A stretch of 64,000 nt of DNA from an uncultured Acidobacteriota bacterium (GTDB lineage: Bacteria > Acidobacteriota > Thermoanaerobaculia > Multivoradales > SZUA-115): positions 32,001 to 96,000 of the forward strand of contig CAWDVR010000002.1 in the NCBI GenBank assembly GCA_963805975.1. The letters run 5' to 3'. The notes under the pieces were generated by a model. The model ran no database searches, was not told the origin of the DNA, and was given only the letters and a program-made list of their open reading frames with translations. The position numbers and the translations under genes were made by a program. This document shows, in pieces, positions 1 through 64,000 of the stretch; within the stretch, counting starts at the first letter, position 1, and the number at the start of each line of letters is the position of its first letter.

Positions 1-2430
1 CCCGGCATTGGTCACCGACACCGGGACCAGCGCCTCTTCGCCGGGATCGAGGAAGCCGTCGGCGTCGCAGCCGCCTGCGCTGTCGTCCACCTCACCCAGG
101 GTGACCACCGCCGGGCTGCGGTGGATCTTGTAGATGCCGCGGCCGTGGGTGCCGGTCCAGAGGATGTCGTCGGTGGCCCACACGAGCTGCATGACGCGCG
201 TCCAGGCGGTGCCGTAGTCGTACTGCTGCCAGTCGAAGCTGCTGGTGTCGTTGCCATCCGTGGTCCACAGCCCGAGCTCGCTCCCCAGCCACAGGCGATC
301 GGAGTCCAGTGGGTCCACGACCACGGTGAACATCGGGATGTCGGGCAGGGTGTCGTGGATCGAGGTCCACGAGGTGCCGCCGTTGGTCGACTTCCACACT
401 CGGTCGGGGCCGTAGTCGGCGATGGTCGCGTAGACGGTGTTGCCGGTCGGGTCGTGGGGATCGACCTCGATCCAGGTGACGTCGAAGCCCTGCATGGCGA
501 CGTCGTTGATCTGGGTCCAGGTGGTCGGGGTGCCGAGCGTCGTAGTGCGGAAGATGCGGCCGGTGGCAGTGCCGACGAAGGCCACGCTGCCGTTGTGCCG
601 GCTGATGGTCGCCGCCGACACCGTGCTGCCGAGCACGCCGGACTGGTCGACGAAGGTGGCGGCGCCGAGCGAGCGCGTGTTGGCCGAGTAGAACACCCGG
701 TTGGTGCCCACGATCATGCGGTTGCCGTTGTTGATGTCGAGAGTGAAGGGAGTGATGAACGCGGCGCCCGTGGTCGAGGGCAGGGTGAGGTCGCTCGCCG
801 TCGAGCCGCCGTCCCCCGAGCCGAAGAGGCCGCCCTGGGGGGTCGCGCCGTAGATGAACTGCGTCTGCTGCTGGTCCCAGGAGGAGAAGCCGCCGTCGCC
901 GCCGAACCACTGGAGCCACAGCGCCTTGTCGCCGAAGAAGAGGTGCGAGCCGTTGTCCTGCGTACCGCCGATCACGTGCTCGCCGTCCGGGTGGGCGGCG
1001 ATGCCGTAGTACTGCGCGACGCGCAGGTCGTTGTTGAGCTGCGTGAAGTTCTCGCCGTCGTCGGTGGACTTGAAGATGCCGCCGTCGCAGCCGATGAACA
1101 CGGTATTGGGATTGGTGGGATCGAACGCCACCACGTGCAGGTCGGCGTGCACGTAGTCGTTCGGGTACTGGCCGACGCCGGGGTTCCAGAAAGTCTTCTT
1201 GGTGATCACGCCGCCGGCGTTGGTGCTCTTGAACATGTCCACCGCGCCGACGTAGACGGTGTTCGAATCGCCCGGCTTGACGCCCATGATGAGGTCGTAC
1301 CAGCCCTGGCGCTCGATGAAGGCCACGGCCGACGCGGTCTGCGCGAAGGCGCCGCCACCGGCCGGCGAGCGCCACAGGCCGCGGGTGGCGTCCGTGGTGC
1401 TGGAGACCGAGAGGTAGACCACTCCGTCCGTGCCCACGCCGATCTCGGCGCGGCGGCAGCCGGTGCCCGTCGCGCAGTCCGGCAGGCCCTCGCCAGCCCC
1501 GAGCTGGGTCCAGGTGGCGCCGTCGTCGCTGCTGCGCCACAGGCGCCGCAGGGCCGGGTTGGCGTTGTCGGTGAACCGCCACGAGTAGAGACGGGCGCTC
1601 GGGGTCGTCGTGGACGTGTCGAGCTTGAGGTCGGTGAAGCCACGATCGCCGGTCGCGAGGTTGGTGGTGCCGGTGCGCTCGGTCCACACCGGCGTGACCG
1701 CGGTGAAGTCGTCCGTGCCCCAGATCCCGGCGCGGGTGGCGGCGAGGAGCTTGGTGGTGCCCGGGATGCGGGCCAGCCGGTTGACGTAGAAGAAGTTGCT
1801 GTTGTCCGTGCCGGCGAGGGTGGTGAAGGTGTCGCCGAAGTCGTCCGAGATCAGGATGCCGAGACCCTGGGCGGCGTCGGCGTTGAAGAAGCCCTCGCCG
1901 GTGCCCACGAAGACCGTGTCGCTGTCGTCCGGGTCGACCAGCATCGAGCCCACGGAGAGGGACGGCAGGAAGTCGTCGACCGGCGTCCAGGTGGCGCCCG
2001 CGTCGGTGGACTTGAAGACGCCACCGGCGACGCTACCCACCAGCATCTCGTCGGTGTCGTTCGGGTTGATGAGGATGCCGCGGAGGCGACCGCCGAAGTT
2101 GCCCGGCCCCCAGTCCTCGATACGGATGTTGGGCAGCGGGCTGCCGCGCGAGCCAGCCCCGCGCACCGCCTCGATCTGGTCGCGCGCCTGGGCGTTGAGC
2201 TGAATCGCGGTCGCGGTGCTGCGGGTCTCGTGTAGGCCCGCCCACCAGGCGGCCGCTTCACCGGGATGCTCGGGCTTGTGCCCGTACTCCTCTCCCTCCT
2301 CGCCGCCGGAGATCGACTCCAGCTTGGCCTCGGAATAAGCCAGAGGGGCCGCTCGCCAGCTCAGCGCGGCAGAAGTGACAGCAACGACGGCGAACAGTGC
2401 CATCATCGAGAACAGGGAGCGCAGCTTCAT
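1..2430 (-). CDS. Large secreted BNR/Asp-box (sortilin/YCF48-like) beta-propeller protein; 3' end runs off the window
   Basis: Open minus frame from ATG 2430 with GAGGAG RBS. Signal peptide MKLRSLFSMMALFAVVAVTSAA, repeated SxDxGxTW motifs (KSTDAGATW, RSSDDGATW, KSTNGGTSW), GPGNFGGR. Absent from the ORF track because there is no stop in the window. Confidence 0.85.
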   Translation of the reverse strand, partial: MKLRSLFSMMALFAVVAVTSAALSWRAAPLAYSEAKLESISGGEEGEEYGHKPEHPGEAAAWWAGLHETRSTATAIQLNAQARDQIEAVRGAGSRGSPLPNIRIEDWGPGNFGGRLRGILINPNDTDEMLVGSVAGGVFKSTDAGATWTPVDDFLPSLSVGSMLVDPDDSDTVFVGTGEGFFNADAAQGLGILISDDFGDTFTTLAGTDNSNFFYVNRLARIPGTTKLLAATRAGIWGTDDFTAVTPVWTERTGTTNLATGDRGFTDLKLDTSTTTPSARLYSWRFTDNANPALRRLWRSSDDGATWTQLGAGEGLPDCATGTGCRRAEIGVGTDGVVYLSVSSTTDATRGLWRSPAGGGAFAQTASAVAFIERQGWYDLIMGVKPGDSNTVYVGAVDMFKSTNAGGVITKKTFWNPGVGQYPNDYVHADLHVVAFDPTNPNTVFIGCDGGIFKSTDDGENFTQLNNDLRVAQYYGIAAHPDGEHVIGGTQDNGSHLFFGDKALWLQWFGGDGGFSSWDQQQTQFIYGATPQGGLFGSGDGGSTASDLTLPSTTGAAFITPFTLDINNGNRMIVGTNRVFYSANTRSLGAATFVDQSGVLGSTVSAATISRHNGSVAFVGTATGRIFRTTTLGTPTTWTQINDVAMQGFDVTWIEVDPHDPTGNTVYATIADYGPDRVWKSTNGGTSWTSIHDTLPDIPMFTVVVDPLDSDRLWLGSELGLWTTDGNDTSSFDWQQYDYGTAWTRVMQLVWATDDILWTGTHGRGIYKIHRSPAVVTLGEVDDSAGGCDADGFLDPGEEALVPVSVTNAG

Positions 2431-2576
2431 CGAGGTCCTCCTCAGGGATGCGTTTGGGCCTATAGTCAGGCGGAGAATAGCACCTCTCTTTCGGTTCAGA
2501 AGCCTGTGCTACGATGCCACAAAGACACTTCCGCATGCATTGGAATTCCACACTTCCACCTCGCAAGGAGATCCCC

Positions 2577-3284
2577 ATGAAGGTCAAGACTGCTTTGATC
2601 GCTGGGCTGGCTCTCTGGACCTTCGCCGTGTCCCCACCCGCCACTGCCACCTTCCACTTCATGCAGATCGAGCAAGTGATCGGCGGCTTGTGCGGCGACC
2701 CCCGGGCGCAGGCGATCCAGCTCCGCATGCGCGCCGCCGGCCAGGACGAGGTGGCGGGCAAGAAGCTCGTAGCCTTCGACGCGGCCGGCGCGAACCCCAT
2801 CACGCTGTTCACCTTCCCCAGCCCGGTGGCGGTGTCGACCAGCGGCTCGCGCATCCTGCTCGTCACCTCGGCGGCGGCACCGCTTCTGCCGGACGCCGAC
2901 TTCGTGACCTCGGTGGTGCTCCCGGCCTCGTACCTGGCGGCGGGCCGGATCGCCTTCGTGGACGAGTCGAACCTCGTCTACTGGTCGATCGCCTGGGGCG
3001 GCGCCGGCTATACCGGCACCAACACCGGCACCACCACCAACGACGCCGACGGCAACTTCAGCCCCCCGTTCGCCTCGGCCCTGCCCTCCTCCACCACGCA
3101 GGCGCTCCTCTTCCCCGGCGCCGCCAACGCCATGAGCACCAACAACGCGGCCGACTACTCGACCACCGCCGGGGCCGCGACCTTCACCAACAACGCCGGC
3201 GCCGCCGTGCTGCTGCCGCTCTGCGTGTTCGACGACGGCTTCGAGAGCGGCAACACCACCGCCTGGAGCCTGACCGTCCCGTAG
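2577..3284 (+). CDS. Secreted protein with C-terminal FDDGFESGNTTAWSLTVP tag
   Basis: AAGGAG RBS before ATG 2577, signal peptide, characteristic C-terminal tail. Confidence 0.8.
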   Translation: MKVKTALIAGLALWTFAVSPPATATFHFMQIEQVIGGLCGDPRAQAIQLRMRAAGQDEVAGKKLVAFDAAGANPITLFTFPSPVAVSTSGSRILLVTSAAAPLLPDADFVTSVVLPASYLAAGRIAFVDESNLVYWSIAWGGAGYTGTNTGTTTNDADGNFSPPFASALPSSTTQALLFPGAANAMSTNNAADYSTTAGAATFTNNAGAAVLLPLCVFDDGFESGNTTAWSLTVP

Positions 3285-3312
3285 CATCGACTGCCCGACC
3301 AGGAGACCTCTC

Positions 3313-3882
3313 GTGAAGACCTTCTCGCCGCGCTCTCTCGTCTTCTCCACCTTGGCCCTGGCCTTCGTCCTCGGCACCGGACCGGCCGTGGCCGCCGAGG
3401 CCCCGCCCCCTGCGGCCCCCGCCACCGCTCCGTCGACGCCGTTCGGTATCCCGAATGCCGTCGAGGTCGTGCCCGGCCTGATCTCCGCCGGCCAGCCCAC
3501 CGAGGAGCAGCTCCGCCAGGCCGCCGCCGCGGGCTACAGATCGGTGATCGACCTGCGCCCGCCGGCCGAGGACCACGGCTTCGACGAGCCGGCGATCGCG
3601 GCCGGCCTCGGCCTGCGGTACGTCAACGTCCCGGTGACCCTCGACACCCTCGACGCCGCCACCGTGGAGCGCTTCCGCGAGGTCTTCGCCAAGGCGGAGC
3701 AGCCGGTCCTCCTCCACTGCGCGTCGGCCAACCGGACGGGTGCGCTCTACTACGCGCACTTGGTGCTGGATCAGAAGATCGAGCCCGAGGAGGCCCTGAA
3801 ACGCGCCCGCGCCGCCGGGCTCAAGGCTCCCCCGCTCGAAGAGAAAGTGAAGGCGGTGGTGGCCGAGGCCGCGAAGCCGTGA
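3313..3882 (+). CDS. Secreted tyrosine-phosphatase-fold / DUF442 (beta-lactamase hydrolase-like, sulfurtransferase) protein
   Basis: SAGQP, VIDLRPPAE, CX5R loop HCASANR; signal peptide. Confidence 0.8.
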   Translation: MKTFSPRSLVFSTLALAFVLGTGPAVAAEAPPPAAPATAPSTPFGIPNAVEVVPGLISAGQPTEEQLRQAAAAGYRSVIDLRPPAEDHGFDEPAIAAGLGLRYVNVPVTLDTLDAATVERFREVFAKAEQPVLLHCASANRTGALYYAHLVLDQKIEPEEALKRARAAGLKAPPLEEKVKAVVAEAAKP

Positions 3883-3943
3883 TGCCTGGGCCGCGACCAG
3901 CCTCCCGCTGATCGCTGCACGCCCGACGGGCGAGGAGGTTTCG

Positions 3944-4639
3944 ATGACCGTGCGGCGCATTCTCGGCTTCGCCCTGCTCCCAGCGCTCGGCCTCGGTGCC
4001 GCGGCCGGCGCCGGCGCGCAGAGCCTCAACCTCGATTTCGGAGCGCCGGAGAGTGGCCCCCCTCCCACCTATGCGGCGGCCGGCCGCGCCGGCACCTGGA
4101 ACAGCATCCCCGCCGCCCACGGCACCACCACCAGCGGGCTGGTGAACCTGGCCGGCTCGGCCACCGCCGCCTCGATCAGCCAGATCGGCGGCCTGGCGCT
4201 GCTCGACGACAACGACCCGGCGGTCACCGGCGACCATGCCCTGCTGCTCGACGACTTCCTGGTCACCTACAACGACGGCCTCGAGACCTGCATCTACCTG
4301 AACGGCCTCGAGCCCGGCACCTACACGGTGCTGATCTACGCCCGCATGCCCGACCCGGCCGTGGCGAGCTACACCAGCGTGGACCAGGAGGACGGCTTCC
4401 CCCACCACGCGGTGGGCGGGACCTGGCCGGGTGAGCACTCGAACCCGGGTTCCTTCTCCCGCCACCTGGCCGAGGTCGGCCCGGGCGGTGACCTCGACCT
4501 GCACTCCGGGATCTTCCCCGGGGCGAACGAGGTGCTGGGTGCCGCTCTGAACGGCCTGCAGGTGATCCGGCTCGAAAGTCTCTTTGCCGATAGTTTCGAG
4601 AGCGGTGACACCGCGGCCTGGAGCCTGACAGTGCCCTAG
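3944..4639 (+). CDS. Secreted protein with C-terminal FADSFESGDTAAWSLTVP tag
   Basis: GAGGAGG RBS, signal peptide, same tail as 2577..3284. Confidence 0.8.
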   Translation: MTVRRILGFALLPALGLGAAAGAGAQSLNLDFGAPESGPPPTYAAAGRAGTWNSIPAAHGTTTSGLVNLAGSATAASISQIGGLALLDDNDPAVTGDHALLLDDFLVTYNDGLETCIYLNGLEPGTYTVLIYARMPDPAVASYTSVDQEDGFPHHAVGGTWPGEHSNPGSFSRHLAEVGPGGDLDLHSGIFPGANEVLGAALNGLQVIRLESLFADSFESGDTAAWSLTVP

Positions 4640-4666
4640 CGGCGGGTGTGTTCTACGCTTGCCGGC

Positions 4667-5146
4667 ATGACCTCACGAGCCGACTTCCGCCTCCGGTCCG
4701 CCACTCCGGCGGACCATACCTGGATCCTGCCGCTCGCTCCCCGCCTGCACGACTTCGGGCCGCCGCCCTGGCGCTCCCGCCAGCGGATGGACCTGGCCGT
4801 GAGCGCCGCGATCGAGCGCGGCCTGCTCGAGAGACCGTCCGGCTCGAGCGTGATCGTGGCCGAGGACCCTGGCGGCGAGCCGGCCGGCTTCGTCCATCTC
4901 GAAACGGCGACGGATTTCTTCACCGGCGAGGCACACGGCCACGTCTCCGACCTGGTGGTCGCTCCCGGCTCCGAGGGCCGGGGTGTGGGCGCGCTGCTCA
5001 TGGCCGCGGCCGAGGCCTGGGCGCAGGAGCAGGGGTTCCGGCTCCTGACGCTCAACGTGTTCGGCGGCAACGAGCGCGCCCTGCACCTGTACCAGAGACT
5101 CGGCTTTCAGGCCGACGTCACCAAGATGGTCAAGGAGCTGCCCTGA
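4667..5146 (+). CDS. GNAT family N-acetyltransferase
   Basis: Motif A VVAPGSEGRGVGALLM; motif B LNVFGGNERALHLYQRLGF. Confidence 0.9.
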   Translation: MTSRADFRLRSATPADHTWILPLAPRLHDFGPPPWRSRQRMDLAVSAAIERGLLERPSGSSVIVAEDPGGEPAGFVHLETATDFFTGEAHGHVSDLVVAPGSEGRGVGALLMAAAEAWAQEQGFRLLTLNVFGGNERALHLYQRLGFQADVTKMVKELP

Positions 5147-5180
5147 GGCGGCTCCTCGACCCGTGCTGCGGAGGTGGTGC

Positions 5181-7373
5181 TCAGATCTTCCCGCTCAACC
5201 CCACCGTGTAGCTCCTCCCCACCGCCCGGTCCGCGGCTTCGTCGGCGGCGGAGAAATAGCGCCGGTCGCCCAGGTTGCGGGCGGTGAGGCGCACCTCGAA
5301 GTTCTTCGCGAAGCGCCAGCCGCCGCCGGCATCGAAGATGGTGAAGCCCGGCCGGGGGTCCTCGGTCGGGCCCGGCTCGTCCTGCTCGAGGAACGTGGTC
5401 ACGCGGCCGAAGACGTAGCCGCTGCCGAAGGCGTAGCGGCCGGTGAGCCAGCCGTTGGGCGCCGTGATGTCGTCGATGTTCGCTCCGCCGTCGGTTTCGC
5501 CTTGTGCCCAGGTGGCACCCAGCTCGCCGCTCCAGGCGTCGGTGAAGGCCACCTGCCCTTCCAGCTCCAGGCCCTCGATGTTCGCTTCGCCGCGGTTCCT
5601 GAACTGGAAGTTGTCGCCGACCGTGAAGCGCTCGATCAGATCCTCGATGTCGTAGCGGTAGACGTAGAAGCCGAACGCCGTGCGGGCGTGGGCATAGCGC
5701 AGGCCGGCGTCGTACTGCAGGCTGGTCTCGGGATCGAGGTCGGGGTTGCCGACCACGAAGCCGCGCCCGGAAGGGCCGCGGAAGTAGCGGTCGGAGAGGG
5801 TCGGCGTGCGGAAGCCGCGCGCCACCTGGAGGGTCGCCGTCCAGTCGGTGGCCGGATGGGCGGTGAGCGCCAGGTTGCCGGAGAGCGCGGTGTGGTTCTG
5901 CGACTGGTCACCGAAGAAGCCGCCGGTGTTCTCGGTCGAGACGCGGTCGCCCCGCAGGCCGGCCCCGAAGCTGACCTTGGCGCCGAGGTCGCGGTTCCAG
6001 GTGGCGAAGAGGCCGGTCGCGATCTGGCGGGCGTCCTCGATCGAGTTGCTGACCGCCGTGCCGGTCACGGTGGTGGCGTCGGCCGCGAAGGTGGTACGGG
6101 TGAAGATCGCCTCCAGGTCGTAGCGGGCGTTGCCGTCGAGGCCGAGCTGCAACCGGCCGCCGCCCACCGGCCGGCCGGCCACGGCGCGGATCGAGGTGTC
6201 GTCGGCGTCCACGTCGGAGCGATCGATGCGCCGGGTCACGCCCGCTGCCGGAAACCGCTCGCGGTCGAGGATCAGGTGATAGGCGCCGGTGAAGAACGAG
6301 GCCTCGAGCGAGTCCCATCCGCCGCCGGGCACGCCGAGCCAGGAGGCGGTGAAGCGGTCCGAGTCCTCGGTCGGGTAGACGGCGCGGGTCGCCCGCGAGT
6401 CGATCGCCGCCTTGCCCAGATCGTCGTTGCGGTCGAGCGCCAGGCCCAGCCGCAGCCGGCCAGGGCCGGCATCGCGCACGTAGCGCACGGCCGCACCCTG
6501 GCCTTCGAATGCCGAGTTGAAGATCTCCTCGCCGCCACCCGCCTCGGCGTCGTCGGCGTCGCGGGAGTAAGCGTTCACCAGGAAGCTGCCGCCGGCCGCG
6601 TCCGCGGACGCACTGACGTCGCCGCCCTTCTGATCGATCGCACCGAGCCCGGCCTCGAGACCGAAGCGGAGGTGGAAACGGCCGGGCTCGGGGTCGCGGG
6701 TGATGGCGTTGATCACGCCACCGAAAGCGTCCGAGCCGTAGACCACGGAGCCGGGGCCGCGCAGCACTTCCACCGAGGCGAGGCTCGCCGGGTCGACGAA
6801 GGTGGCGGACGGGCCGGCGCGGCGCTCGGCGGTGACGCGGGCGCCGTCGATCAGGATCAGCGTCCGGCCGCGCCCCAGGTTGCGCAACGCCGGCACGCTG
6901 TCGACGCCGTCGCCGAGCTTGGAGGCGCCGGCGACCGACTCGAGCGCCTGGTAGATGCGCACCGGGGCACGCTGCTCGAGCTCCTCCTGGGTGAGCACGG
7001 TGCTGGCGTTGCCGGGCAGGATGTCGAGGCTCGGCGCGATGCCGGAGACCACGGTGACGCTGTCGCGCATCACCTCGGGCACGTTGAGCTCGAGCGTGCC
7101 CTCGGGCAGGGTCTCGACCGCCATCGGAGCCGACACGTCGCCGTTGGGGCCACTCGCCACGATCTCGAACGGGGTCTGGGGCGCGGGGTCGAAGGTAAAG
7201 CTGCCGTCGGGGCCGCAGCGCGCCGACTGCGACTGGCCGACCACGGTCACCACGTAGCCGGCGGCGGGGTCGCCCTCGGGCAGCAGCAGGCGGCCCTCGA
7301 GGGCCGCGAAGGCAGGGGAAGCGATGAGCAACACGGCCAGGACGAGACCCGGCCGCGACAGGCGAGAGATCAT
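5181..7373 (-). CDS. TonB-dependent receptor
   Basis: Signal peptide, carboxypeptidase-regulatory-like N domain, plug motif VEVLRGPGSVVYGSDAFGGVIN, GNPDLDPE, beta-barrel C-terminus. Confidence 0.92.
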   Translation of the reverse strand: MISRLSRPGLVLAVLLIASPAFAALEGRLLLPEGDPAAGYVVTVVGQSQSARCGPDGSFTFDPAPQTPFEIVASGPNGDVSAPMAVETLPEGTLELNVPEVMRDSVTVVSGIAPSLDILPGNASTVLTQEELEQRAPVRIYQALESVAGASKLGDGVDSVPALRNLGRGRTLILIDGARVTAERRAGPSATFVDPASLASVEVLRGPGSVVYGSDAFGGVINAITRDPEPGRFHLRFGLEAGLGAIDQKGGDVSASADAAGGSFLVNAYSRDADDAEAGGGEEIFNSAFEGQGAAVRYVRDAGPGRLRLGLALDRNDDLGKAAIDSRATRAVYPTEDSDRFTASWLGVPGGGWDSLEASFFTGAYHLILDRERFPAAGVTRRIDRSDVDADDTSIRAVAGRPVGGGRLQLGLDGNARYDLEAIFTRTTFAADATTVTGTAVSNSIEDARQIATGLFATWNRDLGAKVSFGAGLRGDRVSTENTGGFFGDQSQNHTALSGNLALTAHPATDWTATLQVARGFRTPTLSDRYFRGPSGRGFVVGNPDLDPETSLQYDAGLRYAHARTAFGFYVYRYDIEDLIERFTVGDNFQFRNRGEANIEGLELEGQVAFTDAWSGELGATWAQGETDGGANIDDITAPNGWLTGRYAFGSGYVFGRVTTFLEQDEPGPTEDPRPGFTIFDAGGGWRFAKNFEVRLTARNLGDRRYFSAADEAADRAVGRSYTVGLSGKI

Positions 7374-7480
7374 GGAGGTACCTCCAGAGAATCCGGTTCC
7401 AGGAAGCGGCACGCCACCCTCGGGCGAGGGGACGGCCAAGATCTACGCTCGGGGGATCGCGCGCTCCGGCGCGCCGGGGC

Positions 7481-8275
7481 TCACTCGTTGAGGCGCTGGA
7501 TGAGCGAGAGGATGGGAATGCTGCGCTGCGCGGGCGAGGTCCGGCTCGGCGTCGTGAGGGCCGACAGCGTGCCGCCCCAGGACTCCGCGGGCGCCTGGGC
7601 TTCCGGCGCCATCTCGCGCAGCGGTCCGGCCGCGAGCCACCACAGGCCCGCGGAGGGCTGCGCCGTGGGCGAGAGCGCGCTATCGGTCCCCAGGCTCTCG
7701 ACCTCCGTCCAGCCGCTGCCGTCGCGCCGTCCCTCGGCCCAGGCGGTGACGCCCGCGTCGCCCACGCGCGCCGGCTCGCCGCGCCGCAGGGACCAGCGGC
7801 GCGCCAGCGGCCGCACGGCGACGCCCCGTAGCTCGCGCACCCGGAACCGTGCCGCGACCGGCTGGTCGAACTCGCGTTTCTCGTTGCCGAAACGCAGCAG
7901 GAGGCGGGCATCGTCGGAGGGCGTCCCCGGCAGGCGGACGCTGACGCGGCGGCTCTCGACGGTCAGGTGCGGGGTCAACCGCACCGGAAAGGTGCGCCCC
8001 CCGTCGAGCGACCAGAAAGCCTCCCACTCTTCCACCTCTTCTAGCTCCTCGAGACCCGGACCCGGTACCCACTCGAGCCACACCAGCTCACCCGCACCCA
8101 GCTCGGCGCCGTCGAGCGGCGCCACGAGCCGGGCCAGGGGTTGGGCCCGCGGCCGCTCCTCCCGCTCCTCGGTCTCGGCAGCGATCGCGGGTGCCCCGGC
8201 AGCGGGCGCCGCGACCGCGAGCAGCAAGGTAAGGACCCCAGTCAGGCCCTGAATGAGAAGGCGGCGCCAGATCAT
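7481..8275 (-). CDS. Exported hypothetical protein (Ig-like/Asp-box segment), translationally coupled to the methyltransferase
   Basis: MIWRRLLIQGLTGVLTLLLAVAAPAA signal peptide; WSLDGGRTF; ATGA overlap with the upstream stop at 8272-8275. Confidence 0.65.
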   Translation of the reverse strand: MIWRRLLIQGLTGVLTLLLAVAAPAAGAPAIAAETEEREERPRAQPLARLVAPLDGAELGAGELVWLEWVPGPGLEELEEVEEWEAFWSLDGGRTFPVRLTPHLTVESRRVSVRLPGTPSDDARLLLRFGNEKREFDQPVAARFRVRELRGVAVRPLARRWSLRRGEPARVGDAGVTAWAEGRRDGSGWTEVESLGTDSALSPTAQPSAGLWWLAAGPLREMAPEAQAPAESWGGTLSALTTPSRTSPAQRSIPILSLIQRLNE

Positions 8276-9075
8276 CGAGCCTGATTCTCCTCCACAGTGG
8301 TCTCTCCTCCCAGCCGCGCCAGCACCTCGGCATCCACGGGCGTGACTCCGAGCGGCGGCACGCAGAGGGTGGTGCGGACCGTGGCCGGAGCTCCGCCGAG
8401 CTCGGTGACCGGGAGGTGCAGCACACGGGGTCCGCAGACTGGATACGCGCTCGCCTCGTAAAGGGTTACCCGGTGGCGGGGCGGGTAGTGCCGGAGGAGC
8501 TCCTCGGAGAGCACTTCGAGGCCGCGGCGGTTCCACAGCTCGCCCTTGCGGAAGTCGCGCACGCCGATCACTCCCACCTGCCAGAGGACCAGCAGGCTGG
8601 CCGGGTCGAAGCGCCGCCGGCGGATCAGGAAGTCGGTGGCCTCGAAGGACTGGCAGCCGAGCGCGCCGGGGTCGAGGCCGAGGTCGGCGAACAGGCAGTC
8701 CTCGGCGGAGATGCCGGGGAGCATCCGCGCCTCGTAGCCCTCGGCACGCGCTTGGCGGATCGCTTCGTGCGGCGGCGTGGCGAAGACCCCCGGGTGCCCG
8801 TAGAACGCGGCGCACACCCAGCGGCCGTCGCGCACCGGCGCCAGGATGCGCTCGGCCATCTCGATATAGGTCTCGCCGCGGTCGCGGCCGGGGTGGTAGC
8901 TCGAGTGCAGGGACTCGGCGGTGGGGTTTTTTTCCTCGAGCCAGCGGCTGGTCACGTTGTCGTTCACCAGGTAGAAGAGCCGGTCCGCTCTCTCGATGGC
9001 GGACAGCGCCTCGCGGGTCACCTGGCCGGCCAGAGAGAAGCCCGTGCCCACCACTGTGAGCGAACCATTCGCCAT
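8272..9075 (-). CDS. Split-borosin alpha-N-methyltransferase (SonM/OphMA-like, tetrapyrrole methylase fold)
   Basis: GSLTVVGTG, Y-x5-R-x3-Y (SYHPGRDRGETY), FYGHPGVF, PGISAEDCLFADLGLDPG, QSFEATDF, LWQVG, LYEAS. These are borosin methyltransferase signatures. Confidence 0.9.
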   Translation of the reverse strand: MANGSLTVVGTGFSLAGQVTREALSAIERADRLFYLVNDNVTSRWLEEKNPTAESLHSSYHPGRDRGETYIEMAERILAPVRDGRWVCAAFYGHPGVFATPPHEAIRQARAEGYEARMLPGISAEDCLFADLGLDPGALGCQSFEATDFLIRRRRFDPASLLVLWQVGVIGVRDFRKGELWNRRGLEVLSEELLRHYPPRHRVTLYEASAYPVCGPRVLHLPVTELGGAPATVRTTLCVPPLGVTPVDAEVLARLGGETTVEENQAR

Positions 9076-9134
9076 CGCTTAAATTCTCCTCGCGTGGTAC
9101 TCTAACGCCTTCCCATTCGATGAAGGGGGGTACG

Positions 9135-9350
9135 ATGGCCCTGCAGGACCTGCAGAAGTTCCTTTTGGACCTTTCTGAGCAGCCCGGTTTGCGGACGCAG
9201 TTCAAGGAGTCCCCCGACGAGATCATGACTGCCGCAGGCCTCACGGAGGAGGAGCAGGCGCTCGTCCGCTCGGGCGACGAGAAGGCGATCCGTAGCTACC
9301 TCGGCGACGAGGGCGAGACCTGCAGCGCGATCAAGACGACGTTTTGCTAG
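9135..9350 (+). CDS. Borosin RiPP precursor (SonA-like borosin-binding domain plus core [11 protein letters not shown])
   Basis: 71 aa; LQKFLLDLSEQPGLRTQFKESPDEIMTAAGLTEEEQALVRSGD matches the LigA-like BBD pattern; AAGGGGGG RBS; adjacent to the methyltransferase. Confidence 0.82.
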   Translation: MALQDLQKFLLDLSEQPGLRTQFKESPDEIMTAAGLTEEEQALVRSGDEKAIRSYLGDEGETCSAIKTTFC

Positions 9351-11784
9351 GCGACGGCAGCCCGACGGCCTCGAGCAGCCGCTCGAAGCGTGGCTCGCCG
9401 TAGAGCGGCCGATAGTCCGGCACCACGGCCAGCCAGCCGAGCACCCAGGCCTTGCGCTGGTACCCCCGCTCGAGCCAGGCGAGGGCCTTCTCTTTCTCGC
9501 CGGCGAGCGCCAGCAGGCCGGCCACCACCCCGATGTGCGCCGGCGTCTCCTCCCGCACCTGATCGAGCTCCAGGGCCACCCAGCGCAGGGCGGCCGTGTA
9601 GCCGCTCGCGGCCAGGATCTCGTCGTAGCGCGGCAGCAGCTCCGGATGACCGAAGCCTGCGAGGTAGCGCCGCAGCTCCTGGCCGCGCTCGGGGTCCTTG
9701 CCCAGGCTGTCGTAGACCAGCCACAGCGAGTCGTGGGTGGGGCTGTAGGTCGGGTCGAGCTCGAGCGCGTGCCGGAGCTCGCGGATCGCCGCCTCGTACT
9801 GCTTCTCGAACAAATATTGCACCCCGACGTCGACGCGCGCCCGGACGGAGACCGGGTCGAGCGCGGCGGCGCGCTCGATCTCGGCGCGGGACTCGACGAA
9901 CCGGCGCTGGCAGACGAGGAGCATCCAGTACTTGCGCCGCGCGAGGGCCGAGCTGGGATCGAGCTCCACGGCGCGGCGGATCTCGCGCTCCGCCGCCGCC
10001 CACTGCCAGCGGTCGAGCGCCAGCTCGCCCAGCGCGGCATGGCCCTCGGCCAGGGTCTCGTCCAGTGCGATGGCGCGCCGCGCCGCCTCCTCGGCCTGGG
10101 GCAGGAGCTCGGCCGGATCGGCGTGAAACGAGGCCTGCCAGATCAGCGAGTCGGCGAGGCCCGCCCAGGCGGGCGCAAAGCTCGGGTCGCTGTCGAGCGC
10201 GCTCTTGAAGAACTTCTGCGCCTGCCGGTGCGCCTCCTCGCCGGAGCGGCTGGCGTGGAACTTCCCCTGCAAGTAGGCCTGGTACACCTCGGGGTCGACG
10301 GAGCGGGTGCTCGCCATGCGCGTGGCCTCGGCGGTGGAGAGCTCGATGCCCGCGGCCTGGGCGATCGAGGTGGCGAAGGTATTGTGCAGAGCGGTGACGT
10401 CCGAGAACGCCCGCTCCAGGCTGTCGGACCACAGGGTGGCCTCGGGCCGGGCGCGGACCAGTTGCGCGGAGAGGCGTACCTTCTCCCCCATCCGCTCGAC
10501 GGAGCCCTCCACCACGTAGTCCACGCCGAGGTCGGAGGCGATCTCCGAGGCCAGCTTGCGCGAGCCCTTGTAGTGCATGGCGGACTGGCGGGAGATGACG
10601 CGCAGCGCCTTGATCTTGGCGAGCGAGGAGATCAGGCCGTCGGTCATGCCGTCCACGAAGTACTCGGGCTCGCCGGAGAAGCTGGCGAGCGGCAGCACGA
10701 CCAGCGCCGGCTGCGCGGTCTGGGCGCGGGAGGTGGCGGCCAAAGGTTTCTGACGCTCGGTGGCCGGCCGGCCACGCCGGTACCAGGCGCCGGCCCCGCC
10801 GGCGACCAGCGCCAGGGCCACCGCCGCCGCTACCCAGCGGGTGGTGGCGCGGCGCGGGCGCCAGGGCAGGCTCAGGGAGGCGCTGCTGAGCGCACCCCGG
10901 CCGAGCGTGCCCCGGGTGGTGAGCTTCTGGGCCGCGCCGGCCAGCGCTTCGCGCGCCTCGGCCGCGGACTGGTAGCGCGCTTCCGGCGTCTTTTCCAGGC
11001 AGCGCAGCACGACCTCGTTGAGGCCGGCGGGAAGGTTCGGCTTCAGCCGCCGCATAGCGGCCGGCTGGTCGCGCAGCACCGCGGAGATCAGATCGGCCGG
11101 GTTGGCGCCCTGGAACGGGCAGACGCCGGTCGCCATCTCGTAGAGCACGACGCCGAGCGCGAAGACGTCCACCCGCGGGTCCGGGGTACGGCCCTGGAGC
11201 TGCTCGGGCGCCATGTAGGCGAGCGTGCCGATGATCCGCCCCTCGCGGGTCAGGCTGTCCCCCGTCATGCCGGCCCGGGGCAGGCCGTGGAGCTGGGTGG
11301 CGTCGCTGTCGCCGGAATAGAGCTTGGCGAGGCCGAAGTCGAGCACCTTCACCCGGCCCTCGGGGGTGACCATGATGTTGCCGGGCTTGAAGTCGCGGTG
11401 GGTGATGCCGCGCGCATGCGCCGCGGCCAGGGCGTCGGCCATCGGCACCGCCAGGCGCAGCACCTCGCGCGTGTCGAGGCCACCGGCCGGGATCATCTGC
11501 TCGAGCGTCTTGCCCTCGACGTGCTCCATGGTCAGGAAGCGCTCGCCGGCGGCTTCCTCGACCGAGTAGAGGGTGACGATGTTCGGGTGGTTGAGGGCGG
11601 CGACCGCCTTGGCCTCGCGCTCGAAGCGGCGCATCGGCTGCGGATCGTGCGCCATCTCGGGCGGCAGGAACTTGAGCGCCACCTTGCGCTGCAGGCGCAT
11701 GTCCTCGGCGAGATACACCACGCCCATCCCGCCCTCGCCGAGCTTGTCCAGGATGCGGTAGTGGGAAAAGGTACGGCCGACCAC
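9331..11784 (-). CDS. Hanks-type Ser/Thr protein kinase with TM segment, TolB-like domain and TPRs
   Basis: [30 protein letters not shown]; LVVLPL...[12 protein letters not shown]; TPR helices. Start approximate. Confidence 0.92.
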
Positions 11785-11957
11785 GGGGTTCCTGGGCCGG
11801 TACTCTAGCAGCCCGCGGCCGAGCCGGCTGTGGAGTGCCAACGCCCCGGCGGCTACGTTGGCGCGATCGGGGCGAAAACCCTTGACCCTTTCCTACAGGA
11901 GTAGTAGAAAGAGCCGAGCCCATCCGCTCCCGCCTCGGGGAGCAAAAAGGAGGCTGC

Positions 11958-13265
11958 ATGCCGCGCTCGGCCCGTTTCAGCTCGATCCTGGTTCTCGCTG
12001 CTCTCGCCACCTCCTCCGGCGTTCTGGCCGACGACTGGCCGCAGTGGCGCGGCCCGCGGCGGGACGGCAAGTCCGCCGAGACCGGCCTGCTCACGGAATG
12101 GAAGGAAGGAGGCCCGCCGCTCGCCTGGCAGGCGAGCGGCCTGGGAGGCGGGTTCTCGAGCCTCGCCATCACCGGCGGCCGGATCTACACCATGGGTGAC
12201 CTCGAGGGGGGCGAGGCCGAGGGCGGCCAACACGTGCTGGCCCTCGATGCCGCCAACGGCAAGGTGGTGTGGAAGACGCGGATCGGCCCGAAGTGGGAGG
12301 ACGAGTACGGCGGCTCGCGCGCCACTCCCACCGTCGACGGTGGCCAGGTCTTCGCGGTCTCGACCGAGGGCGAGGTCGTCTGCCTCGAAGCCGCCACCGG
12401 CAAGCAGGTGTGGAGCCGCAGCCTGGCCAAGGACTTCGGCGGCCGGATGATGGAGATCCGGGGCACCCACTGGAAGTTCTCCGAGTCGCCGCTCGTCGAT
12501 GGCGACGCGGTGATCGTGACGCCGGGCGCCAAGGCCGCCGCGCTGGTGGCGCTCGATCGCAAGACCGGCGCCGAGCGCTGGCGCACGGCGCTGCCGGACC
12601 TGGGGCCCAAGGGTGCCGACGGCGCGGGCTACTCCTCGGTGGTGATCTCGCACGGTGCCGGCGTCAAGCAGTACGTGCAGCTCCTGGGCCGCGGCCTGGT
12701 CGGCGTGGATGCCAAGACCGGCAAGTTCCTGTGGGGCTACAACAAGGTGGCGAACGACGTGGCGAACATCCCCACGCCGCTCGTCGACGGCGATCACGTG
12801 TTCACGGCCACCGGCTACGGCGCCGGCGGCGCGCTCCTCGAGCTGCGCAAGAACGGCGACGGCGTGGCGGCCAACGAGGTCTACTTCCTCGCCGGCGACA
12901 CCTTCCAGAACCACCACGGCGGCATGATCCTGGACCACGGCTTCGTGTTCGCCGGCACCGGCCACAACAAGGGCTTCCCGGTGAGCCTGAAGCTGGCCGA
13001 CGGCAAGCTCGCCTGGGGGCCCATCCGCAACCAGGGCCAGGGCTCGGCGGCCGTCACGTTCGCCGACGGCCACCTCTACATGCGCTACCAGAACGGCCTC
13101 GTGCTGCTGGTCGAGGCGACGCCCGAGGGCTACCGCGAGAAGGGCTCGTTCAAGATCCCCAACGTCAATCACCCGAGCTGGTCGCACCCGGTGGTGGCGG
13201 GCGGCAAGCTCTTCCTGCGCGAGCAGGGCACGCTCTACGTCTACGACCTGAAAGCCACCGGCTGA
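11958..13265 (+). CDS. PQQ-binding-like beta-propeller repeat protein (BamB-like)
   Basis: Signal peptide, DWPQWRGPRRDG, repeated LDAxTGKxxW, WSHPVVAGGKLFLR. Confidence 0.88.
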   Translation: MPRSARFSSILVLAALATSSGVLADDWPQWRGPRRDGKSAETGLLTEWKEGGPPLAWQASGLGGGFSSLAITGGRIYTMGDLEGGEAEGGQHVLALDAANGKVVWKTRIGPKWEDEYGGSRATPTVDGGQVFAVSTEGEVVCLEAATGKQVWSRSLAKDFGGRMMEIRGTHWKFSESPLVDGDAVIVTPGAKAAALVALDRKTGAERWRTALPDLGPKGADGAGYSSVVISHGAGVKQYVQLLGRGLVGVDAKTGKFLWGYNKVANDVANIPTPLVDGDHVFTATGYGAGGALLELRKNGDGVAANEVYFLAGDTFQNHHGGMILDHGFVFAGTGHNKGFPVSLKLADGKLAWGPIRNQGQGSAAVTFADGHLYMRYQNGLVLLVEATPEGYREKGSFKIPNVNHPSWSHPVVAGGKLFLREQGTLYVYDLKATG

Positions 13266-13291
13266 GAGCCGTGGAGAAAAAGGAGCTTTCC

Positions 13292-14422
13292 ATGCGCCTG
13301 TCCCCCCGCTCGTGGCTCGCGATCGTCGTCACCCTGGCCGTGGCCCTGGCTGCCGGCTGGGCCCTCGCCTCCAACACCCCGGAGCTGGCGGCGCCGAGGA
13401 CCGGCGCCTGGAAATCCGCCGGCGCCCTGGCCTTCGGGCCCGGCGGCGTGCTCTTCGTGGGCGACTCCGAGGGCGCCGCGATCTACGCCCTCGAGACCCG
13501 CGCCGGCTCGCCGCCGGCAGCCGAGCAGAAGCTCGCGCCGGTCCGCGACCTCGACGAGAAGCTGGCGGCCTACCTCGGCACCACGGCGCGCGAGGTAGCG
13601 GTCAACGACATGGCCGTTCACCCTGCGGACAAGGCCGTCTACCTCTCGCTGACCCGCGGCCGCGGCCAGGCCGCGCAGCCGGCCCTGCTGCGACTGGCGC
13701 GCGACGGCTCGCTCTCCGAGGTGCCTCTCGACCCGGCGCGCACCAGCCGGCTCGACCTCGCCAACGCTCCGGCACCGGACGCCAAGCGCGGCGAGCGGCG
13801 CCTGCGCGGCCTCACCATCACCGACATGGAGCTGGTCGACGGCGAGCTCTACGTCGCCGGCCTGTCGAACGAGGAGTTCGCCTCGGTGCTGCGGCGGGTG
13901 CCGTACCCGTTCGGCAGCGAGGTCAAGGCCACCGGCCTCGAGATCTACCACGGCGCGCACGGCACCTACGAGACCTTCGCGCCGATCTACACCTTCATCC
14001 CCTTCGAGGCGGGCGGCAAGCGGCAGATCCTGGCGAGCTACGTCTGCACGCCGCTCGTCGCCTTCCCGCTGGACGAGGTCAAGACCGCGCCGCGGCTGCG
14101 CGGCAAGACCCTGGCCGAGCTCGGCTGGGGCAACGTGCCGTTCGACATGGTCCCCTACGAGAGCGCGGGCCAGCGCTACGTGCTGATGGCCAACAGCAGC
14201 CGAGGCACGATGAAGATGCGGCTGGTGGACATCGAGGCCGCGCTCGGCAAGCCGGGGATCGATACCAAGTCCGACGCCCGCACCGGCGTCGCCTTCTCCA
14301 ACTCGCCGGTCGCCGGCGTGGTGCAGCTCGCCGACCTCGACACCGAGAACGTGCTGGTGCTGTCGCGCGACCTGTCGTACGGCGGGCTGACGCTCGCGCC
14401 GCGCGCCAAAGACTCCCTGTGA
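13292..14422 (+). CDS. Secreted hypothetical beta-propeller-like protein
   Basis: AAGGAG RBS, signal peptide, ALAFGPGGVLFVGDS, VAGLSNEEF, EIYHGAHGTYET. Confidence 0.75.
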   Translation: MRLSPRSWLAIVVTLAVALAAGWALASNTPELAAPRTGAWKSAGALAFGPGGVLFVGDSEGAAIYALETRAGSPPAAEQKLAPVRDLDEKLAAYLGTTAREVAVNDMAVHPADKAVYLSLTRGRGQAAQPALLRLARDGSLSEVPLDPARTSRLDLANAPAPDAKRGERRLRGLTITDMELVDGELYVAGLSNEEFASVLRRVPYPFGSEVKATGLEIYHGAHGTYETFAPIYTFIPFEAGGKRQILASYVCTPLVAFPLDEVKTAPRLRGKTLAELGWGNVPFDMVPYESAGQRYVLMANSSRGTMKMRLVDIEAALGKPGIDTKSDARTGVAFSNSPVAGVVQLADLDTENVLVLSRDLSYGGLTLAPRAKDSL

Positions 14423-15570
14423 GGCTGGCGCGGGCGCTCGCCTGCGGCCTGCTGCTCGCGGGCTGCGGTGAGGACCGGGCCGGCCGCGGGCCGGAGATCC
14501 GTTTCGAGGCCGAGTCCGGCACCGTGGCCCTCGACGGCCTGCCGCGGGAGGCGATCGCGGCCCTGCGCCACGAGCCGGCCGATACCTGGCCCATACACTT
14601 TCCCGTCGCGACCGCCGCAGCAGCCGGGCGGGACGACCGACCGCCCGTGCTCGGCTCGTACGCCGTCGAAGGCGATCGCGTGCGCTTCCGGCCGCGCTTC
14701 CCCTTCCTGCCGGGTCAGGGTTACATCGCGCGCTGGCTCCCGCCGGGCGCCCCACCCGGCACGGGGCCGGCCGCGGAGCTCCGGTTCTCCCTGCCCCGCC
14801 CTGCGCTCGCGCCCAGCACGGTGGTGTCCCACGTCTACCCCACGGGCGTCGAGCTGCCGGAGAACCTCCTCAAGCTCTACGTCCACTTCTCAGCCCCCAT
14901 GAGCCGCAGCGACGCTCGCCATCATCTGCACCTCCTCACGGATGACGGCTCCGAGGTGGCGGCGCCTTTCGCGCTGCCCGAGGTCGAGCTGTGGAACGAG
15001 GAGACCACCCGGCTTACCGTGCTCCTCGACCCCGGCCGCATCAAGCGCGGTGTGGGGCCGAACGAGCAGGCCGGGCCGCCGCTCGTCGCCGGCCGACTCT
15101 ACCGACTGCGGATCGATGCCGAGTGGGAGGACGCCCAGGGCAATCCTCTGGCTTCCCCGTTCGAGAAGCGCTTCCGCGCCGCGCCGGCGGACCGCGATGC
15201 GCCCGCGGTCGAGAGCTGGCTGCTCGAGCCCCCGGAGCACCGTTCCTCGCCGCTCGCCCTGCGTCTCTCCGAGCGCCTCGACCACGCGCTCCTCCTCGGC
15301 TGCCTGACGGTGGTGGACAGCGAGGGCGTCGCCGTGGAGGGCACGGTCGAGATCCCGGCCGGCGAGACGAGCTGGCTCTTCCGGCCGCGCGCGCCCTGGC
15401 GGGCGGGGAGCTACACCCTCCGCATCGAGACCCGCCTCGAGGACTTGGCCGGCAACAGCCTGCGGCGGCCCTTCGAGACGCCGGTCGCCGTGGAGGCCGG
15501 AGAACAGGACCCCTCCTCGGGCGTAGTGGAGCTCCCGTTCACCGTGAAAGGGCCGCCGGCAAGCGGGTAA
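14419..15570 (+). CDS. Lipoprotein with Ig-like (SbsA/Big_5-like) domains
   Basis: GTGA overlap with the upstream stop; lipobox LLAGC; PENLLKLYVHFSAPM, LDPGRIKRG, LEDLAGN. Confidence 0.7.
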   Translation: MRLARALACGLLLAGCGEDRAGRGPEIRFEAESGTVALDGLPREAIAALRHEPADTWPIHFPVATAAAAGRDDRPPVLGSYAVEGDRVRFRPRFPFLPGQGYIARWLPPGAPPGTGPAAELRFSLPRPALAPSTVVSHVYPTGVELPENLLKLYVHFSAPMSRSDARHHLHLLTDDGSEVAAPFALPEVELWNEETTRLTVLLDPGRIKRGVGPNEQAGPPLVAGRLYRLRIDAEWEDAQGNPLASPFEKRFRAAPADRDAPAVESWLLEPPEHRSSPLALRLSERLDHALLLGCLTVVDSEGVAVEGTVEIPAGETSWLFRPRAPWRAGSYTLRIETRLEDLAGNSLRRPFETPVAVEAGEQDPSSGVVELPFTVKGPPASG

Positions 15571-15643
15571 TCTCCTCCTGTACAGGCTGCGAGGAGGTGG
15601 GCCATGGCGGTATGGCGAGGGCCTGTTTCGGAGAGTCGTATCC

Positions 15644-15672
15644 TTGACTTACGCCTCCATTACGCCTACTCT
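15644..15672 (+). promoter_or_regulatory. sigma70 promoter of dnaE2 with a direct-repeat operator candidate
   Basis: TTGACT-N17-TACTCT; TTACGCCT at 15649 and 15660 (11-bp period) fills the spacer. Confidence 0.65.
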
Positions 15673-15701
15673 TCACCCGCGAGCTGATCCGCATTTTCCC
15701 C

Positions 15702-18700
15702 ATGCCGGACGACCCCCAACTGCCTGCCCCACCCGCGAGGAGCTTCGGCAGCGGTGGCCCTCTCTCGTACCTGTCCCCCGGGGCGCGCAAGGAGAAGCTC
15801 CGCCAGCGCTCGTACCACAAAGGGACCGGGGCCAAGCGCCCCTTGCCCTATGCCGAGCTGCGCGCCGCCTCGGCGTTCTCCTTCCTGGAAGGCGCCTCGC
15901 TGCCCGAGGACCTGGTCGAGCGCGCCGCGGCCTGCGAGCTGCCGGCCATGGCGCTGGTGGACCGGAACGGCGTCTACGGCGCGCCGCGCTTCTACCGGGC
16001 GGCCCGCGAGGCGGGCCTCAAGGCCCTGGTGGGGGCCGAGGTGGCGCTGTCAACCGGCCCTCGTTCCGGTGGCACGGCCCCGGCAACGGCCGGCACAGGT
16101 CCGGCCGCTACGCGTTTTCGTGGTCCCCTGGGCCTGGTGCCGGAGCCCCCGCCCCGGTTGCCGGGGCCCGGAGAGGACCGCCCGCCGCGGCTGACGCTGC
16201 TGGTGGAGAGCCGCGCAGGCTACAAGAACCTGTGCCGGCTGCTCACCGCCGCGGCCCGCGGCCGGACCAAGGGCGATGCGCGGGCCGATTGGGAGGTACT
16301 GGCCGCCCACGCCAGCGGCCTCCACTGCCTGACCGGCGGCGGTGAGGGCCCCCTGGCGCGTGCTCTCACCCACGACGGCATGGAAGCGGCGCGGCGCTTC
16401 CTCGAACGCCTCGCCGCGCTCTTCCCCGGCCGCCTGCACGTCGAGCTGCAGCGCCACGGTGTCAAAGAGGAGGAGCAGCGGAACGCGGCCCTCGTCGACC
16501 TCGCCCGGCGCCTGAAGCTGCCGCTCGTCGCCACCAACGGCGTGGCCTACGCGCGGCGCGAGGACAAGCCCCTCCACGACGTGCTGACCTCGATCCGCGA
16601 GCACACCGAGCTCGACAAGGCCGGCGCGCTCCTCGCCGCCCACCGCGAGCGGCACGTCAAGACCGCGGCCGAGATGGCGCGGCTCTTCGCCGACCTGCCG
16701 CGGGCGGTGACGGCGAGCTGGGAGCTCTCCGAGCGCCTCGGCTTCACCCTCGCCGACCTCGGCTACCGCTTCCCGGACTACCCGCTGCCGCCGGGCGAGA
16801 CGCCGGCCTCCTATCTTCGCCAGGTGACCTGGAGCGCGGCCCAGGCCCGCTTCCGGCCGCTCACGGCGCGCGCCCAGGCCCAGGTCGAGAAGGAGCTGGC
16901 GGTGATCGAGAAGCTCGATCTCGCCGGCTACTTCCTCATCGTCTGGGACGTGGTGCGCTTCTGCCAGCGCTCGGGCATCCTCGCCCAGGGCCGCGGCTCG
17001 GCCGCCAACAGCGCGGTCTGCTACGCGCTGGGCATCACCGCCGTGGACCCGGTGAAGATGGGCCTGCTCTTCGAGCGCTTCCTCTCCGAGGAGCGCGGCG
17101 AGTGGCCGGACATCGACCTCGACCTGCCCTCGGGGGCGCAGCGAGAGAAGGTGATCCAGCACGTCTACACCCGCTACGGCCCGCACGGCGCGGCGATGAC
17201 CGCCAACGTCATCACCTACCGCGACCGCTCCTCCACCCGCGAGGTGGCGAAGGTGCTGGGCTACTCGGCGGAACAGGTGGACCAGCTCGCCAAGCGGCTC
17301 GGCACCTTCAACTACGACCTGGTGCGCGGCGACGAGAAGAACCTCGAGCGCGAGATCGCCGCCGCCGGCTTCGACCCGGAGGAGCGGCGCATGCAGCTCT
17401 TCGCCGAGCTGTGGAAGAAGGTCCATCACCTCCCCCGCCATCTCGGCCAGCACTCGGGCGGCATGGTGATCGCCGCCGGCCGGCTCGACGAGGTGGTGCC
17501 GCTCGAGCCCTCATCCATGCCGGGCCGCGTGGTCGTGCAGTGGGACAAGGACGACTGCGCGGACTTAGGAGTAGTCAAGGTCGACCTCCTGGGCCTCGGC
17601 ATGCTGAACGCTCTCGCGGAGGTGATCCCGCTCGTCAGGCGCCACGAGCGGCTGCACGTCGACCTCGCACACCTGCCCCCGGACGATGCCAAGACCTTCG
17701 AGATGATCCGCCGCGCCGACACGGTCGGGGTGTTCCAGATCGAGAGCCGCGCCCAGATGGCCTCGCTCCCCCGGCATTCCCCCGAGCGGTTCTACGACCT
17801 GGTGGTGCAGGTGGCCATCATCCGGCCCGGGCCGATCGTCGGCGGCATGGTGCACCCCTTCTTCGAGCGCCGCCGCGGGCGCCAGCCGGTCGTCTACCCC
17901 CACCCGAGCCTCGAGCCGGTGCTGAAGCGCACTCTCGGCGTGCCGCTCTTCCAGGAGCAGATCCTGCGCGTCGCCATGGTGGCGGCGGGCTTCACCGGCG
18001 GCGAGGCCGAGGAGCTGCGCCGGGCCATGGGCTTCAAGCGCTCGCAGGAGCGCATGGTCGCCATCGAGGAGCGCCTGCGCTCCGGCATGGCGGCGCGCGG
18101 CATCACCGGCCCGGCGCAGGACCAGATCGTGCAGTCGATCACCTCCTTCGCGCTCTACGGCTTCCCGGAGTCGCACGCCGCGAGCTTCGCGCTCATCGCC
18201 TACGCCAGCGCGTACTTGAAAGCCCATCACCCCACGGCCTTCTACACCGCGCTGCTCAACGCCTGGCCGATGGGCTTCTACCACCCGGCGACCCTGGTGA
18301 AGGACGCCGAGCGCCACGGCGTCGAGGTGCGGGCGATCGACGTGGCGCGGTCGGGATGGCGGTGCCGGTGGGAGGCGGCGCCCTCACCCCGGCCCTCCGG
18401 ACGTAGCGGCCGGACCCGTGCCGGCCGTTCTTCGTGGCCCGGACCGACGGCCGGTACAAGCCCGGCCGCTACGGCCGGAAAAGAGACCTCGATCGCCGGC
18501 ACCCTGCGCCTGGGCCTCCGCTATGTGCGTGGCCTCAAGCAGGCGACCGGCGAGCGCATCGAGGCCGAGGCGGCGCGGCAGCCGTTCGCGAGCGTCGAGG
18601 ATCTGGTGACGCGCTGTCACATCGGCGAGGCCGAGGTCGGCGCCCTGGCCTCGGCCGGCGCGCTCGCCGGCTTCGGGCTCACCCGCCGCCAAGCCCTGTG

Positions 18701-19190
18701 GCAGGTGGCGTGGACGGCCCGCCCGGCCGGGCCGCTCTTCGCCGGCGAGGAAGGCTCGCCCTCGCCACTACCCGAGATGGAGCCGCTCGAGGAGACGGTC
18801 ACCGACTTCCTGACCACCGGCATGACCGTGGGCCCCCATCCCCTGGCCTACTTCCGGCCGAAGCTCAAGCGCATGGGAGCGGTCCAGAACGCGGCCCTCG
18901 ACAAGCTGCCGGCCGGCAAAAAAGTGCGCATCGCCGGCTCGGTGATCGTGCGCCAGCGCCCCCCCACCGCCAAGGGCCTGCTCTTCATCACCCTCGAGGA
19001 CGAGAGCGGCATGGCCCAGGCCATCGTACAGCCGGACCAGCTCAAGGAGCACCGCAGCCTGATCGTCGGCTCCCCCGGCCTGATGATCGAAGGCATCCTT
19101 CAGAAGCGCGACGGCAGCCTCTCCGTCAAGGCCGAGAAGTTCTGGTCGCTCCGCCGGCTGGAGGCACCCCCGAGCCACGACTTCCGGTGA
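15702..19190 (+). CDS. dnaE2: Error-prone DNA polymerase DnaE2 (ImuC)
   Basis: PHP YAEL...SAFSFLEGAS, GRGSAANS, PDIDLD, PRHLGQHSGG, KVDLLGLGML, YGFPESHA, RQRPPTAKG, C-terminal SHDFR typical of DnaE2. Confidence 0.95.
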   Translation: MPDDPQLPAPPARSFGSGGPLSYLSPGARKEKLRQRSYHKGTGAKRPLPYAELRAASAFSFLEGASLPEDLVERAAACELPAMALVDRNGVYGAPRFYRAAREAGLKALVGAEVALSTGPRSGGTAPATAGTGPAATRFRGPLGLVPEPPPRLPGPGEDRPPRLTLLVESRAGYKNLCRLLTAAARGRTKGDARADWEVLAAHASGLHCLTGGGEGPLARALTHDGMEAARRFLERLAALFPGRLHVELQRHGVKEEEQRNAALVDLARRLKLPLVATNGVAYARREDKPLHDVLTSIREHTELDKAGALLAAHRERHVKTAAEMARLFADLPRAVTASWELSERLGFTLADLGYRFPDYPLPPGETPASYLRQVTWSAAQARFRPLTARAQAQVEKELAVIEKLDLAGYFLIVWDVVRFCQRSGILAQGRGSAANSAVCYALGITAVDPVKMGLLFERFLSEERGEWPDIDLDLPSGAQREKVIQHVYTRYGPHGAAMTANVITYRDRSSTREVAKVLGYSAEQVDQLAKRLGTFNYDLVRGDEKNLEREIAAAGFDPEERRMQLFAELWKKVHHLPRHLGQHSGGMVIAAGRLDEVVPLEPSSMPGRVVVQWDKDDCADLGVVKVDLLGLGMLNALAEVIPLVRRHERLHVDLAHLPPDDAKTFEMIRRADTVGVFQIESRAQMASLPRHSPERFYDLVVQVAIIRPGPIVGGMVHPFFERRRGRQPVVYPHPSLEPVLKRTLGVPLFQEQILRVAMVAAGFTGGEAEELRRAMGFKRSQERMVAIEERLRSGMAARGITGPAQDQIVQSITSFALYGFPESHAASFALIAYASAYLKAHHPTAFYTALLNAWPMGFYHPATLVKDAERHGVEVRAIDVARSGWRCRWEAAPSPRPSGRSGRTRAGRSSWPGPTAGTSPAATAGKETSIAGTLRLGLRYVRGLKQATGERIEAEAARQPFASVEDLVTRCHIGEAEVGALASAGALAGFGLTRRQALWQVAWTARPAGPLFAGEEGSPSPLPEMEPLEETVTDFLTTGMTVGPHPLAYFRPKLKRMGAVQNAALDKLPAGKKVRIAGSVIVRQRPPTAKGLLFITLEDESGMAQAIVQPDQLKEHRSLIVGSPGLMIEGILQKRDGSLSVKAEKFWSLRRLEAPPSHDFR
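16085..16112 (-). repeat. GTAG-family REP inside the dnaE2 coding sequence
   Basis: Reverse complement CGTAG-CGGCCGG-ACCTGTG-CCGGCCG-TT, identical to 58263-58290. Confidence 0.85.
18402..18473. repeat. Inverted REP doublet (REPIN-like) inside dnaE2
   Basis: CGTAGCGGCCGGACCCGTGCCGGCCGTT ... ACGGCCGGTACAAGCCCGGCCGCTACG. Confidence 0.85.
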
Positions 19191-19232
19191 GCGTCGGTAC
19201 CTTGACGCGGTATACCTAGCGACGGTACGCTA
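19191..19232 (+). promoter_or_regulatory. higBA promoter with palindromic operators
   Basis: TTGACG-N18-TACGCT; inverted repeats GCGTC-N8-GACGC and TAGCG-N6-CGCTA overlap the -35 and -10. Confidence 0.55.
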
Positions 19233-19239
19233 AAAGTCC

Positions 19240-19530
19240 GTGGCCATCCAGAGCTTCGCCGACCCCGAGGTCGAGACCTTCTTCTTCCAGGGCCGGATAC
19301 CGAAACGCGCCGGATGGGCCAACCTAGACAGCGTGGTGCGTAGAAAGCTCGACATGGTCGACTACGCCGACAAGCTGCGGGATCTCGCGGCACCTCCGGG
19401 CAATCGTCTGGAGGAATTGAAGGGAAAGCTCGCCGGCTTCCATAGCATTCGGATCAACGATCAGTGGCGGATCGTCTTCCGCTGGACCGCCGCCGGTCCG
19501 ACCGCGGTCGACATCGTGGACTACCATTAG
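19240..19530 (+). CDS. higB: HigB (RelE/ParE-like) toxin
   Basis: IQSFAD...PPGNRLEELKG...HSIRINDQWRIVFRW...VDIVDYH. Confidence 0.92.
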   Translation: MAIQSFADPEVETFFFQGRIPKRAGWANLDSVVRRKLDMVDYADKLRDLAAPPGNRLEELKGKLAGFHSIRINDQWRIVFRWTAAGPTAVDIVDYH

Positions 19531-19550
19531 CCGTGAGCCAGGAGCCAACC

Positions 19551-19850
19551 ATGCCCCGACCCCTACTCCAGCGCGAGCCGACGAGTCCAGGCGAGATCCT
19601 GCAAGAGGAGTTTCTGGCCCCTCTGGGCATGACGCAGAAGCAGCTCGCCGATCACCTCGGCTGCGACGTCAAGGTGATCAACCGCATCGTCAACGGCCGG
19701 TCGGCGCTGACCGCAACGATGGCCTTGCGGCTCGCCGCGGCCTTTCGTACGACGCCCGAGCTCTGGCTCAATGCCCAGAAGGCCATCGATCTGTATCGAG
19801 CCAGCCAATCGCTGACCGAGCTGCCGAGCCCTCTGCTCAAAGCGAGCTGA
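19551..19850 (+). CDS. higA: HigA XRE-HTH antitoxin
   Basis: SPGEILQEEFLAPLGMTQKQLA...MALRLAAAFRTTPELWLNAQ. Confidence 0.92.
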   Translation: MPRPLLQREPTSPGEILQEEFLAPLGMTQKQLADHLGCDVKVINRIVNGRSALTATMALRLAAAFRTTPELWLNAQKAIDLYRASQSLTELPSPLLKAS

Positions 19851-21991
19851 ACCTGCCCGAGAAGCCGTCGGATCCAGGTGCGCCCTCGCCAGCTCCCGCG
19901 CCCATCGACATCATCGTGCCGGTGGCCGGCGCGGCGGCTGACTTCGCGCGCTGCGCGGAGAGCCTCGCAACGGCGACGGACCTTTCGCGCCACCGGCTGG
20001 TGGTGGTGCTGGACGGCGAGCAGGGCGAAGAGGGGGTGGCGATCGAGGCCGCGATCGAGCGGCTGAAGGAAGATCCGGGCCGCGCCGTCGAGGTGGTGCA
20101 GAATTCCGAGCGCCGGGGCTTCGTCGGGAGCGTCAATCGCGGCATGGCGCTCTCCGGCCGCGACGTGATCCTCCTCAACAGCGACACCGTGGTCACGGCG
20201 GGCTGGGTGGAGAAGATGCAGGCCGCGGCGCTCTCCGCGCCCGAGGTGGCGACGGTCACGCCGTTCTCGAACCACGCCACGCTCTGCTCGCTGCCCGAGC
20301 CTTTCGCCGAGAACGCGGTCCCGGCCGGCCACACCATCGACACTTTCGCGCGGCTCGTCGAGGAGAGCTCGCTCCGCGCCTACCCGCGAATCCCCACCGG
20401 CGTGGGCTTCTGCCTCTACGTCAAACGCCGGGCGCTCGACGAGCTGGGCCTCTTCGACGAGGAGGCGTTCGGCGACGGCTATGGCGAGGAGGTGGACTTC
20501 TGCCTGCGCGCCGCGGCGCGCGGCTGGGCCCACGTGCTGGACGACGCCACGTTCATCTACCACGCGGGCCAGAAGAGCTTCGGCCAAAGCCGGCAGCGTC
20601 GCGTGGAGGCCGCGCACCGCGTGATCCGGCGCCGCCACCCGGCCTACCTCGGAACCGTGGCGCGCTTCATGGCGGGCGACCCGCTCGCGCCGCAGCGGCG
20701 TCGGGTGGTCGAGGCGCTGGCGCCGCCGCGCCACCGCCGCAAGCCGCCGGCGAGAGTCCTCCACCTCGTCCACGGCTGGCCGCCCTACAGCTCCGCCGGC
20801 ACGGAAGGGTACGCGCGCTCCCTGGTTCTGCGCCAGGCCGCGCGGCGTGAGGTCTTCGCCTATGCCCGCCTGGCCGACCGCGGGCGCGAGCACGGCGACG
20901 CGGTCGAGCTCTTCGATCACGGCGCCTCCGTGCGGCTGGTCACCAACAACTTCACCCAGCGCAACCCGGTGGCGCGCAACGCGCTCCACGACCCCGCGCT
21001 GACGCGGGACTTCGATCGCTTCCTGGACCGCGCGCGGCCGGCGCTCGCGCACGTGCACCACCTGGCCGGCCACGGCCTGTCGCTCGCGGCAGCGCTCGCC
21101 CGGCGCCACATCCCGATCGTCTTCCAGGCGCAGGACTGGTGGATGCTCTGCGCCCGCGCCAACCTTCTCGACCGCGAGCGCCGCGTGTGCAGCGGACCCG
21201 GCCCCGGCAAGTGCAGCGCCTGCCTGCCGATGACCGCCCTTCCCGGCGCAGCCCTATGGAGCCCCCTGCTCTACGCCGCCCGCAACTTGTGGGCGAGGCG
21301 CCTGCTGCAGAGTGCGAGCGCCGTGGTGATGGGCTCCGAGCACATCGCCCGGAGCCTGGGCGCGCACGGGCTGCTCGACGGCATCGAGCAGGTGTACGTG
21401 CTGCCCTACGGTGTCGAGCTGCCGGGCCTGCCGCGGGGTGAGCCGGTAACGCGGAAACTGCCGCTGCGATTTGGCTGCATCGGCTCGGTGCAGCCGCACA
21501 AGGGCATCCACGTCGCCGTCGCCGCGTTTCGTGGCCTCGACCCTTTGCGAACCAGCCTCGAGATATGGGGCGATCCGGGTGCCGATCCCGCCTACGCTCT
21601 TGAGCTCGAGGCCCTGGCGCAAGGCGCGCCGGTTCGGTTCCGTGGCCGCTTCGCGGAGGAGGAGAAATTTGCGATCCTCTCCGGGCTCGACGCGCTGATC
21701 GTGCCCTCGCTCGGCTACGAGTCCTTCGGCCTGGTGGCGCGCGAGGCCATGGCCTGCGGCACGCCGGTGCTGCTCGCCCGTGGCAGCGCGCTCGCCGAGC
21801 TGTCCTCCGAGCTGCCTGCGGAGGTCTTCTTCACGCCAGGCAGCTCCAGCGAGCTGCGGGCGCGTCTCGAGATGCTGATCCGGCGCCCCGAGACCCTCGC
21901 CGAGTGGGAGCGCTCGCTGCCGCGCGTCAAGAGCATGGACGAGCACGCGGAGGAGATCGAGCGCATCTACGAGCGGGTGCTCGCACGATGA
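19847..21991 (+). CDS. Fused GT2 + GT4 glycosyltransferase (start uncertain; possible CTG at 19847)
   Basis: IDIIVPV, LLNSDT, GYGEEVDF (GT2); HGWPP, HKG, ESFGLVAREAMACG (GT4). The first GT2 strand lies upstream of the first canonical start (19916). Confidence 0.85.
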   Translation: MNLPEKPSDPGAPSPAPAPIDIIVPVAGAAADFARCAESLATATDLSRHRLVVVLDGEQGEEGVAIEAAIERLKEDPGRAVEVVQNSERRGFVGSVNRGMALSGRDVILLNSDTVVTAGWVEKMQAAALSAPEVATVTPFSNHATLCSLPEPFAENAVPAGHTIDTFARLVEESSLRAYPRIPTGVGFCLYVKRRALDELGLFDEEAFGDGYGEEVDFCLRAAARGWAHVLDDATFIYHAGQKSFGQSRQRRVEAAHRVIRRRHPAYLGTVARFMAGDPLAPQRRRVVEALAPPRHRRKPPARVLHLVHGWPPYSSAGTEGYARSLVLRQAARREVFAYARLADRGREHGDAVELFDHGASVRLVTNNFTQRNPVARNALHDPALTRDFDRFLDRARPALAHVHHLAGHGLSLAAALARRHIPIVFQAQDWWMLCARANLLDRERRVCSGPGPGKCSACLPMTALPGAALWSPLLYAARNLWARRLLQSASAVVMGSEHIARSLGAHGLLDGIEQVYVLPYGVELPGLPRGEPVTRKLPLRFGCIGSVQPHKGIHVAVAAFRGLDPLRTSLEIWGDPGADPAYALELEALAQGAPVRFRGRFAEEEKFAILSGLDALIVPSLGYESFGLVAREAMACGTPVLLARGSALAELSSELPAEVFFTPGSSSELRARLEMLIRRPETLAEWERSLPRVKSMDEHAEEIERIYERVLAR

Positions 21992-23391
21992 GCGGCCGGC
22001 TGGCCCTCGCCGCCCGCACGCTCGCGGCCGAGGGGCCGCGGGCGGTTCTCGACCGCGCGCTCGATCACCTGGCCTACTGGCAGTCCCGGCCGCGAGCCCG
22101 GGAGCTGGTGGGCAGCAAGGTGCCGAAGGGCTTCCGCACGCCGGTGCTGCATCTCCTCTCGACGCCGCCCAAGCCCTGGTTCGGCGGTGTCCAAGTGCAC
22201 GTGGCGCGGCGGCGCGAGCTGGAGAGCGCCCGCTCCCCCTTCGTTCTGCTCTTTCCGGAAAGCGGACGCTACCGGCTGGAGATCTGGCACGGCGAGAGCC
22301 GTCGCGCCTGGCGGCTGGGGCCCGCCGCCGAGGAGCGACTCTCGAGCCTCCACGAGCCGGACCTCGAGCGCTCCGTCCGGCAGGCGGCAGAGTGGCTGGG
22401 TGCCGAGATCCTCCACGTCGAGAACCTGGCCGGCCTGCCCCTGGGCAGCGTGCTCCGCCTCGTCGAGGGCGGGCTGCGGACTGTCGTGTCGGTGCACGAC
22501 TTCGCGGCCTTCTGCCCGCGGCCCCACCTCATCGAGCAGCCCGATCAGCGCTTCTGTCACTACTCGCGCGACCTCGGGCGTTGCGCCCGGTGCCTGGGCC
22601 TCGATCCCGAGGCAGGGGCCGACTTCCAGCGCACCCGGCGTGATCTCGCGGGGAGGCTTCTGTCGCAGGCGGAGGCGGTCGTCTATCCTTCGGCCTTCCT
22701 CCGGGACCAGTTCCAGGTGCTGTTCCCGGGCCTCGGGCCCGTGCGCCAGCTCGTGCGCCCGCCTCGGACCGCTCTCGATCCGCGGCCCGCGTCCCGGGCG
22801 GCGCCCACCGTGACGCCCTCGGGGCGCGTCCGCATTGCCTTCGTGGGCAGCGCCAGGCCGCACAAGGGCTCCCGTGTTCTTGCCGAAGTGGTGGACGGCC
22901 TCTCGGCCGAGGAGCGACGGCGCTTCCTCCTCTCGGCCTACGGCGGCGGCGATCTCGGGGAGCTGGCCGCCTGGAGCCGCCGAGGGGTGGAGGTGCGCGG
23001 CTACTACCGTGCGAGCCGGCTGCCGGAGCGGCTGCGGCGCGACCAGATCGACCTCGCGCTCCTGCCGTCGATCTACCCCGAGCCCTACGGCCTGACCCTC
23101 GACGAGTGCCTGGCGGCCGGCGTCGCCGTCGTCGCCTTCGACCACGGCGCCATGGCCGACCGCCTGCGCCTCTGGGGCGGCGGCTGGCTGGTGCCGCCGC
23201 AGGAGGGAGCGGCGGGGATCGTGCGCCTGCTCCGCGAGCTGCCGGCAAGAGAGGCGTGGCCGCGACCTGCTCTTCCAGAGGCCGGGGGGCTCCTCGACTA
23301 CGAGGGCCTCTACCGGCAAGCGCTGGGCGGCGTGATACCTTCGGGCCCTTCTCCAAGGCACTCTGGCTCTGGATCGAGAACCGAACGTTGA
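21988..23391 (+). CDS. GT4 glycosyltransferase
   Basis: VHDF...CP, HKG, EPYGLTLDECLAAG; ATGA coupling. Confidence 0.85.
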   Translation: MSGRLALAARTLAAEGPRAVLDRALDHLAYWQSRPRARELVGSKVPKGFRTPVLHLLSTPPKPWFGGVQVHVARRRELESARSPFVLLFPESGRYRLEIWHGESRRAWRLGPAAEERLSSLHEPDLERSVRQAAEWLGAEILHVENLAGLPLGSVLRLVEGGLRTVVSVHDFAAFCPRPHLIEQPDQRFCHYSRDLGRCARCLGLDPEAGADFQRTRRDLAGRLLSQAEAVVYPSAFLRDQFQVLFPGLGPVRQLVRPPRTALDPRPASRAAPTVTPSGRVRIAFVGSARPHKGSRVLAEVVDGLSAEERRRFLLSAYGGGDLGELAAWSRRGVEVRGYYRASRLPERLRRDQIDLALLPSIYPEPYGLTLDECLAAGVAVVAFDHGAMADRLRLWGGGWLVPPQEGAAGIVRLLRELPAREAWPRPALPEAGGLLDYEGLYRQALGGVIPSGPSPRHSGSGSRTER

Positions 23392-24341
23392 GCGCCTCCT
23401 CCCAGCCTGCCCCGGCGCTCTCCGTGGTGATCCCGAGCCGGGACACGGCGGAGCTGACACTCTCCTGCCTGGCCGCGCTCGAGGCCGCGGCCTACCCGGA
23501 GCTCGAGATCCTGCTGGTGGACGACGGCAGCACGGACGGGACCGAAGAACGCGTCCGCGCACGCTTTCCGGCGGTCCGCGTGCTCTCCCACGAGACGCCG
23601 CGCGGCTTCACCCACGCCGCCAATCTCGGCCTCGGCGCGGCGCGCGGCGAGATCCTCCTGCTGCTCAACAGCGACACCGAGATCGAGCCGCCGGCGCTCG
23701 CCGCACTGGCCGCCGCCTTCGCCGCCGATCACCGCCTGGGCATCGCGGGCGCCCGCCTGTTCTTTCCGGACGGCAGGCCGCAATGGAGCGGCGGCCCGGA
23801 GCCCGGCCTCGCGTGGCTCTTCGGCCTAGCCTCCGGCCTGCCACGCCTCGCGGCCGGGCTTCCCGGCTACCGCCGCCTGCGGCCGGTGTCGGGCTCCGCT
23901 CCTTCCGCCGTGCCCCCAATGACTGTCGATTGGGTGACCGGCGCCGCGCTCGCGCTCCGCCGCCAGGTGTGGCAGGAGGTGGGGCCGCTCGACCCCCGCT
24001 TCCGTTTCTACGCCCAGGACCTCGACCTCTGCCTGCGGGCGCGGGCCGCCGGCTGGGAGGTGCGGGTGCTCCCCGAGGTCGAGGTGCGGCACCACCAGGG
24101 CGGGACGATCACCGCCGCGGACGGCGCGGCCGGGGGCGGTGCAGTGGGGGGCGAGCACCCGGAGCTCCTGTGGACCGACCTCCTGCGCTGGGCCGCCAAG
24201 CACCGCGGGCCGGCCTGGGCGCGGCGCGCGCGCCGGCTGATGTGCCTGGGCGCCCGGCTGCGACTCGCGGGCCGCGACGCCGCGGCCTTCCGCGCGGCCC
24301 GTCGATCGATCTCCCGCCTGCCGCTCGAGGCCTCGCCGTGA
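23388..24341 (+). CDS. GT2 glycosyltransferase (WbbL-like)
   Basis: LSVVIPS, VDDGSTDG, LLNSDT, DWVTGA, FYAQDLDLC. Confidence 0.88.
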   Translation: MSASSQPAPALSVVIPSRDTAELTLSCLAALEAAAYPELEILLVDDGSTDGTEERVRARFPAVRVLSHETPRGFTHAANLGLGAARGEILLLLNSDTEIEPPALAALAAAFAADHRLGIAGARLFFPDGRPQWSGGPEPGLAWLFGLASGLPRLAAGLPGYRRLRPVSGSAPSAVPPMTVDWVTGAALALRRQVWQEVGPLDPRFRFYAQDLDLCLRARAAGWEVRVLPEVEVRHHQGGTITAADGAAGGGAVGGEHPELLWTDLLRWAAKHRGPAWARRARRLMCLGARLRLAGRDAAAFRAARRSISRLPLEASP

Positions 24342-24354
24342 GGGCCTTCACGCC

Positions 24355-25119
24355 GTGAGAGCCCTGGCCCGCCACCGGGACCTGGTGCAGATGCTGGTGG
24401 TGCGGGACCTCAAGGTCCGCTACCGGCGGTCGACGATCGGCTTCCTGTGGACCATGCTGCAGCCGCTCCTCACCATGCTGGTGCTGACCACGGTGTTCAG
24501 CCACGTCTTCCGCTTCGACGTGGCGAACTACCCGGTCTACGCCCTCGCCGGCATCCTGTTCTGGAACTTCTTCAGCCAGAGCATCGTGAGCTCGATGAAC
24601 AGCCTGCGCTACAACGCCAACCTGTTGACCAAGGTGCCGGTGCCGAAGGCGGTCTTCCCGCTCGCCACCATCCTCTCGGGGCTGGTCAACCTGCTGCTCG
24701 CGCTGGTGCCGCTGCTCCTGATTCTGGTGGTCACCGGGCATCCGCTCCACCTGACGCTGCTCTTCCTGCCGGTCGCCATCCTGCTGGCGGCGGTCTTCAC
24801 GCTCGGTGCCGGCCTGGTGCTGTCGCCGCTCGCCGCCTTCTTCCACGACATCGTCGAGATGGTGACGGTGGTGATGATGCTGCTGCTCTACATGACGCCG
24901 GTCTTCTACCCGGTGTCGATCGTGCCCGAGCGCTTCGCGTGGATCATCCGTTGGAACCCGGTGCGGGTGGTGCTCGACCTGTTCCGCGAGCCGATCTACT
25001 CGGGCCGGTTGCCCTCGGCCGCTCACCTGGCGGTCGCCACCGTCCTCGCCGCCGTGTCGCTGGCGGTGGGCATCGCCGCCTTCCGGCGCTCGAGCGACCG
25101 CATCGTCTTCTACCTATGA
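24355..25119 (+). CDS. wzm: Polysaccharide ABC transporter permease (Wzm)
   Basis: RDLKVRYRRSTIGFLW; six TM helices; TPVFYP...NP. Confidence 0.9.
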   Translation: MRALARHRDLVQMLVVRDLKVRYRRSTIGFLWTMLQPLLTMLVLTTVFSHVFRFDVANYPVYALAGILFWNFFSQSIVSSMNSLRYNANLLTKVPVPKAVFPLATILSGLVNLLLALVPLLLILVVTGHPLHLTLLFLPVAILLAAVFTLGAGLVLSPLAAFFHDIVEMVTVVMMLLLYMTPVFYPVSIVPERFAWIIRWNPVRVVLDLFREPIYSGRLPSAAHLAVATVLAAVSLAVGIAAFRRSSDRIVFYL

Positions 25120-25895
25120 GCGAGGCCGTGCAGGAAAGCCCGCGGCAGGAGCCGGCGGCGGCGGTCATCTCGCTCGCCGAGGTGGGCCTGCGCTATCGCC
25201 TCGCCAAGCAGCGCATCCCGTCGCTCAAGGAGTACGCGATCCACTGGCTCAAGGGCGCCTTGATCTACGAGGATCTGTGGGCGCTCGACCAAGTCTCGGT
25301 CGAGATCCGGCGCGGCGAGCGGGTGGGCCTGGTGGGGAGAAACGGCGCCGGCAAGTCGACGCTGCTCAAGGTGATCTCCGGCATTCTCAAGCCGACCCGC
25401 GGGCAGGCGGCGATCCGCGGCTCGGTGACGCCGATCCTGGAGCTCGGCACGGGCTTCGATCCCGAGCTGACCGGGCTCGAGAACATCTACCTCAATGCCC
25501 TGCTGCTCGGGCGCCGGCGGCGGGAGGTGGAGGCCAAGGTGGACGAGATCGTGGCCTTCAGCGGGCTGGGCGACTTCATCCGCTCGCCGATCCGCAACTA
25601 CTCGTCGGGGATGCAGGCCCGGCTGGGATTCTCGATCGCCACCGCCTGGGTGCCGGACATCCTGATCCTGGACGAGGTGCTGGCGGTGGGCGACGCGCAG
25701 TTCGTGCGGCTCTGCGAGGAGCGCCTCTCGAGCTTCCGCGACCTCGGCACCACCCTGCTCCTGGTGTCCCACAACCCGCAGGCGGTGCGCAGCAGTTGCG
25801 AGCGCTGCGTCTGGCTCGAAGGCGGCCGCCTGCGCGGCGACGGCCCGGTGGAGGCAGTGCTCGAGGACTACCGCCTGTTCACGAAGAAGGGGTGA
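25116..25895 (+). CDS. wzt: Polysaccharide ABC transporter ATPase (Wzt, no C-terminal carbohydrate-binding domain)
   Basis: [28 protein letters not shown]. Confidence 0.92.
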
Positions 25896-25950
25896 GGGAC
25901 CCGCCCAAGCTAACCCTGGGCTTGGGGGGATCAGCCGCACAGCCGGGCGG

Positions 25951-27627
25951 CTACGGCATGAACGGAAGCTCGAACTTCGTCCCCACGAAGACGCGAGCCG
26001 TCAGGTGCTCTTCCTTCGGGTCCGCCAACGCCGTGCCGTATTGCAGATCGACACCGCCCGTCAACCCTTTCTTGGGATCGCGCAGGAAATGGAGCAGGAG
26101 ATGGTGCTCCCACTCGCCGTGGTCGAGATCATAGTTAGTCCGCAGAGTCGCGCCCAAGCCTGGGCGGAGCCAGCCCTTGATCTCGGCACGGATGACCTCG
26201 GTCTCGGTCTCGGCCGGGCCTGCGAGCGCCGCCTGTCGGCAGAGGAGCGCACCGCCTCCGGCCGGGAGGCAGACCTGGCTGCTCGGCGACGCCGTAAGGG
26301 TGGTGAGCCTCGCGTAGCCGACGCTTCCCAGCCATCCAGCCTGGTAGACGCTGAAGGTAAGGTTGAGGCTACGGCTGTGCCCATCGCTGGAACGCTCGGC
26401 AAACTCCGCCTGCGGGTCGAGGAACTTGAACTTCTGGTCGGCGACGACAGCCTCGGCCGTCACGTAATAGAAGGCGAGAGGGATGGCGCGCAGAATCCTG
26501 CGGTACCAGTACCCGGGCCGCTCGCTCGCCGCCGCCCAGGGCAGGAGCGAGCTCATGAGACAGTTGTTCGTGGCCCCGGTCTCGGTCGTGAAGAGCTTCT
26601 CGGGCGGCACGACTCGAGCCTCCTGGCAGACCTTGGTTTCGACCTCCTTCTCCTTCTTGTCGAGCTCCTGCTTGAGGATTGCCGCCGCGAGCAGCTCGGT
26701 CCTGCATTCCTCAACCTTGGGGACATTGGGTGCCGGCTCGCCCGAGCGAAAGAAGGCCAAGGTCTCGCGCTCCTGATTGAAGACCTCGCAGCGGCGCCAG
26801 AGCTGCTCGGCTTTGCGCTCCTCTTCGCTGGCGGTTTCGAAGCCGGGCACGGCGAGCAGCAGCGCCGCGTCCTTCTTGACAGCTCCATCCAAGGCTGCCG
26901 TGCGGAGCGAGGCGAGGGTTTCGGCGTTGCATCGCAGCGTGTACCCGGCCCCAGGGTCCGGTTCGACGCGCGGCGGGGCGAGCCATCCGGTCGCCCGCTT
27001 CTTGTTGATCTCCTGGCAGAGCTCCCAACGGCTGGCGTCGAGGCGCTGCTCGACGACGTTGCTCCAGAAGGCATCGTTCTTGAGACTTGCGAGGGAGCAC
27101 GAACCATCCTTCGGCAGCTCGGCGGCCTCAGCCGCCAGCCGTTTCTGGGCGAGCTTGTTGGCATCGATGCAAATCGCTTCGAAGGGGCCCGGCGCGCCGT
27201 TGGCAGCCACGCCTTGGCCGAGACCGAACCACCGGAGCGGCTTTCCCGTGCGTTCGAAGGTCAGCCCCAGCGCCCCGGTCGTGCCCGCGGTCAGCCCGTC
27301 CAGGTTGACGAAGCTGGCTTCCTTGGTCGAGGTGTCGACCGGCGCTTTGAACTTGAGACCCATCTGGAGGTTGTTTCTCTCGTTGCGGGTCCGGAAACCC
27401 ACTTGGGCAGTGAGGAGCGCCCCGTCCTCACCCGCCTCCAGGATCACATCGGCTGGCGTGTCCTGGAGCGCCGAGGTCCCGGTGCCATCTGCCTGGGCGG
27501 CGGCCCTGGCCACCTCCGCCTCGGTGGCAGGAACCGCCTGCGCGAGCGCCGGCGCCTGCCCGAGCGCGAACCCACCCAGCACGCATCCGATCGTGGCAAT
27601 CGCGGAGATTGGCGGCCGAGGGCTCAT
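25951..27627 (-). CDS. Exported hypothetical protein, probable outer-membrane beta-barrel with a Cys-pair repeat insertion
   Basis: Signal peptide ending ALA-QA; amphipathic strands at both ends; less GC3-biased codons. Confidence 0.6.
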   Translation of the reverse strand: MSPRPPISAIATIGCVLGGFALGQAPALAQAVPATEAEVARAAAQADGTGTSALQDTPADVILEAGEDGALLTAQVGFRTRNERNNLQMGLKFKAPVDTSTKEASFVNLDGLTAGTTGALGLTFERTGKPLRWFGLGQGVAANGAPGPFEAICIDANKLAQKRLAAEAAELPKDGSCSLASLKNDAFWSNVVEQRLDASRWELCQEINKKRATGWLAPPRVEPDPGAGYTLRCNAETLASLRTAALDGAVKKDAALLLAVPGFETASEEERKAEQLWRRCEVFNQERETLAFFRSGEPAPNVPKVEECRTELLAAAILKQELDKKEKEVETKVCQEARVVPPEKLFTTETGATNNCLMSSLLPWAAASERPGYWYRRILRAIPLAFYYVTAEAVVADQKFKFLDPQAEFAERSSDGHSRSLNLTFSVYQAGWLGSVGYARLTTLTASPSSQVCLPAGGGALLCRQAALAGPAETETEVIRAEIKGWLRPGLGATLRTNYDLDHGEWEHHLLLHFLRDPKKGLTGGVDLQYGTALADPKEEHLTARVFVGTKFELPFMP

Positions 27628-27959
27628 GGGATCGACACCTGGGCATCGAACGCTTCGACTCCCAGCGGTCCGAGCTTGCCACCGCCGAGATTCTCCTCGT
27701 GCGGGCTGATGAGCTTGAACCCCCAGGTTGCGCCGGCTTTGCCACGCACGAAGCCGTGGAGCGTGTGGGTACCCGCCGGGAGGTCGATCGGGACCGAGGT
27801 CCCGTCCGCCAACCACGACAGTCGGATCTTGTTGCCGACCACGATCTCTCGCTGGGTGGCGGTCCCTCCCCGGCGAACGACGAGGCTATGGAACGGTCCG
27901 GTAGCCGTCGCGAACATCTTGTCGACGGCCTTCAGCATCTTGGCGTGTTTCGCGGTCAT
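27624..27959 (-). CDS. Hypothetical small beta-rich protein
   Basis: GGAGGGAG RBS; ATGA coupling to the downstream gene. Confidence 0.55.
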   Translation of the reverse strand: MTAKHAKMLKAVDKMFATATGPFHSLVVRRGGTATQREIVVGNKIRLSWLADGTSVPIDLPAGTHTLHGFVRGKAGATWGFKLISPHEENLGGGKLGPLGVEAFDAQVSIP

Positions 27960-28078
27960 GGGGGCTCCCTCCCAGGCGTCGTCTTGGCTCGTTGGATCTA
28001 GACCTACTCTGCCTGTTAGACGGATCTGCCAGTGAGATTCCTGTTGGCCAGCGGAGCCGGCGGGCCAGCAATCGGTGG

Positions 28079-29365
28079 TCAGCCTCGGAGCACGGCCCGG
28101 TAGACCGTCTCCATCTCCTCCGCGATCGCCGCCGGCGCGTGGAAGCGCGCCAGCACGTCGCGGCCGGCGGCGGTGAGGCGGGCGGCGAGGCCGGGCTCCC
28201 GGGCCAGTCGCGCGAAGGCGGCGGCGTAGTCGGCCGCGTCCCGCGCGAGGAGCAGCTCGCGGCCATCCTCGGCGTCCAGCCCGGCCGCGGCCTCCGGGCT
28301 CGCCACCACCGGCACTCCGCGGGCCCACGCTTCGAGGATCCGCATCCGCACGCCCGAGGCGATGCGCAGCGGCAGCACCAGGATCGAGCCCGGCGCGAAC
28401 GCGTCCCGCGTGTCGGCCGGCGGCGGGTAGCCCTGGATGCCGTCCAGGCCGGTCTCACCCAGGGCCGCGGCGTTGCCGAAGACATGCAGCCGCGCCTCCG
28501 GCAGCGCGGTGCTGACCGCGGGCCAGATCACACCGGCGAAGTACTCCACCGCATCCTGGTTGGGAGGCCAGCCTTCGCTGCCCATGAGCACGATCGCGGG
28601 CCTTCCCGCCAGGGGCCGGTCCGCGGCGGCCAGCTCGCCGGCGAACGGAGCCCGCACCAGGGTGACGCGCCCTCGCCCGCCGGCGAGCTCCCGCAGGCGC
28701 TCGCCGTCGCGGCCGGTGAGCGCCACGGTGGTCGCGACGCTGGCTACCGCCTCGCCCTCCCAACGCGCCAGGCGCGCCGCCTCGCGGCGCGCCACGGAGC
28801 CCAACAGGCGCTTGCCCCGCGCCGCCGCGATCCACAGGTCGCTCTCCACGTTCTGGGCGCGGAGCACCACCGGCACCGGCCGCACGGAGCCCGCGGCGGC
28901 GAGCGCCGCGCGCACCGGCGCCAGGGCCTGGAGCTGCTCCACGTGGACCAGGTCCCAGCGTTCGGCGGCGAGCAGGCGCTCGAGCTCGGCCACCACGGGA
29001 GGATGGAAGTGGCGGTCGATCGACAGCGGCCGGCCGGCCAGCCGGCCGCGCAGTAGAGAGCCCACGTAGGAACGGCCCTGGACCTCGACCAGGCGCGGCG
29101 AGCAGCAACCGCTGAGCGCCGCGGAAGCTTCTGCCACCGCCGACGCCGAGCCCGGCGCCAGCGGCGCCACCAGGGTGAACCGGTGGCCGCGCTCGGCCAG
29201 TGCCTCGAGCGTGCTCTTGGCCAGCAGCCGGCCTCCGTCGATCGGTGGCCAGGGCGGTTTGGTGGCGACGACCAGCACCCTGAGCGGGCGGGAGCCGCAC
29301 GCGGCCTGAGCCTCGTCGTCGAGCGCGGCGATAGCCGGAAGGGAGTCTCTCAACCTTGGGGGCAA
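28079..29365 (-). CDS. GT4 glycosyltransferase (start uncertain)
   Basis: PPWPPIDGGR, QNVES, WPPNQDA, SGVRMRILEAWARGVPVV. Confidence 0.85.
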   Translation of the reverse strand: MPPRLRDSLPAIAALDDEAQAACGSRPLRVLVVATKPPWPPIDGGRLLAKSTLEALAERGHRFTLVAPLAPGSASAVAEASAALSGCCSPRLVEVQGRSYVGSLLRGRLAGRPLSIDRHFHPPVVAELERLLAAERWDLVHVEQLQALAPVRAALAAAGSVRPVPVVLRAQNVESDLWIAAARGKRLLGSVARREAARLARWEGEAVASVATTVALTGRDGERLRELAGGRGRVTLVRAPFAGELAAADRPLAGRPAIVLMGSEGWPPNQDAVEYFAGVIWPAVSTALPEARLHVFGNAAALGETGLDGIQGYPPPADTRDAFAPGSILVLPLRIASGVRMRILEAWARGVPVVASPEAAAGLDAEDGRELLLARDAADYAAAFARLAREPGLAARLTAAGRDVLARFHAPAAIAEEMETVYRAVLRG

Positions 29366-29497
29366 GCCCGGTCAGGGGGTCGCTTTTCGGTCTTTACGGA
29401 AGGAAGTTGCTCGGCGGGCAGTATAGCCCGAACCACCGGCCCCGGATCCGCCGGGCACCGACCTGGCCCGCAGGGCGAGGAAACCGGCGGTTGCCGA

Positions 29498-30484
29498 TCA
29501 GCGCGGAGGCGAGGGTTCGGCGCCTGCCGGCGCCAACAGGTAGACCCCGAAGCGGCAGGCGCCGTCGGTCCAGGCCTCGGCAACGGCCAGCCCGGCCGCC
29601 GCGGCCATGCGGTCGACCTCACCCGGCGAGTACTTGCACGAGACTTCGGTCAGGATGCTCTCGCCGGCCGCGAAGGGGATGAGCTCCGCGCCCAGGCGCA
29701 CGGTCTGCGCCGTGAGGCTGTAGAGGCGCATCTCGATGCGGCCGTGCCGCTCGTCGTAGAGCGCGCGGTGGGCGAAGCGGTCCGGGCGGAAGTCGGTGCC
29801 CAGCTCCCGGTTGAGGCGGGTGAGGAGATTGAGGTTGAAGGCGGCGGTCACCCCTTCGCCGTCGTTGTAGGCGCGCTCGAGCACGGCCTTGTCCTTCTTG
29901 TGGTCGAGGCCGAGCACGATCCGGCCGCCGGGGCCGGCGATCTCCGCCATCCGTGCCAGGAAGCGGACCGCCTCGTGGGGGCGGAAGTTGCCCAGGGTCG
30001 AGCCGGGGAAGAAGATCACCCGCCGTGCCGCCTGCCGCCGCGGCGCCGGCACTGCGAAGGACTGCGTGTAGTCGGCGGCGAGCGGCAGCACCTCGAGCCA
30101 GGGAAGCCCACCGTGAATGGAAGCCACCGTCGCGGCGAGCGCCGCCGGCGAAACCTCGATCGGCACGTAGCCCACCGGGTCGGTGAGCGCCTGGAGCAGC
30201 AGCCGGGTCTTGCGACCGCTGCCGCTGCCGGGCTCGATCACCAGGCAGCCGGGACCGAGCTCGCCGGCGAGGTCCCCGGCATGGCGCTCGAGAACCTCGA
30301 GCTCGGCCCGCGTCAGGTAGTACTCGGGAAGCTCGGTGATCCTCTCGAAGAGCTCCGACCCGCGTTGGTCGTAGAAGTACTTGCTCGGCAGCTCCTTCTC
30401 GGGGCGCCGCAGGCCGTCGAGCACGTCGGCTTCGAGCACGTCGTCGATGGCGGGCGAAGCGGCCTGCTCGAGCGGGACGACCAT
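29498..30484 (-). CDS. egtD: L-histidine N-alpha-methyltransferase EgtD
   Basis: KELPSKYFYD, PEYYLTRAE, EPGSG, FPGSTLGN, AYNDGEGVTAAFNLN, TEVSCKY. Confidence 0.95.
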   Translation of the reverse strand: MVVPLEQAASPAIDDVLEADVLDGLRRPEKELPSKYFYDQRGSELFERITELPEYYLTRAELEVLERHAGDLAGELGPGCLVIEPGSGSGRKTRLLLQALTDPVGYVPIEVSPAALAATVASIHGGLPWLEVLPLAADYTQSFAVPAPRRQAARRVIFFPGSTLGNFRPHEAVRFLARMAEIAGPGGRIVLGLDHKKDKAVLERAYNDGEGVTAAFNLNLLTRLNRELGTDFRPDRFAHRALYDERHGRIEMRLYSLTAQTVRLGAELIPFAAGESILTEVSCKYSPGEVDRMAAAAGLAVAEAWTDGACRFGVYLLAPAGAEPSPPR

Positions 30485-31821
30485 CAGAGATCCTTTGCCA
30501 GCCGGATGCCGCTGAACTGCCAGCGCGCGGCCGGGGGGAAGAAGTTGCGGTAGGTGGGCCGCAGATGGCTCGCCGGAGTGGCACAGGAGCCGCCCCGCAG
30601 CACGAACTGGTTGCACATGAACTTGCCGTTGTACTCGCCGAGCGCACCGCTCGCCGGCCGGTAGCCGGGATAGGGCGAGTAGGGGCTCTGGGTCCACTCC
30701 CAGACGTCGCCGTAGAGCTGCCGCGGCCCGTCGTCCTTCCCGTTCCCCTGGCCGGCCGCGAGCGGCACGGGATGGAGCCGGAAGGAGTCGAGCAGGTTGC
30801 CGGCGAGCGGCGCCTCCCGAGCCACCACTTCCCATTCCGCTTCGCTCGGCAGGCGGGCCCCGGCCCAGCGCGCGTAGGCGTCGGCCTCGTAGAAGCTCAC
30901 GTGGCAAACCGGCTCGGCGCGCTCGACCGAGCGGCGGCCGGCCAGGGTCCACTGCCACCATTCGCCGTCCTGGCGCTGCCAGTAGAGCGGCGCCTCCCAG
31001 CCCTGCGTCGTGACCGCGTCCCAGCCGTCGGCGAGCCAGAGCTGGCTGGACGCGTAGCCGCCGTCCGCCATGAACTCCAGGTACTCGCCGTTCGTCACCA
31101 GGCGGTCGCCCAGGCCGAACGCCGGCAGGAGGAGCCGATGCCGCGGCCCTTCGTTGTCGAAGGCGAAGCCGGGGCCCTCGTGGCCGATCTCGTAGATCCC
31201 CTCGGGCCGGCCCGCGAAGCCGAGCGCGGACGGCGGCGGATGCGCCCCCTTGCCGTTGCTCTCCGCCAGAGGATGCGAGAGCTCGAGCGGGGAGAGCGAG
31301 AAGAGGTGCTTGAGGTCGGTGACGATCAGCTCCTGGTGCTGCTGCTCGTGGTGGAGGCCGAGCGTGAACACCGGCTCGATGGCCTCCCAGCGCTTCTCGT
31401 CGAGGAGCGCCAGGAGCTCGATCACGCCGTGGTCCACCGCCGCCCGGTAGCGATAGGTCTCCTCCACCGTGGGCCGCGACAGCAGGCCGCGCGCGGCGCG
31501 CGGCTGGCGCTTGCCCACGGCGTTGTAATAGGAGTTGAAGAGAAATCCGTACTGCTCGTGAAGCGGCCGGTGGTCCGGCCGCGCGGCGGCCAGGACGAAG
31601 GTCTCGAAGAACCAGGAAGTGTGCGCCAGGTGCCACTTCGCGGGGCTCGCGTCGGGCATCGACTGCACCACGCAGTCCTCGACGGCGAGCGGCCGGCAGA
31701 GGCGCTCGGTGGTCGAGCGCACCTCGCGAAAGCGCTCCACCGCGCGGCCCCGGCTGCGGGGGCTGCCGGTGGCGGAGATCTTGGGGGGCACGACCGGCGG
31801 CGGGACGGTCTCGGCGATCAT
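30484..31821 (-). CDS. egtB: Ergothioneine biosynthesis sulfoxide synthase EgtB
   Basis: QSMPDASPAKWHLAHTSWFFE, FNSYY, HHEQQHQEL, FGE-sulfatase domain, GEYNGKFM. Confidence 0.95.
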   Translation of the reverse strand: MIAETVPPPVVPPKISATGSPRSRGRAVERFREVRSTTERLCRPLAVEDCVVQSMPDASPAKWHLAHTSWFFETFVLAAARPDHRPLHEQYGFLFNSYYNAVGKRQPRAARGLLSRPTVEETYRYRAAVDHGVIELLALLDEKRWEAIEPVFTLGLHHEQQHQELIVTDLKHLFSLSPLELSHPLAESNGKGAHPPPSALGFAGRPEGIYEIGHEGPGFAFDNEGPRHRLLLPAFGLGDRLVTNGEYLEFMADGGYASSQLWLADGWDAVTTQGWEAPLYWQRQDGEWWQWTLAGRRSVERAEPVCHVSFYEADAYARWAGARLPSEAEWEVVAREAPLAGNLLDSFRLHPVPLAAGQGNGKDDGPRQLYGDVWEWTQSPYSPYPGYRPASGALGEYNGKFMCNQFVLRGGSCATPASHLRPTYRNFFPPAARWQFSGIRLAKDL

Positions 31822-32514
31822 CGCTTCTCGTTCTTTCCTTCGGTGCGGATCTCTCGTGCCTTGATGATATAGCGCAGTGGTGCCGGTCCCACGTAGTTGA
31901 AGGGGTAGCAGGTGATCAGGGTGAGCGAAGGACGCGGACCGGGTTCGAGCACGGCGGTCTCGTGCGGCTGGACGATGCTGAGCTTCTCGATCGCGTACTC
32001 GAAGCGGCCGTCGGCGGTGGTGAGGAAGATCCGGTCGTCGAGCCCCAGCCCCTTCAGGCCGCGAAAGATCGTGTCGCGGTGACCCGCCAGCGCCACGTTG
32101 CCGGCCTCGCCGGGAAACGCAGTCTCCGGCAGGTGGCCGACGGCGCGCCGCAGGGTGGTGGTGTCCACGCCCTCGGCGACGATCGTTTCGATGTCTGCCT
32201 TGGGGATCTCCAGGCGTCCGATCAGGCCCTCCGCGGCGGCGCTGGCGCGAGCACCGCTTGCTACTCTCTCGCTGGCTGCACGCTTCTTGGTTTCCAGGCC
32301 CGCCTCCCAGCCCGGTGGCTTCTAGCATTGATGCGAGGCGGCTCTCCTGCAGGCGCTCGAAGGCAAAGCGATCGAGCGATACGTACCCCACGTAGCCGAA
32401 AGACACCAAGGCGACCAGGAGCAACGCCGCTTGCAGCGAGTGGGCGAAGCTCCTGGCCGTCTTCGTGTCGAGCGCCCCTCCGTACCGGAGGGCCGGTGGC
32501 TGCGAGGGGCGCAT
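31818..32514 (-). pseudogene. Class D sortase with a frameshift between the TM anchor and the catalytic domain
   Basis: Catalytic part GLIGRLEIP...AGHRDT...TLITCYPF...LRY is in one frame, bounded upstream by TAG at 32322-32324; the TM anchor is in another frame. Confidence 0.75.
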
Positions 32515-32544
32515 GGGGTTATCGATCAAACCTCGAACCACGGG

Positions 32545-33054
32545 TTACGAACGGCGCGCCGCACGGAGGCCGACGGCACCGCCCAGAGCCAGCAAGCCGA
32601 TCAGGCCCACCAGGGCCTCGGGGCTCGCGGTCTGCGGCAGCGTACGAGCATACTGGTCGTTATCGGTATCGTCGACATCGTCGTTCATCGCCGTGGCGCT
32701 CGGAGCCGGCGCAGGGTACGACGTCGGCGGAGTCAAAGGCTGCTCGGCCATCGCGGAGGCAGCAGGGGCAATCTTCGCCGCGTGGAACGTGCCGTTGGCG
32801 AGCGCATGGTAGTCGACCGTCACCCGGTCGCCGACCTTGAGATCGGTCGCCGGCTTGGTGGTCATCGAGTCGATGGCCAGCGTCATCCGCGGGTCACTGT
32901 CGGACTGGAGGACCAGCGACGACGGCGACCACGAGAGCACCTTGCCGGTGGTGGTCAACGTCGGGCCCATGCTCGTCGAATCAGTCTGCGCCCAAGCCGA
33001 GACCGCACAGGCGGCGGCCAGAACGCACATGAGAGCGATGCTGTAGCGCTTCAT
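32545..33054 (-). CDS. Sortase substrate with LPQTA sorting signal (OB-fold/DUF5666-like domain)
   Basis: Signal peptide; LPQTA-SPEALVGLIGLLALGGAVGL-RAARRS; AAGGAG RBS. Confidence 0.85.
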   Translation of the reverse strand: MKRYSIALMCVLAAACAVSAWAQTDSTSMGPTLTTTGKVLSWSPSSLVLQSDSDPRMTLAIDSMTTKPATDLKVGDRVTVDYHALANGTFHAAKIAPAASAMAEQPLTPPTSYPAPAPSATAMNDDVDDTDNDQYARTLPQTASPEALVGLIGLLALGGAVGLRAARRS

Positions 33055-33202
33055 GATGTCTCTCCTTGGAGTAGTTGTCGGTGAAGTGGCCGCCTCTTGG
33101 CGCGCGGCCGAAGACCTATATTTCGAAGCTGAGCTTTGCACTCCTCGACCCGGGCGACTGGAGGCTTCGGCAACAGCGCTTCTCATCATGGACCACCGAA
33201 AG

Positions 33203-33218
33203 TGCAACCTCCGTTCCA
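33203..33218 (-). promoter_or_regulatory. sigma54 -24/-12 promoter (LPQTA-sortase-egtBD operon)
   Basis: TGGAACG-GAGG-TTGCA. Confidence 0.65.
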
Positions 33219-33290
33219 CGGAAGTAGCCTGACGAACGGCAACGATTCCGGGAGGTTTGGCGCCTTTCGGTGGCTGGAGGAGAAGCTTTT

Positions 33291-35366
33291 TCAGGGCCGG
33301 CCGGCAACCGGTGCCGAGCCGGCAGCGCGTCGGGCCCGGAGCCGCAGCTCGACGCCGGCACGTGCCGCGAAGCCCGGTGCCGGGAAGTAGAACGGCACGT
33401 TGGCGCCGGTCGCGTCCGGCAGCGCGTAGCCGAGCGGGGCATAGCGCTCGTTGGTGAGGTTGAGCAGGTCGAGACGGAGCCGGGAACGGCCCAGGGTTCG
33501 CGCCAGCCGCAGGTCCCAGACCAGGGCGTCGGAGAGCGGCAGCAGATTGGCGTCGTCCAACCAGCGGTCCGCGTACCAGCTTCCAGAGATCTCGGCCCCG
33601 ACCCCTCCCGGCAGGTCGAGCCCGGCGCCGGCGCGCAGCACGTGGCGCGGGATGTTCTTGAGCTGCCGGCCGCGCGCCGGGCCCGAGCGCTGTCCGGCCT
33701 GGGTCCAGGTGTAGGCGAGCCGCGGCCGCACGGGGCTGCCGGCGAAGAGTGACGCCGCGGCCTCCACTCCCTGGTGGAGGCTCCCCTCGAGGTTGCCGTA
33801 GCGGAAGGTGGCGGGATCGAAGTCGATCTCGTCTTCGACGGCGGTGCGGTAGGCCACCAGCTCGAAGCGGTGCGCGGCCGTGGTACCGCGCAAGCCGGCT
33901 TCGATCGAGCGCGCCCGCTGCGGCTCGATGTCGGGGTTCGAGATCACGAAGCTGCCGCCCGTGAAGTCGGGGAACGGCCGCGGATCGAAGAGCTGGTCGA
34001 CCGTGGCCGCCTTGAAGGCGCGCGACACCTGGACAAAGCCGACGAGCGAGCCGGGCGCGGCCGGATCGCGGCCGAGGTCCACGGTCAGACCGATGCGCGG
34101 CGAGAGGGCGTCGTGCTCCACCGTCTCGCCGCCACGCTGCCGGTCGCGGATCGAGTCCCAGCGCAGGCCGGTCGCCAGCCGCAGGCGGGGCGAAAGCTGC
34201 CAGGCGTGGGCGAGAAACCCGGCGAGGCGCTCGCGCCGGGCGTCGGCCGCCGCCACCTCTTCACCCGTGGCACCGGCGGCGCCGACCTCGCGGTAGGTGG
34301 TGTCCAACCCATCGGCCGCGAGCTCGAGACCGGCCCGCAGATGGCTGTCGCGCCCGGCGAGCGTGAATCGGCGCTCCCCTTCGAGCGAGGCACCGGCCGA
34401 TTCCGTGTCGAGGGAGCGCAGCTTGCGATCCCCCAGGCCGGGGACGAGCAACAGGGTGCGAAGCAGCTTCGTCTCCCGGCGCGAGGCCCAGAGCGCGGCG
34501 CGCCAGGGGTGACGCTCGCCGAGGTCGAAGCGCAGCGCGGCCCGCTGCCGCTCCGTGTCCTCGCGGTCGAAGCGGAAGAGCGGGTCCGAGCCCGAGCGGT
34601 CCCGTACCAGCTCGGTAGCTGTCAGAGGTCCGGGCTCCTCGCGGTCACGGCTGCTCGCCGTGGCGTCGAAGCGCCAGCTCCCCGCCGCGAGCGGTCCGTA
34701 CGCGGCGAGATCGAGGCTCCCCTCGTCGCTCGCCGACTGGCTGCGGAAGCCGTCCGTGTGGAGCGCCGAGCCTGCCAGCCGCAGCCCGCCGCGCCCCAGC
34801 GCCACGCTTCGACCCAGGTCTGCCGAGGCGGTGCCGAAGCTGCCCCCGGCGAGGGCCAGCCGGCCGGCGCCGTCCTCCTCGGGCGCGAGGCGGGTGGTGA
34901 CGTCGACCACACCCCCGAGCGCCGTATCGCCGTAGAAGGCCGAGGCCGAGCCGCGCAGCACCTCTACGCGCTCGACGCCCTCGGCGCGCACGCGCCGCCA
35001 GTCCGCAACCCCGGACTCGGCGTCCGCCGCGGGAATGCCGTCGACGCGGAGCTGCAGGTACTCCGCTTCCCCGGCGCCGAAGAAGCCGCGGGCGACGATC
35101 ATCGGCACGCCGCCGGCGCTCTGCGGGAAGAGGACGACGAGGCCCGGGACGAAGTCCAGCAGCTCGGCGAGGTTCTCGGCCGGGAAGGCCGAGATCGCCT
35201 CGCGATCGAGCACCGAGACCGCGGCGGGCACCAGCGAGAGAGGCTCCGCGCCCCGCTCGGCGACTACGACGATGGTGTCGGGAACGCGCAGCGCCGGCGC
35301 CTCGGCCTGGGCGGCGGGCGGGGCGTGCGCGAACAGCAGGCGGAAAGCCAGCCAGACGCCGATCAT
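33291..35366 (-). CDS. TonB-dependent receptor
   Basis: VEVLRGSASAFYGDTALGGVV plug motif; SNPDIEPQ; DLLNLTNERY. Confidence 0.9.
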   Translation of the reverse strand: MIGVWLAFRLLFAHAPPAAQAEAPALRVPDTIVVVAERGAEPLSLVPAAVSVLDREAISAFPAENLAELLDFVPGLVVLFPQSAGGVPMIVARGFFGAGEAEYLQLRVDGIPAADAESGVADWRRVRAEGVERVEVLRGSASAFYGDTALGGVVDVTTRLAPEEDGAGRLALAGGSFGTASADLGRSVALGRGGLRLAGSALHTDGFRSQSASDEGSLDLAAYGPLAAGSWRFDATASSRDREEPGPLTATELVRDRSGSDPLFRFDREDTERQRAALRFDLGERHPWRAALWASRRETKLLRTLLLVPGLGDRKLRSLDTESAGASLEGERRFTLAGRDSHLRAGLELAADGLDTTYREVGAAGATGEEVAAADARRERLAGFLAHAWQLSPRLRLATGLRWDSIRDRQRGGETVEHDALSPRIGLTVDLGRDPAAPGSLVGFVQVSRAFKAATVDQLFDPRPFPDFTGGSFVISNPDIEPQRARSIEAGLRGTTAAHRFELVAYRTAVEDEIDFDPATFRYGNLEGSLHQGVEAAASLFAGSPVRPRLAYTWTQAGQRSGPARGRQLKNIPRHVLRAGAGLDLPGGVGAEISGSWYADRWLDDANLLPLSDALVWDLRLARTLGRSRLRLDLLNLTNERYAPLGYALPDATGANVPFYFPAPGFAARAGVELRLRARRAAGSAPVAGRP

Positions 35367-35404
35367 CCTCAGGGGATCATAGTCGGGCGATCATGGCCCG
35401 GCGG

Positions 35405-36958
35405 TCATGGCAGCGGCTCGATGCGGAACACCTTTCCCGTCTTGGGCATCACCTCGGCCGCCTTGGCGGTGGGCTCGAAGACGCCGAAGTCGAGCACGTA
35501 GACCAGCCCGTCCGGCCCGACCTTGACGTCGACCGGGCGCTCCAGGCCGTCCTCGAGGTCGAGGCGCGAGGCGGGCTGGCTCGCCCCCGCGCCCCGGTTG
35601 CGCACGAACACCTCGCGCCGGCCGCTCGCGAGGTCCACGGCCTCGACCTGGAAGCCGGCGCGCAGGTCCGGGTTGACCGGGTCCGTGTTGGGCCGGAAGT
35701 CACCCATCTCCGAGATCAGGAGCCGGCCGGCCCAGCGCGCGAAAGGGCCGCCGGGCGGCACCACCGTCATGCCGCCGAGCGCGGCGTGCGGATCGGTGGT
35801 GGCCACCAGCAGGCCACGGTCCGGCGGCGCCAGGCCGCTCGCCCGTTGGTCGATCACCGGCAGCAGCAGATCCTGGCCCGGCGGGAAGAACTTGGCCGGC
35901 GCGCGGTAGCGAGGGTCGGAGACGGGTACCAGGGCCGCCGAGTAGTCCGGCCAGCCGTACCAGGCGCCCTCGCGCAGGCGATAGATGGCGTCCGGATCGT
36001 CGAGCACCGGACGGGTGCCGCGGATGTCCGCGCCGTGCATGCCGATGAGCAGGGGGCCGGCCGGGTCCCAGGCCAGGGCCACGGGGTTGCGGAAGCCCCA
36101 GGCCAATAGGTCCGGCGTAGCGGCCCCCGATCGCAGCCGATACACGGCGCTGGTACACGGCACTTTGCCTGCCACCTGGCGCTCGACCGGCGCGCCATAG
36201 GCGGCGAAGGCACCGGTCACCGCGCGGTCGTCCTTCTCGTCAGTGAGCGCGTTGTCGTCGGGGAAGGAAGCGCCCGTCAGGGTCAGGTCGCGGCAGGGCA
36301 CGTCGTGCACCGCGGGGCGCTTCGCGAGCCATTTGCCGTTCACCGGGTCGTGGCTCGACACCACTCCCGAGTTGGTGGCGCTGCCGAGTCCGAAATAGAG
36401 GTTGCCGGCGGCGTCGAAGAGCAGGTAGTTGACGGCGTGGTCGCCGTTGCCCGGCAGGTCGCGCAGCACCGCCTCGACGGCGCCGCCCGCCGGCCGCACG
36501 CGGCTGATGCCCCAGGTGCCGTCCTTCTCCTCGTGCGAGAAGTAGAGCCAGCCGTCGTGGAACTCGAGGCCGATCGCCTGCCCGCCGGTCGGCGCCCGAT
36601 CGCCTTCGAGCGGGATCTCCTCCGGCTCGCCGGCGTCGTTGACGCGCAGGATCCGCGGCTCGAGCAGCGGCACCGGCACGGTGTGCGACTCGAGGACGTA
36701 GAGCCGGCCAGTGTCGTCGAAGGTGATCGAGCTCGGATAGTTGAGGCCCGCGACCAGCCGCACGGCCCGGAAGCCGGCCGGCGTCTCGATGTCCGTCACC
36801 ACCTTGGGCTCGGCGCCGTGGGTCGCGGCCTGATCGAGCGACTGCGTGGCGAGCGTTCCACCCTTGCATGCGGTGAGCAGCAGCAGCCAGCCCACGGCGA
36901 CGCCGATGGCGAGCCGGGGGCTGCGTTTCAGGTCACGCGCCTTGACACGGAACTTCAT
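35405..36958 (-). CDS. Glucose/sorbosone dehydrogenase-family (PQQ-dependent sugar dehydrogenase) lipoprotein
   Basis: Lipobox LTAC; GLNYP, GSATNSG, WGFRNP, WYGWPD, RPVDVKVGPDG. Confidence 0.82.
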   Translation of the reverse strand: MKFRVKARDLKRSPRLAIGVAVGWLLLLTACKGGTLATQSLDQAATHGAEPKVVTDIETPAGFRAVRLVAGLNYPSSITFDDTGRLYVLESHTVPVPLLEPRILRVNDAGEPEEIPLEGDRAPTGGQAIGLEFHDGWLYFSHEEKDGTWGISRVRPAGGAVEAVLRDLPGNGDHAVNYLLFDAAGNLYFGLGSATNSGVVSSHDPVNGKWLAKRPAVHDVPCRDLTLTGASFPDDNALTDEKDDRAVTGAFAAYGAPVERQVAGKVPCTSAVYRLRSGAATPDLLAWGFRNPVALAWDPAGPLLIGMHGADIRGTRPVLDDPDAIYRLREGAWYGWPDYSAALVPVSDPRYRAPAKFFPPGQDLLLPVIDQRASGLAPPDRGLLVATTDPHAALGGMTVVPPGGPFARWAGRLLISEMGDFRPNTDPVNPDLRAGFQVEAVDLASGRREVFVRNRGAGASQPASRLDLEDGLERPVDVKVGPDGLVYVLDFGVFEPTAKAAEVMPKTGKVFRIEPLP

Positions 36959-37446
36959 GGCGCGGGCTCCCGGCGACCGATCTCGGTGGCCTCGGGGTCG
37001 GCGTTCTCGAGCACGCCGATCTTGTGCTCGAAGACCATCTTGCCTCCCAGCCATCCCGAGGCGAGGAGCAACGCCGTCGCCACCAGCGCCAGGCCCATGG
37101 CGAGCGTCCACCGCGAGCCGGTGAATGCGCCGCCATTCCAGCGCAGCGCCAGGCTGGCGGCGAAGAGCGCCACCACCGTGAGGTTGAGAACCATGTGCAG
37201 GGTGGCGAGCCGCCGGCCGCGGGCGCTCATCTTCACCCCGAAGTAGTCCGCGAAGCCGGCCAGGGCGGCGAGCAGGGCCGAGACCACCCCCACCAGGATG
37301 GCGACGCGAGAGATCTCGTACCAGCTCGCGTTTTGGGTCTGGTAGTACGCGCAGTCAGCGATCACCGCCAGGATGAAGGCGCCGATCGGCACGGTGACCA
37401 AGAAGGGATGGATCGGATGCCCTCCGATCGCGGCGCGGCTTCTCAT
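36955..37446 (-). CDS. DUF2231 membrane protein
   Basis: HPIHPFLVTVPIG...GWLGGKMVFEHKIGV. Confidence 0.88.
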   Translation of the reverse strand: MRSRAAIGGHPIHPFLVTVPIGAFILAVIADCAYYQTQNASWYEISRVAILVGVVSALLAALAGFADYFGVKMSARGRRLATLHMVLNLTVVALFAASLALRWNGGAFTGSRWTLAMGLALVATALLLASGWLGGKMVFEHKIGVLENADPEATEIGRREPAP

Positions 37447-37494
37447 ATCTCCACCTCCCGAGCCGGAGCGAGCTCCGCTCACCTGCGGGTTTCT

Positions 37495-38073
37495 CTACAT
37501 CGCGGTTCTCAGCACGCTGATCTTTTCGGCTTCGGCCGGCAGGGCCTGCCCGGCCGTCACCGGCAAACGCCAGGCGATCAGGCCGATTGCCATCACCAGC
37601 AAGAGGAGCACGGGAGCGAGCTCCCAGCGGCGGGCCTGGTCGCGGCGCGGTGCGCGTCCCAGGGCGAAGAGCAGGCAGAAGGTGAGGAGCACGAGGAGAC
37701 CGACTTGGAGCACCGGCGCGAGGCGAGACTCGAAGCCCGCCTGGTCGCCGAGGAGAACAGGCACCAAGAGACCGAGAGCGACCGGCAGCACGAAGAGCGT
37801 GCCGGCACCGAGCAGGAACGCGAGGCGGCGCGGAGCCTGGAGAAAGCGCACACCGCCGTAGGCCACCACCGCGGCGGCCCCGGCGCCGAAGCCGCAGGCG
37901 AGAGCCAGGCCTCGCCACATGGGAACCAGCGCCTCCGCCTCGTGGGCCAGGGTCCAGGTGAGCGCGAGCGTACATGCGACCCAGGCTCCCAGCCCGACCT
38001 TGAGCAGGCGCAAGGTCTCCCGATTCCAGAACAGATGCAGTGCAGCCACTCGCAACGGATGGGGCTCTCGCAT
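37495..38073 (-). CDS. Hypothetical membrane protein (about 5 TM)
   Basis: Hydrophobic segments; GGAGG RBS. Confidence 0.55.
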   Translation of the reverse strand: MREPHPLRVAALHLFWNRETLRLLKVGLGAWVACTLALTWTLAHEAEALVPMWRGLALACGFGAGAAAVVAYGGVRFLQAPRRLAFLLGAGTLFVLPVALGLLVPVLLGDQAGFESRLAPVLQVGLLVLLTFCLLFALGRAPRRDQARRWELAPVLLLLVMAIGLIAWRLPVTAGQALPAEAEKISVLRTAM

Positions 38074-38138
38074 CGCCTCCACCTCCTCCCAAGCTCAAAT
38101 TTTCAAGTTTCAAACGACTCGGATCGAAAGCTCGAGAG

Positions 38139-38154
38139 AGCAAGGCATGTGCCA
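38139..38154 (-). promoter_or_regulatory. sigma54 -24/-12 promoter
   Basis: TGGCACA-TGCC-TTGCT. Confidence 0.72.
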
Positions 38155-38243
38155 TGGAGATCGGAGACAGACGCCAGCACCGCCCTCTCCGGGCATGCAC
38201 CCCTTGCCGCCGGGGAAATCTTGGACGGAAAGAACTGCCATGC

Positions 38244-38477
38244 CTACGCCCGATCCTGGAGACGGCTTTCGCCGGAGGACTTCGCGCAGTGGTTGCAGCA
38301 GTAGAGCGTGCCGTCCGCCTCCAGGCCGTGGCCGATGATCCGGCAGCCGCAGTGCGAACAGACCGGCGCCAGCATGTGGATGGCGCACTCGAAGCTGTCG
38401 AAGGTGAGGGTGGTATCGGCCATCGTTACCTGGAAGGCCTTGTCGTAGTCGTTGCCGCAAAGCGCACAGCGTGCCAT
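38244..38477 (-). CDS. Small Cys-rich metallothionein-like protein
   Basis: CxxCGNDYDKAF...FDSFECAIH...CxHCGC...HG...CCxHC; AAGGAGG RBS. Confidence 0.8.
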   Translation of the reverse strand: MARCALCGNDYDKAFQVTMADTTLTFDSFECAIHMLAPVCSHCGCRIIGHGLEADGTLYCCNHCAKSSGESRLQDRA

Positions 38478-38525
38478 GCATGCCTCCTTTTGCGTTTCGT
38501 CTTGTGTTTCGTTCCCGCCCGGCGG

Positions 38526-38567
38526 TGCAAGAGAGTTGCCCGCTGCCCGCGCGGCACGGCAATTGCC
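38526..38567. promoter_or_regulatory. Divergent pair of sigma54 promoters
   Basis: Minus strand GGGCAAC-TCTC-TTGCA (38526-38541); plus strand CGGCACG-GCAA-TTGCC (38552-38567). Confidence 0.6.
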
Positions 38568-38582
38568 TGGCCTCACCCGCTC

Positions 38583-40253
38583 ATGACCCTCTCCCTCGCT
38601 CCGAGCCACCTGAAGCGCTACAAAGACATCGCCCGCCTGTTCATCCGCTATGGCCGCCGCGAGTGGGCGACCGGCGACTGGGCGGCTGCCGGGCTCGCCG
38701 CCGAAGAGCCGGCGATGCCGGAGACCTCGCCGGCCGCCGAGCAGCTCGCCGACGACCTCGAGGCCCTGGGGCCCACCTTCATCAAGCTGGGCCAGGTGCT
38801 GGCCACCCGGGCCGACCTGCTGCCGCTGCCCTATCTGACCGCGCTCGCCCGCTTGCAGGACCAGGTCGAGCCCTTCGCCTTCGCCGAGGTGGAGCGCACG
38901 GTCGAGAGCGAGCTCGGCGTGCGGCTCTCCAAGGCCTTCTCGAGCTTCGAGTCGGCGCCTCTCGCCGCCGCTTCACTGGGCCAGGTGCACCGCGCGGCGC
39001 TGCGCGACGGGCGGCTGGTGGCGGTCAAGGTGCAGCGGCCCGGCGTACGCGAGATCATCGTCGACGACCTGGCCGCGATCGGCGAGGCCGCGGTCTGGCT
39101 GGAGGCTCACACCGAGATCGGCAGCCGCTACCAGTTGACGGCCCTCGCCGACGAGTTCCGCCGCACGCTGCAACGCGAGCTGGACTACGGAATCGAGGCC
39201 AACAACCTCGAGCGCCTGGGGAAGATCCTCGAACCCTTCCCGCGGCTCCTGGTGCCGCAGCCGATCCACGACTTCACCACCTCGCGCGTGCTGACCATGG
39301 ACTACGTGCGCGGCAAGAAGGTCACCGCTCTCGGGCCCCTGGCGCGCCTCGAGCTGGATGGCGAGGGGCTCGCCGACGAGCTGTTCCACGCCTACCTCCA
39401 CCAAGTGCTGGTGGACGGCTTCTTCCACGCCGATCCGCACCCGGGCAACGTCTTCATCACCGACGACCAGCGCCTGGCGCTCCTCGATCTCGGCATGGTC
39501 GGCCACGTGTCCAACGAGCAGCAGGACAAGCTCCTGCGGCTCCTGCTCGCGGCGAGCGACGGCCGGGGCGAAGAGGTTGCCGCGCTGGCCGAGGCGATGG
39601 GCACCAGGCTGCCCCACTTCGACGCGGCGAAGTTCACCCGCAGCGTCTCCGGCCTGGTGGCGGAGCACCGTGAGGCGAGCCTCGAGCAGCTCGCCATCGG
39701 CCGGCTGATGCTGGCGGTGGCGAGGGAGAGCGCAGAGGCGGGCGTTCGCCTGCCGTCGGATATGTCGCTCCTGGGCAAGACGCTGCTGCAGCTCGACGAC
39801 ATCGGGCGCACCATCGCTCCCGGCTTCAATCCCAACGAAGCGGTCCGCCGCCACGCCGTGGCGGTGACGCGCGAGCGCCTCAAGAAGAGCGCCTCGCCGC
39901 CCAATCTCCTCGCCGCCCTGGGCGACATGAAGGAGTTCCTGGAGCGGCTGCCGGCACGCACCAACAAGATCCTGGACCTGGTGGCGGCGAACGAGCTCAA
40001 GATCGAGGTCGACGCCATCGACGAGGGGTTGTTGATGGAGGGCTTTCAGAAGGTCGCCAACCGGATCAGCGTCGGCCTGGTGCTCGCGGCGCTGATCGTC
40101 GGTGCCGCTCTACTGATGCAGGTGGAGACCTCGTTTCGCCTCTTCGGCTATCCGGGCTTGGCGATGATCTGCTTCCTGGGAGCCGCGGCCGGCGGGGTGG
40201 CGCTGGTAGGCGGAATCCTGTGGAACGACCGTCAGACCCGGCACAAGGACTAA
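38583..40253 (+). CDS. ABC1/AarF/UbiB family atypical kinase
   Basis: LGPTFIKLGQ, AAASLGQVH, VAVKVQRPG, ELDY, FFHADPHPGN, DLGMVG, two C-terminal TMs. Confidence 0.93.
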   Translation: MTLSLAPSHLKRYKDIARLFIRYGRREWATGDWAAAGLAAEEPAMPETSPAAEQLADDLEALGPTFIKLGQVLATRADLLPLPYLTALARLQDQVEPFAFAEVERTVESELGVRLSKAFSSFESAPLAAASLGQVHRAALRDGRLVAVKVQRPGVREIIVDDLAAIGEAAVWLEAHTEIGSRYQLTALADEFRRTLQRELDYGIEANNLERLGKILEPFPRLLVPQPIHDFTTSRVLTMDYVRGKKVTALGPLARLELDGEGLADELFHAYLHQVLVDGFFHADPHPGNVFITDDQRLALLDLGMVGHVSNEQQDKLLRLLLAASDGRGEEVAALAEAMGTRLPHFDAAKFTRSVSGLVAEHREASLEQLAIGRLMLAVARESAEAGVRLPSDMSLLGKTLLQLDDIGRTIAPGFNPNEAVRRHAVAVTRERLKKSASPPNLLAALGDMKEFLERLPARTNKILDLVAANELKIEVDAIDEGLLMEGFQKVANRISVGLVLAALIVGAALLMQVETSFRLFGYPGLAMICFLGAAAGGVALVGGILWNDRQTRHKD

Positions 40254-40290
40254 AAACAAAAACGCCGGGCCTCGAAGCCGAGGCCCGGCG
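40252..40290 (-). terminator. Intrinsic terminator of the OMP gene (possibly bidirectional)
   Basis: 12-bp stem CGCCGGGCCTCG/CGAGGCCCGGCG, with an A-tract on the plus strand giving a U-tract on the minus strand. Confidence 0.8.
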
Positions 40291-40312
40291 GGCAGCTCGA
40301 AGTCGATCGGAG

Positions 40313-40903
40313 CTAGAAGTTCCAGCGTAAGCCGACGTTGGCGCCGAACCCGTCGAGATCGAAGGTCGCGGTGTCGTCGATGTCGATGTCGTCGATGTCG
40401 TCGAGATCCTCGGGATCGAGGCGGACCTCACCTTCCATCTTGCGGTAGTTGGCCTCGACGAAGAACTGGATGCCGTCCGGATTGCCGAAGGCGGCGCCCA
40501 GCGCGCCGTAGTAACCCACCTCGTCGTCCACCTCGCCAAAGTCGCTGTCCAGCAGGTAGTAGCCGGCACCGAACGAGGCATAGGGGCGGAAGCTGTCCTG
40601 CGGGAAGCTCAAGCGCACACCCACCTCGGCCGGGATCACGCTGATGCCCTGATCCTGGAAGACGGTGTCGTCGCTGTCGAAGGCGTTGGCGAGCGGGTCG
40701 TCCGACAGCTCCTCGAAGTAGGTGCCACGGAGCTCGATGGCCCAGGTCTCGTTGAACGGCAGGCCGAGGCTGATACCGCCACCCGCCGTGTCCCCTGCGG
40801 CGTCGGTGTCCCAGTAGGAGCCGTAGAGCGAAAAATCGGTGGCGGTCGCCGGCATCGCGAGTGCGAGGCCGAGGACGGCTGCCAGTAGAGCTTTACTCTT
40901 CAT
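40313..40903 (-). CDS. Small outer-membrane beta-barrel (OmpA-TM/OmpW-like)
   Basis: Signal peptide; RPYASFGAGYY; C-terminal GLRWNF. Confidence 0.88.
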   Translation of the reverse strand: MKSKALLAAVLGLALAMPATATDFSLYGSYWDTDAAGDTAGGGISLGLPFNETWAIELRGTYFEELSDDPLANAFDSDDTVFQDQGISVIPAEVGVRLSFPQDSFRPYASFGAGYYLLDSDFGEVDDEVGYYGALGAAFGNPDGIQFFVEANYRKMEGEVRLDPEDLDDIDDIDIDDTATFDLDGFGANVGLRWNF

Positions 40904-41010
40904 GGTTGTATCTCTCCTTGGTTGTGTGTGGGTGAAGCTCGAAACAGGCAAGCCCCTCTCTCCCTCACGTCACGCGCGGCTCAATGGAACCGCATATCTC
41001 ACGCCACGGC

Positions 41011-41026
41011 TGCAACTAACATTCCA
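41011..41026 (-). promoter_or_regulatory. sigma54 -24/-12 promoter (OMP gene)
   Basis: TGGAATG-TTAG-TTGCA. Confidence 0.6.
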
Positions 41027-41158
41027 CCAACCAAGGCGCCGGGCTCTGCGACCGTGCCGAGCAGGCTCGAGACCAAGCGGCCGGCAAGGCCTGCCGTTCT
41101 TGCAGACGGATTTTCCGCTGCCAGCGGCACGGGGGTCGCAAATTCGTGTTCAGCGCGC

Positions 41159-41174
41159 TGGCACGACGCTTGCC
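41159..41174 (+). promoter_or_regulatory. sigma54 -24/-12 promoter (lipoprotein gene)
   Basis: TGGCACG-ACGC-TTGCC; weaker tandem site CGGCACG-GGGG-TCGCA at 41125-41140. Confidence 0.72.
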
Positions 41175-41228
41175 CTGTTCTCTGCCGAGCCTACGGGCTC
41201 CTTCCCTAGACCAAATGGAGAAACAATC

Positions 41229-41756
41229 ATGATTCGAACCCCACAGTTCGTTCTCGCAGCGATGATCATCGCCGCCCTCTCAGTCAGCGCTTGCCAGCCC
41301 GCCCACAACGAGCGGGCCGCGGATACCGCCAAGGGTGCTCCCACCCCCGCGGTGAGCGAGCAGGAGAAGCCCGGCACCGCGAACCCGAGCGATCTCTCCC
41401 CGGCCCAGGCCGAGATCCGCATCGACGACGTGACCCTGGGTTACGCCGTCGCCGCCGACGACACCATCCCCACCGAGCAGAAGGGCGACGATTTCGCCCG
41501 CGAGACGGTGTACGTGTCGATGAAGGTGGAAGACACCCCGGCCGGTTCGGTGGTGAAGACGGCTTGGTTCGCTCCCGGCGACCTGCGCGTCCACGAGGAC
41601 ACCAAGACGGTGGCGAATGGCCAGCAGCACCTGAGCTTCAAGGCCGATACCAAGGACTGGGCGCTCGGCGACTACCGGGTCGAGGTCTGGCTCGGCGACG
41701 AGAAGGTGGCCACCGAGCACTTCAACATCGTGGCCTCGCGCGAGAGCCAGGTCTGA
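41229..41756 (+). CDS. Lipoprotein with Ig-like domain
   Basis: Lipobox VSAC; WALGDYRVEVWL. Confidence 0.75.
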   Translation: MIRTPQFVLAAMIIAALSVSACQPAHNERAADTAKGAPTPAVSEQEKPGTANPSDLSPAQAEIRIDDVTLGYAVAADDTIPTEQKGDDFARETVYVSMKVEDTPAGSVVKTAWFAPGDLRVHEDTKTVANGQQHLSFKADTKDWALGDYRVEVWLGDEKVATEHFNIVASRESQV

Positions 41757-41790
41757 CGCAGCTCTCCAGGATCTCTCTCGTGAAACGAAC

Positions 41791-41827
41791 GCGGGGGCGC
41801 ACCACAGGGCGCGTTCCCGCTTTTTTT
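41791..41827 (+). terminator. Intrinsic terminator
   Basis: GCGGGGGCGC...GCGTTCCCGC followed by T7. Confidence 0.75.
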
Positions 41828-41846
41828 GTGCGTTAGCATCGCCGCC

Positions 41847-43061
41847 GTGAGCGAGGATCGGCCTCCCGGCCTGGCGTGGTTCCACACCTCCCCGCACCGC
41901 CGGCGACTGGTCGGGATGCTGGTCGGCATCGCCTCGCCGGTTCTGCTCATCGAGCTGCGCATAGTCTTCGAGGCCGATCCGGGCGCCTCGCCGTTCCTGC
42001 TCTTCGGTCTCGTCGTGGTCACCGCTTCCTGGATCGGAGGCCTCGATGCCGGGCTCGCTGCCATGCTGAGCTTTCTCGCCACCAGCTACTCGCTGCTCGC
42101 CCCACCCTGGGACTGGAAGACGCTGGTCGTGGCGCTCGTCGAAGGCACGCTGATGTCCTGGCTCGGCTCGACGCGCCTCAAGGCGATCCTGAGCTGGACC
42201 AACCTGCGCCAGGAGCTCGAGCAGCGCATCGACCGGCGGACCTCGCAGCTCGCGCGCACCAACGTCCGTCTGCAGGAAGAGGTGGAGGCGCACGAGCTGA
42301 CGATCGGCAACCTGGTCAGCGCGACCGGCCAGCTCACCAGCAGCAACAAGGAGCTCGAGCTGTTCGCCTCCGCCGCCTCGCACGACTTGCAAGAACCGTT
42401 GCGCAAGATTCGCACCTTCGCCGATCGGCTGCTCAACCGCCACGCCGAGGGGGTGAGCGACGCGGCGCGCGACGACCTGGCGCGGATCGCGCGCGCGGCC
42501 GAGCGCATGTCGACCCTGATCGAGGGGTTGCTCGCCTACTCGCGTCTCGCCAGGCAGAGCGGCATCGCCCGGCAGGTGGATCTCGACGAGGTGGTTCGCG
42601 GCGTGCTCAGCGACCTCGCCCTGCTGATCGAGTCCGGCGGCGCCAGGGTCGAGGTGGGGCCGCTGCCGACTATCGAGGCCGACGAGGTGCAGATGCGCCA
42701 GCTCTTCCAGAACCTGATCTCGAATGCGCTCAAGTTCGTGGCTCCCGAGGCACCGGCCGAGATCCGTGTCCACGGTGAGGTCGATCCCTCTGCCGTGCCG
42801 CCCTTCTGCCGCCTCTTCGTCGCCGACCGCGGCATCGGCTTCGAGCCTCGCTACCGCGAGAAAGTGTTCGACATGTTCCAGCGCCTCCACGAACGCGGGC
42901 GTTACGAGGGGAGCGGCATCGGCCTGGCGATCTGCCGCAAGATCGTCGAGCGGCACGGCGGCACGATCGAGGTGTCGAGCGAGGTCGGGCGGGGCTCGAC
43001 CTTCGTCGTGACCCTGCCCCTCGAGCAACCGGCGCCCGCAGCCACTGAGATCGAGATCTGA
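41847..43061 (+). CDS. Membrane sensor histidine kinase (DUF4118-like TMs, BphP-type HisKA)
   Basis: SHDLQEPLRKI, QNLISNALKF, DRGIGF, GSGIGLAIC. Confidence 0.93.
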   Translation: MSEDRPPGLAWFHTSPHRRRLVGMLVGIASPVLLIELRIVFEADPGASPFLLFGLVVVTASWIGGLDAGLAAMLSFLATSYSLLAPPWDWKTLVVALVEGTLMSWLGSTRLKAILSWTNLRQELEQRIDRRTSQLARTNVRLQEEVEAHELTIGNLVSATGQLTSSNKELELFASAASHDLQEPLRKIRTFADRLLNRHAEGVSDAARDDLARIARAAERMSTLIEGLLAYSRLARQSGIARQVDLDEVVRGVLSDLALLIESGGARVEVGPLPTIEADEVQMRQLFQNLISNALKFVAPEAPAEIRVHGEVDPSAVPPFCRLFVADRGIGFEPRYREKVFDMFQRLHERGRYEGSGIGLAICRKIVERHGGTIEVSSEVGRGSTFVVTLPLEQPAPAATEIEI

Positions 43062-43070
43062 AAGAGAGGG

Positions 43071-43514
43071 ATGGAAATGGCAAGTATTGACAAGGACGGC
43101 GAAGCCGGCCCCGGGCTCCTGGAGCGCGCGGCCCAGGCCGTCACCTGCTGGTCGGGGACCGATCAGGCCTTCGCCCTGGCCGTGGGGACAGTCGCCGCCT
43201 GGCTGGTGACGGGACCGATCTTCGACTACTCGAACACCTGGCAACTGGTCATCAACACCGGCACCACGATCATCACGTTTCTGATGGTCTTCCTCATCCA
43301 GCGCTCCCAAAACAAAGAGGCGCGAGCCCTGCAGGTCAAGCTCAACGAGCTGATCTCGGCCATCGGTCCGGCAAGCAACCGCCTGATCGGCGCCGAGGAG
43401 CTGTCGGAGCGCGAGCTCGAGGCGCTGGCGCATCACTACAAGCTGCTGACCCAGCGCCTCGAGCCCGGTTCTCGGGAGGCGCCAGAGATTCCTGATTCAT
43501 CAATCCTTAAATAG
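43071..43514 (+). CDS. Low-affinity iron permease (Fet4-like) family protein
   Basis: WQLVINTGTTIITFLMVFLIQRSQN...LQVKLNELI. Confidence 0.9.
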   Translation: MEMASIDKDGEAGPGLLERAAQAVTCWSGTDQAFALAVGTVAAWLVTGPIFDYSNTWQLVINTGTTIITFLMVFLIQRSQNKEARALQVKLNELISAIGPASNRLIGAEELSERELEALAHHYKLLTQRLEPGSREAPEIPDSSILK

Positions 43515-43603
43515 ATGGCGGTCGAAACCGGCTATGGAACGGTGCGGCCATGGTATGGTGGACTTCGCATCGCCAACCAGTCCCCAGCCGAGGATTCGGA
43601 ACC

Positions 43604-44068
43604 ATGAACGGACCCGTCAGAAGCGCAGGAATCGTCCTCGTCGACGACGACCCCGAGGACCGAATGCTGATCCGCGAAGCCCTCGTCGAGGCCATGGTGA
43701 CCAACCCACTGGCCGAAGTCGAAGACGGCGACGAGCTGCTGCGATACCTCACCCGCCCCGGCCCCGCCGCCGGCGGTCCCGACTCCGGCGGTCTGATCCT
43801 GCTCGATCTCAACCTGCCGGGCAAGGACGGCCTGCAGGTGCTGCGCGAGCTGAAACAGCATCCGCGGCTGCGCCGGATCCCGGTGGTGGTGCTCACCACC
43901 TCCACGGCGACCGAGGACGTCGAGGAGAGCTACGCCCTGGGTGCGAGCTCCTTCATCTCCAAGCCCACGGCGTTCGGCGAGCTGGTGCGGCTGATGAGGA
44001 CCCTGGGCGACTACTGGTTCGCCGCCGTGCGCCTTCCCGCCGAGGTCGCTTCGCATGGAGCCGCGTAG
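43604..44068 (+). CDS. Single-domain response regulator (Rcp1-like)
   Basis: VDDD, LLDLNLP, LTTS, FISKP. Confidence 0.9.
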   Translation: MNGPVRSAGIVLVDDDPEDRMLIREALVEAMVTNPLAEVEDGDELLRYLTRPGPAAGGPDSGGLILLDLNLPGKDGLQVLRELKQHPRLRRIPVVVLTTSTATEDVEESYALGASSFISKPTAFGELVRLMRTLGDYWFAAVRLPAEVASHGAA

Positions 44069-45644
44069 GCTGCGAGTTCTCCTGGTCGAGGACGACGAAG
44101 ACGACTCCCTCCTGACCGGCGAGCTGCTGGCCGAGATCCCCGACGTCGAGCTCTCCTGTGACTGGGCGCCGAGCTACGCCGACGGGCTCGAGAGGCTGGC
44201 GGCTGGCAGGTTCGACGCTTGCCTGGTCGACCACTTCCTGGGCGCTCGCACCGGCGTGGACTTCGTGCGCGAGGCCTCGACGCTCGCCAGTCCGCCGCCG
44301 ATGATCCTCCTGACCGGCGCCGCGTCGCGCGAGATCGACCTCGCGGCGATGGCGGCGGGCGCCTCGGACTTCCTGCAAAAGGAGGGGCTGACGGCGGCGC
44401 TCCTCGACCGTTCGATCCGCTACTCGATCCAGAAGCAGCAGGCCGCGAGCGCCGCCCTCGAGCTGGTGCTCGAGCGCGCGGCGCGGAGCGCGGCCGAGGA
44501 CGCCAACCGCGCCAAGGACCAGTTCCTGGCCCGCCTGAGCCACGAGCTGCGGACCCCGCTCGCTCCCATCCTCGCGGTGGCGACGCTGCTCGAGGACGAG
44601 CCGGAGCTCTCCGCCGCGGGCCGCGAACAGCTCGTGGTGCTGCGCCGCAACGCCGAGCAGGAAGCTCGGCTGATCGACGACCTGCTCGACATCACCCGTA
44701 TCGTCCACGGCACCTTCGAGCTCAAGAAAGAGCAGGTCGAGGTGGCCACGCTGCTCTCGGAGATGGTCGAGAACGCAGCCGGCGGCACGCCGGACCGGAG
44801 GCCCGAGGTCCGCCTGGCGCTCGCCGCGGACGACCATCGCGTGTGGGGCGACGCGGCCCGCCTGGAGCAGGCCTTCGCCAACCTGCTTTCGAACGCGGTG
44901 CGCTGCACGCCGCCGGACGGGGTGATCACAGTGCGCACCGGCAAGGAGGCGGCTTGGCTCGCGGTCGAGATCGCGGACACCGGCTGCGGATTCGAGCCCG
45001 GCGACGCGCCCCGGCTGTTCGAGGCCTTCGAGCGCGGGGCGGGCGCCGGCACCGGCGGCCTCGGCCTGGGGCTCTCCATCGTGCGCTCGATCGTCGCCGC
45101 GCACGGCGGCCACGTCGCGGCGCTGAGCGAGGGCCGCGACCGGGGCGCGACGTTCACCGTGCGGCTGCCCCGGGTGCTGATGCCGGAGGCTCCGCCGGCT
45201 GGGGCTTTCGAGGCCAGCGAACGGCAGGCGGCCGGGACCGCGGCACCGGGTGAGCCCGCGCTCCACCTGCTGCTGGTCGAGGACCACGAGGACACTGCCT
45301 TTGCCACCGCGGCGCTCCTGCGGCGCCTCGGCCACCGCGTGACCAGGGCGGCCGGGGTGAGCGATGCGCGGGCGGCGGTCGTCACCGGCGAACGGATCGA
45401 CCTGGTGGTGAGCGATCTCTGGCTGGGTGAGGAGAGCGGGCTCGACCTGATGCAGGAGCTGGTTCGGGAGCATGGCCTGCGGGGTATCGCGCTCTCCGGC
45501 CTGGGCGGGAGCGAAGCCGTCGAGCGCTGCCGCGAGGCCGGCTTTTCCCGCCATCTCACCAAGCCGGTCTCCTACGAAGAGCTGGCGAGCGCCATCCGAG
45601 AGGTCGCCGCCGGCTCCCCGGGTCTGATATCTTTTTCCACTTGA
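44055..45644 (+). CDS. Hybrid REC-HisKA-HATPase-REC kinase
   Basis: N-terminal REC; SHELRTPL; NLLSNA; GGLGLGL; C-terminal REC. Confidence 0.92.
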   Translation: MEPRRLRVLLVEDDEDDSLLTGELLAEIPDVELSCDWAPSYADGLERLAAGRFDACLVDHFLGARTGVDFVREASTLASPPPMILLTGAASREIDLAAMAAGASDFLQKEGLTAALLDRSIRYSIQKQQAASAALELVLERAARSAAEDANRAKDQFLARLSHELRTPLAPILAVATLLEDEPELSAAGREQLVVLRRNAEQEARLIDDLLDITRIVHGTFELKKEQVEVATLLSEMVENAAGGTPDRRPEVRLALAADDHRVWGDAARLEQAFANLLSNAVRCTPPDGVITVRTGKEAAWLAVEIADTGCGFEPGDAPRLFEAFERGAGAGTGGLGLGLSIVRSIVAAHGGHVAALSEGRDRGATFTVRLPRVLMPEAPPAGAFEASERQAAGTAAPGEPALHLLLVEDHEDTAFATAALLRRLGHRVTRAAGVSDARAAVVTGERIDLVVSDLWLGEESGLDLMQELVREHGLRGIALSGLGGSEAVERCREAGFSRHLTKPVSYEELASAIREVAAGSPGLISFST

Positions 45645-46342
45645 CCGGCCAACCCCTGGAAGAGCATGGTCTGTCGCATGGGAGCCATCTCCTGTGCAGC
45701 GAGCAGTTTCGCGCGCTCGCCCGCTTCCGCTCGTCGATCGAGCACGAGCTGCGCAGCCCCTTGAACTCGCTCGGCCTCAATCTCGAGCTGCTCTCGAACG
45801 AGGTGGCGGACCTGGGTGGCGGGGCGGCAGGAGCCTTGGCCGAGACCCTCGCCTCGCTCCGCCAGGCCGTGGGCCGCATGACCGGCAATGTCGAATCTTT
45901 GCTGCGCACCGTTCTGCCTTCCGGCCACCGCCGCACCGAGGTCGTGGACCTCGACCGCGCGCTGGCCGAGCTGGCCGCGCTCTGCCGCCTCGAGGCGCGG
46001 CTCGCCCGGGTGTCCACCACGGTCGAGCTGCCGGGCCGTCCGTGGGCTGTCGAGGTCGAGGGCGAGGCCCTGCGGCAGGCGCTGCTGATGGTGGCGGCCG
46101 AGGCGCTCGAGCACGCGGTGACCGGTGGCGCGATCGCCATCTCGCTCGGCGGCGAGGCCGGGGCTCCGGTGATCCGCTTCGAGGTCCGGCCCTGGCGACA
46201 GGCGGCGGCCGGCGACGGCAGCCCCGCTCTCGGGCTGGCGGCAAAAGCTCTGGGCGCCATCCTCGAACGGCAGGCGGGCGAGGGATCACTCGTCATCGAA
46301 ATGAGGCTCGAAGTGGCCTCGGAGGGCGGCGAGCCATGTTGA
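45641..46342 (+). CDS. HisKA-like protein with degenerate ATPase domain (candidate phosphotransferase)
   Basis: H-box EHELRSPL intact; N-box reads AAEALE; G boxes eroded; TTGA coupling. Confidence 0.65.
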   Translation: MTGQPLEEHGLSHGSHLLCSEQFRALARFRSSIEHELRSPLNSLGLNLELLSNEVADLGGGAAGALAETLASLRQAVGRMTGNVESLLRTVLPSGHRRTEVVDLDRALAELAALCRLEARLARVSTTVELPGRPWAVEVEGEALRQALLMVAAEALEHAVTGGAIAISLGGEAGAPVIRFEVRPWRQAAAGDGSPALGLAAKALGAILERQAGEGSLVIEMRLEVASEGGEPC

Positions 46343-47742
46343 GCGCACTGATCGTAGACGACGACGAATCCTCGGCCCGCGCCCTGGCCCGGGTGGTCAA
46401 GGACGAGGGCTACGTCCCTTTCACCGTGGCGAGCCTCGCCGCGGCGCGCCAGCGCATCGAGGAGCAGCCGCCGACCCTGGCCCTGGTCGACCTCATGCTG
46501 CCCGACGGGCACGGCCTCGAGCTGCAGGAGACCTTGAGCGAGGTGGCGCCCGACTGCGCGGTGGTGGTGATCACCGGCCACGCCTCGATCGACACCGCCG
46601 TCGACGCACTGCGCCGCGGCGTCGCCGACTACCTGACCAAGCCGATCGACATGGCGCGGCTCAAGACGGTGTTCGTCCACCTGAAGCGCAAGCGGGAGAT
46701 GGACGTCGAGATCGGGGCGCTGCGCGACGAGCTCAAGGGGCTGGGCCGCTTCGCCGGCATCGTCGGCTCCTCGTCGGCGATGCAGCGCCTGTTCGACCAC
46801 ATCCAGCGCGTGGCCCCGACCCGCGCCACGGTCCTGGTGCTGGGCGAGAGCGGTACCGGCAAGGAGCTGGTGGCGCAGGCCGTCCACCGCCTGAGCAAGC
46901 GCCGCTCGCAGCCGCTGGTGACCGTCAACTGCGGCGCCATCTCGCCGCAACTGATCGAGAGCGAGCTCTTCGGCCACGAGCGAGGCAGCTTCACCGGCGC
47001 CGAGCGCCAGCACCAGGGCTACTTCGAGCGCGCCTCGCGCGGCACTCTGTTCCTGGACGAGGTCTCGGAGATGCCGCCCGAGCTGCAGGTGAAGCTGCTG
47101 CGGGTGCTGGAGACCGGGCAGGTGCTGCGCGTGGGGGGCCGCGAGCCGATCGCCGTCGACCTGCGGGTGGTGGCGGCCTCCAACCGCGACCTGGAGCAGG
47201 CGGTGAGCGAGGGCAAGTTCCGCCAGGATCTGCTCTACCGGCTCAAGGTCTTCCCCATCTATCTGCCTCCCCTCTCCGAGCGCGGGAGCGACGTCGAGCA
47301 GTTGGCGGAGCACTTCCTGGCCGAGCTCAACCGCGCCGAAGGCCGGCGCCAGCGGCTCTCCGCCGAGGCCGTGGCGGCGCTCTCCCGCCACCACTGGCCG
47401 GGCAACGTGCGCGAGCTCAAGAACACGATCCACCGCGCCTCGATCCTGGCCGGCGACGAGATCACGGTCGCGGACCTGCCGTCCGACATCCTGGGCGACG
47501 CCGCCCTGCCAGAGCCGGGCGCGCTGCGCGTGGCGCCTGGCACCCCGCTCGCCGACGTGCAGCGCCGGCTGGTGCTCGCCACCATGAACGAGTTCGACCA
47601 GGACCGGTCGCGCACCGCCGACGCGCTCGGCATCAGCGTGCGCACGCTCTACAACTGGCTGAAGGAGTACCAGGCCCAGGGTGCCTGGAGCGGCGACGAC
47701 AAGGCCGAGGAGCCGGCCGTGCCCGTCGGCCAGGAGAGCTAG
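46336..47742 (+). CDS. sigma54-dependent response regulator (NtrC/AtoC family)
   Basis: REC; GESGTGKE; ESELFGHERGSFTGA; FLDE; WPGNVREL; Fis-type HTH. Confidence 0.95.
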   Translation: MLSALIVDDDESSARALARVVKDEGYVPFTVASLAAARQRIEEQPPTLALVDLMLPDGHGLELQETLSEVAPDCAVVVITGHASIDTAVDALRRGVADYLTKPIDMARLKTVFVHLKRKREMDVEIGALRDELKGLGRFAGIVGSSSAMQRLFDHIQRVAPTRATVLVLGESGTGKELVAQAVHRLSKRRSQPLVTVNCGAISPQLIESELFGHERGSFTGAERQHQGYFERASRGTLFLDEVSEMPPELQVKLLRVLETGQVLRVGGREPIAVDLRVVAASNRDLEQAVSEGKFRQDLLYRLKVFPIYLPPLSERGSDVEQLAEHFLAELNRAEGRRQRLSAEAVAALSRHHWPGNVRELKNTIHRASILAGDEITVADLPSDILGDAALPEPGALRVAPGTPLADVQRRLVLATMNEFDQDRSRTADALGISVRTLYNWLKEYQAQGAWSGDDKAEEPAVPVGQES

Positions 47743-47806
47743 GCCTCGGGAGGTCCTCGGACCACCATCCTCCTTCTTCTCTGCTCGTAACCTCCGGGAG
47801 ATCCTC

Positions 47807-48823
47807 ATGAGCTTGCCTCGACGCCTCGCCCTCGTGGCTGCCGCTGCCCTGCTCGTCCCGCTCACCGCTGCCGCGGCGCCGCAGGTCGCTCTCAAGCGCT
47901 ACCCGCCGGGCGCGCTCAAGCTCCTGCCGGTGCCCTCCTCCGCCTGCGCGCAGGGCCTGCGCTACGACGACGGCAGCTTCGAGAGCCGTCCGAGTGTCGG
48001 CGAGGCCGCGGCGCTCGACACGGTGATGGCGTTCGACCTGCCGGCAAACCCGAGCCAGCTCGGCAGGGTCTGCGTCTGCTGGACGCGGACCGGCGGTACC
48101 GAGACCGCCGACTTCGACCTCCTGGTCTACGACGACGACGGCTTTGCCAGCCAGCCCGGAAGTCTCCTCGCCGGGCTGGGCGGTCTCCAGGCCGAGAGCG
48201 TGCCGCTCTTCCCGCAGACGGCGTTCTACCAGCTCGACCTGGCGGCGCTCGGAGTGTCCCTGGCCTCGGAGCGCGTCTTCATCGGCCCCTCCTGGAACGC
48301 GCAGGCCCAGCCCGAGCTCCACGCCTGCGGTGACGACAACGGTCCCTCCCTCCAGCCCGTCCTCTACTCGACCGACCTCGGGACGAGCTGGAACGACCTT
48401 GCGGGGCTGTTTCCGAACCTCAAGGCGCTCGGCGTGCGAGCGGTGCTGGGGGCGGGGGGTGAGCCGTTCGACTGCGTGGCCGACGACACCACCCTCTGCC
48501 TGAACGACGGCCGCTTCCGGGTGCGGCTCACCTGGCGCGTTCCCGCCGGCAACCAGGGCGCCGGCCACGTGGTGCCGTTCGGCTCCAATGACTCGGGCCT
48601 GCTGTGGTTCTTCAACCCCGTCAACTGGGAGATGTTGGTGAAGGTGCTCGACGGCTGCACGGTGAACGACCGCTACTGGGTGTTCTTCGCCGCGGTCACC
48701 AACGTCGAGTTCACGCTCACCGTCACCGACTCGACGACCGGGGCCACCAAGACCTACGTCAACCCCCAGGGCAGCTCGGCCGACAGCATCACCGACACCG
48801 ACGCCTTCGCCGCCTGCCCGTAG
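47807..48823 (+). CDS. Secreted protein with conserved CxxxxxxLCL...WFF...NWE...VKVLDGC C-terminal domain
   Basis: Signal peptide; YDDGSFE; C-terminal domain of a type frequent in Thermoanaerobaculia exported proteins. Confidence 0.8.
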   Translation: MSLPRRLALVAAAALLVPLTAAAAPQVALKRYPPGALKLLPVPSSACAQGLRYDDGSFESRPSVGEAAALDTVMAFDLPANPSQLGRVCVCWTRTGGTETADFDLLVYDDDGFASQPGSLLAGLGGLQAESVPLFPQTAFYQLDLAALGVSLASERVFIGPSWNAQAQPELHACGDDNGPSLQPVLYSTDLGTSWNDLAGLFPNLKALGVRAVLGAGGEPFDCVADDTTLCLNDGRFRVRLTWRVPAGNQGAGHVVPFGSNDSGLLWFFNPVNWEMLVKVLDGCTVNDRYWVFFAAVTNVEFTLTVTDSTTGATKTYVNPQGSSADSITDTDAFAACP

Positions 48824-49660
48824 CTACCGCGCCACCGGCCGGCGGCGCAGCAACCAGGCCGCGGCACCGAACAGCGCCAGCGTCAGGAAGGCGAGGCCCC
48901 AGGCGGAGAGCACCGGGATCGCCGGCGGCTGCGTCGGGATGCCGCCCACGAAGTCGATGACGAGCTGCGGCGGCGCCGCGCCGCCGCCCGTCGCGATGCC
49001 GCTCTCGCGCGTGTCGAAGCGCTTGGCGGTCGCCGAGGTGGACTCGTTGCCGATCAGGATCCAGCCGAAGTTCGAGGCCGGGGTGTCGAGCCAGCCCTGC
49101 ACGTCGGCCACCATCTGGGCCGTCGAGCCCCAGGTGTAGGGTCCGTTGTCGTCCACGGCTTCGGTGGCGCTCACCGTGGGCGAGAAGTCGCCGCCCGGCG
49201 TGGCCCAGCTCGAGGTCGAGAAGAAGGTGTGCAACCAGGTGGCGTCGCCGGTGGTCGCCGGGGCACCACCGCCCCCGCCGCCGCTGGTGGCGTTCGAGGT
49301 GCCCTCGCCCCAATCGGCCGTCAGCCGGTGCAGGTCCACGGGCTCCGCACCGGCGATGGTCTGCGTCATGTTGAGCACCAGTTGCACGCTGTTGATGGTC
49401 GAGCCGGGCGGCACCGCGCCGGCCACGTCGAAGGCGACGACGCCCCGGCGGATGCTGGGGCCCTTGTTGTTCGTGCGCCCCACGAAGAGCGACACGCCGG
49501 CACCGTTGCTGGCCGGGCCGGTCTCGCCCAGGCTCGGGGCGACGAACTCGTAGAGCGTGTTGTCCTTGGTGGGAGTCAGGGAGACGATGTCGGCCGCCGC
49601 CGAGGCGGCCGCAAAGGCTAGGCCGCAGCAGGCGAGAGCCGCGCAGCAGTGCTTGGTCAC
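48824..49660 (-). CDS. DNRLRE-domain protein with IPTL-CTERM-like anchor
   Basis: KDNTLYE...FDTRE; tail AIPVLSAWGLAFLTLALFGAAAWLLRRR. Confidence 0.82.
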   Translation of the reverse strand: MTKHCCAALACCGLAFAAASAAADIVSLTPTKDNTLYEFVAPSLGETGPASNGAGVSLFVGRTNNKGPSIRRGVVAFDVAGAVPPGSTINSVQLVLNMTQTIAGAEPVDLHRLTADWGEGTSNATSGGGGGGAPATTGDATWLHTFFSTSSWATPGGDFSPTVSATEAVDDNGPYTWGSTAQMVADVQGWLDTPASNFGWILIGNESTSATAKRFDTRESGIATGGGAAPPQLVIDFVGGIPTQPPAIPVLSAWGLAFLTLALFGAAAWLLRRRPVAR

Positions 49661-49795
49661 GAGAACCTCCGGTCGGAAAAGGATCGCGGGGGAGTCATCC
49701 CGCGCAAGATTCAAAAAACCAATGCATTATCGCTCGCGGCACACGGTTCAGGCAACGCCCTGCCGAGGAGGAGCGACCCGATCGAGGTCGCGGCG

Positions 49796-50707
49796 CTAGT
49801 GCTTTAGGCTCGTGTAGACCAGGGTCACCATGACGTCCGGCTGAATGAAGCCCTTGCCCCAGGTCTCGTCCCACAGCGCCGTGGGTTTGGCGGCCTTGGC
49901 TTCCTCGAGCGTCTTGCCGGCCGCGATCAGCCGGGCGACCGCCTCGCGGATCTGCTTCAGCATGTCGCGGTACGAGGTGAGGTTGCCTTCGTGCGCCAGG
50001 GGCCCGTGGCCGGGGATGATCTTGGTGTTGGGCCCCACCATCTCGAGCACCCGGTCGACCGCCGCGATCACTCCATCGACCGAGCCGCCGCTCGAGACGT
50101 CGATGAACGGGTACATGCCGTTGAAGTAGACGTCGCCCATGTGCACGACGTCGGCCTTCTTGAAGTGCACGATCGAATCGCCGTCGGTGTGCGCCGGCGG
50201 CACGTGGAAGGCGTGGATCTCCTCGCCGTTCAGGTGGAAGGTCACCGTGTCGTTGAAGGTCACGACCGGCAGCGCAACCGCGGGCGAGGGTGGGGTCTTC
50301 GAGTCCCAGAGCGCGTTGAACTGCTCGGAGGACATCCGCACCCGCACGTTGTCGTGCGCCACGATCAGGGTGCCGGCCTTGCCCAGGTTCTCGTTGCCGC
50401 CGCTGTGGTCACCGTGCCAGTGCGTATTGAGCACGAAGCGGATCGGCTTGGGGCTCAGAGCGGCCACCGCCGCCCTGATCTTCTCGGTCAGCGGCGCGTA
50501 TTGATCGTCGACCAGGAACACGCCGTCGTCGCCGCTCACCACCGCGATGTTGCCGCCGGCCCCCACGAGCATCGCGAGGCCCGGCGCCACCTGTACGGTC
50601 TGGATCTGGACCTGGCTGAAGTCACGCTCCTGGGCTCCGGCCGCGGTGGCCAGGAGCCACGCGGCAAAGCAGAGGGAAACCGGACGGATGCGTCGCGAAA
50701 AGCTCAT
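49796..50707 (-). CDS. Secreted MBL-fold metallo-hydrolase (cyclase-like)
   Basis: THWHGDH, AHTDGD, HMGD, IPGHG. Confidence 0.9.
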   Translation of the reverse strand: MSFSRRIRPVSLCFAAWLLATAAGAQERDFSQVQIQTVQVAPGLAMLVGAGGNIAVVSGDDGVFLVDDQYAPLTEKIRAAVAALSPKPIRFVLNTHWHGDHSGGNENLGKAGTLIVAHDNVRVRMSSEQFNALWDSKTPPSPAVALPVVTFNDTVTFHLNGEEIHAFHVPPAHTDGDSIVHFKKADVVHMGDVYFNGMYPFIDVSSGGSVDGVIAAVDRVLEMVGPNTKIIPGHGPLAHEGNLTSYRDMLKQIREAVARLIAAGKTLEEAKAAKPTALWDETWGKGFIQPDVMVTLVYTSLKH

Positions 50708-50798
50708 TGGGACCTCCGGGAAGGTTGGCAAGAAAGAGAATCGCCGGCATGCTATCAAAGCGCTGGTTCTCAGCTCCTGAGCGGGCTAGGATCGGCCC

Positions 50799-51293
50799 AT
50801 GAACCTCCCGCATACGCTCGTCATCCAGTTTTCCTATACCTACGCCGTGCTGAAGATGAACCTCGCCGGCATCGACCACGCGGCGAGCCTGGTGGCGCCG
50901 GAGCCGGGCGGCAACTGCCTGAACTGGGTGGTGGGCCACGTGGTCGCCTCGCGGAGCAAGCTGCTCGACGAGGTGCTGGGGCTGCCCGCGATCCTCTCAC
51001 CCGAGGCGGTGGACCCCTACCGCCGCGGCGCGCCCGCGCTCGCGGACGGTGCCCTCGCGCAGCCGCTCGACGAGCTGCTGGCGGCCTACGACGCCTCGCA
51101 GGAGGATCTGCGCCAGGGCCTCCTGCAGGTCTCCGAGGAGCGCCTCCTCGAGCCCGCCCCGTTCTCCCCCGGTGGCAATCCCAAGGAGACCGTGGCCTCT
51201 CTCCTAGCCGGCCTCGCCTTCCACGAGGCCTATCACGTCGGCCAGACGGGAATCCTGCGGCGGCTGCTTGGGAAGGAAGGAGCAATACGTTAG
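50799..51293 (+). CDS. DinB/YfiT-like (DinB_2) protein
   Basis: NCLNWVVGH ... FHEAYHVGQ. Confidence 0.88.
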   Translation: MNLPHTLVIQFSYTYAVLKMNLAGIDHAASLVAPEPGGNCLNWVVGHVVASRSKLLDEVLGLPAILSPEAVDPYRRGAPALADGALAQPLDELLAAYDASQEDLRQGLLQVSEERLLEPAPFSPGGNPKETVASLLAGLAFHEAYHVGQTGILRRLLGKEGAIR

Positions 51294-51319
51294 GCGGACG
51301 GGCAGCTCGGGGGCGATCC

Positions 51320-51360
51320 TTGACCCGTCGAGCACTCTCTCCTTACACTGCGGGTAAGGA
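51320..51360 (+). promoter_or_regulatory. vapBC promoter with palindromic operator
   Basis: TTGACC-N18-TACACT; TCCTTAC-N7-GTAAGGA overlaps the -10. Confidence 0.65.
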
Positions 51361-51379
51361 ATCGACCGCAGGAGTAAGA

Positions 51380-51619
51380 ATGCCAACTGCGACTCTCACC
51401 AGCAAAGGCCAGGTCACGATCCCCAAGGAGGTGCGCGACCGGCTGGGTCTCGACACCGGCGCCCGGCTGGCCTTCAGGGTTCGCGACGACGGCATTGTGG
51501 AACTGTCTCCCGAGAACGTGGATCTGATGTCGCTCTACGGCACCGTCAAACCGCCGGTCCGCGGAGTCAGCGTCGAGGACATGAAAGCCACCGCCCGGCG
51601 GATGGGTGGCACGGGGTGA
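51380..51619 (+). CDS. vapB: AbrB/MazE-type antitoxin (VapB)
   Basis: TLTSKGQVTIPKEVRDRLGL. Confidence 0.88.
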   Translation: MPTATLTSKGQVTIPKEVRDRLGLDTGARLAFRVRDDGIVELSPENVDLMSLYGTVKPPVRGVSVEDMKATARRMGGTG

Positions 51620-52011
51620 TCGCCCTCGATACAAACGTTCTGGTCCGCTTCCTGGTCGAGGACCATCCCGAGGAGAGCGCTCGCGCCCGCAGGCTCCTGG
51701 AGGAGAGGCTGGACCAGGACCAGCCATTCTTCGTGGCGGACGTGGTGCTCTGCGAAGTGGTCTGGGTCCTGCGCTCGAACTACCGCCTACCCAAAACCGA
51801 CACCTTGGAGATCCTGGACAAGCTTCTGCACGCGACTCATCTGACCTATGCATCGTCCGACCGTGTTGCGATGGCCCTGAGAGCTTATCGCTCCGGTCGA
51901 GGCGACTTCGCCGACTACCTGATCCGGGAAGAGGCGCGATCCGCTGGGTATCCGACGGTCGCAACCTTCGACCGCGACCTGCTCAAGGAGCCGGGCTTCG
52001 TCGCGCCCTGA
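51616..52011 (+). CDS. vapC: PIN-domain toxin (VapC)
   Basis: ALDTNVLVR, VLCE, DFAD, TFD. Confidence 0.9.
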   Translation: MIALDTNVLVRFLVEDHPEESARARRLLEERLDQDQPFFVADVVLCEVVWVLRSNYRLPKTDTLEILDKLLHATHLTYASSDRVAMALRAYRSGRGDFADYLIREEARSAGYPTVATFDRDLLKEPGFVAP

Positions 52012-52366
52012 GATCGCTGCGGTTGCGCCGAGGTGCGCCCTCCGGCTCCCACTGATACCGCTTGAGATCCACCTTTCCCGCCAGGCTGAAGACCACGCCT
52101 TCCTCCTCGAGCAGGTGGCGCTGGTAGCCCTCCATGAGGCCGGGCTCGGCACGCAGGCTGACCTCGCCCTTGGAGTTGATGACGCGCTGCCACGGGATCT
52201 CTGCTCCCTCGGGGCATCCGTGCAGGGCATAGCCCACCTGCCGGGCGTGGCCGGGCAGGCCGGCGAGCGCCGCCACCTGGCCGTAAGTGGCCACCTTGCC
52301 CTCCGGGATGCGCGCGATCACGGCGTAGATCCGTGCATAGGTGCCGTCCTCTTCCTGGTTCGCCAC
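51983..52366 (-). CDS. Alkyltransferase-like protein (ATL/YbaZ, MGMT family)
   Basis: IPEGKVATYGQVA...ARQVG...PWQRV (Trp in place of the catalytic Cys of PCHR). Confidence 0.88.
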   Translation of the reverse strand: MANQEEDGTYARIYAVIARIPEGKVATYGQVAALAGLPGHARQVGYALHGCPEGAEIPWQRVINSKGEVSLRAEPGLMEGYQRHLLEEEGVVFSLAGKVDLKRYQWEPEGAPRRNRSDLRARRSPAP

Positions 52367-52378
52367 GGTCCAGCCTCT

Positions 52379-53596
52379 TCACGGTACGGGCGTGAGGCCC
52401 AGTGCTCCGGCGTAGCGCTCCAGCGCCCGCGCCGCCGCCTCGCGGTCGGCGGCCAGTCTACGGTCCCGAGCCTGCGAGCCCCCCTCTCCCTCGAAGTGGA
52501 GCGCCAGCACGGAGAGGGTGCCGGCGCGGCGGTCGGCCTTGAGGTCGTAGCGCGCCACCAGCCGCTCGCCGGCCAGCACCGGCAGACAGTAGTAGCCGAA
52601 GGTGCGCTGCGGCGCCGGCTTGAAGATCTCGAGCAGGGCCTCGAAGCCGAAGAGCTGGGCTACGCGGCGGCGGTCCCAGAGCAAGGGGTCGAACGGCGAG
52701 AGCAGCACTCCACAGTCCGAGCGCAGCCGAAGATCGGTGAGCCGGGCGGCGAGCTCGCGGTCCCCTGGCCGGATCCAGCCCTGGGCCAAGCGGCCGTCGG
52801 CCAGCACCAGCGCGCAGCGCTCGACTCGCCTCTCCTCCACCAGCTCGGCGAGCGCGGTCGCGATCTCCGGCTGCATGTTCGACAACCGCCAGGTGCCGGC
52901 GAGCGTGCCGGTCTGCGCCCAGCCGTGGCCCGCGAGTGCCAGGAGCAGCAGCTCCTTGACCGCCTCGGCGCGAGGCAGCGAGCGCCGGTGCCATTCCTCG
53001 GGGATGACGCGCTCGGCCAGGTCGAAGGTACGTTGGAACGATTTGCGCTCGCGTACCGCGAGCCGGCCGCTCGACCACAGCGCCGAGGCCACCTTCTTTG
53101 CCGGCTTGAGGTCCCACCAGCCGCGGCTGCCCTCGCCCTCGAGGTCCAGGGAGCGCAGCGGCCCGTCCCGCTCGATGCGCGCCAGGAGATCGTCGGCGAG
53201 CTGGCGGTGCTCGGAGAGCAGGTCTCCCCACCACGGGTGAACACAATACTGCTCGCGCCGGAAGGCGAAGGCGGGATAGAGCTCGATCGGCAGCCAGCTC
53301 GCCTCGTGGCCCCAGTACTCGAAGAGCGGCTCGCCGGGCTGGAGCAGCTCCTCCGCGAGGTCGGGAGCCATGCCTTCGAGCCGCGACAGCAGCACGATGC
53401 CGTGGCTCCTCGCGCCGGCGATCGAGACCGTGTCGAGCTGCAGATAGCCGAAGCGCCGGATCACCGCGAGCGCCCCCTGCCGTGCTCTCTGGCCCGCGCC
53501 GGCAGCCCGCGACGGCAACCCCGTCCACTCCGGCTTCAACAGCCCGGCCCGCGCCAGCGCCAAGCGCCGGGCTTCACGGATCGAGAGCGGTTCCAC
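52379..53596 (-). CDS. YcaQ/AlkZ-family crosslink-repair DNA glycosylase (HTH_42)
   Basis: LQLDTV, FEYWGHEAS, LLSPFDPL, YYCLPVL. Confidence 0.88.
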   Translation of the reverse strand: MEPLSIREARRLALARAGLLKPEWTGLPSRAAGAGQRARQGALAVIRRFGYLQLDTVSIAGARSHGIVLLSRLEGMAPDLAEELLQPGEPLFEYWGHEASWLPIELYPAFAFRREQYCVHPWWGDLLSEHRQLADDLLARIERDGPLRSLDLEGEGSRGWWDLKPAKKVASALWSSGRLAVRERKSFQRTFDLAERVIPEEWHRRSLPRAEAVKELLLLALAGHGWAQTGTLAGTWRLSNMQPEIATALAELVEERRVERCALVLADGRLAQGWIRPGDRELAARLTDLRLRSDCGVLLSPFDPLLWDRRRVAQLFGFEALLEIFKPAPQRTFGYYCLPVLAGERLVARYDLKADRRAGTLSVLALHFEGEGGSQARDRRLAADREAAARALERYAGALGLTPVP

Positions 53597-53599
53597 TTC

Positions 53600-56500
53600 C
53601 TACTCCCTCCGCAACGCCGGGATCAACGGCACTTCGAGCGCGCCGCGCACCGCGGCCAGGCTGGCGAGGAGGCCGGTGGCGAAGACCAGCACGAGCGTCC
53701 CGCCGAGCGAGAGCCACGGCACTTTCCCGGCACCCGCGGCCAGGTGCGGCGCCACCGCAACGAGAGCGGCCGTCGCCCCGAGGGCGATGCCGAGCGCCAG
53801 CAGGAACGCGTTCTCCGCCACCACCAGTGCCATCAGCCGCGAGCGCTCGAAGCCGAAGGCGCGGAGCGCCGCGAGCTCGCCGCGCCGCTCGAGCACGTTA
53901 CGCAGCAGGATCACACCCAGGCCCACGGTGCCGAGCAGCAGGCCGAGCCCGCCCAGGGTCTGGAAAGTCGCCATGTAGGTGTTCTCCACTGCCTGGAACG
54001 AGGCCAGGCGCTCGGCAGTGCCGGTGGCGTCGAAGCCGAATCGGCCGAGGCTCCTCTCGAAGGCCTCGGCAAGAACCGGGGCCGCGGCCGGCCCGTGCCC
54101 GGGGGGCGCCTCGGCGAGGAAGTAGCGGTAGCCGCCGCGAGAGGGAAAGTGCTCCTCGAAGCGGCGCTCGGAGATCAGGATCTCGCTCTGGAAGAGGCTC
54201 TTCGCGATCAGCCCCACCAGCCGCAGCTTCACGGGGCGGCCGGCCTCGTCCACCAGCTCGAGGTCGTCGCCCAGGCCGAGCTTCAGGATCCAGGTCGCGG
54301 AATTGGCGTCCGCGAAGGCCGGGATCACGTCCGGTCCGCCCTTCCCGTCAGAGATGGGGTCGTCTTCGAGCAAGGTCCAGGGGTTCGCGACCTCGCGGCT
54401 CGTCTTCTGGAAGGTGAAGCCGCCGCGGGCCATCATCTCCGGCGGCACGCCGAGCACACGCGGGCGCTGCGGGCGAAAGAGGTTGAGGCAGGATGCGTCC
54501 TCGCCCGGCAGCAGCCGGAACGGGAAGACGGTGGCTCCGGCCATGGCTGCCTCGGCCGCCGCGTCGAAACCCATCTCCTGCCGCCGGCCGGGGAGGTTGA
54601 GATCGGCGTAGATCGGCGCGTCGCTCTCCGCCGCCAGGGTGAAGCCGCCGGTGCCCGAGGCGCGGTCCGTGACGTCGCCCTCGGCCTGGCCGCGGTTGGC
54701 ACCCACGGCGACGATCAGGAAGCAGGCAGAGGCCACCAGCGCCACCGAGAGCAGGCTCCGGCCGGCGCTCCGGGCGCTGTTGCGCGCGCCCATGGCGAGG
54801 ACGCCCGCGCCGCCCAATGCATTGGCTCGCCGCCGTCCGGCCCGGCGGCACCAGAGGGCGAAGCCCGCGAGACCGGCGACCAGCAGGCAGGCGCCGATGC
54901 CGAAGGCGAAAGCAGGGGAGGCCGAAGCGTCGCCGAGCACGGCCGCCACCAGGAGCACCACGGCGAGCGCCAGGGACAGCACGGCCACGGCGCGGGCACG
55001 GCTTCGGCCGCCGCGTTCCGCCCCCGAGACCACCGCGCCCGCGAGCAGCGCCGGTGCCGGCAGGCGCGCCAGCGAGCGGAGCGCCAGGGCGATCGAGATC
55101 ACGACCACGGCGAGCGAGATCGCGCTGCCCGCGAGGAGGCTCGCCGGCCGTACGTGCAGGAAGAGCACCGGCGTGCCCACCGCCGGCAGCCAGAGGGTGC
55201 GCAATCCCCAGAGCATGAGGCCGGCGTAGGCCACGGCGCCGGCGAGCCCAAGCACCACGCCCAGGGCCGCGACCAGCGTCCCTTCCGCGAGGAAGCGGCG
55301 CCGCACGTGGCGGCGCTCGTACCCCACGGCGAGGAGCAGCCCCACCTCGCCCGCCCGCTGCTCGACGCCGAGCCGGAAGAGCAGGCCGACGAGGAGCGCC
55401 GCGGAGACGATCAGGAAGAGGCTGAAGCCCAGAAAGAGCTGCGCGAAGTCCGTGGCGCCCTGGGCCGCGGCGAGCGCCAGCTCCCGCACCGGCATCAGGA
55501 CGAAGCCCGCGGCCCGCGGGTCCACTTGCCGCGGCAGCTCGCGCTCCAGCCGCCCGGCCAGGGCCGACGCGTCCGTCGTGTCGGCCGCAGCGAGGCGGAG
55601 CGAGGTCAGATCCCCGAAACGGCTCTGCCAGAGCCTCTGGCCGGTGGCGAGGGAGACGAACGCCTTGGGTGCGCCGCGGTAGGCGTCCCAGTAGTCCTCG
55701 TCACGCTTGCGGATGCGGCCCAGCTCGACCGGAAACGGCGGGTCCCAGCCGGACATGTCCTCGGCGTCCGACATGCCGGGGAACTCGGGCGTCAGCGTAG
55801 GGTCCGCACCCAGCCCCTCCATGGCGACCACGCCACGCACGCGGAAGCGCTCTTCCCGCTCGGTGAGCTCGTCCCGCGCGCCCAGCACGTAGTAGCGCAT
55901 CGTGAGGTCGGCGCCCGGTGCTTCGACTCCCAGATCCTCTGCCGCCCACGAGTTGAGATAGATCTCTCCCTCTGCGAGCGACGGCGCCGACGAGCCGTCG
56001 AGGAGCCGGAGTCGAGGGGTGCCTCGGGCGAGCAGCGCAGGCCGCCCGGAGGGAGCTCGAGCAGCGGAGACCGAGATACCCCTCGACTCCGGCTCCGGGG
56101 TGCCGAGTGCCGCCACGGTGGAGTAAGGCAGCGTCGCCTCTCCGACCCGCATCTCGTTGGCGAGGTAGGTGAGAACCGGCTCGACCCCGGCGCCTGCCTT
56201 CTCCGCAAAGGATCTCGTCGCCTCCACCAGGCCCGGCGAGAGCACGAACTGCCGGCTCTCGACCACCACGGCCCCACCGGCGGTCCGCACCACGAGCCCG
56301 AGGTCGTCTGCGGTCAGCGCCTGGCCCAGGGATCGGGACGCGGCCTCGGCGCCGGTGCCGGCGCGCTCCACGAAGAGGGCGTTGACCCGCCCCGGCTCGC
56401 CGAGCACCCGTTGCAGCCGGGGCAGCTCCACGAAGGCGTTGAGCGGCCGGCCCTGCTGAGCGGTGAGCGCGAAGCTCCCCACGCCGCGGTCCGGCACGAT

Positions 56501-57055
56501 GCGCGAGATGGCGAGCCGCACCGAGGCCAGGGCCTCGGCACCGGGCGCGCGGCCCACCAGGGTCTCGCGCGGGATGGCGCCGCGGTCCTCGAACGACAGC
56601 AGCAGCTCGTCGCCTTCCCGCGCCCCGAGCTCCCGGGCCAGGGCCTGGTTGACGATCAGCGAGGGCAGCGCCTGCCCCTCACGGCGGGTGAAGTCGAGCG
56701 CCGTGCCTTCCGCGTAGAGCGCCGCAAAGCGGGAATCGACACCCACCACCGCCACCCGCGAGGCGCGAGCGCCGGTGCTGCCGTGCACGGCCGAGCCGGA
56801 GAGCAGGACCGCCGGTGCCACGGCGCTCTCCCCGCCGAGGCCACGAGCCACCTCGGAGGCCAGCTCCTCGCGGAAGAGCTGCTCGGCGACCAGCGCGTCG
56901 TCGATCGCACCCAGCCGCTCGCGGGCCAGGTCCACGAGGCTGCCGCGCACCGAGTCCCCGACCAGGAGGGCGCCCGTGAGCACCGCGGTGGCCACGGCGG
57001 CGCCGAGGGCAACAGCGAGGTTCTGGCGCCGGAAGTGGATCAGGCTGCGACGCAA
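53600..57055 (-). CDS. Large FtsX/MacB-like ABC transporter permease (duplicated)
   Basis: GALLVGDSVRGSL; two FtsX domains (QRAGEVGLL, ERRGELAAL). Confidence 0.88.
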   Translation of the reverse strand: MRRSLIHFRRQNLAVALGAAVATAVLTGALLVGDSVRGSLVDLARERLGAIDDALVAEQLFREELASEVARGLGGESAVAPAVLLSGSAVHGSTGARASRVAVVGVDSRFAALYAEGTALDFTRREGQALPSLIVNQALARELGAREGDELLLSFEDRGAIPRETLVGRAPGAEALASVRLAISRIVPDRGVGSFALTAQQGRPLNAFVELPRLQRVLGEPGRVNALFVERAGTGAEAASRSLGQALTADDLGLVVRTAGGAVVVESRQFVLSPGLVEATRSFAEKAGAGVEPVLTYLANEMRVGEATLPYSTVAALGTPEPESRGISVSAARAPSGRPALLARGTPRLRLLDGSSAPSLAEGEIYLNSWAAEDLGVEAPGADLTMRYYVLGARDELTEREERFRVRGVVAMEGLGADPTLTPEFPGMSDAEDMSGWDPPFPVELGRIRKRDEDYWDAYRGAPKAFVSLATGQRLWQSRFGDLTSLRLAAADTTDASALAGRLERELPRQVDPRAAGFVLMPVRELALAAAQGATDFAQLFLGFSLFLIVSAALLVGLLFRLGVEQRAGEVGLLLAVGYERRHVRRRFLAEGTLVAALGVVLGLAGAVAYAGLMLWGLRTLWLPAVGTPVLFLHVRPASLLAGSAISLAVVVISIALALRSLARLPAPALLAGAVVSGAERGGRSRARAVAVLSLALAVVLLVAAVLGDASASPAFAFGIGACLLVAGLAGFALWCRRAGRRRANALGGAGVLAMGARNSARSAGRSLLSVALVASACFLIVAVGANRGQAEGDVTDRASGTGGFTLAAESDAPIYADLNLPGRRQEMGFDAAAEAAMAGATVFPFRLLPGEDASCLNLFRPQRPRVLGVPPEMMARGGFTFQKTSREVANPWTLLEDDPISDGKGGPDVIPAFADANSATWILKLGLGDDLELVDEAGRPVKLRLVGLIAKSLFQSEILISERRFEEHFPSRGGYRYFLAEAPPGHGPAAAPVLAEAFERSLGRFGFDATGTAERLASFQAVENTYMATFQTLGGLGLLLGTVGLGVILLRNVLERRGELAALRAFGFERSRLMALVVAENAFLLALGIALGATAALVAVAPHLAAGAGKVPWLSLGGTLVLVFATGLLASLAAVRGALEVPLIPALRRE

Positions 57056-57723
57056 CGGCCTTCTCGCAGCTCCACCCGGCGGCCGAAGCGGGCCGCGATC
57101 TCCGGGCTGTGAGTGACGACGACCAACACTGCGTTGGCCTCCTCGTGCAGCTCGAACAGGAGGTCCGCCACCGCCGTGGCGGTCTTGCCGTCGAGATTGC
57201 CGGTGGGCTCGTCGCAGAGCAGCAGGCGGGGCCCCATGACCAGCGCCCGCGCCACGGCCACCCGCTGCCGCTCGCCGCCGGAGAGCTCCGCCGGCCGGTG
57301 GGTCAGTCGCGCGGTCAAGCCCACACGATCGAGGAGGGCACGCGCCCGCGGCTCGGCCTCCACGCCGCCGCGGCCGAAGGCGAGGGTGGGGATGAGCACG
57401 TTCTCGAGCACCGTGTACTGCGGCAGCAGGTGATGGTCCTGGAAGACAAAACCCACGCTCCGGTTGCGGAAGCGCGCCAGCTCGCGCTCCGGCAGCGAGA
57501 ACGGGTCGCGCCCGCCGATGCGCACACTGCCCGAGGTCGGGCTGTCGAGCGTGCCGAGGATGTGCAGCAGAGTGCTCTTGCCCGAGCCCGAGGGCCCGGT
57601 GACCGCCAGGGCCTCGCCCGGCTCGAGCGTGAAGGTGAGGCCGGAGAGCACCTCGAGCCGCTCGGCTCCCTGGTAGACCTTGCCCAGGTCCACGACCTCG
57701 AGGCGGGCCGGCTCAGGATTCAC
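57040..57723 (-). CDS. ABC ATPase (LolD-like)
   Basis: GPSGSGKST, LSGGERQR, DEPTGNLD. Confidence 0.93.
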   Translation of the reverse strand: MNPEPARLEVVDLGKVYQGAERLEVLSGLTFTLEPGEALAVTGPSGSGKSTLLHILGTLDSPTSGSVRIGGRDPFSLPERELARFRNRSVGFVFQDHHLLPQYTVLENVLIPTLAFGRGGVEAEPRARALLDRVGLTARLTHRPAELSGGERQRVAVARALVMGPRLLLCDEPTGNLDGKTATAVADLLFELHEEANAVLVVVTHSPEIAARFGRRVELREGRCVAA

Positions 57724-58141
57724 GGGGAGCCTCCTCGAGCCGATCCGCGATGAAGGCGGGAATGGGGATCGAGCGCAGGCCCGCCGGATCGTCGAGGATG
57801 CAGCAGACCGCGACCGTGCGGCCGCGGGCGATCGCCTGCTCGCCGCGGTGGAAGGCGAAACGGTAGGTCATGGACTTGGTGCCCTTCCTCTCGACCTCGA
57901 CGTGGATCGCCAGCTCGTCGCCGAAGCGGGCCGGCGAGAGGTACTCGCAGGTGGCCGAGAGCCGCGGCCAGCCGATCAACCGGCCCTCGTGCCGGGTATG
58001 GACGGCGGTGCCAATCGCCTGCAGCAGCTCGTGCTCGGCGGTCTCCATGAAGACGAAGAAACGCGCGAAGTGGACGATGCCGCCCATGTCGGTGTCGGCG
58101 AACTCGACGCGGCGAGTGGTGTGGTGCTCGTGGACTGGCAA
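57713..58141 (-). CDS. Acyl-CoA thioesterase (4HBT hotdog fold)
   Basis: VEFADTDMGGIVHF, PARFGD. Confidence 0.88.
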   Translation of the reverse strand: MPVHEHHTTRRVEFADTDMGGIVHFARFFVFMETAEHELLQAIGTAVHTRHEGRLIGWPRLSATCEYLSPARFGDELAIHVEVERKGTKSMTYRFAFHRGEQAIARGRTVAVCCILDDPAGLRSIPIPAFIADRLEEAPRES

Positions 58142-58174
58142 TCGTGTCTCCGTCGTTGTCTCCGTCCCCGGCGG

Positions 58175-58290
58175 CGGCCGGCACAGGTCCGGCCGCTACG
58201 TTCGGAACCAGGACCCGCTGGCACGGCTCCGGCCGCTACGTTCTCGAGATCAGTCCTCCGGACGTAGCGGCCGGACCTGTGCCGGCCGTT
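58175..58290. repeat. Cluster of three GTAG-type REPs
   Basis: 58175-58200 and 58217-58240 (minus orientation), 58263-58290 (plus orientation). Confidence 0.85.
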
Positions 58291-58478
58291 GGCAGCTCCG
58301 CCCGTTGGAGGGAATTCTACGGAATACCTGGAAGTTCCACAAACTGTTGCATTTGTTGACTTTGTGCCGGTGATGAGTATGGTTTTCTTCTATGAGGTTC
58401 GCCTCGATTGGCTCCTCACTGCATGCCCTGCGCATGCCTAGGATGGCGAGTCGAGGCGCTGTCTCACGGGAGAAAAGC

Positions 58479-59714
58479 ATGCGGATCAAACTCAGCCGAG
58501 CGACCCTCGATAGCGCCAAGCCAGGCGCCCAGCGCTATCTGCTGCGCGACACCCGGACGGTGGGCCTGGCTCTCAAGATCGAACCGTCCGGCACCCGTAC
58601 CTTCGTCTTCGAGTACCGGCTCCAGGGTAAGCCGTCCCAGCGCTACAACATCGGCCGTTATGGTCAGCCGTGGACCCTGGATCAGGCACGGGCCGAGGCG
58701 GGCCGGCTGCGGTCGTTGGTGGACCGTGGTTTGGATCCCCTGGCCGTCCGTCAGCGGGAAGCCTCGTCAGGCCGGAGCCTGACGGAGCTGGCCGCTCTGG
58801 TCATGGCCCAACTCGAAAGGTCCGGGCGCCGCCCTGGGACCCTCTACATCTACCGCCGGATGTTGCGGCTGTTCATCCTTCCCCGGTTCGGCAGGCTTCG
58901 TGTTGAAGATCTCAGTGTCGAGCACGTCGAGCGGATGCACGCAGAGCTAGAACGCACTCCTGTCCAGGCCAATCATGCGCTCGTGGTGCTCGGCCGTTGC
59001 CTGACGATTGCCGAGCGCTGGGGATGGATTCCCCGCGGGTCGAACCCGGTGCGGTGGGTGGAGCGCTATCCGGGGCGGCGGCGTGGGGACAAGAAGGGCG
59101 TGATGTTGACGCCCGAGCAGATGGCGCGGCTCCTGGCGGCGTTCGACGAAGAGGAGCAGAGCGGCGGTGATCCGCTCGCTGTTGCCGCTCTTCGGATCGC
59201 CTTCTGGACGGGCTGGAGAACGAAGAGCGAGGTTCTCCGGCTTCAGTGGTCTGACCTCGACCTCGACCGCAGCCAGGCCCGGTTGGTCGGCACCAAGACG
59301 GCAGACCAGGAGTACAGGGTGCTTCCGGACGAAGCGGCAGCGGTGCTCCGATCGCTTCCGCGGGTCGAGGGGAGCCCCTGGGTGTTCCCCAGCCAGGACC
59401 CGATGCGGCATCGCAGGACTCTACGCCGGGTGTGGTATCGAGCGCGACAGAGAGCCGGGCTCGTGGACCTCGAAGAGCTGGGGTGCTTTCGCCTCCACGA
59501 CCTACGGCACAACATGGTGAGTTGGGACGTCTCTCGAGGCACGAGCTTGAAGATGGCCGGTGCGAGTGTGGGCCACAAGAACCAGAGATCCACCGAGGTC
59601 TATGCGCACTTTCTGCCTTCTCATTTGCTGGCTTCCACCAACGCCCGATCGCAAGCCATGCGCGAGGCTCTGGAAGCGGCCCAGCAGGCGGCTTCAGGCC
59701 CGGAGGAGATGTAG
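58479..59714 (+). CDS. Tyrosine integrase with Arm-DNA-binding N-domain
   Basis: GLALKIEPSG...IGRYG...ARAEA; catalytic R (GWR), K (TKT), HDLRH, GH, Y (TEVYAH). Confidence 0.92.
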   Translation: MRIKLSRATLDSAKPGAQRYLLRDTRTVGLALKIEPSGTRTFVFEYRLQGKPSQRYNIGRYGQPWTLDQARAEAGRLRSLVDRGLDPLAVRQREASSGRSLTELAALVMAQLERSGRRPGTLYIYRRMLRLFILPRFGRLRVEDLSVEHVERMHAELERTPVQANHALVVLGRCLTIAERWGWIPRGSNPVRWVERYPGRRRGDKKGVMLTPEQMARLLAAFDEEEQSGGDPLAVAALRIAFWTGWRTKSEVLRLQWSDLDLDRSQARLVGTKTADQEYRVLPDEAAAVLRSLPRVEGSPWVFPSQDPMRHRRTLRRVWYRARQRAGLVDLEELGCFRLHDLRHNMVSWDVSRGTSLKMAGASVGHKNQRSTEVYAHFLPSHLLASTNARSQAMREALEAAQQAASGPEEM

Positions 59715-59879
59715 AGATGCCAAGCGCGAGGGACGAGCCTCTGAGGCCCGAGGGCCGCCCAGGGGGCGGTCGCGGTGTTGGCAACCCCGCGGCCACCAGG
59801 CCGCACCAAAAAACCAAGCGGGCCGACCGAGCGCTAACGACACCCGGCCGACCCTAGCCGACCATGGAGCCGGAACCCC

Positions 59880-60317
59880 ATGACCGACCGAGAGCAGTCT
59901 ACCGCTGCCGCAGTACCTCTACCCGATCCCCCTCCACCCCCCGAGGAGCCCGCCTCGCCGCCTTCGCCCTTGGATGCCTGGGAGGAGCTACAGCCCATTC
60001 GGGAGACGTTCCTCCACCACGTGGGCCACGCTGAGACTCAGCAGGCTCTCCGCGCGATCGGCGATTACTTCTACCAGGCCGTCCTCGAGTGGCGGAACTT
60101 CCCCGACGTGGAGACGCCGCTCATACTGCTGGAGCTCGAAGCCGGGGCCAAGGATGCGCGTTATCTCCAGGGCTTTCTGCACCACACGGTAGCCGACGAC
60201 GGCCGGGGCACCTTGGCCGATGCCCGGTACGAGCGCTGGCTCAAGGTGAAGGCCGAGGAGTGGGCCGACGCCCTCGGCGAGGTCGCCACCGAGATCGAGA
60301 AGGCGGTGGCGGAATGA
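59880..60317 (+). CDS. Hypothetical acidic helical protein
   Basis: 145-aa ORF with GGAG upstream and a terminator-like hairpin downstream. Confidence 0.6.
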   Translation: MTDREQSTAAAVPLPDPPPPPEEPASPPSPLDAWEELQPIRETFLHHVGHAETQQALRAIGDYFYQAVLEWRNFPDVETPLILLELEAGAKDARYLQGFLHHTVADDGRGTLADARYERWLKVKAEEWADALGEVATEIEKAVAE

Positions 60318-60373
60318 AGCCCGCCTGCCGGAGGTCCGAGCGCCTCCAGCGACCCACCTAGAAACACCCCTAC

Positions 60374-60413
60374 GCCGCCCGGGCCTCCAGGAACCAGGAG
60401 GCTCGGCGGCTTT
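60374..60413 (+). terminator. Putative intrinsic terminator
   Basis: GCCGCCCGGGCCTCC...GGAGGCTCGGCGGC-TTT. Confidence 0.55.
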
Positions 60414-60494
60414 CCTCGACCGCACAGTCCCTCGCCTTATCGGAACCACCGAAGCCTGCCGGCCGGAGCGCTGCCGGAGGGGACTAGCAAGCTG

Positions 60495-60743
60495 TGTTTT
60501 CGCTATGCGAAAACCCCCCGCTCGCAAGCTCGCGGGCCGCTTGCCGGGGGAGGCCCCCAGGACCCCCCAGAGGCTCGCTTCGCTCGGGAAGAGCGCCTAT
60601 GGCTGCGGCCTGGTCTCCCCTCCTCCCGAGTCCGCGAGCGGAGTCCAGGGGTGGCCCTTGGCCAGCTAAGGCGAGCTGGCGAGCCGCGTTTTCGGACCAT
60701 GAAAGCCGCGAGCGCCGCGAGGGGTTTTCGTGGGACGAAAACA
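60495..60743. repeat. 249-bp imperfect palindromic element with nested hairpins
   Basis: TG...CA ends; both ends carry GTTTTCG-N5-CGAAAAC; the arms are reverse-complementary. Confidence 0.7.
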
Positions 60744-61000
60744 TTGCTGGCAGAGCGTGGAGCGTCGAAGGCTCCGGGGGGTGGGTCTCAGGCGCGAGGG
60801 TGGCGCCAGCGCATGGGCAATAGGTGGAGCTCGCGCCGCCACCAGGAGGAGCGAGCCAGAGCTGCCGCAGGTCGGATCGAGGGAAGGGAAGCCCAGGTAC
60901 CGTGAGCTGGAAGCGTCTGTCTGCTGTAAGCCACATGCCGGGGATACTTACCCGGGACGGGGTTCGATGCGCCCTGGAGTGCCAAAGCCCGAGCGGCCGC

Positions 61001-63595
61001 TCACTCGGCCGCTTTCGGGAGCGTCTTGAAAGTCAGCCGTTCGAGCGACCAGGTCACGGGCAAGTCCAAGGGTTCGACGCCGCGGCTTGACGAGCCGGTC
61101 TGCGAGAGCAGCTCCTCGAGCAACGTGGTGCCGCGCGGGCCACGCGATCGGACTCCCGGAAACTGCACCACCCAGGGGTTGGGTATGGGTTCCTCGGTGC
61201 TGAGCAGGAAGTAGGTATCAGTGCCGAAAGGCTCACGGATTCGGAATATGTCCCGGGCTCCGACCTGAATCTCGTTGGGCCACCGGCCCGAGGGGGCGGT
61301 AACGATGGGGAAGCGATTCTCGACGCTGCCGAGCGCACCGCGCGGGAACAGCAGGACGCTGTTACCAAAGCTGTCGATGCTGAAGAAATAGAGATAGCGC
61401 GGAGCTCTGGCATAGGCGAGTGCTTGGGCATCGCTTTGCAGCACCAGTCCCAGCTTCTGGCCGGCATAGAGCTCGCCGTCACGGTGAATCTGGCCTGATT
61501 CTCCGCGCAGTGCAAAACGGTAAGGAAACTCGCTGCCCAACGGGGACTCGAGGGTCAGCCAGGCTCGGATCTTGGCGATGCGCAGCGCACTTTCGGTCAG
61601 CGTCTCCGCGCAGTTTTCGTTTTTTTCGTCGCACCAGTTGCTGCGCAGGGGAAGCGCAACCAGCTCCGGATCGGTCGCGCTCGCCTCCGGTCGGAGCCAG
61701 GCGAAGCTCATCTGACCCGCCACCAGGCGACCGACCAACAGATAGTGCGCGTCCGCCGGGTCCGAGACCCGTTCGACAGCGTCGTGCTGGCTGCCCTGCC
61801 CCAGATCGAGATGGCGCGCGAGGTCCGACGAAGAAGGCACGTTGACGAACAGGATTGGCTCTTTCGTTCCTGCCTGGAGCCGCCGCAGGATGTCCTTGCT
61901 CGCGGGCGTCGCGCCCAACGATTCGGGCACCCCGGCAGGATGGGTGAGCCACCATCCATCCTGCTTGCGGTACAGGACGTGCGTGGGCGTGCTCTCGGTC
62001 GGGTCCGTCACCCAGCGCACACCGCTCTTCTCGCTCAAATCGCAGAGCTGCCGAATCCAGGCCATTTGCTGGCTCCAGCTCGGGCCGGCTTCGGGAACCC
62101 ATACCTTCAAGGTGGGCTCGTTGGCAATGACCCAACGCGAGATGGCGACCAGCTCGCCCGCCGCAACCGGCTGCGGAGAGCGTCGCACGGACCTCGTGGC
62201 GACCACCCGCGCCTCGGCCGAAACCGGCCCCAAGACGCGAACCACGCGCAATCGCACGAGCTCCTCGTGGGGCGAAGAGCTCTGGAGATCGAGCTCCACG
62301 CCTTCGCGCAGACCGTGAATCCATCCCCCCTCCAGGATGACCGTGCCATCGGCGGAGGTTTTTTGAACCGCGATCATGCCGACCGACCGGGCCGAAGCCT
62401 GTTCATGGCCGAACAAGGGGCGTCGCTGGCGCTCCAAGGTGCCCGCGAGGACCGGCCGCTGCTGAGTCTCGCTGCCTTGCAGGAGAGCCCAGGCACGTTG
62501 AAACGTGACTTCGGCGCCCTCCCCGGGCAGCCCACGACCGAGCGCACTCAACAGGGCCTGCGAGAAGGCGCCGTGAATCTGTTTTGCCGGGTCTGAGATC
62601 TCGTAGGCCCGTTCGAAGTCCTGGGCCGCCGAGAGAATCAGCGCCCCGCGCTCTTCGGGTTTGCCGCCGGTCGGCGCCGAGTCCACCACACCACGCGTCG
62701 AGGCTGGCAGAAAACGTGGCGTCGCACTGGCCGGAATGCCGCGCGCGATGCTCCCGCTGTGGCAGCTGTCGAACAGGACTGTCAGCTTTGCGCCGGTGTC
62801 CAGGATCTGGTTGAAGAGTCGCGCCAGCTCCTTGTCGCGCAGGTCGTCGGCGCCCAGGTTGGAGTCCGCCGGCACCAGGCTCTCGTCGAGCTTGTCGTCT
62901 TCTTCGGAGGCCCGGTTGGGAACCTGCGACCCGTGGCCAGCATAGAAGAACACCAGCTCGTCGCCGCGCTTGGCAGAAGCCAGGAGGTGCTGCTCCAAGC
63001 CCTCGCGAATGGCCTGCCGCGTCGCAGCGCGATCGGTCAGCAGGAGCACCCCGGCAGCCGGAAAATCGTACTGCCCGATCAGCAGGTCGCGCATCGCTTC
63101 GGCATCGTTCACCGCGCCCCGCAGATTCCGCCAGCGCACTTGCTCTCGCGAGGCGACCGGCAACCCGGAGGTGTAGTCGTTGATGCCGACGATCAACGCC
63201 CGGCGCCTGGGAGCGGATGCGGAACGCCCCTCCGGAGGACGGGGCGCGGGAGCTCCCGTGGCCATGCCGGGCACTGGATCCGGCGTACCGAAAGGCACGG
63301 CACGAGTGCACGAGCGCACCCTCGCCACCGACAGCGCGAGGCCGCGAAGAATGCCGTGCCGCTGCACCGCTTCGCGCGAGTACTCCGAGCACGACGGCCG
63401 ATAACGGCAGCGGACATCTTCAGCCAGCCAAGGCCTGCCCAGCAGCTGATACTTCGCCACCGCCCAGTCGTAGGCTCGAGCCAGCTGCTGGGCCTGGGGT
63501 GGGCGCAGCGCATCGATCACCAAGGCCGTCAAGATCAGCCCGACGGCCAGCAGATAGGGCTCGGGCCTCTTCAGGTATTGCCGCAGTGCGGGCAT
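61001..63595 (-). CDS. YidD(haemolytic)-domain + caspase (peptidase C14) + DUF4384-like fusion
   Basis: TM helix; CRYRPSCSEY...C...DPVP; ALIVGINDY, YAGHG, DSCHSG dyad. Confidence 0.85.
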   Translation of the reverse strand: MPALRQYLKRPEPYLLAVGLILTALVIDALRPPQAQQLARAYDWAVAKYQLLGRPWLAEDVRCRYRPSCSEYSREAVQRHGILRGLALSVARVRSCTRAVPFGTPDPVPGMATGAPAPRPPEGRSASAPRRRALIVGINDYTSGLPVASREQVRWRNLRGAVNDAEAMRDLLIGQYDFPAAGVLLLTDRAATRQAIREGLEQHLLASAKRGDELVFFYAGHGSQVPNRASEEDDKLDESLVPADSNLGADDLRDKELARLFNQILDTGAKLTVLFDSCHSGSIARGIPASATPRFLPASTRGVVDSAPTGGKPEERGALILSAAQDFERAYEISDPAKQIHGAFSQALLSALGRGLPGEGAEVTFQRAWALLQGSETQQRPVLAGTLERQRRPLFGHEQASARSVGMIAVQKTSADGTVILEGGWIHGLREGVELDLQSSSPHEELVRLRVVRVLGPVSAEARVVATRSVRRSPQPVAAGELVAISRWVIANEPTLKVWVPEAGPSWSQQMAWIRQLCDLSEKSGVRWVTDPTESTPTHVLYRKQDGWWLTHPAGVPESLGATPASKDILRRLQAGTKEPILFVNVPSSSDLARHLDLGQGSQHDAVERVSDPADAHYLLVGRLVAGQMSFAWLRPEASATDPELVALPLRSNWCDEKNENCAETLTESALRIAKIRAWLTLESPLGSEFPYRFALRGESGQIHRDGELYAGQKLGLVLQSDAQALAYARAPRYLYFFSIDSFGNSVLLFPRGALGSVENRFPIVTAPSGRWPNEIQVGARDIFRIREPFGTDTYFLLSTEEPIPNPWVVQFPGVRSRGPRGTTLLEELLSQTGSSSRGVEPLDLPVTWSLERLTFKTLPKAAE

Positions 63596-63960
63596 CGTGC
63601 GCTGGCCTCGAGTCGCTGATTGTTGCAGTGAGGGCATCGGATCAAGTTACCCTGTGGGCGCGAGAACAGATAGATCACGAGGCCGATCACGCTGGTCAGC
63701 ATGACCAGCACCATCCACATCACAGCGCTGTCCATGCCGCGCGACTTCGCATCTCTCGCCACCCAGACGAGGAGCGCGATGTTGAGCGCGAAGATTGCGA
63801 TGGGTACGAGGATCAGGGTACCTGTAAATGCGCCACAGGTGCCGCAAGCAGCGCAGGCGACGGCGTCTTCCTGGGGATCGGACGGCTGGAAGGCGAACAG
63901 TGTGGGAGCAAGGCCTAGAAAGGCCAGAGCTGCCGCAACCAGAGCTTTGCGATGGCTCAT
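63571..63960 (-). CDS. Membrane protein with PLDc_N-like helices and C-terminal zinc ribbon
   Basis: Signal peptide, CAACGTC, WVARDAKSRGM...GLVIYL, CPHC...CPHCG. Confidence 0.75.
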   Translation of the reverse strand: MSHRKALVAAALAFLGLAPTLFAFQPSDPQEDAVACAACGTCGAFTGTLILVPIAIFALNIALLVWVARDAKSRGMDSAVMWMVLVMLTSVIGLVIYLFSRPQGNLIRCPHCNNQRLEASARCPHCGNT

Positions 63961-64000
63961 CGGTTTCTCCATGAATTCGTACGGTCGATGGCAGGGCCCC

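Follow-up and report, generated by a model that had tools for sequence, protein, structure and literature searches.

The closest described relative of the locus reported here is the son cluster of Shewanella oneidensis MR-1, in which the split borosin methyltransferase SonM is paired with the precursor SonA (PDB 7LTC; PMC8429565, PMC10549244, PMC11751858). Its product, shewanellamide A, is the first bacterial borosin product to have been isolated and is without known role; it showed no antibiotic activity on six strains, was detected in cell pellets only, and begins at the Asp that follows a conserved Gly (PMC10549244). PMC8429565 assigns roles to the active-site residues of SonM and describes the contacts with the core as made to the backbone, with side chains mattering little. 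In the son cluster the pair is accompanied by a cation efflux pump and a GGDEF protein.

Predictions put the number of borosin clusters above 2,500. Among borosin clusters, 56% contain GGDEF genes, and the type X split borosins are TPR-TM-GGDEF-methyltransferase fusions (bioRxiv 10.1101/2021.12.24.474128). A further type IV system, the sam cluster of Shewanella amazonensis (SamM1, SamA1, SamP/shewasin A), shows that methylation can serve as a recognition mark for a protease (bioRxiv 10.1101/2024.01.09.574750).

The window analysed here is a stretch of 64,000 nucleotides from an Acidobacteriota (Thermoanaerobaculia) genome, and it supports the proposal of an earlier note that this DNA encodes an acidobacterial split borosin of the SonM/SonA type. 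Taken alone, the enzyme–precursor pair adds one more ordinary member to a class already in the literature. The closest relative, from the same genus, is a Thermoanaerobaculia MAG.

The enzyme–precursor pair

8272–9075, minus strand: gene for a SonM-type borosin alpha-N-methyltransferase, 267 aa, without a fused BBD
9095–9103, plus strand: extended −10 promoter element (TGnTAnnnT), putative in function, 31 nt upstream of the precursor ATG
9135–9350, plus strand: precursor peptide gene, 71 aa, with a BBD at about residues 1–57 and a C-terminal core
9306–9347, plus strand: predicted core, D58–C71, placed by analogy with shewanellamide A

Membership in the type IV split borosins is almost certain: the enzyme is a separate protein that lacks both BBD and core, and the BBD is carried by the precursor gene. 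The best PDB sequence match of the methyltransferase is SonM (195.7 bits, E 6.5e-57, end-to-end over SonM), and OphMA reaches 185 bits in the PDB sequence search. The borosin active-site pattern (Y60..R66...Y70, YGHPGVF, GISAEDCLFADLG) is present, as are both the YGHP and DCLFAD motifs, and Y60, R66, Y70, and Y92 align with Y58, R67, Y71, and Y93 of SonM. Among the 33 cassette enzymes, R66, Y70, Y92, F98, E145, W165, and Q166 are invariant and Y60 is retained in 31. To judge from these residues, the active site is intact.

The precursor is related to SonA in sequence and in predicted fold. SonA constructs make up its seven top sequence matches (E 5e-5 to 8e-5), and a protein-database search returned nothing but the precursor itself (2 candidates). 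The predicted model has five helices (pLDDT 74), and SonA chains fill the first seven Foldseek rows (rmsd 1.2–1.7 Å, the best being 1.2 Å over 56 columns), with E-values of 0.16–0.44 that are weak because the precursor is so small. The 71-aa ORF is the sole significant BBD match in the whole genome. An alternative in-frame ATG at 9120 would give a 76-aa precursor; the ribosome-binding site at 9123–9130 and the starts in relatives point to 9135. As the alignments stand, the similarity of the pair to SonM and SonA is not due to chance.

The earlier note had recognized both the methyltransferase, by its active-site pattern, and a 71-aa BBD-type peptide head-to-head with it across a gap of 59 bp (9076–9134), and all of this is borne out by the matches and coordinates above. 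Among the findings that it named as speaking against a borosin, grouping of the enzyme with the cobalamin or MazG-type methylases is ruled out by scores that are far too low (37.8 bits against a cut-off of 525 for YabN, and at most 25.7 bits, far under the cut-offs, for the precorrin methylases), and the small ORF is predicted to fold as a SonA-like BBD.

The pair shares with SonM a stand-alone enzyme of about 265 aa with identical active-site residues, and with SonA a 71-aa precursor, a five-helix BBD, and a Gly-Asp junction ahead of a short core. Where SonA has Y62, this precursor has a small Ser; it also carries two lineage-specific cysteines, and the host is an Acidobacteriota. Unlike the son genes, the two genes lie head-to-head, and the precursor has a putative promoter element of its own. 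That the divergent layout departs from SonA had been pointed out before; it is not peculiar to this locus, being found at 26 of 78 genome loci.

Of 27 divergent intergenic regions, from related loci that are not independent of one another, 17 have the putative −10 element on the precursor strand, 31–42 nt ahead of the ATG; shuffling gives a mean of 1.3 and a maximum of 6 in 1000 trials, and the opposite strand has none in 27. A sigma-70 scan of 7000–12200 revealed no full promoter, and terminator-like sites in the same interval number 2 against 1.1 expected. A CRP/Rex-like box present in 12 of the 27 relatives is missing at this locus. A search of sequencing runs listed none of RNA, and five runs with a small share give no sign of expression either way.

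As the earlier note observed, no protease gene adjoins the pair, and the same is true of the son cluster (PMC10549244). Unlike the sam cluster, the pair has no pepsin-like protease beside it, and in place of a long, acidic core it has a short, hydrophobic one. A profile search of the bacterium's own genome (96% complete) with PF00112 gave no match, nor did one with PF00026, whose control likewise had no match anywhere. The precursor lacks a signal peptide, and no exporter is conserved in the cassette.

The third gene of the cassette

9331–11784, minus strand: Hanks-type Ser/Thr kinase gene; the frame is open to 11841, and the GTG at 11784 is the likely start
about 10969–11760, minus strand: kinase domain, catalytic motifs present
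10780–10836, minus strand: predicted membrane helix
9334–10716, minus strand: sensor domain, CadC-like alpha/beta plus TPR

The kinase gene converges on the precursor and overlaps its last 20 bases. The stretch covered by the earlier note leaves this gene out, and the third conserved gene was overlooked there. A kinase converges on the precursor at all 26 divergent loci among the 78 genome loci (24 found by script, plus L019, where the precursor reads through, and L078, where the gap is longer), although many of these loci share a single panB-dNK site and the counts are not independent. Twenty of 80 metagenome loci are divergent; 14 have the kinase, 1 lacks it, and 5 end within 79 bp of the precursor, so that the kinase is present at 14 of the 15 informative loci.

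The genome encodes 35 kinase-domain matches and a single sensor-domain match, which lies inside the cassette. A search of 60 relatives with only the sensor as query placed 10 of the 13 best non-self matches within 0.8 kb of a borosin enzyme; the remaining three come from two genomes that have a borosin pair elsewhere. In a quick tree with SH-aLRT support and no bootstrap, 40 of 41 linked and 2 of 19 unlinked sensors group together in a single clade (SH-aLRT 99). The sub-clades within it correspond to precursor class, and the two tandem cassettes of locus L017 fall with different classes. The cassette has been inherited together across one class of Acidobacteria, and the kinase is its third conserved, though not obligatory, member.

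The sensor is predicted to face the periplasm; the hydrophobic stretch of the predicted membrane helix is missing at L051 and L078. The model of the sensor, a confident one (pLDDT 94.5), is closest in fold to the periplasmic domain of CadC (Z 20.5, rmsd 4.3, 294 aligned), followed by Rap-peptide complexes at a Z of about 18, a likeness that is generic, since unrelated TPR proteins reach 16–18. Sequence identity to the E. coli CadC domain (PDB 3LY7) and to Rap/Phr-type receptors (PDB 8RSV, 4I9C) is 10–13%. The output of CadC is DNA-binding, unlike the kinase here, and the shared fold shows no function. CadC responds to pH and not to peptides; the Rap proteins, for their part, are receptors dissolved in the cytoplasm that bind peptides without modifications. 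More generally, a receptor of the RRNPP/Rap type is a soluble cytoplasmic TPR protein with an HTH or Rap N-terminal output; the kinase output and predicted membrane helix exclude this protein from that group, though it may work in a similar way.

Two other assignments fail. The match to the TIGR04510 putative peptide modification system cyclase is 38 bits against a curated cut-off of 400, is confined to the sensor region, and recurs weakly in 50 of 54 aligned sensors, unlinked ones included. The LanL and LanKC lanthipeptide synthetases match at 103 and 69 bits, where the cut-offs are 650 and 575, and these matches are centred on the kinase domain.

In having a signalling gene alongside and no protease, the cassette resembles the son cluster, although the partner here is a Ser/Thr kinase with a CadC-like/TPR domain rather than a GGDEF protein and an efflux pump. 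The likeness to type X is that a borosin enzyme is tied to a protein predicted to lie in the membrane, with its TPR domain outside and a signalling output in the cytoplasm. In contrast to the diguanylate cyclase of type X, the output here is a protein kinase, encoded by a separate gene on the strand opposite the precursor, and the sensor has a CadC-like alpha/beta subdomain. The literature searched yielded no paper on a borosin-kinase link, on a bacterial receptor kinase for backbone N-methylated peptides, or on Hanks-type kinases with tetratricopeptides in Acidobacteria, and among titles on borosins in Acidobacteria or RiPPs in Thermoanaerobaculia none concerned such a link.

A possible peptide signal and its alternatives

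A functional link between the kinase and the borosin pair is very likely. The reading we prefer, tentatively, is that the three genes make up a signalling module in which a methylated, likely linear peptide is the signal read by the tail-to-tail kinase; that the peptide is the ligand of the sensor domain is held with the same reserve. The first elements are in place: a SonM homologue whose active site is intact and a SonA homologue with a BBD predicted to form five helices. By analogy with that system, the BBD would dock on the enzyme and the core would undergo SAM-dependent N-methylation. As for shewanellamide A, an unlinked protease would then cut after G57 and release a linear core about 14 residues long. 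The kinase clade inherited with the pair has a predicted membrane helix and a CadC-like/TPR domain, and the peptide might reach that domain and switch the kinase. The sensor has diverged from its same-genus orthologue more than the kinase domain (67% versus 87% identity), as would be expected of a ligand-specific domain, and the agreement of sensor sub-clades with precursor class has the same bearing. Against a peptide signal stand the absence of a signal peptide from the precursor and of a conserved exporter from the cassette, given a sensor predicted to be periplasmic. A complex prediction with sensor residues 4–456 (54-row alignment) and the unmethylated precursor (31-row alignment) scored 0.02 (mark 0.32), which speaks neither for nor against binding.

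The export problem disappears if the link is cytoplasmic. An outside cue could lead the kinase to phosphorylate the enzyme or precursor, or the intact precursor could bind the kinase domain, with methylation as the switch. Recovery of shewanellamide A in cell pellets fits this alternative, as do a best fold match to a pH sensor and the protease-recognition role of methylation in S. amazonensis. Sensor distances also follow those of the enzyme (rho 0.62) better than those of the precursor (0.44; partial 0.25). The rapid divergence of the sensor and its match to precursor class are harder to accommodate, and no Ser or Thr is invariant among the aligned precursors. We regard a cytoplasmic link as rather unlikely.

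It is also conceivable that the kinase is a passenger kept in place by synteny, with no shared function, and that the pair makes an ordinary linear borosin. The panB-dNK site from which many loci derive is a common home for cassettes, and related sensor domains are widespread (matches in 55 of 61 genomes). Exceptions also exist. Five copies of the precursor occur at locus L141, with no kinase in 2.4–2.6 kb of flank; no sensor match above 270 bits, a cut-off drawn post hoc, occurs in 7 of 19 borosin-bearing relatives; and the kinase of L071 comes from outside the linked clade. The association has nevertheless outlasted moves to about nine flanking contexts, as compared by targeted tblastn, together with a change between two gene orders and a tandem duplication of the whole unit. 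The panB-dNK site of this genome is empty, and its three cassette genes sit side by side at another location. The linked kinases group in a clade of their own, and none of the 34 weaker sensor matches listed in borosin-bearing genomes is within 3 kb of a borosin enzyme. A passenger role is improbable.

Still less probable is a tailoring role, in which the kinase would phosphorylate core Ser/Thr residues to give a doubly modified RiPP. The catalytic motifs are intact, the core offers T62, S64, T68, and T69, and kinases do act on cores in the class III and IV lanthipeptide synthetases. Yet 7 of 31 cores, that of the same-genus orthologue included, lack Ser and Thr altogether beyond the conserved Gly, the LanL and LanKC scores fall far below their cut-offs with a CadC-like/TPR domain at the C-terminus, and the architecture is that of a membrane receptor.

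A broader form of the peptide-signalling proposal, more speculative than the module itself, is that a family of receptor Ser/Thr kinases is dedicated to acidobacterial borosins as its ligands. Backbone N-methylation would confer protease resistance, the CadC-like/TPR sensor would read the peptide, and tandem cassettes with different cores would be parallel, specific peptide-kinase channels; GGDEF or STAND-kinase outputs would extend the logic to bacterial borosins generally. The cassette offers a minimal three-gene test of borosins as signals, with a single enzyme, a single 71-aa precursor, and a single candidate receptor whose sensor is modelled with confidence. Paralogues that occur naturally with other cores, such as the two L017 cassettes, provide built-in specificity controls. 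If binding proves true, it would give a function to bacterial borosins and a peptide-gated receptor kinase for engineering.

The core, its cysteines, and the flanking genes

By analogy with SonA, methylation would fall, somewhat more probably than not, on I66 (9330–9332), the conserved hydrophobic core residue (I or V in 27 of 31 aligned precursors), with T68 perhaps a further site. In the Y62A variant of SonA, methylation shifts to V64 (PMC11751858). The exact SonA register would instead place methylation at A65 and K67.

The core contains C63 and C71, encoded at 9321–9323 and 9345–9347. These codons are unlikely to be sequencing errors, because they are without a listed difference in contigs of X1 (about 98% identical) and X2 (about 99%), two soil metagenome runs of different studies; two of four runs covered them, and X4 and X5 gave no coverage of the precursor. 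The C63 column otherwise holds small residues (A in 19, G in 8, C in 1 of 31), and C71 is unique among the 31, one codon beyond the usual end, where 22 have already ended. The same-genus orthologue has a single Cys at a different position. Two cysteines after residue 50 occur in 5 of 91 distinct precursors (the present one, two in which the cysteines are adjacent, and two read-through ORFs) and in 6 of 70 from metagenomes (five with adjacent CC and one duplicated core); the C63/C71 pair is found in no other member of either set. By comparison with these relatives, the two cysteines would be lineage-specific and incidental to the product.

The disulfide-closed, N-methylated macrocycle C-SAIKTTF-C that the earlier note envisaged is the least probable reading, since the survey of Cys conservation it called for is negative and the orthologue's lone Cys lies elsewhere, no thiol oxidase gene was found nearby, and SonM holds its core through backbone contacts largely independent of side chains, even though both codons are real and kept in near-identical strains of two other samples and chemistry would permit a C-x7-C disulfide in a core that enters an oxidising compartment. 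The ring does not merit pursuit as a trait of the family.

The surrounding genes do not appear to belong to the cassette. A TonB receptor and a PQQ-type propeller recur only at the same-genus locus, and a GNAT gene (4646–5146) has no match at other loci. The remaining neighbour is the following:

7481–8275, minus strand: 264-aa ORF with a signal-peptide-like start, its ATG overlapping the methyltransferase stop (ATGA)

This ORF has no Pfam or NCBIfam match and neighbours the enzyme at no locus except the same-genus L001/L082, which excludes it as a cassette member; at this locus it is probably co-transcribed with the methyltransferase.

The borosin pair and its kinase

The notable feature of this locus is a dedicated, co-inherited receptor-like kinase beside a split borosin pair, through which the role of bacterial borosins can be put to the test. 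The enzyme and peptide genes lie where the earlier note had placed them, with 59 bp between their start codons, and the kinase gene overlaps the 3′ end of the precursor gene by 20 bp:

8272-9075, minus strand: borosin methyltransferase, 267 aa, by homology to SonM
9095-9103: extended −10 element of the precursor gene, a motif shared with relatives
9135-9350, plus strand: precursor peptide, 71 aa, by homology to SonA
9331-11784, minus strand: Hanks-type kinase gene, kinase domain with catalytic motifs
15702-19190, plus strand: DNA polymerase III alpha-family gene

The pair is a type IV split borosin, the commonest type (746 of 947 representatives; bioRxiv 10.1101/2021.12.24.474128), and the proposed kinship with the SonM/SonA pair of Shewanella oneidensis is borne out. 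SonM is the top solved relative of the enzyme (195.7 bits, E 6.5e-57), followed by fungal borosin enzymes. Tyr60, Arg66, Tyr70, and Tyr92 align with Tyr58, Arg67, Tyr71, and Tyr93 of SonM, residues that matter for catalysis or SAM binding according to the available text of PMC8429565. Grouping with cobalamin/MazG-type methylases, which the earlier note had raised, was not found; YabN and precorrin methylase models score at most 37.8 bits, well under their cut-offs. The small ORF behaves as the BBD-type (borosin-binding domain) peptide it was taken for: its top seven PDB matches are all SonA constructs, and its predicted five-helix model (pLDDT 74) superimposes on SonA at 1.2 Å, with weak E-values. 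The source genome (5.36 Mb, 96% complete) holds a single such enzyme and a single such precursor; its relative within the genus, a MAG of the Thermoanaerobaculia, carries the locus L001 (identical with L082).

The divergent layout described earlier is present, though not confined to this pair: head-to-head genes occur at 26 of 78 genome loci (from the best 80 of 216 matches; L078 was counted by hand, owing to its longer gap) and at 20 of 80 metagenome loci (the best 80 of 413). Of the divergent intergenic regions, 17 of 27 contain an extended −10 element 31-42 nt ahead of the start codon of the precursor (shuffle mean 1.3), and this recurrence supports the small ORF as a probable separately transcribed gene. 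A palindromic TGTGA-N6-TCACA-like box, resembling the CRP/FNR or Rex consensus, lies between the divergent genes at 12 of 27 loci (L003, L004, L006, L008, L010, L013, L022, L023, L038, L044, L051, L055; shuffle mean 0.5); among the 27 regions scanned, that of the window lacks it.

Co-inheritance of the kinase

The kinase protein comprises a Hanks-type domain, a hydrophobic 19-mer, and a 461-residue C-terminal sensor domain (model pLDDT 94.5). The top fold match of the sensor is the periplasmic domain of CadC (Z 20.5, rmsd 4.3, 294 aligned), and complexes of Rap with peptide come next, along with further TPR proteins (Z 16-18). A similar kinase gene converges on the precursor in all 26 divergent genome loci; among the 20 divergent loci from metagenomes, 14 have it and five lie on contigs too short to tell. 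In the co-oriented pairs L007, L012, L014, L020, and L123 it is present, converging on the enzyme side. At L141 no kinase was found within the flank examined; L141:2430-5176 holds a divergent enzyme, five precursor copies, and a methyltransferase fragment, flanked by genes judged by eye as RarA-type ATPase-like and DsbD-like.

The source genome has 35 kinase-domain matches and one sensor match, the cassette kinase. A sensor-only search of this genome and 60 relatives gave matches in 55 of 61. For ten of the 13 best non-self matches, a borosin enzyme identified by independent search is no more than 0.8 kb away, and the other three fall in two genomes that carry the borosin pair elsewhere. Among the matches listed, beyond which there were 108 more, none of 34 weaker ones in borosin-bearing genomes lies within 3 kb of the enzyme. 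The enzyme occurs in 12 of 12 genomes with a sensor match above 270 bits and in seven of 48 others, the cut-off having been chosen post hoc and the kin genomes being non-independent. A quick likelihood tree without bootstrap, built from 60 sensors (partial sequences under 300 residues and duplicates excluded), places 40 of 41 borosin-linked and two of 19 unlinked sensors in one clade (SH-aLRT 99); the L071 sensor is linked yet outside it. Sub-clades match the class of the precursor; at L017 the tandem cassettes fall in different classes. Distances in 33 cassettes correlate (sensor-enzyme 0.62, sensor-precursor 0.44, precursor-enzyme 0.41), which shows co-inheritance of all three genes and does not tell which pair touches.

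Searches of the literature, with subscription journals largely outside coverage, found no paper linking borosins to a kinase. The words "kinase" and "Acidobacteria" are absent from the main text of bioRxiv 10.1101/2021.12.24.474128, whose Table 1 or supplement may include kinase domains or clusters from Acidobacteria, and from the available text of 10.1101/2024.01.09.574750, whose supplement may do so, and of PMC11395268. GGDEF genes occur in 56% of borosin clusters, and in type X the enzyme forms a fusion with a TPR-TM-GGDEF protein (bioRxiv 10.1101/2021.12.24.474128).

Possible roles of the core

We tentatively favor a signalling module: the enzyme would methylate the precursor core, an unlinked protease would release it, and the putative sensor of the dedicated kinase would read the freed core. 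Topology is the main difficulty of this reading: the precursor lacks a signal peptide, no exporter is conserved in the cassette, and shewanellamide A, the SonM/SonA product, was detected solely in cell pellets, according to the accessible part of PMC10549244. The cassette kinases of L051 and L078 have no hydrophobic stretch; some members can therefore have their sensor in the cytoplasm. The chief rival, in which the link is cytoplasmic and runs through the kinase domain, is less likely.

That the kinase is a passenger gene is improbable. Adjacency counts are weakened because many cassettes sit at a single common site, flanked by panB and a deoxynucleoside kinase (dNK) gene; the trio is also found at about eight others, and in the source genome panB and dNK are adjacent without insert, with the trio elsewhere. 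Phosphorylation of the core by the kinase is still more improbable, since seven of 31 cores lack Ser/Thr.

Least probable is the disulfide macrocycle that the earlier note drew from C-SAIKTTF-C. Both Cys codons (residues 63 and 71) are real: near-identical contigs from two studies of soil metagenomes show no listed difference at either. The pair is not conserved among relatives. Precursors were collected with a profile derived from the loci, and two Cys beyond residue 50 were found in five of 91 distinct genome-locus precursors (the query, two with adjacent CC, two read-through ORFs) and six of 70 from the partly overlapping metagenome set (five adjacent CC, one duplicated core). In an alignment of 31 kin from kinase-linked loci, position 63 is Ala in 19, Gly in eight, and Cys in one, and 22 end before position 71. 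The same-genus orthologue is one codon shorter and ends QIKICF, with a single Cys at position 69. The two-Cys ring thus appears to be a quirk of the query's lineage.

What is kept across precursors is a Gly-Asp/Glu/Gln junction and Ile or Val at position 66 (27 of 31). In the long precursors, units with Ile recur, for example IKGKTAA, IRDPL, and PIVKK. In the exact SonA register, methylated Leu63 and Ile65 correspond to Ala65 and Lys67 of the query. The available part of PMC11751858 describes a requirement for a bulky residue before the first methylation site, Y62A shifting methylation to Val64. Since the query has Ser64 at the place of Tyr62, Ile66 would be its first methylated residue. Shewanellamide A begins at the Asp following Gly55 (PMC10549244, accessible part), and the query's product would, by analogy, likewise be linear.

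Variation among relatives and elsewhere in the window

Highly basic Ile/Lys-rich tandem repeats characterize the long precursors of L005:3622-3981, L020:3465-3995, L029, L056, and L017:7282-7830, possibly multi-core substrates. The cyanobacterial locus L035 has a parallel arrangement of enzyme, two TPR proteins, precursor, and kinase-AAA protein; it, L025, L026, L028, L030, and about 20 others, mostly cyanobacterial, have TPR genes after the enzyme, then precursor and kinase genes, and Pro/Asp-rich precursor tails (PDPLPDPDP).

Behind the first methyltransferase gene stands another copy at L007:4825-5538, L014:4795-5514, L032:4778-5533 (fused to the first), L041:4786-5550, L051:4783-5541, and L078:4816-5574, where cores have a single Cys, mostly PPGC. 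The catalytic Arg is Gly or Ala in six of six aligned copies and the second Tyr is lost in most; from these substitutions, the copy is likely a conserved pseudo-enzyme. Five loci representing at least three sites (L007:2691-3617, L012:2690-3616, L014:2715-3707, L221:4217-5302 in relative G044, L226:8278-9210 in relative G034) have, head-to-head with the precursor gene, a peptidase of the papain family (C1) that shows Cys, His, and Asn motifs. This peptidase is a candidate for a new protease of borosin maturation, with no match in the 96% complete source genome.

At the panB-dNK site, L002 and L017 carry tandem arrays of whole cassettes with different core classes, and L004, L008, L010, L038, L044, and L055 carry extra kinases; after the second kinase of L004 stands, at about 7300-7419, what appears to be the very 3′ end of a lost methyltransferase gene, a few codons long. 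In G044 (L120/L221) a kinase remains at the DUF4126 site, which in L051 and L078 holds a full cassette, and the corresponding precursor, enzymes, and protease are on a separate contig near a transposase; the cassette may be split but retained.

Elsewhere in the window, two secreted-looking proteins (2514-3284 and 3944-4639, plus strand), without Pfam match, have a common C-terminal F.DGFESG.T.AWS motif. The polymerase gene is likely of the error-prone DnaE2 type, and the short ORF at 19240-19530 has, by eye, the look of a HigB-type toxin.
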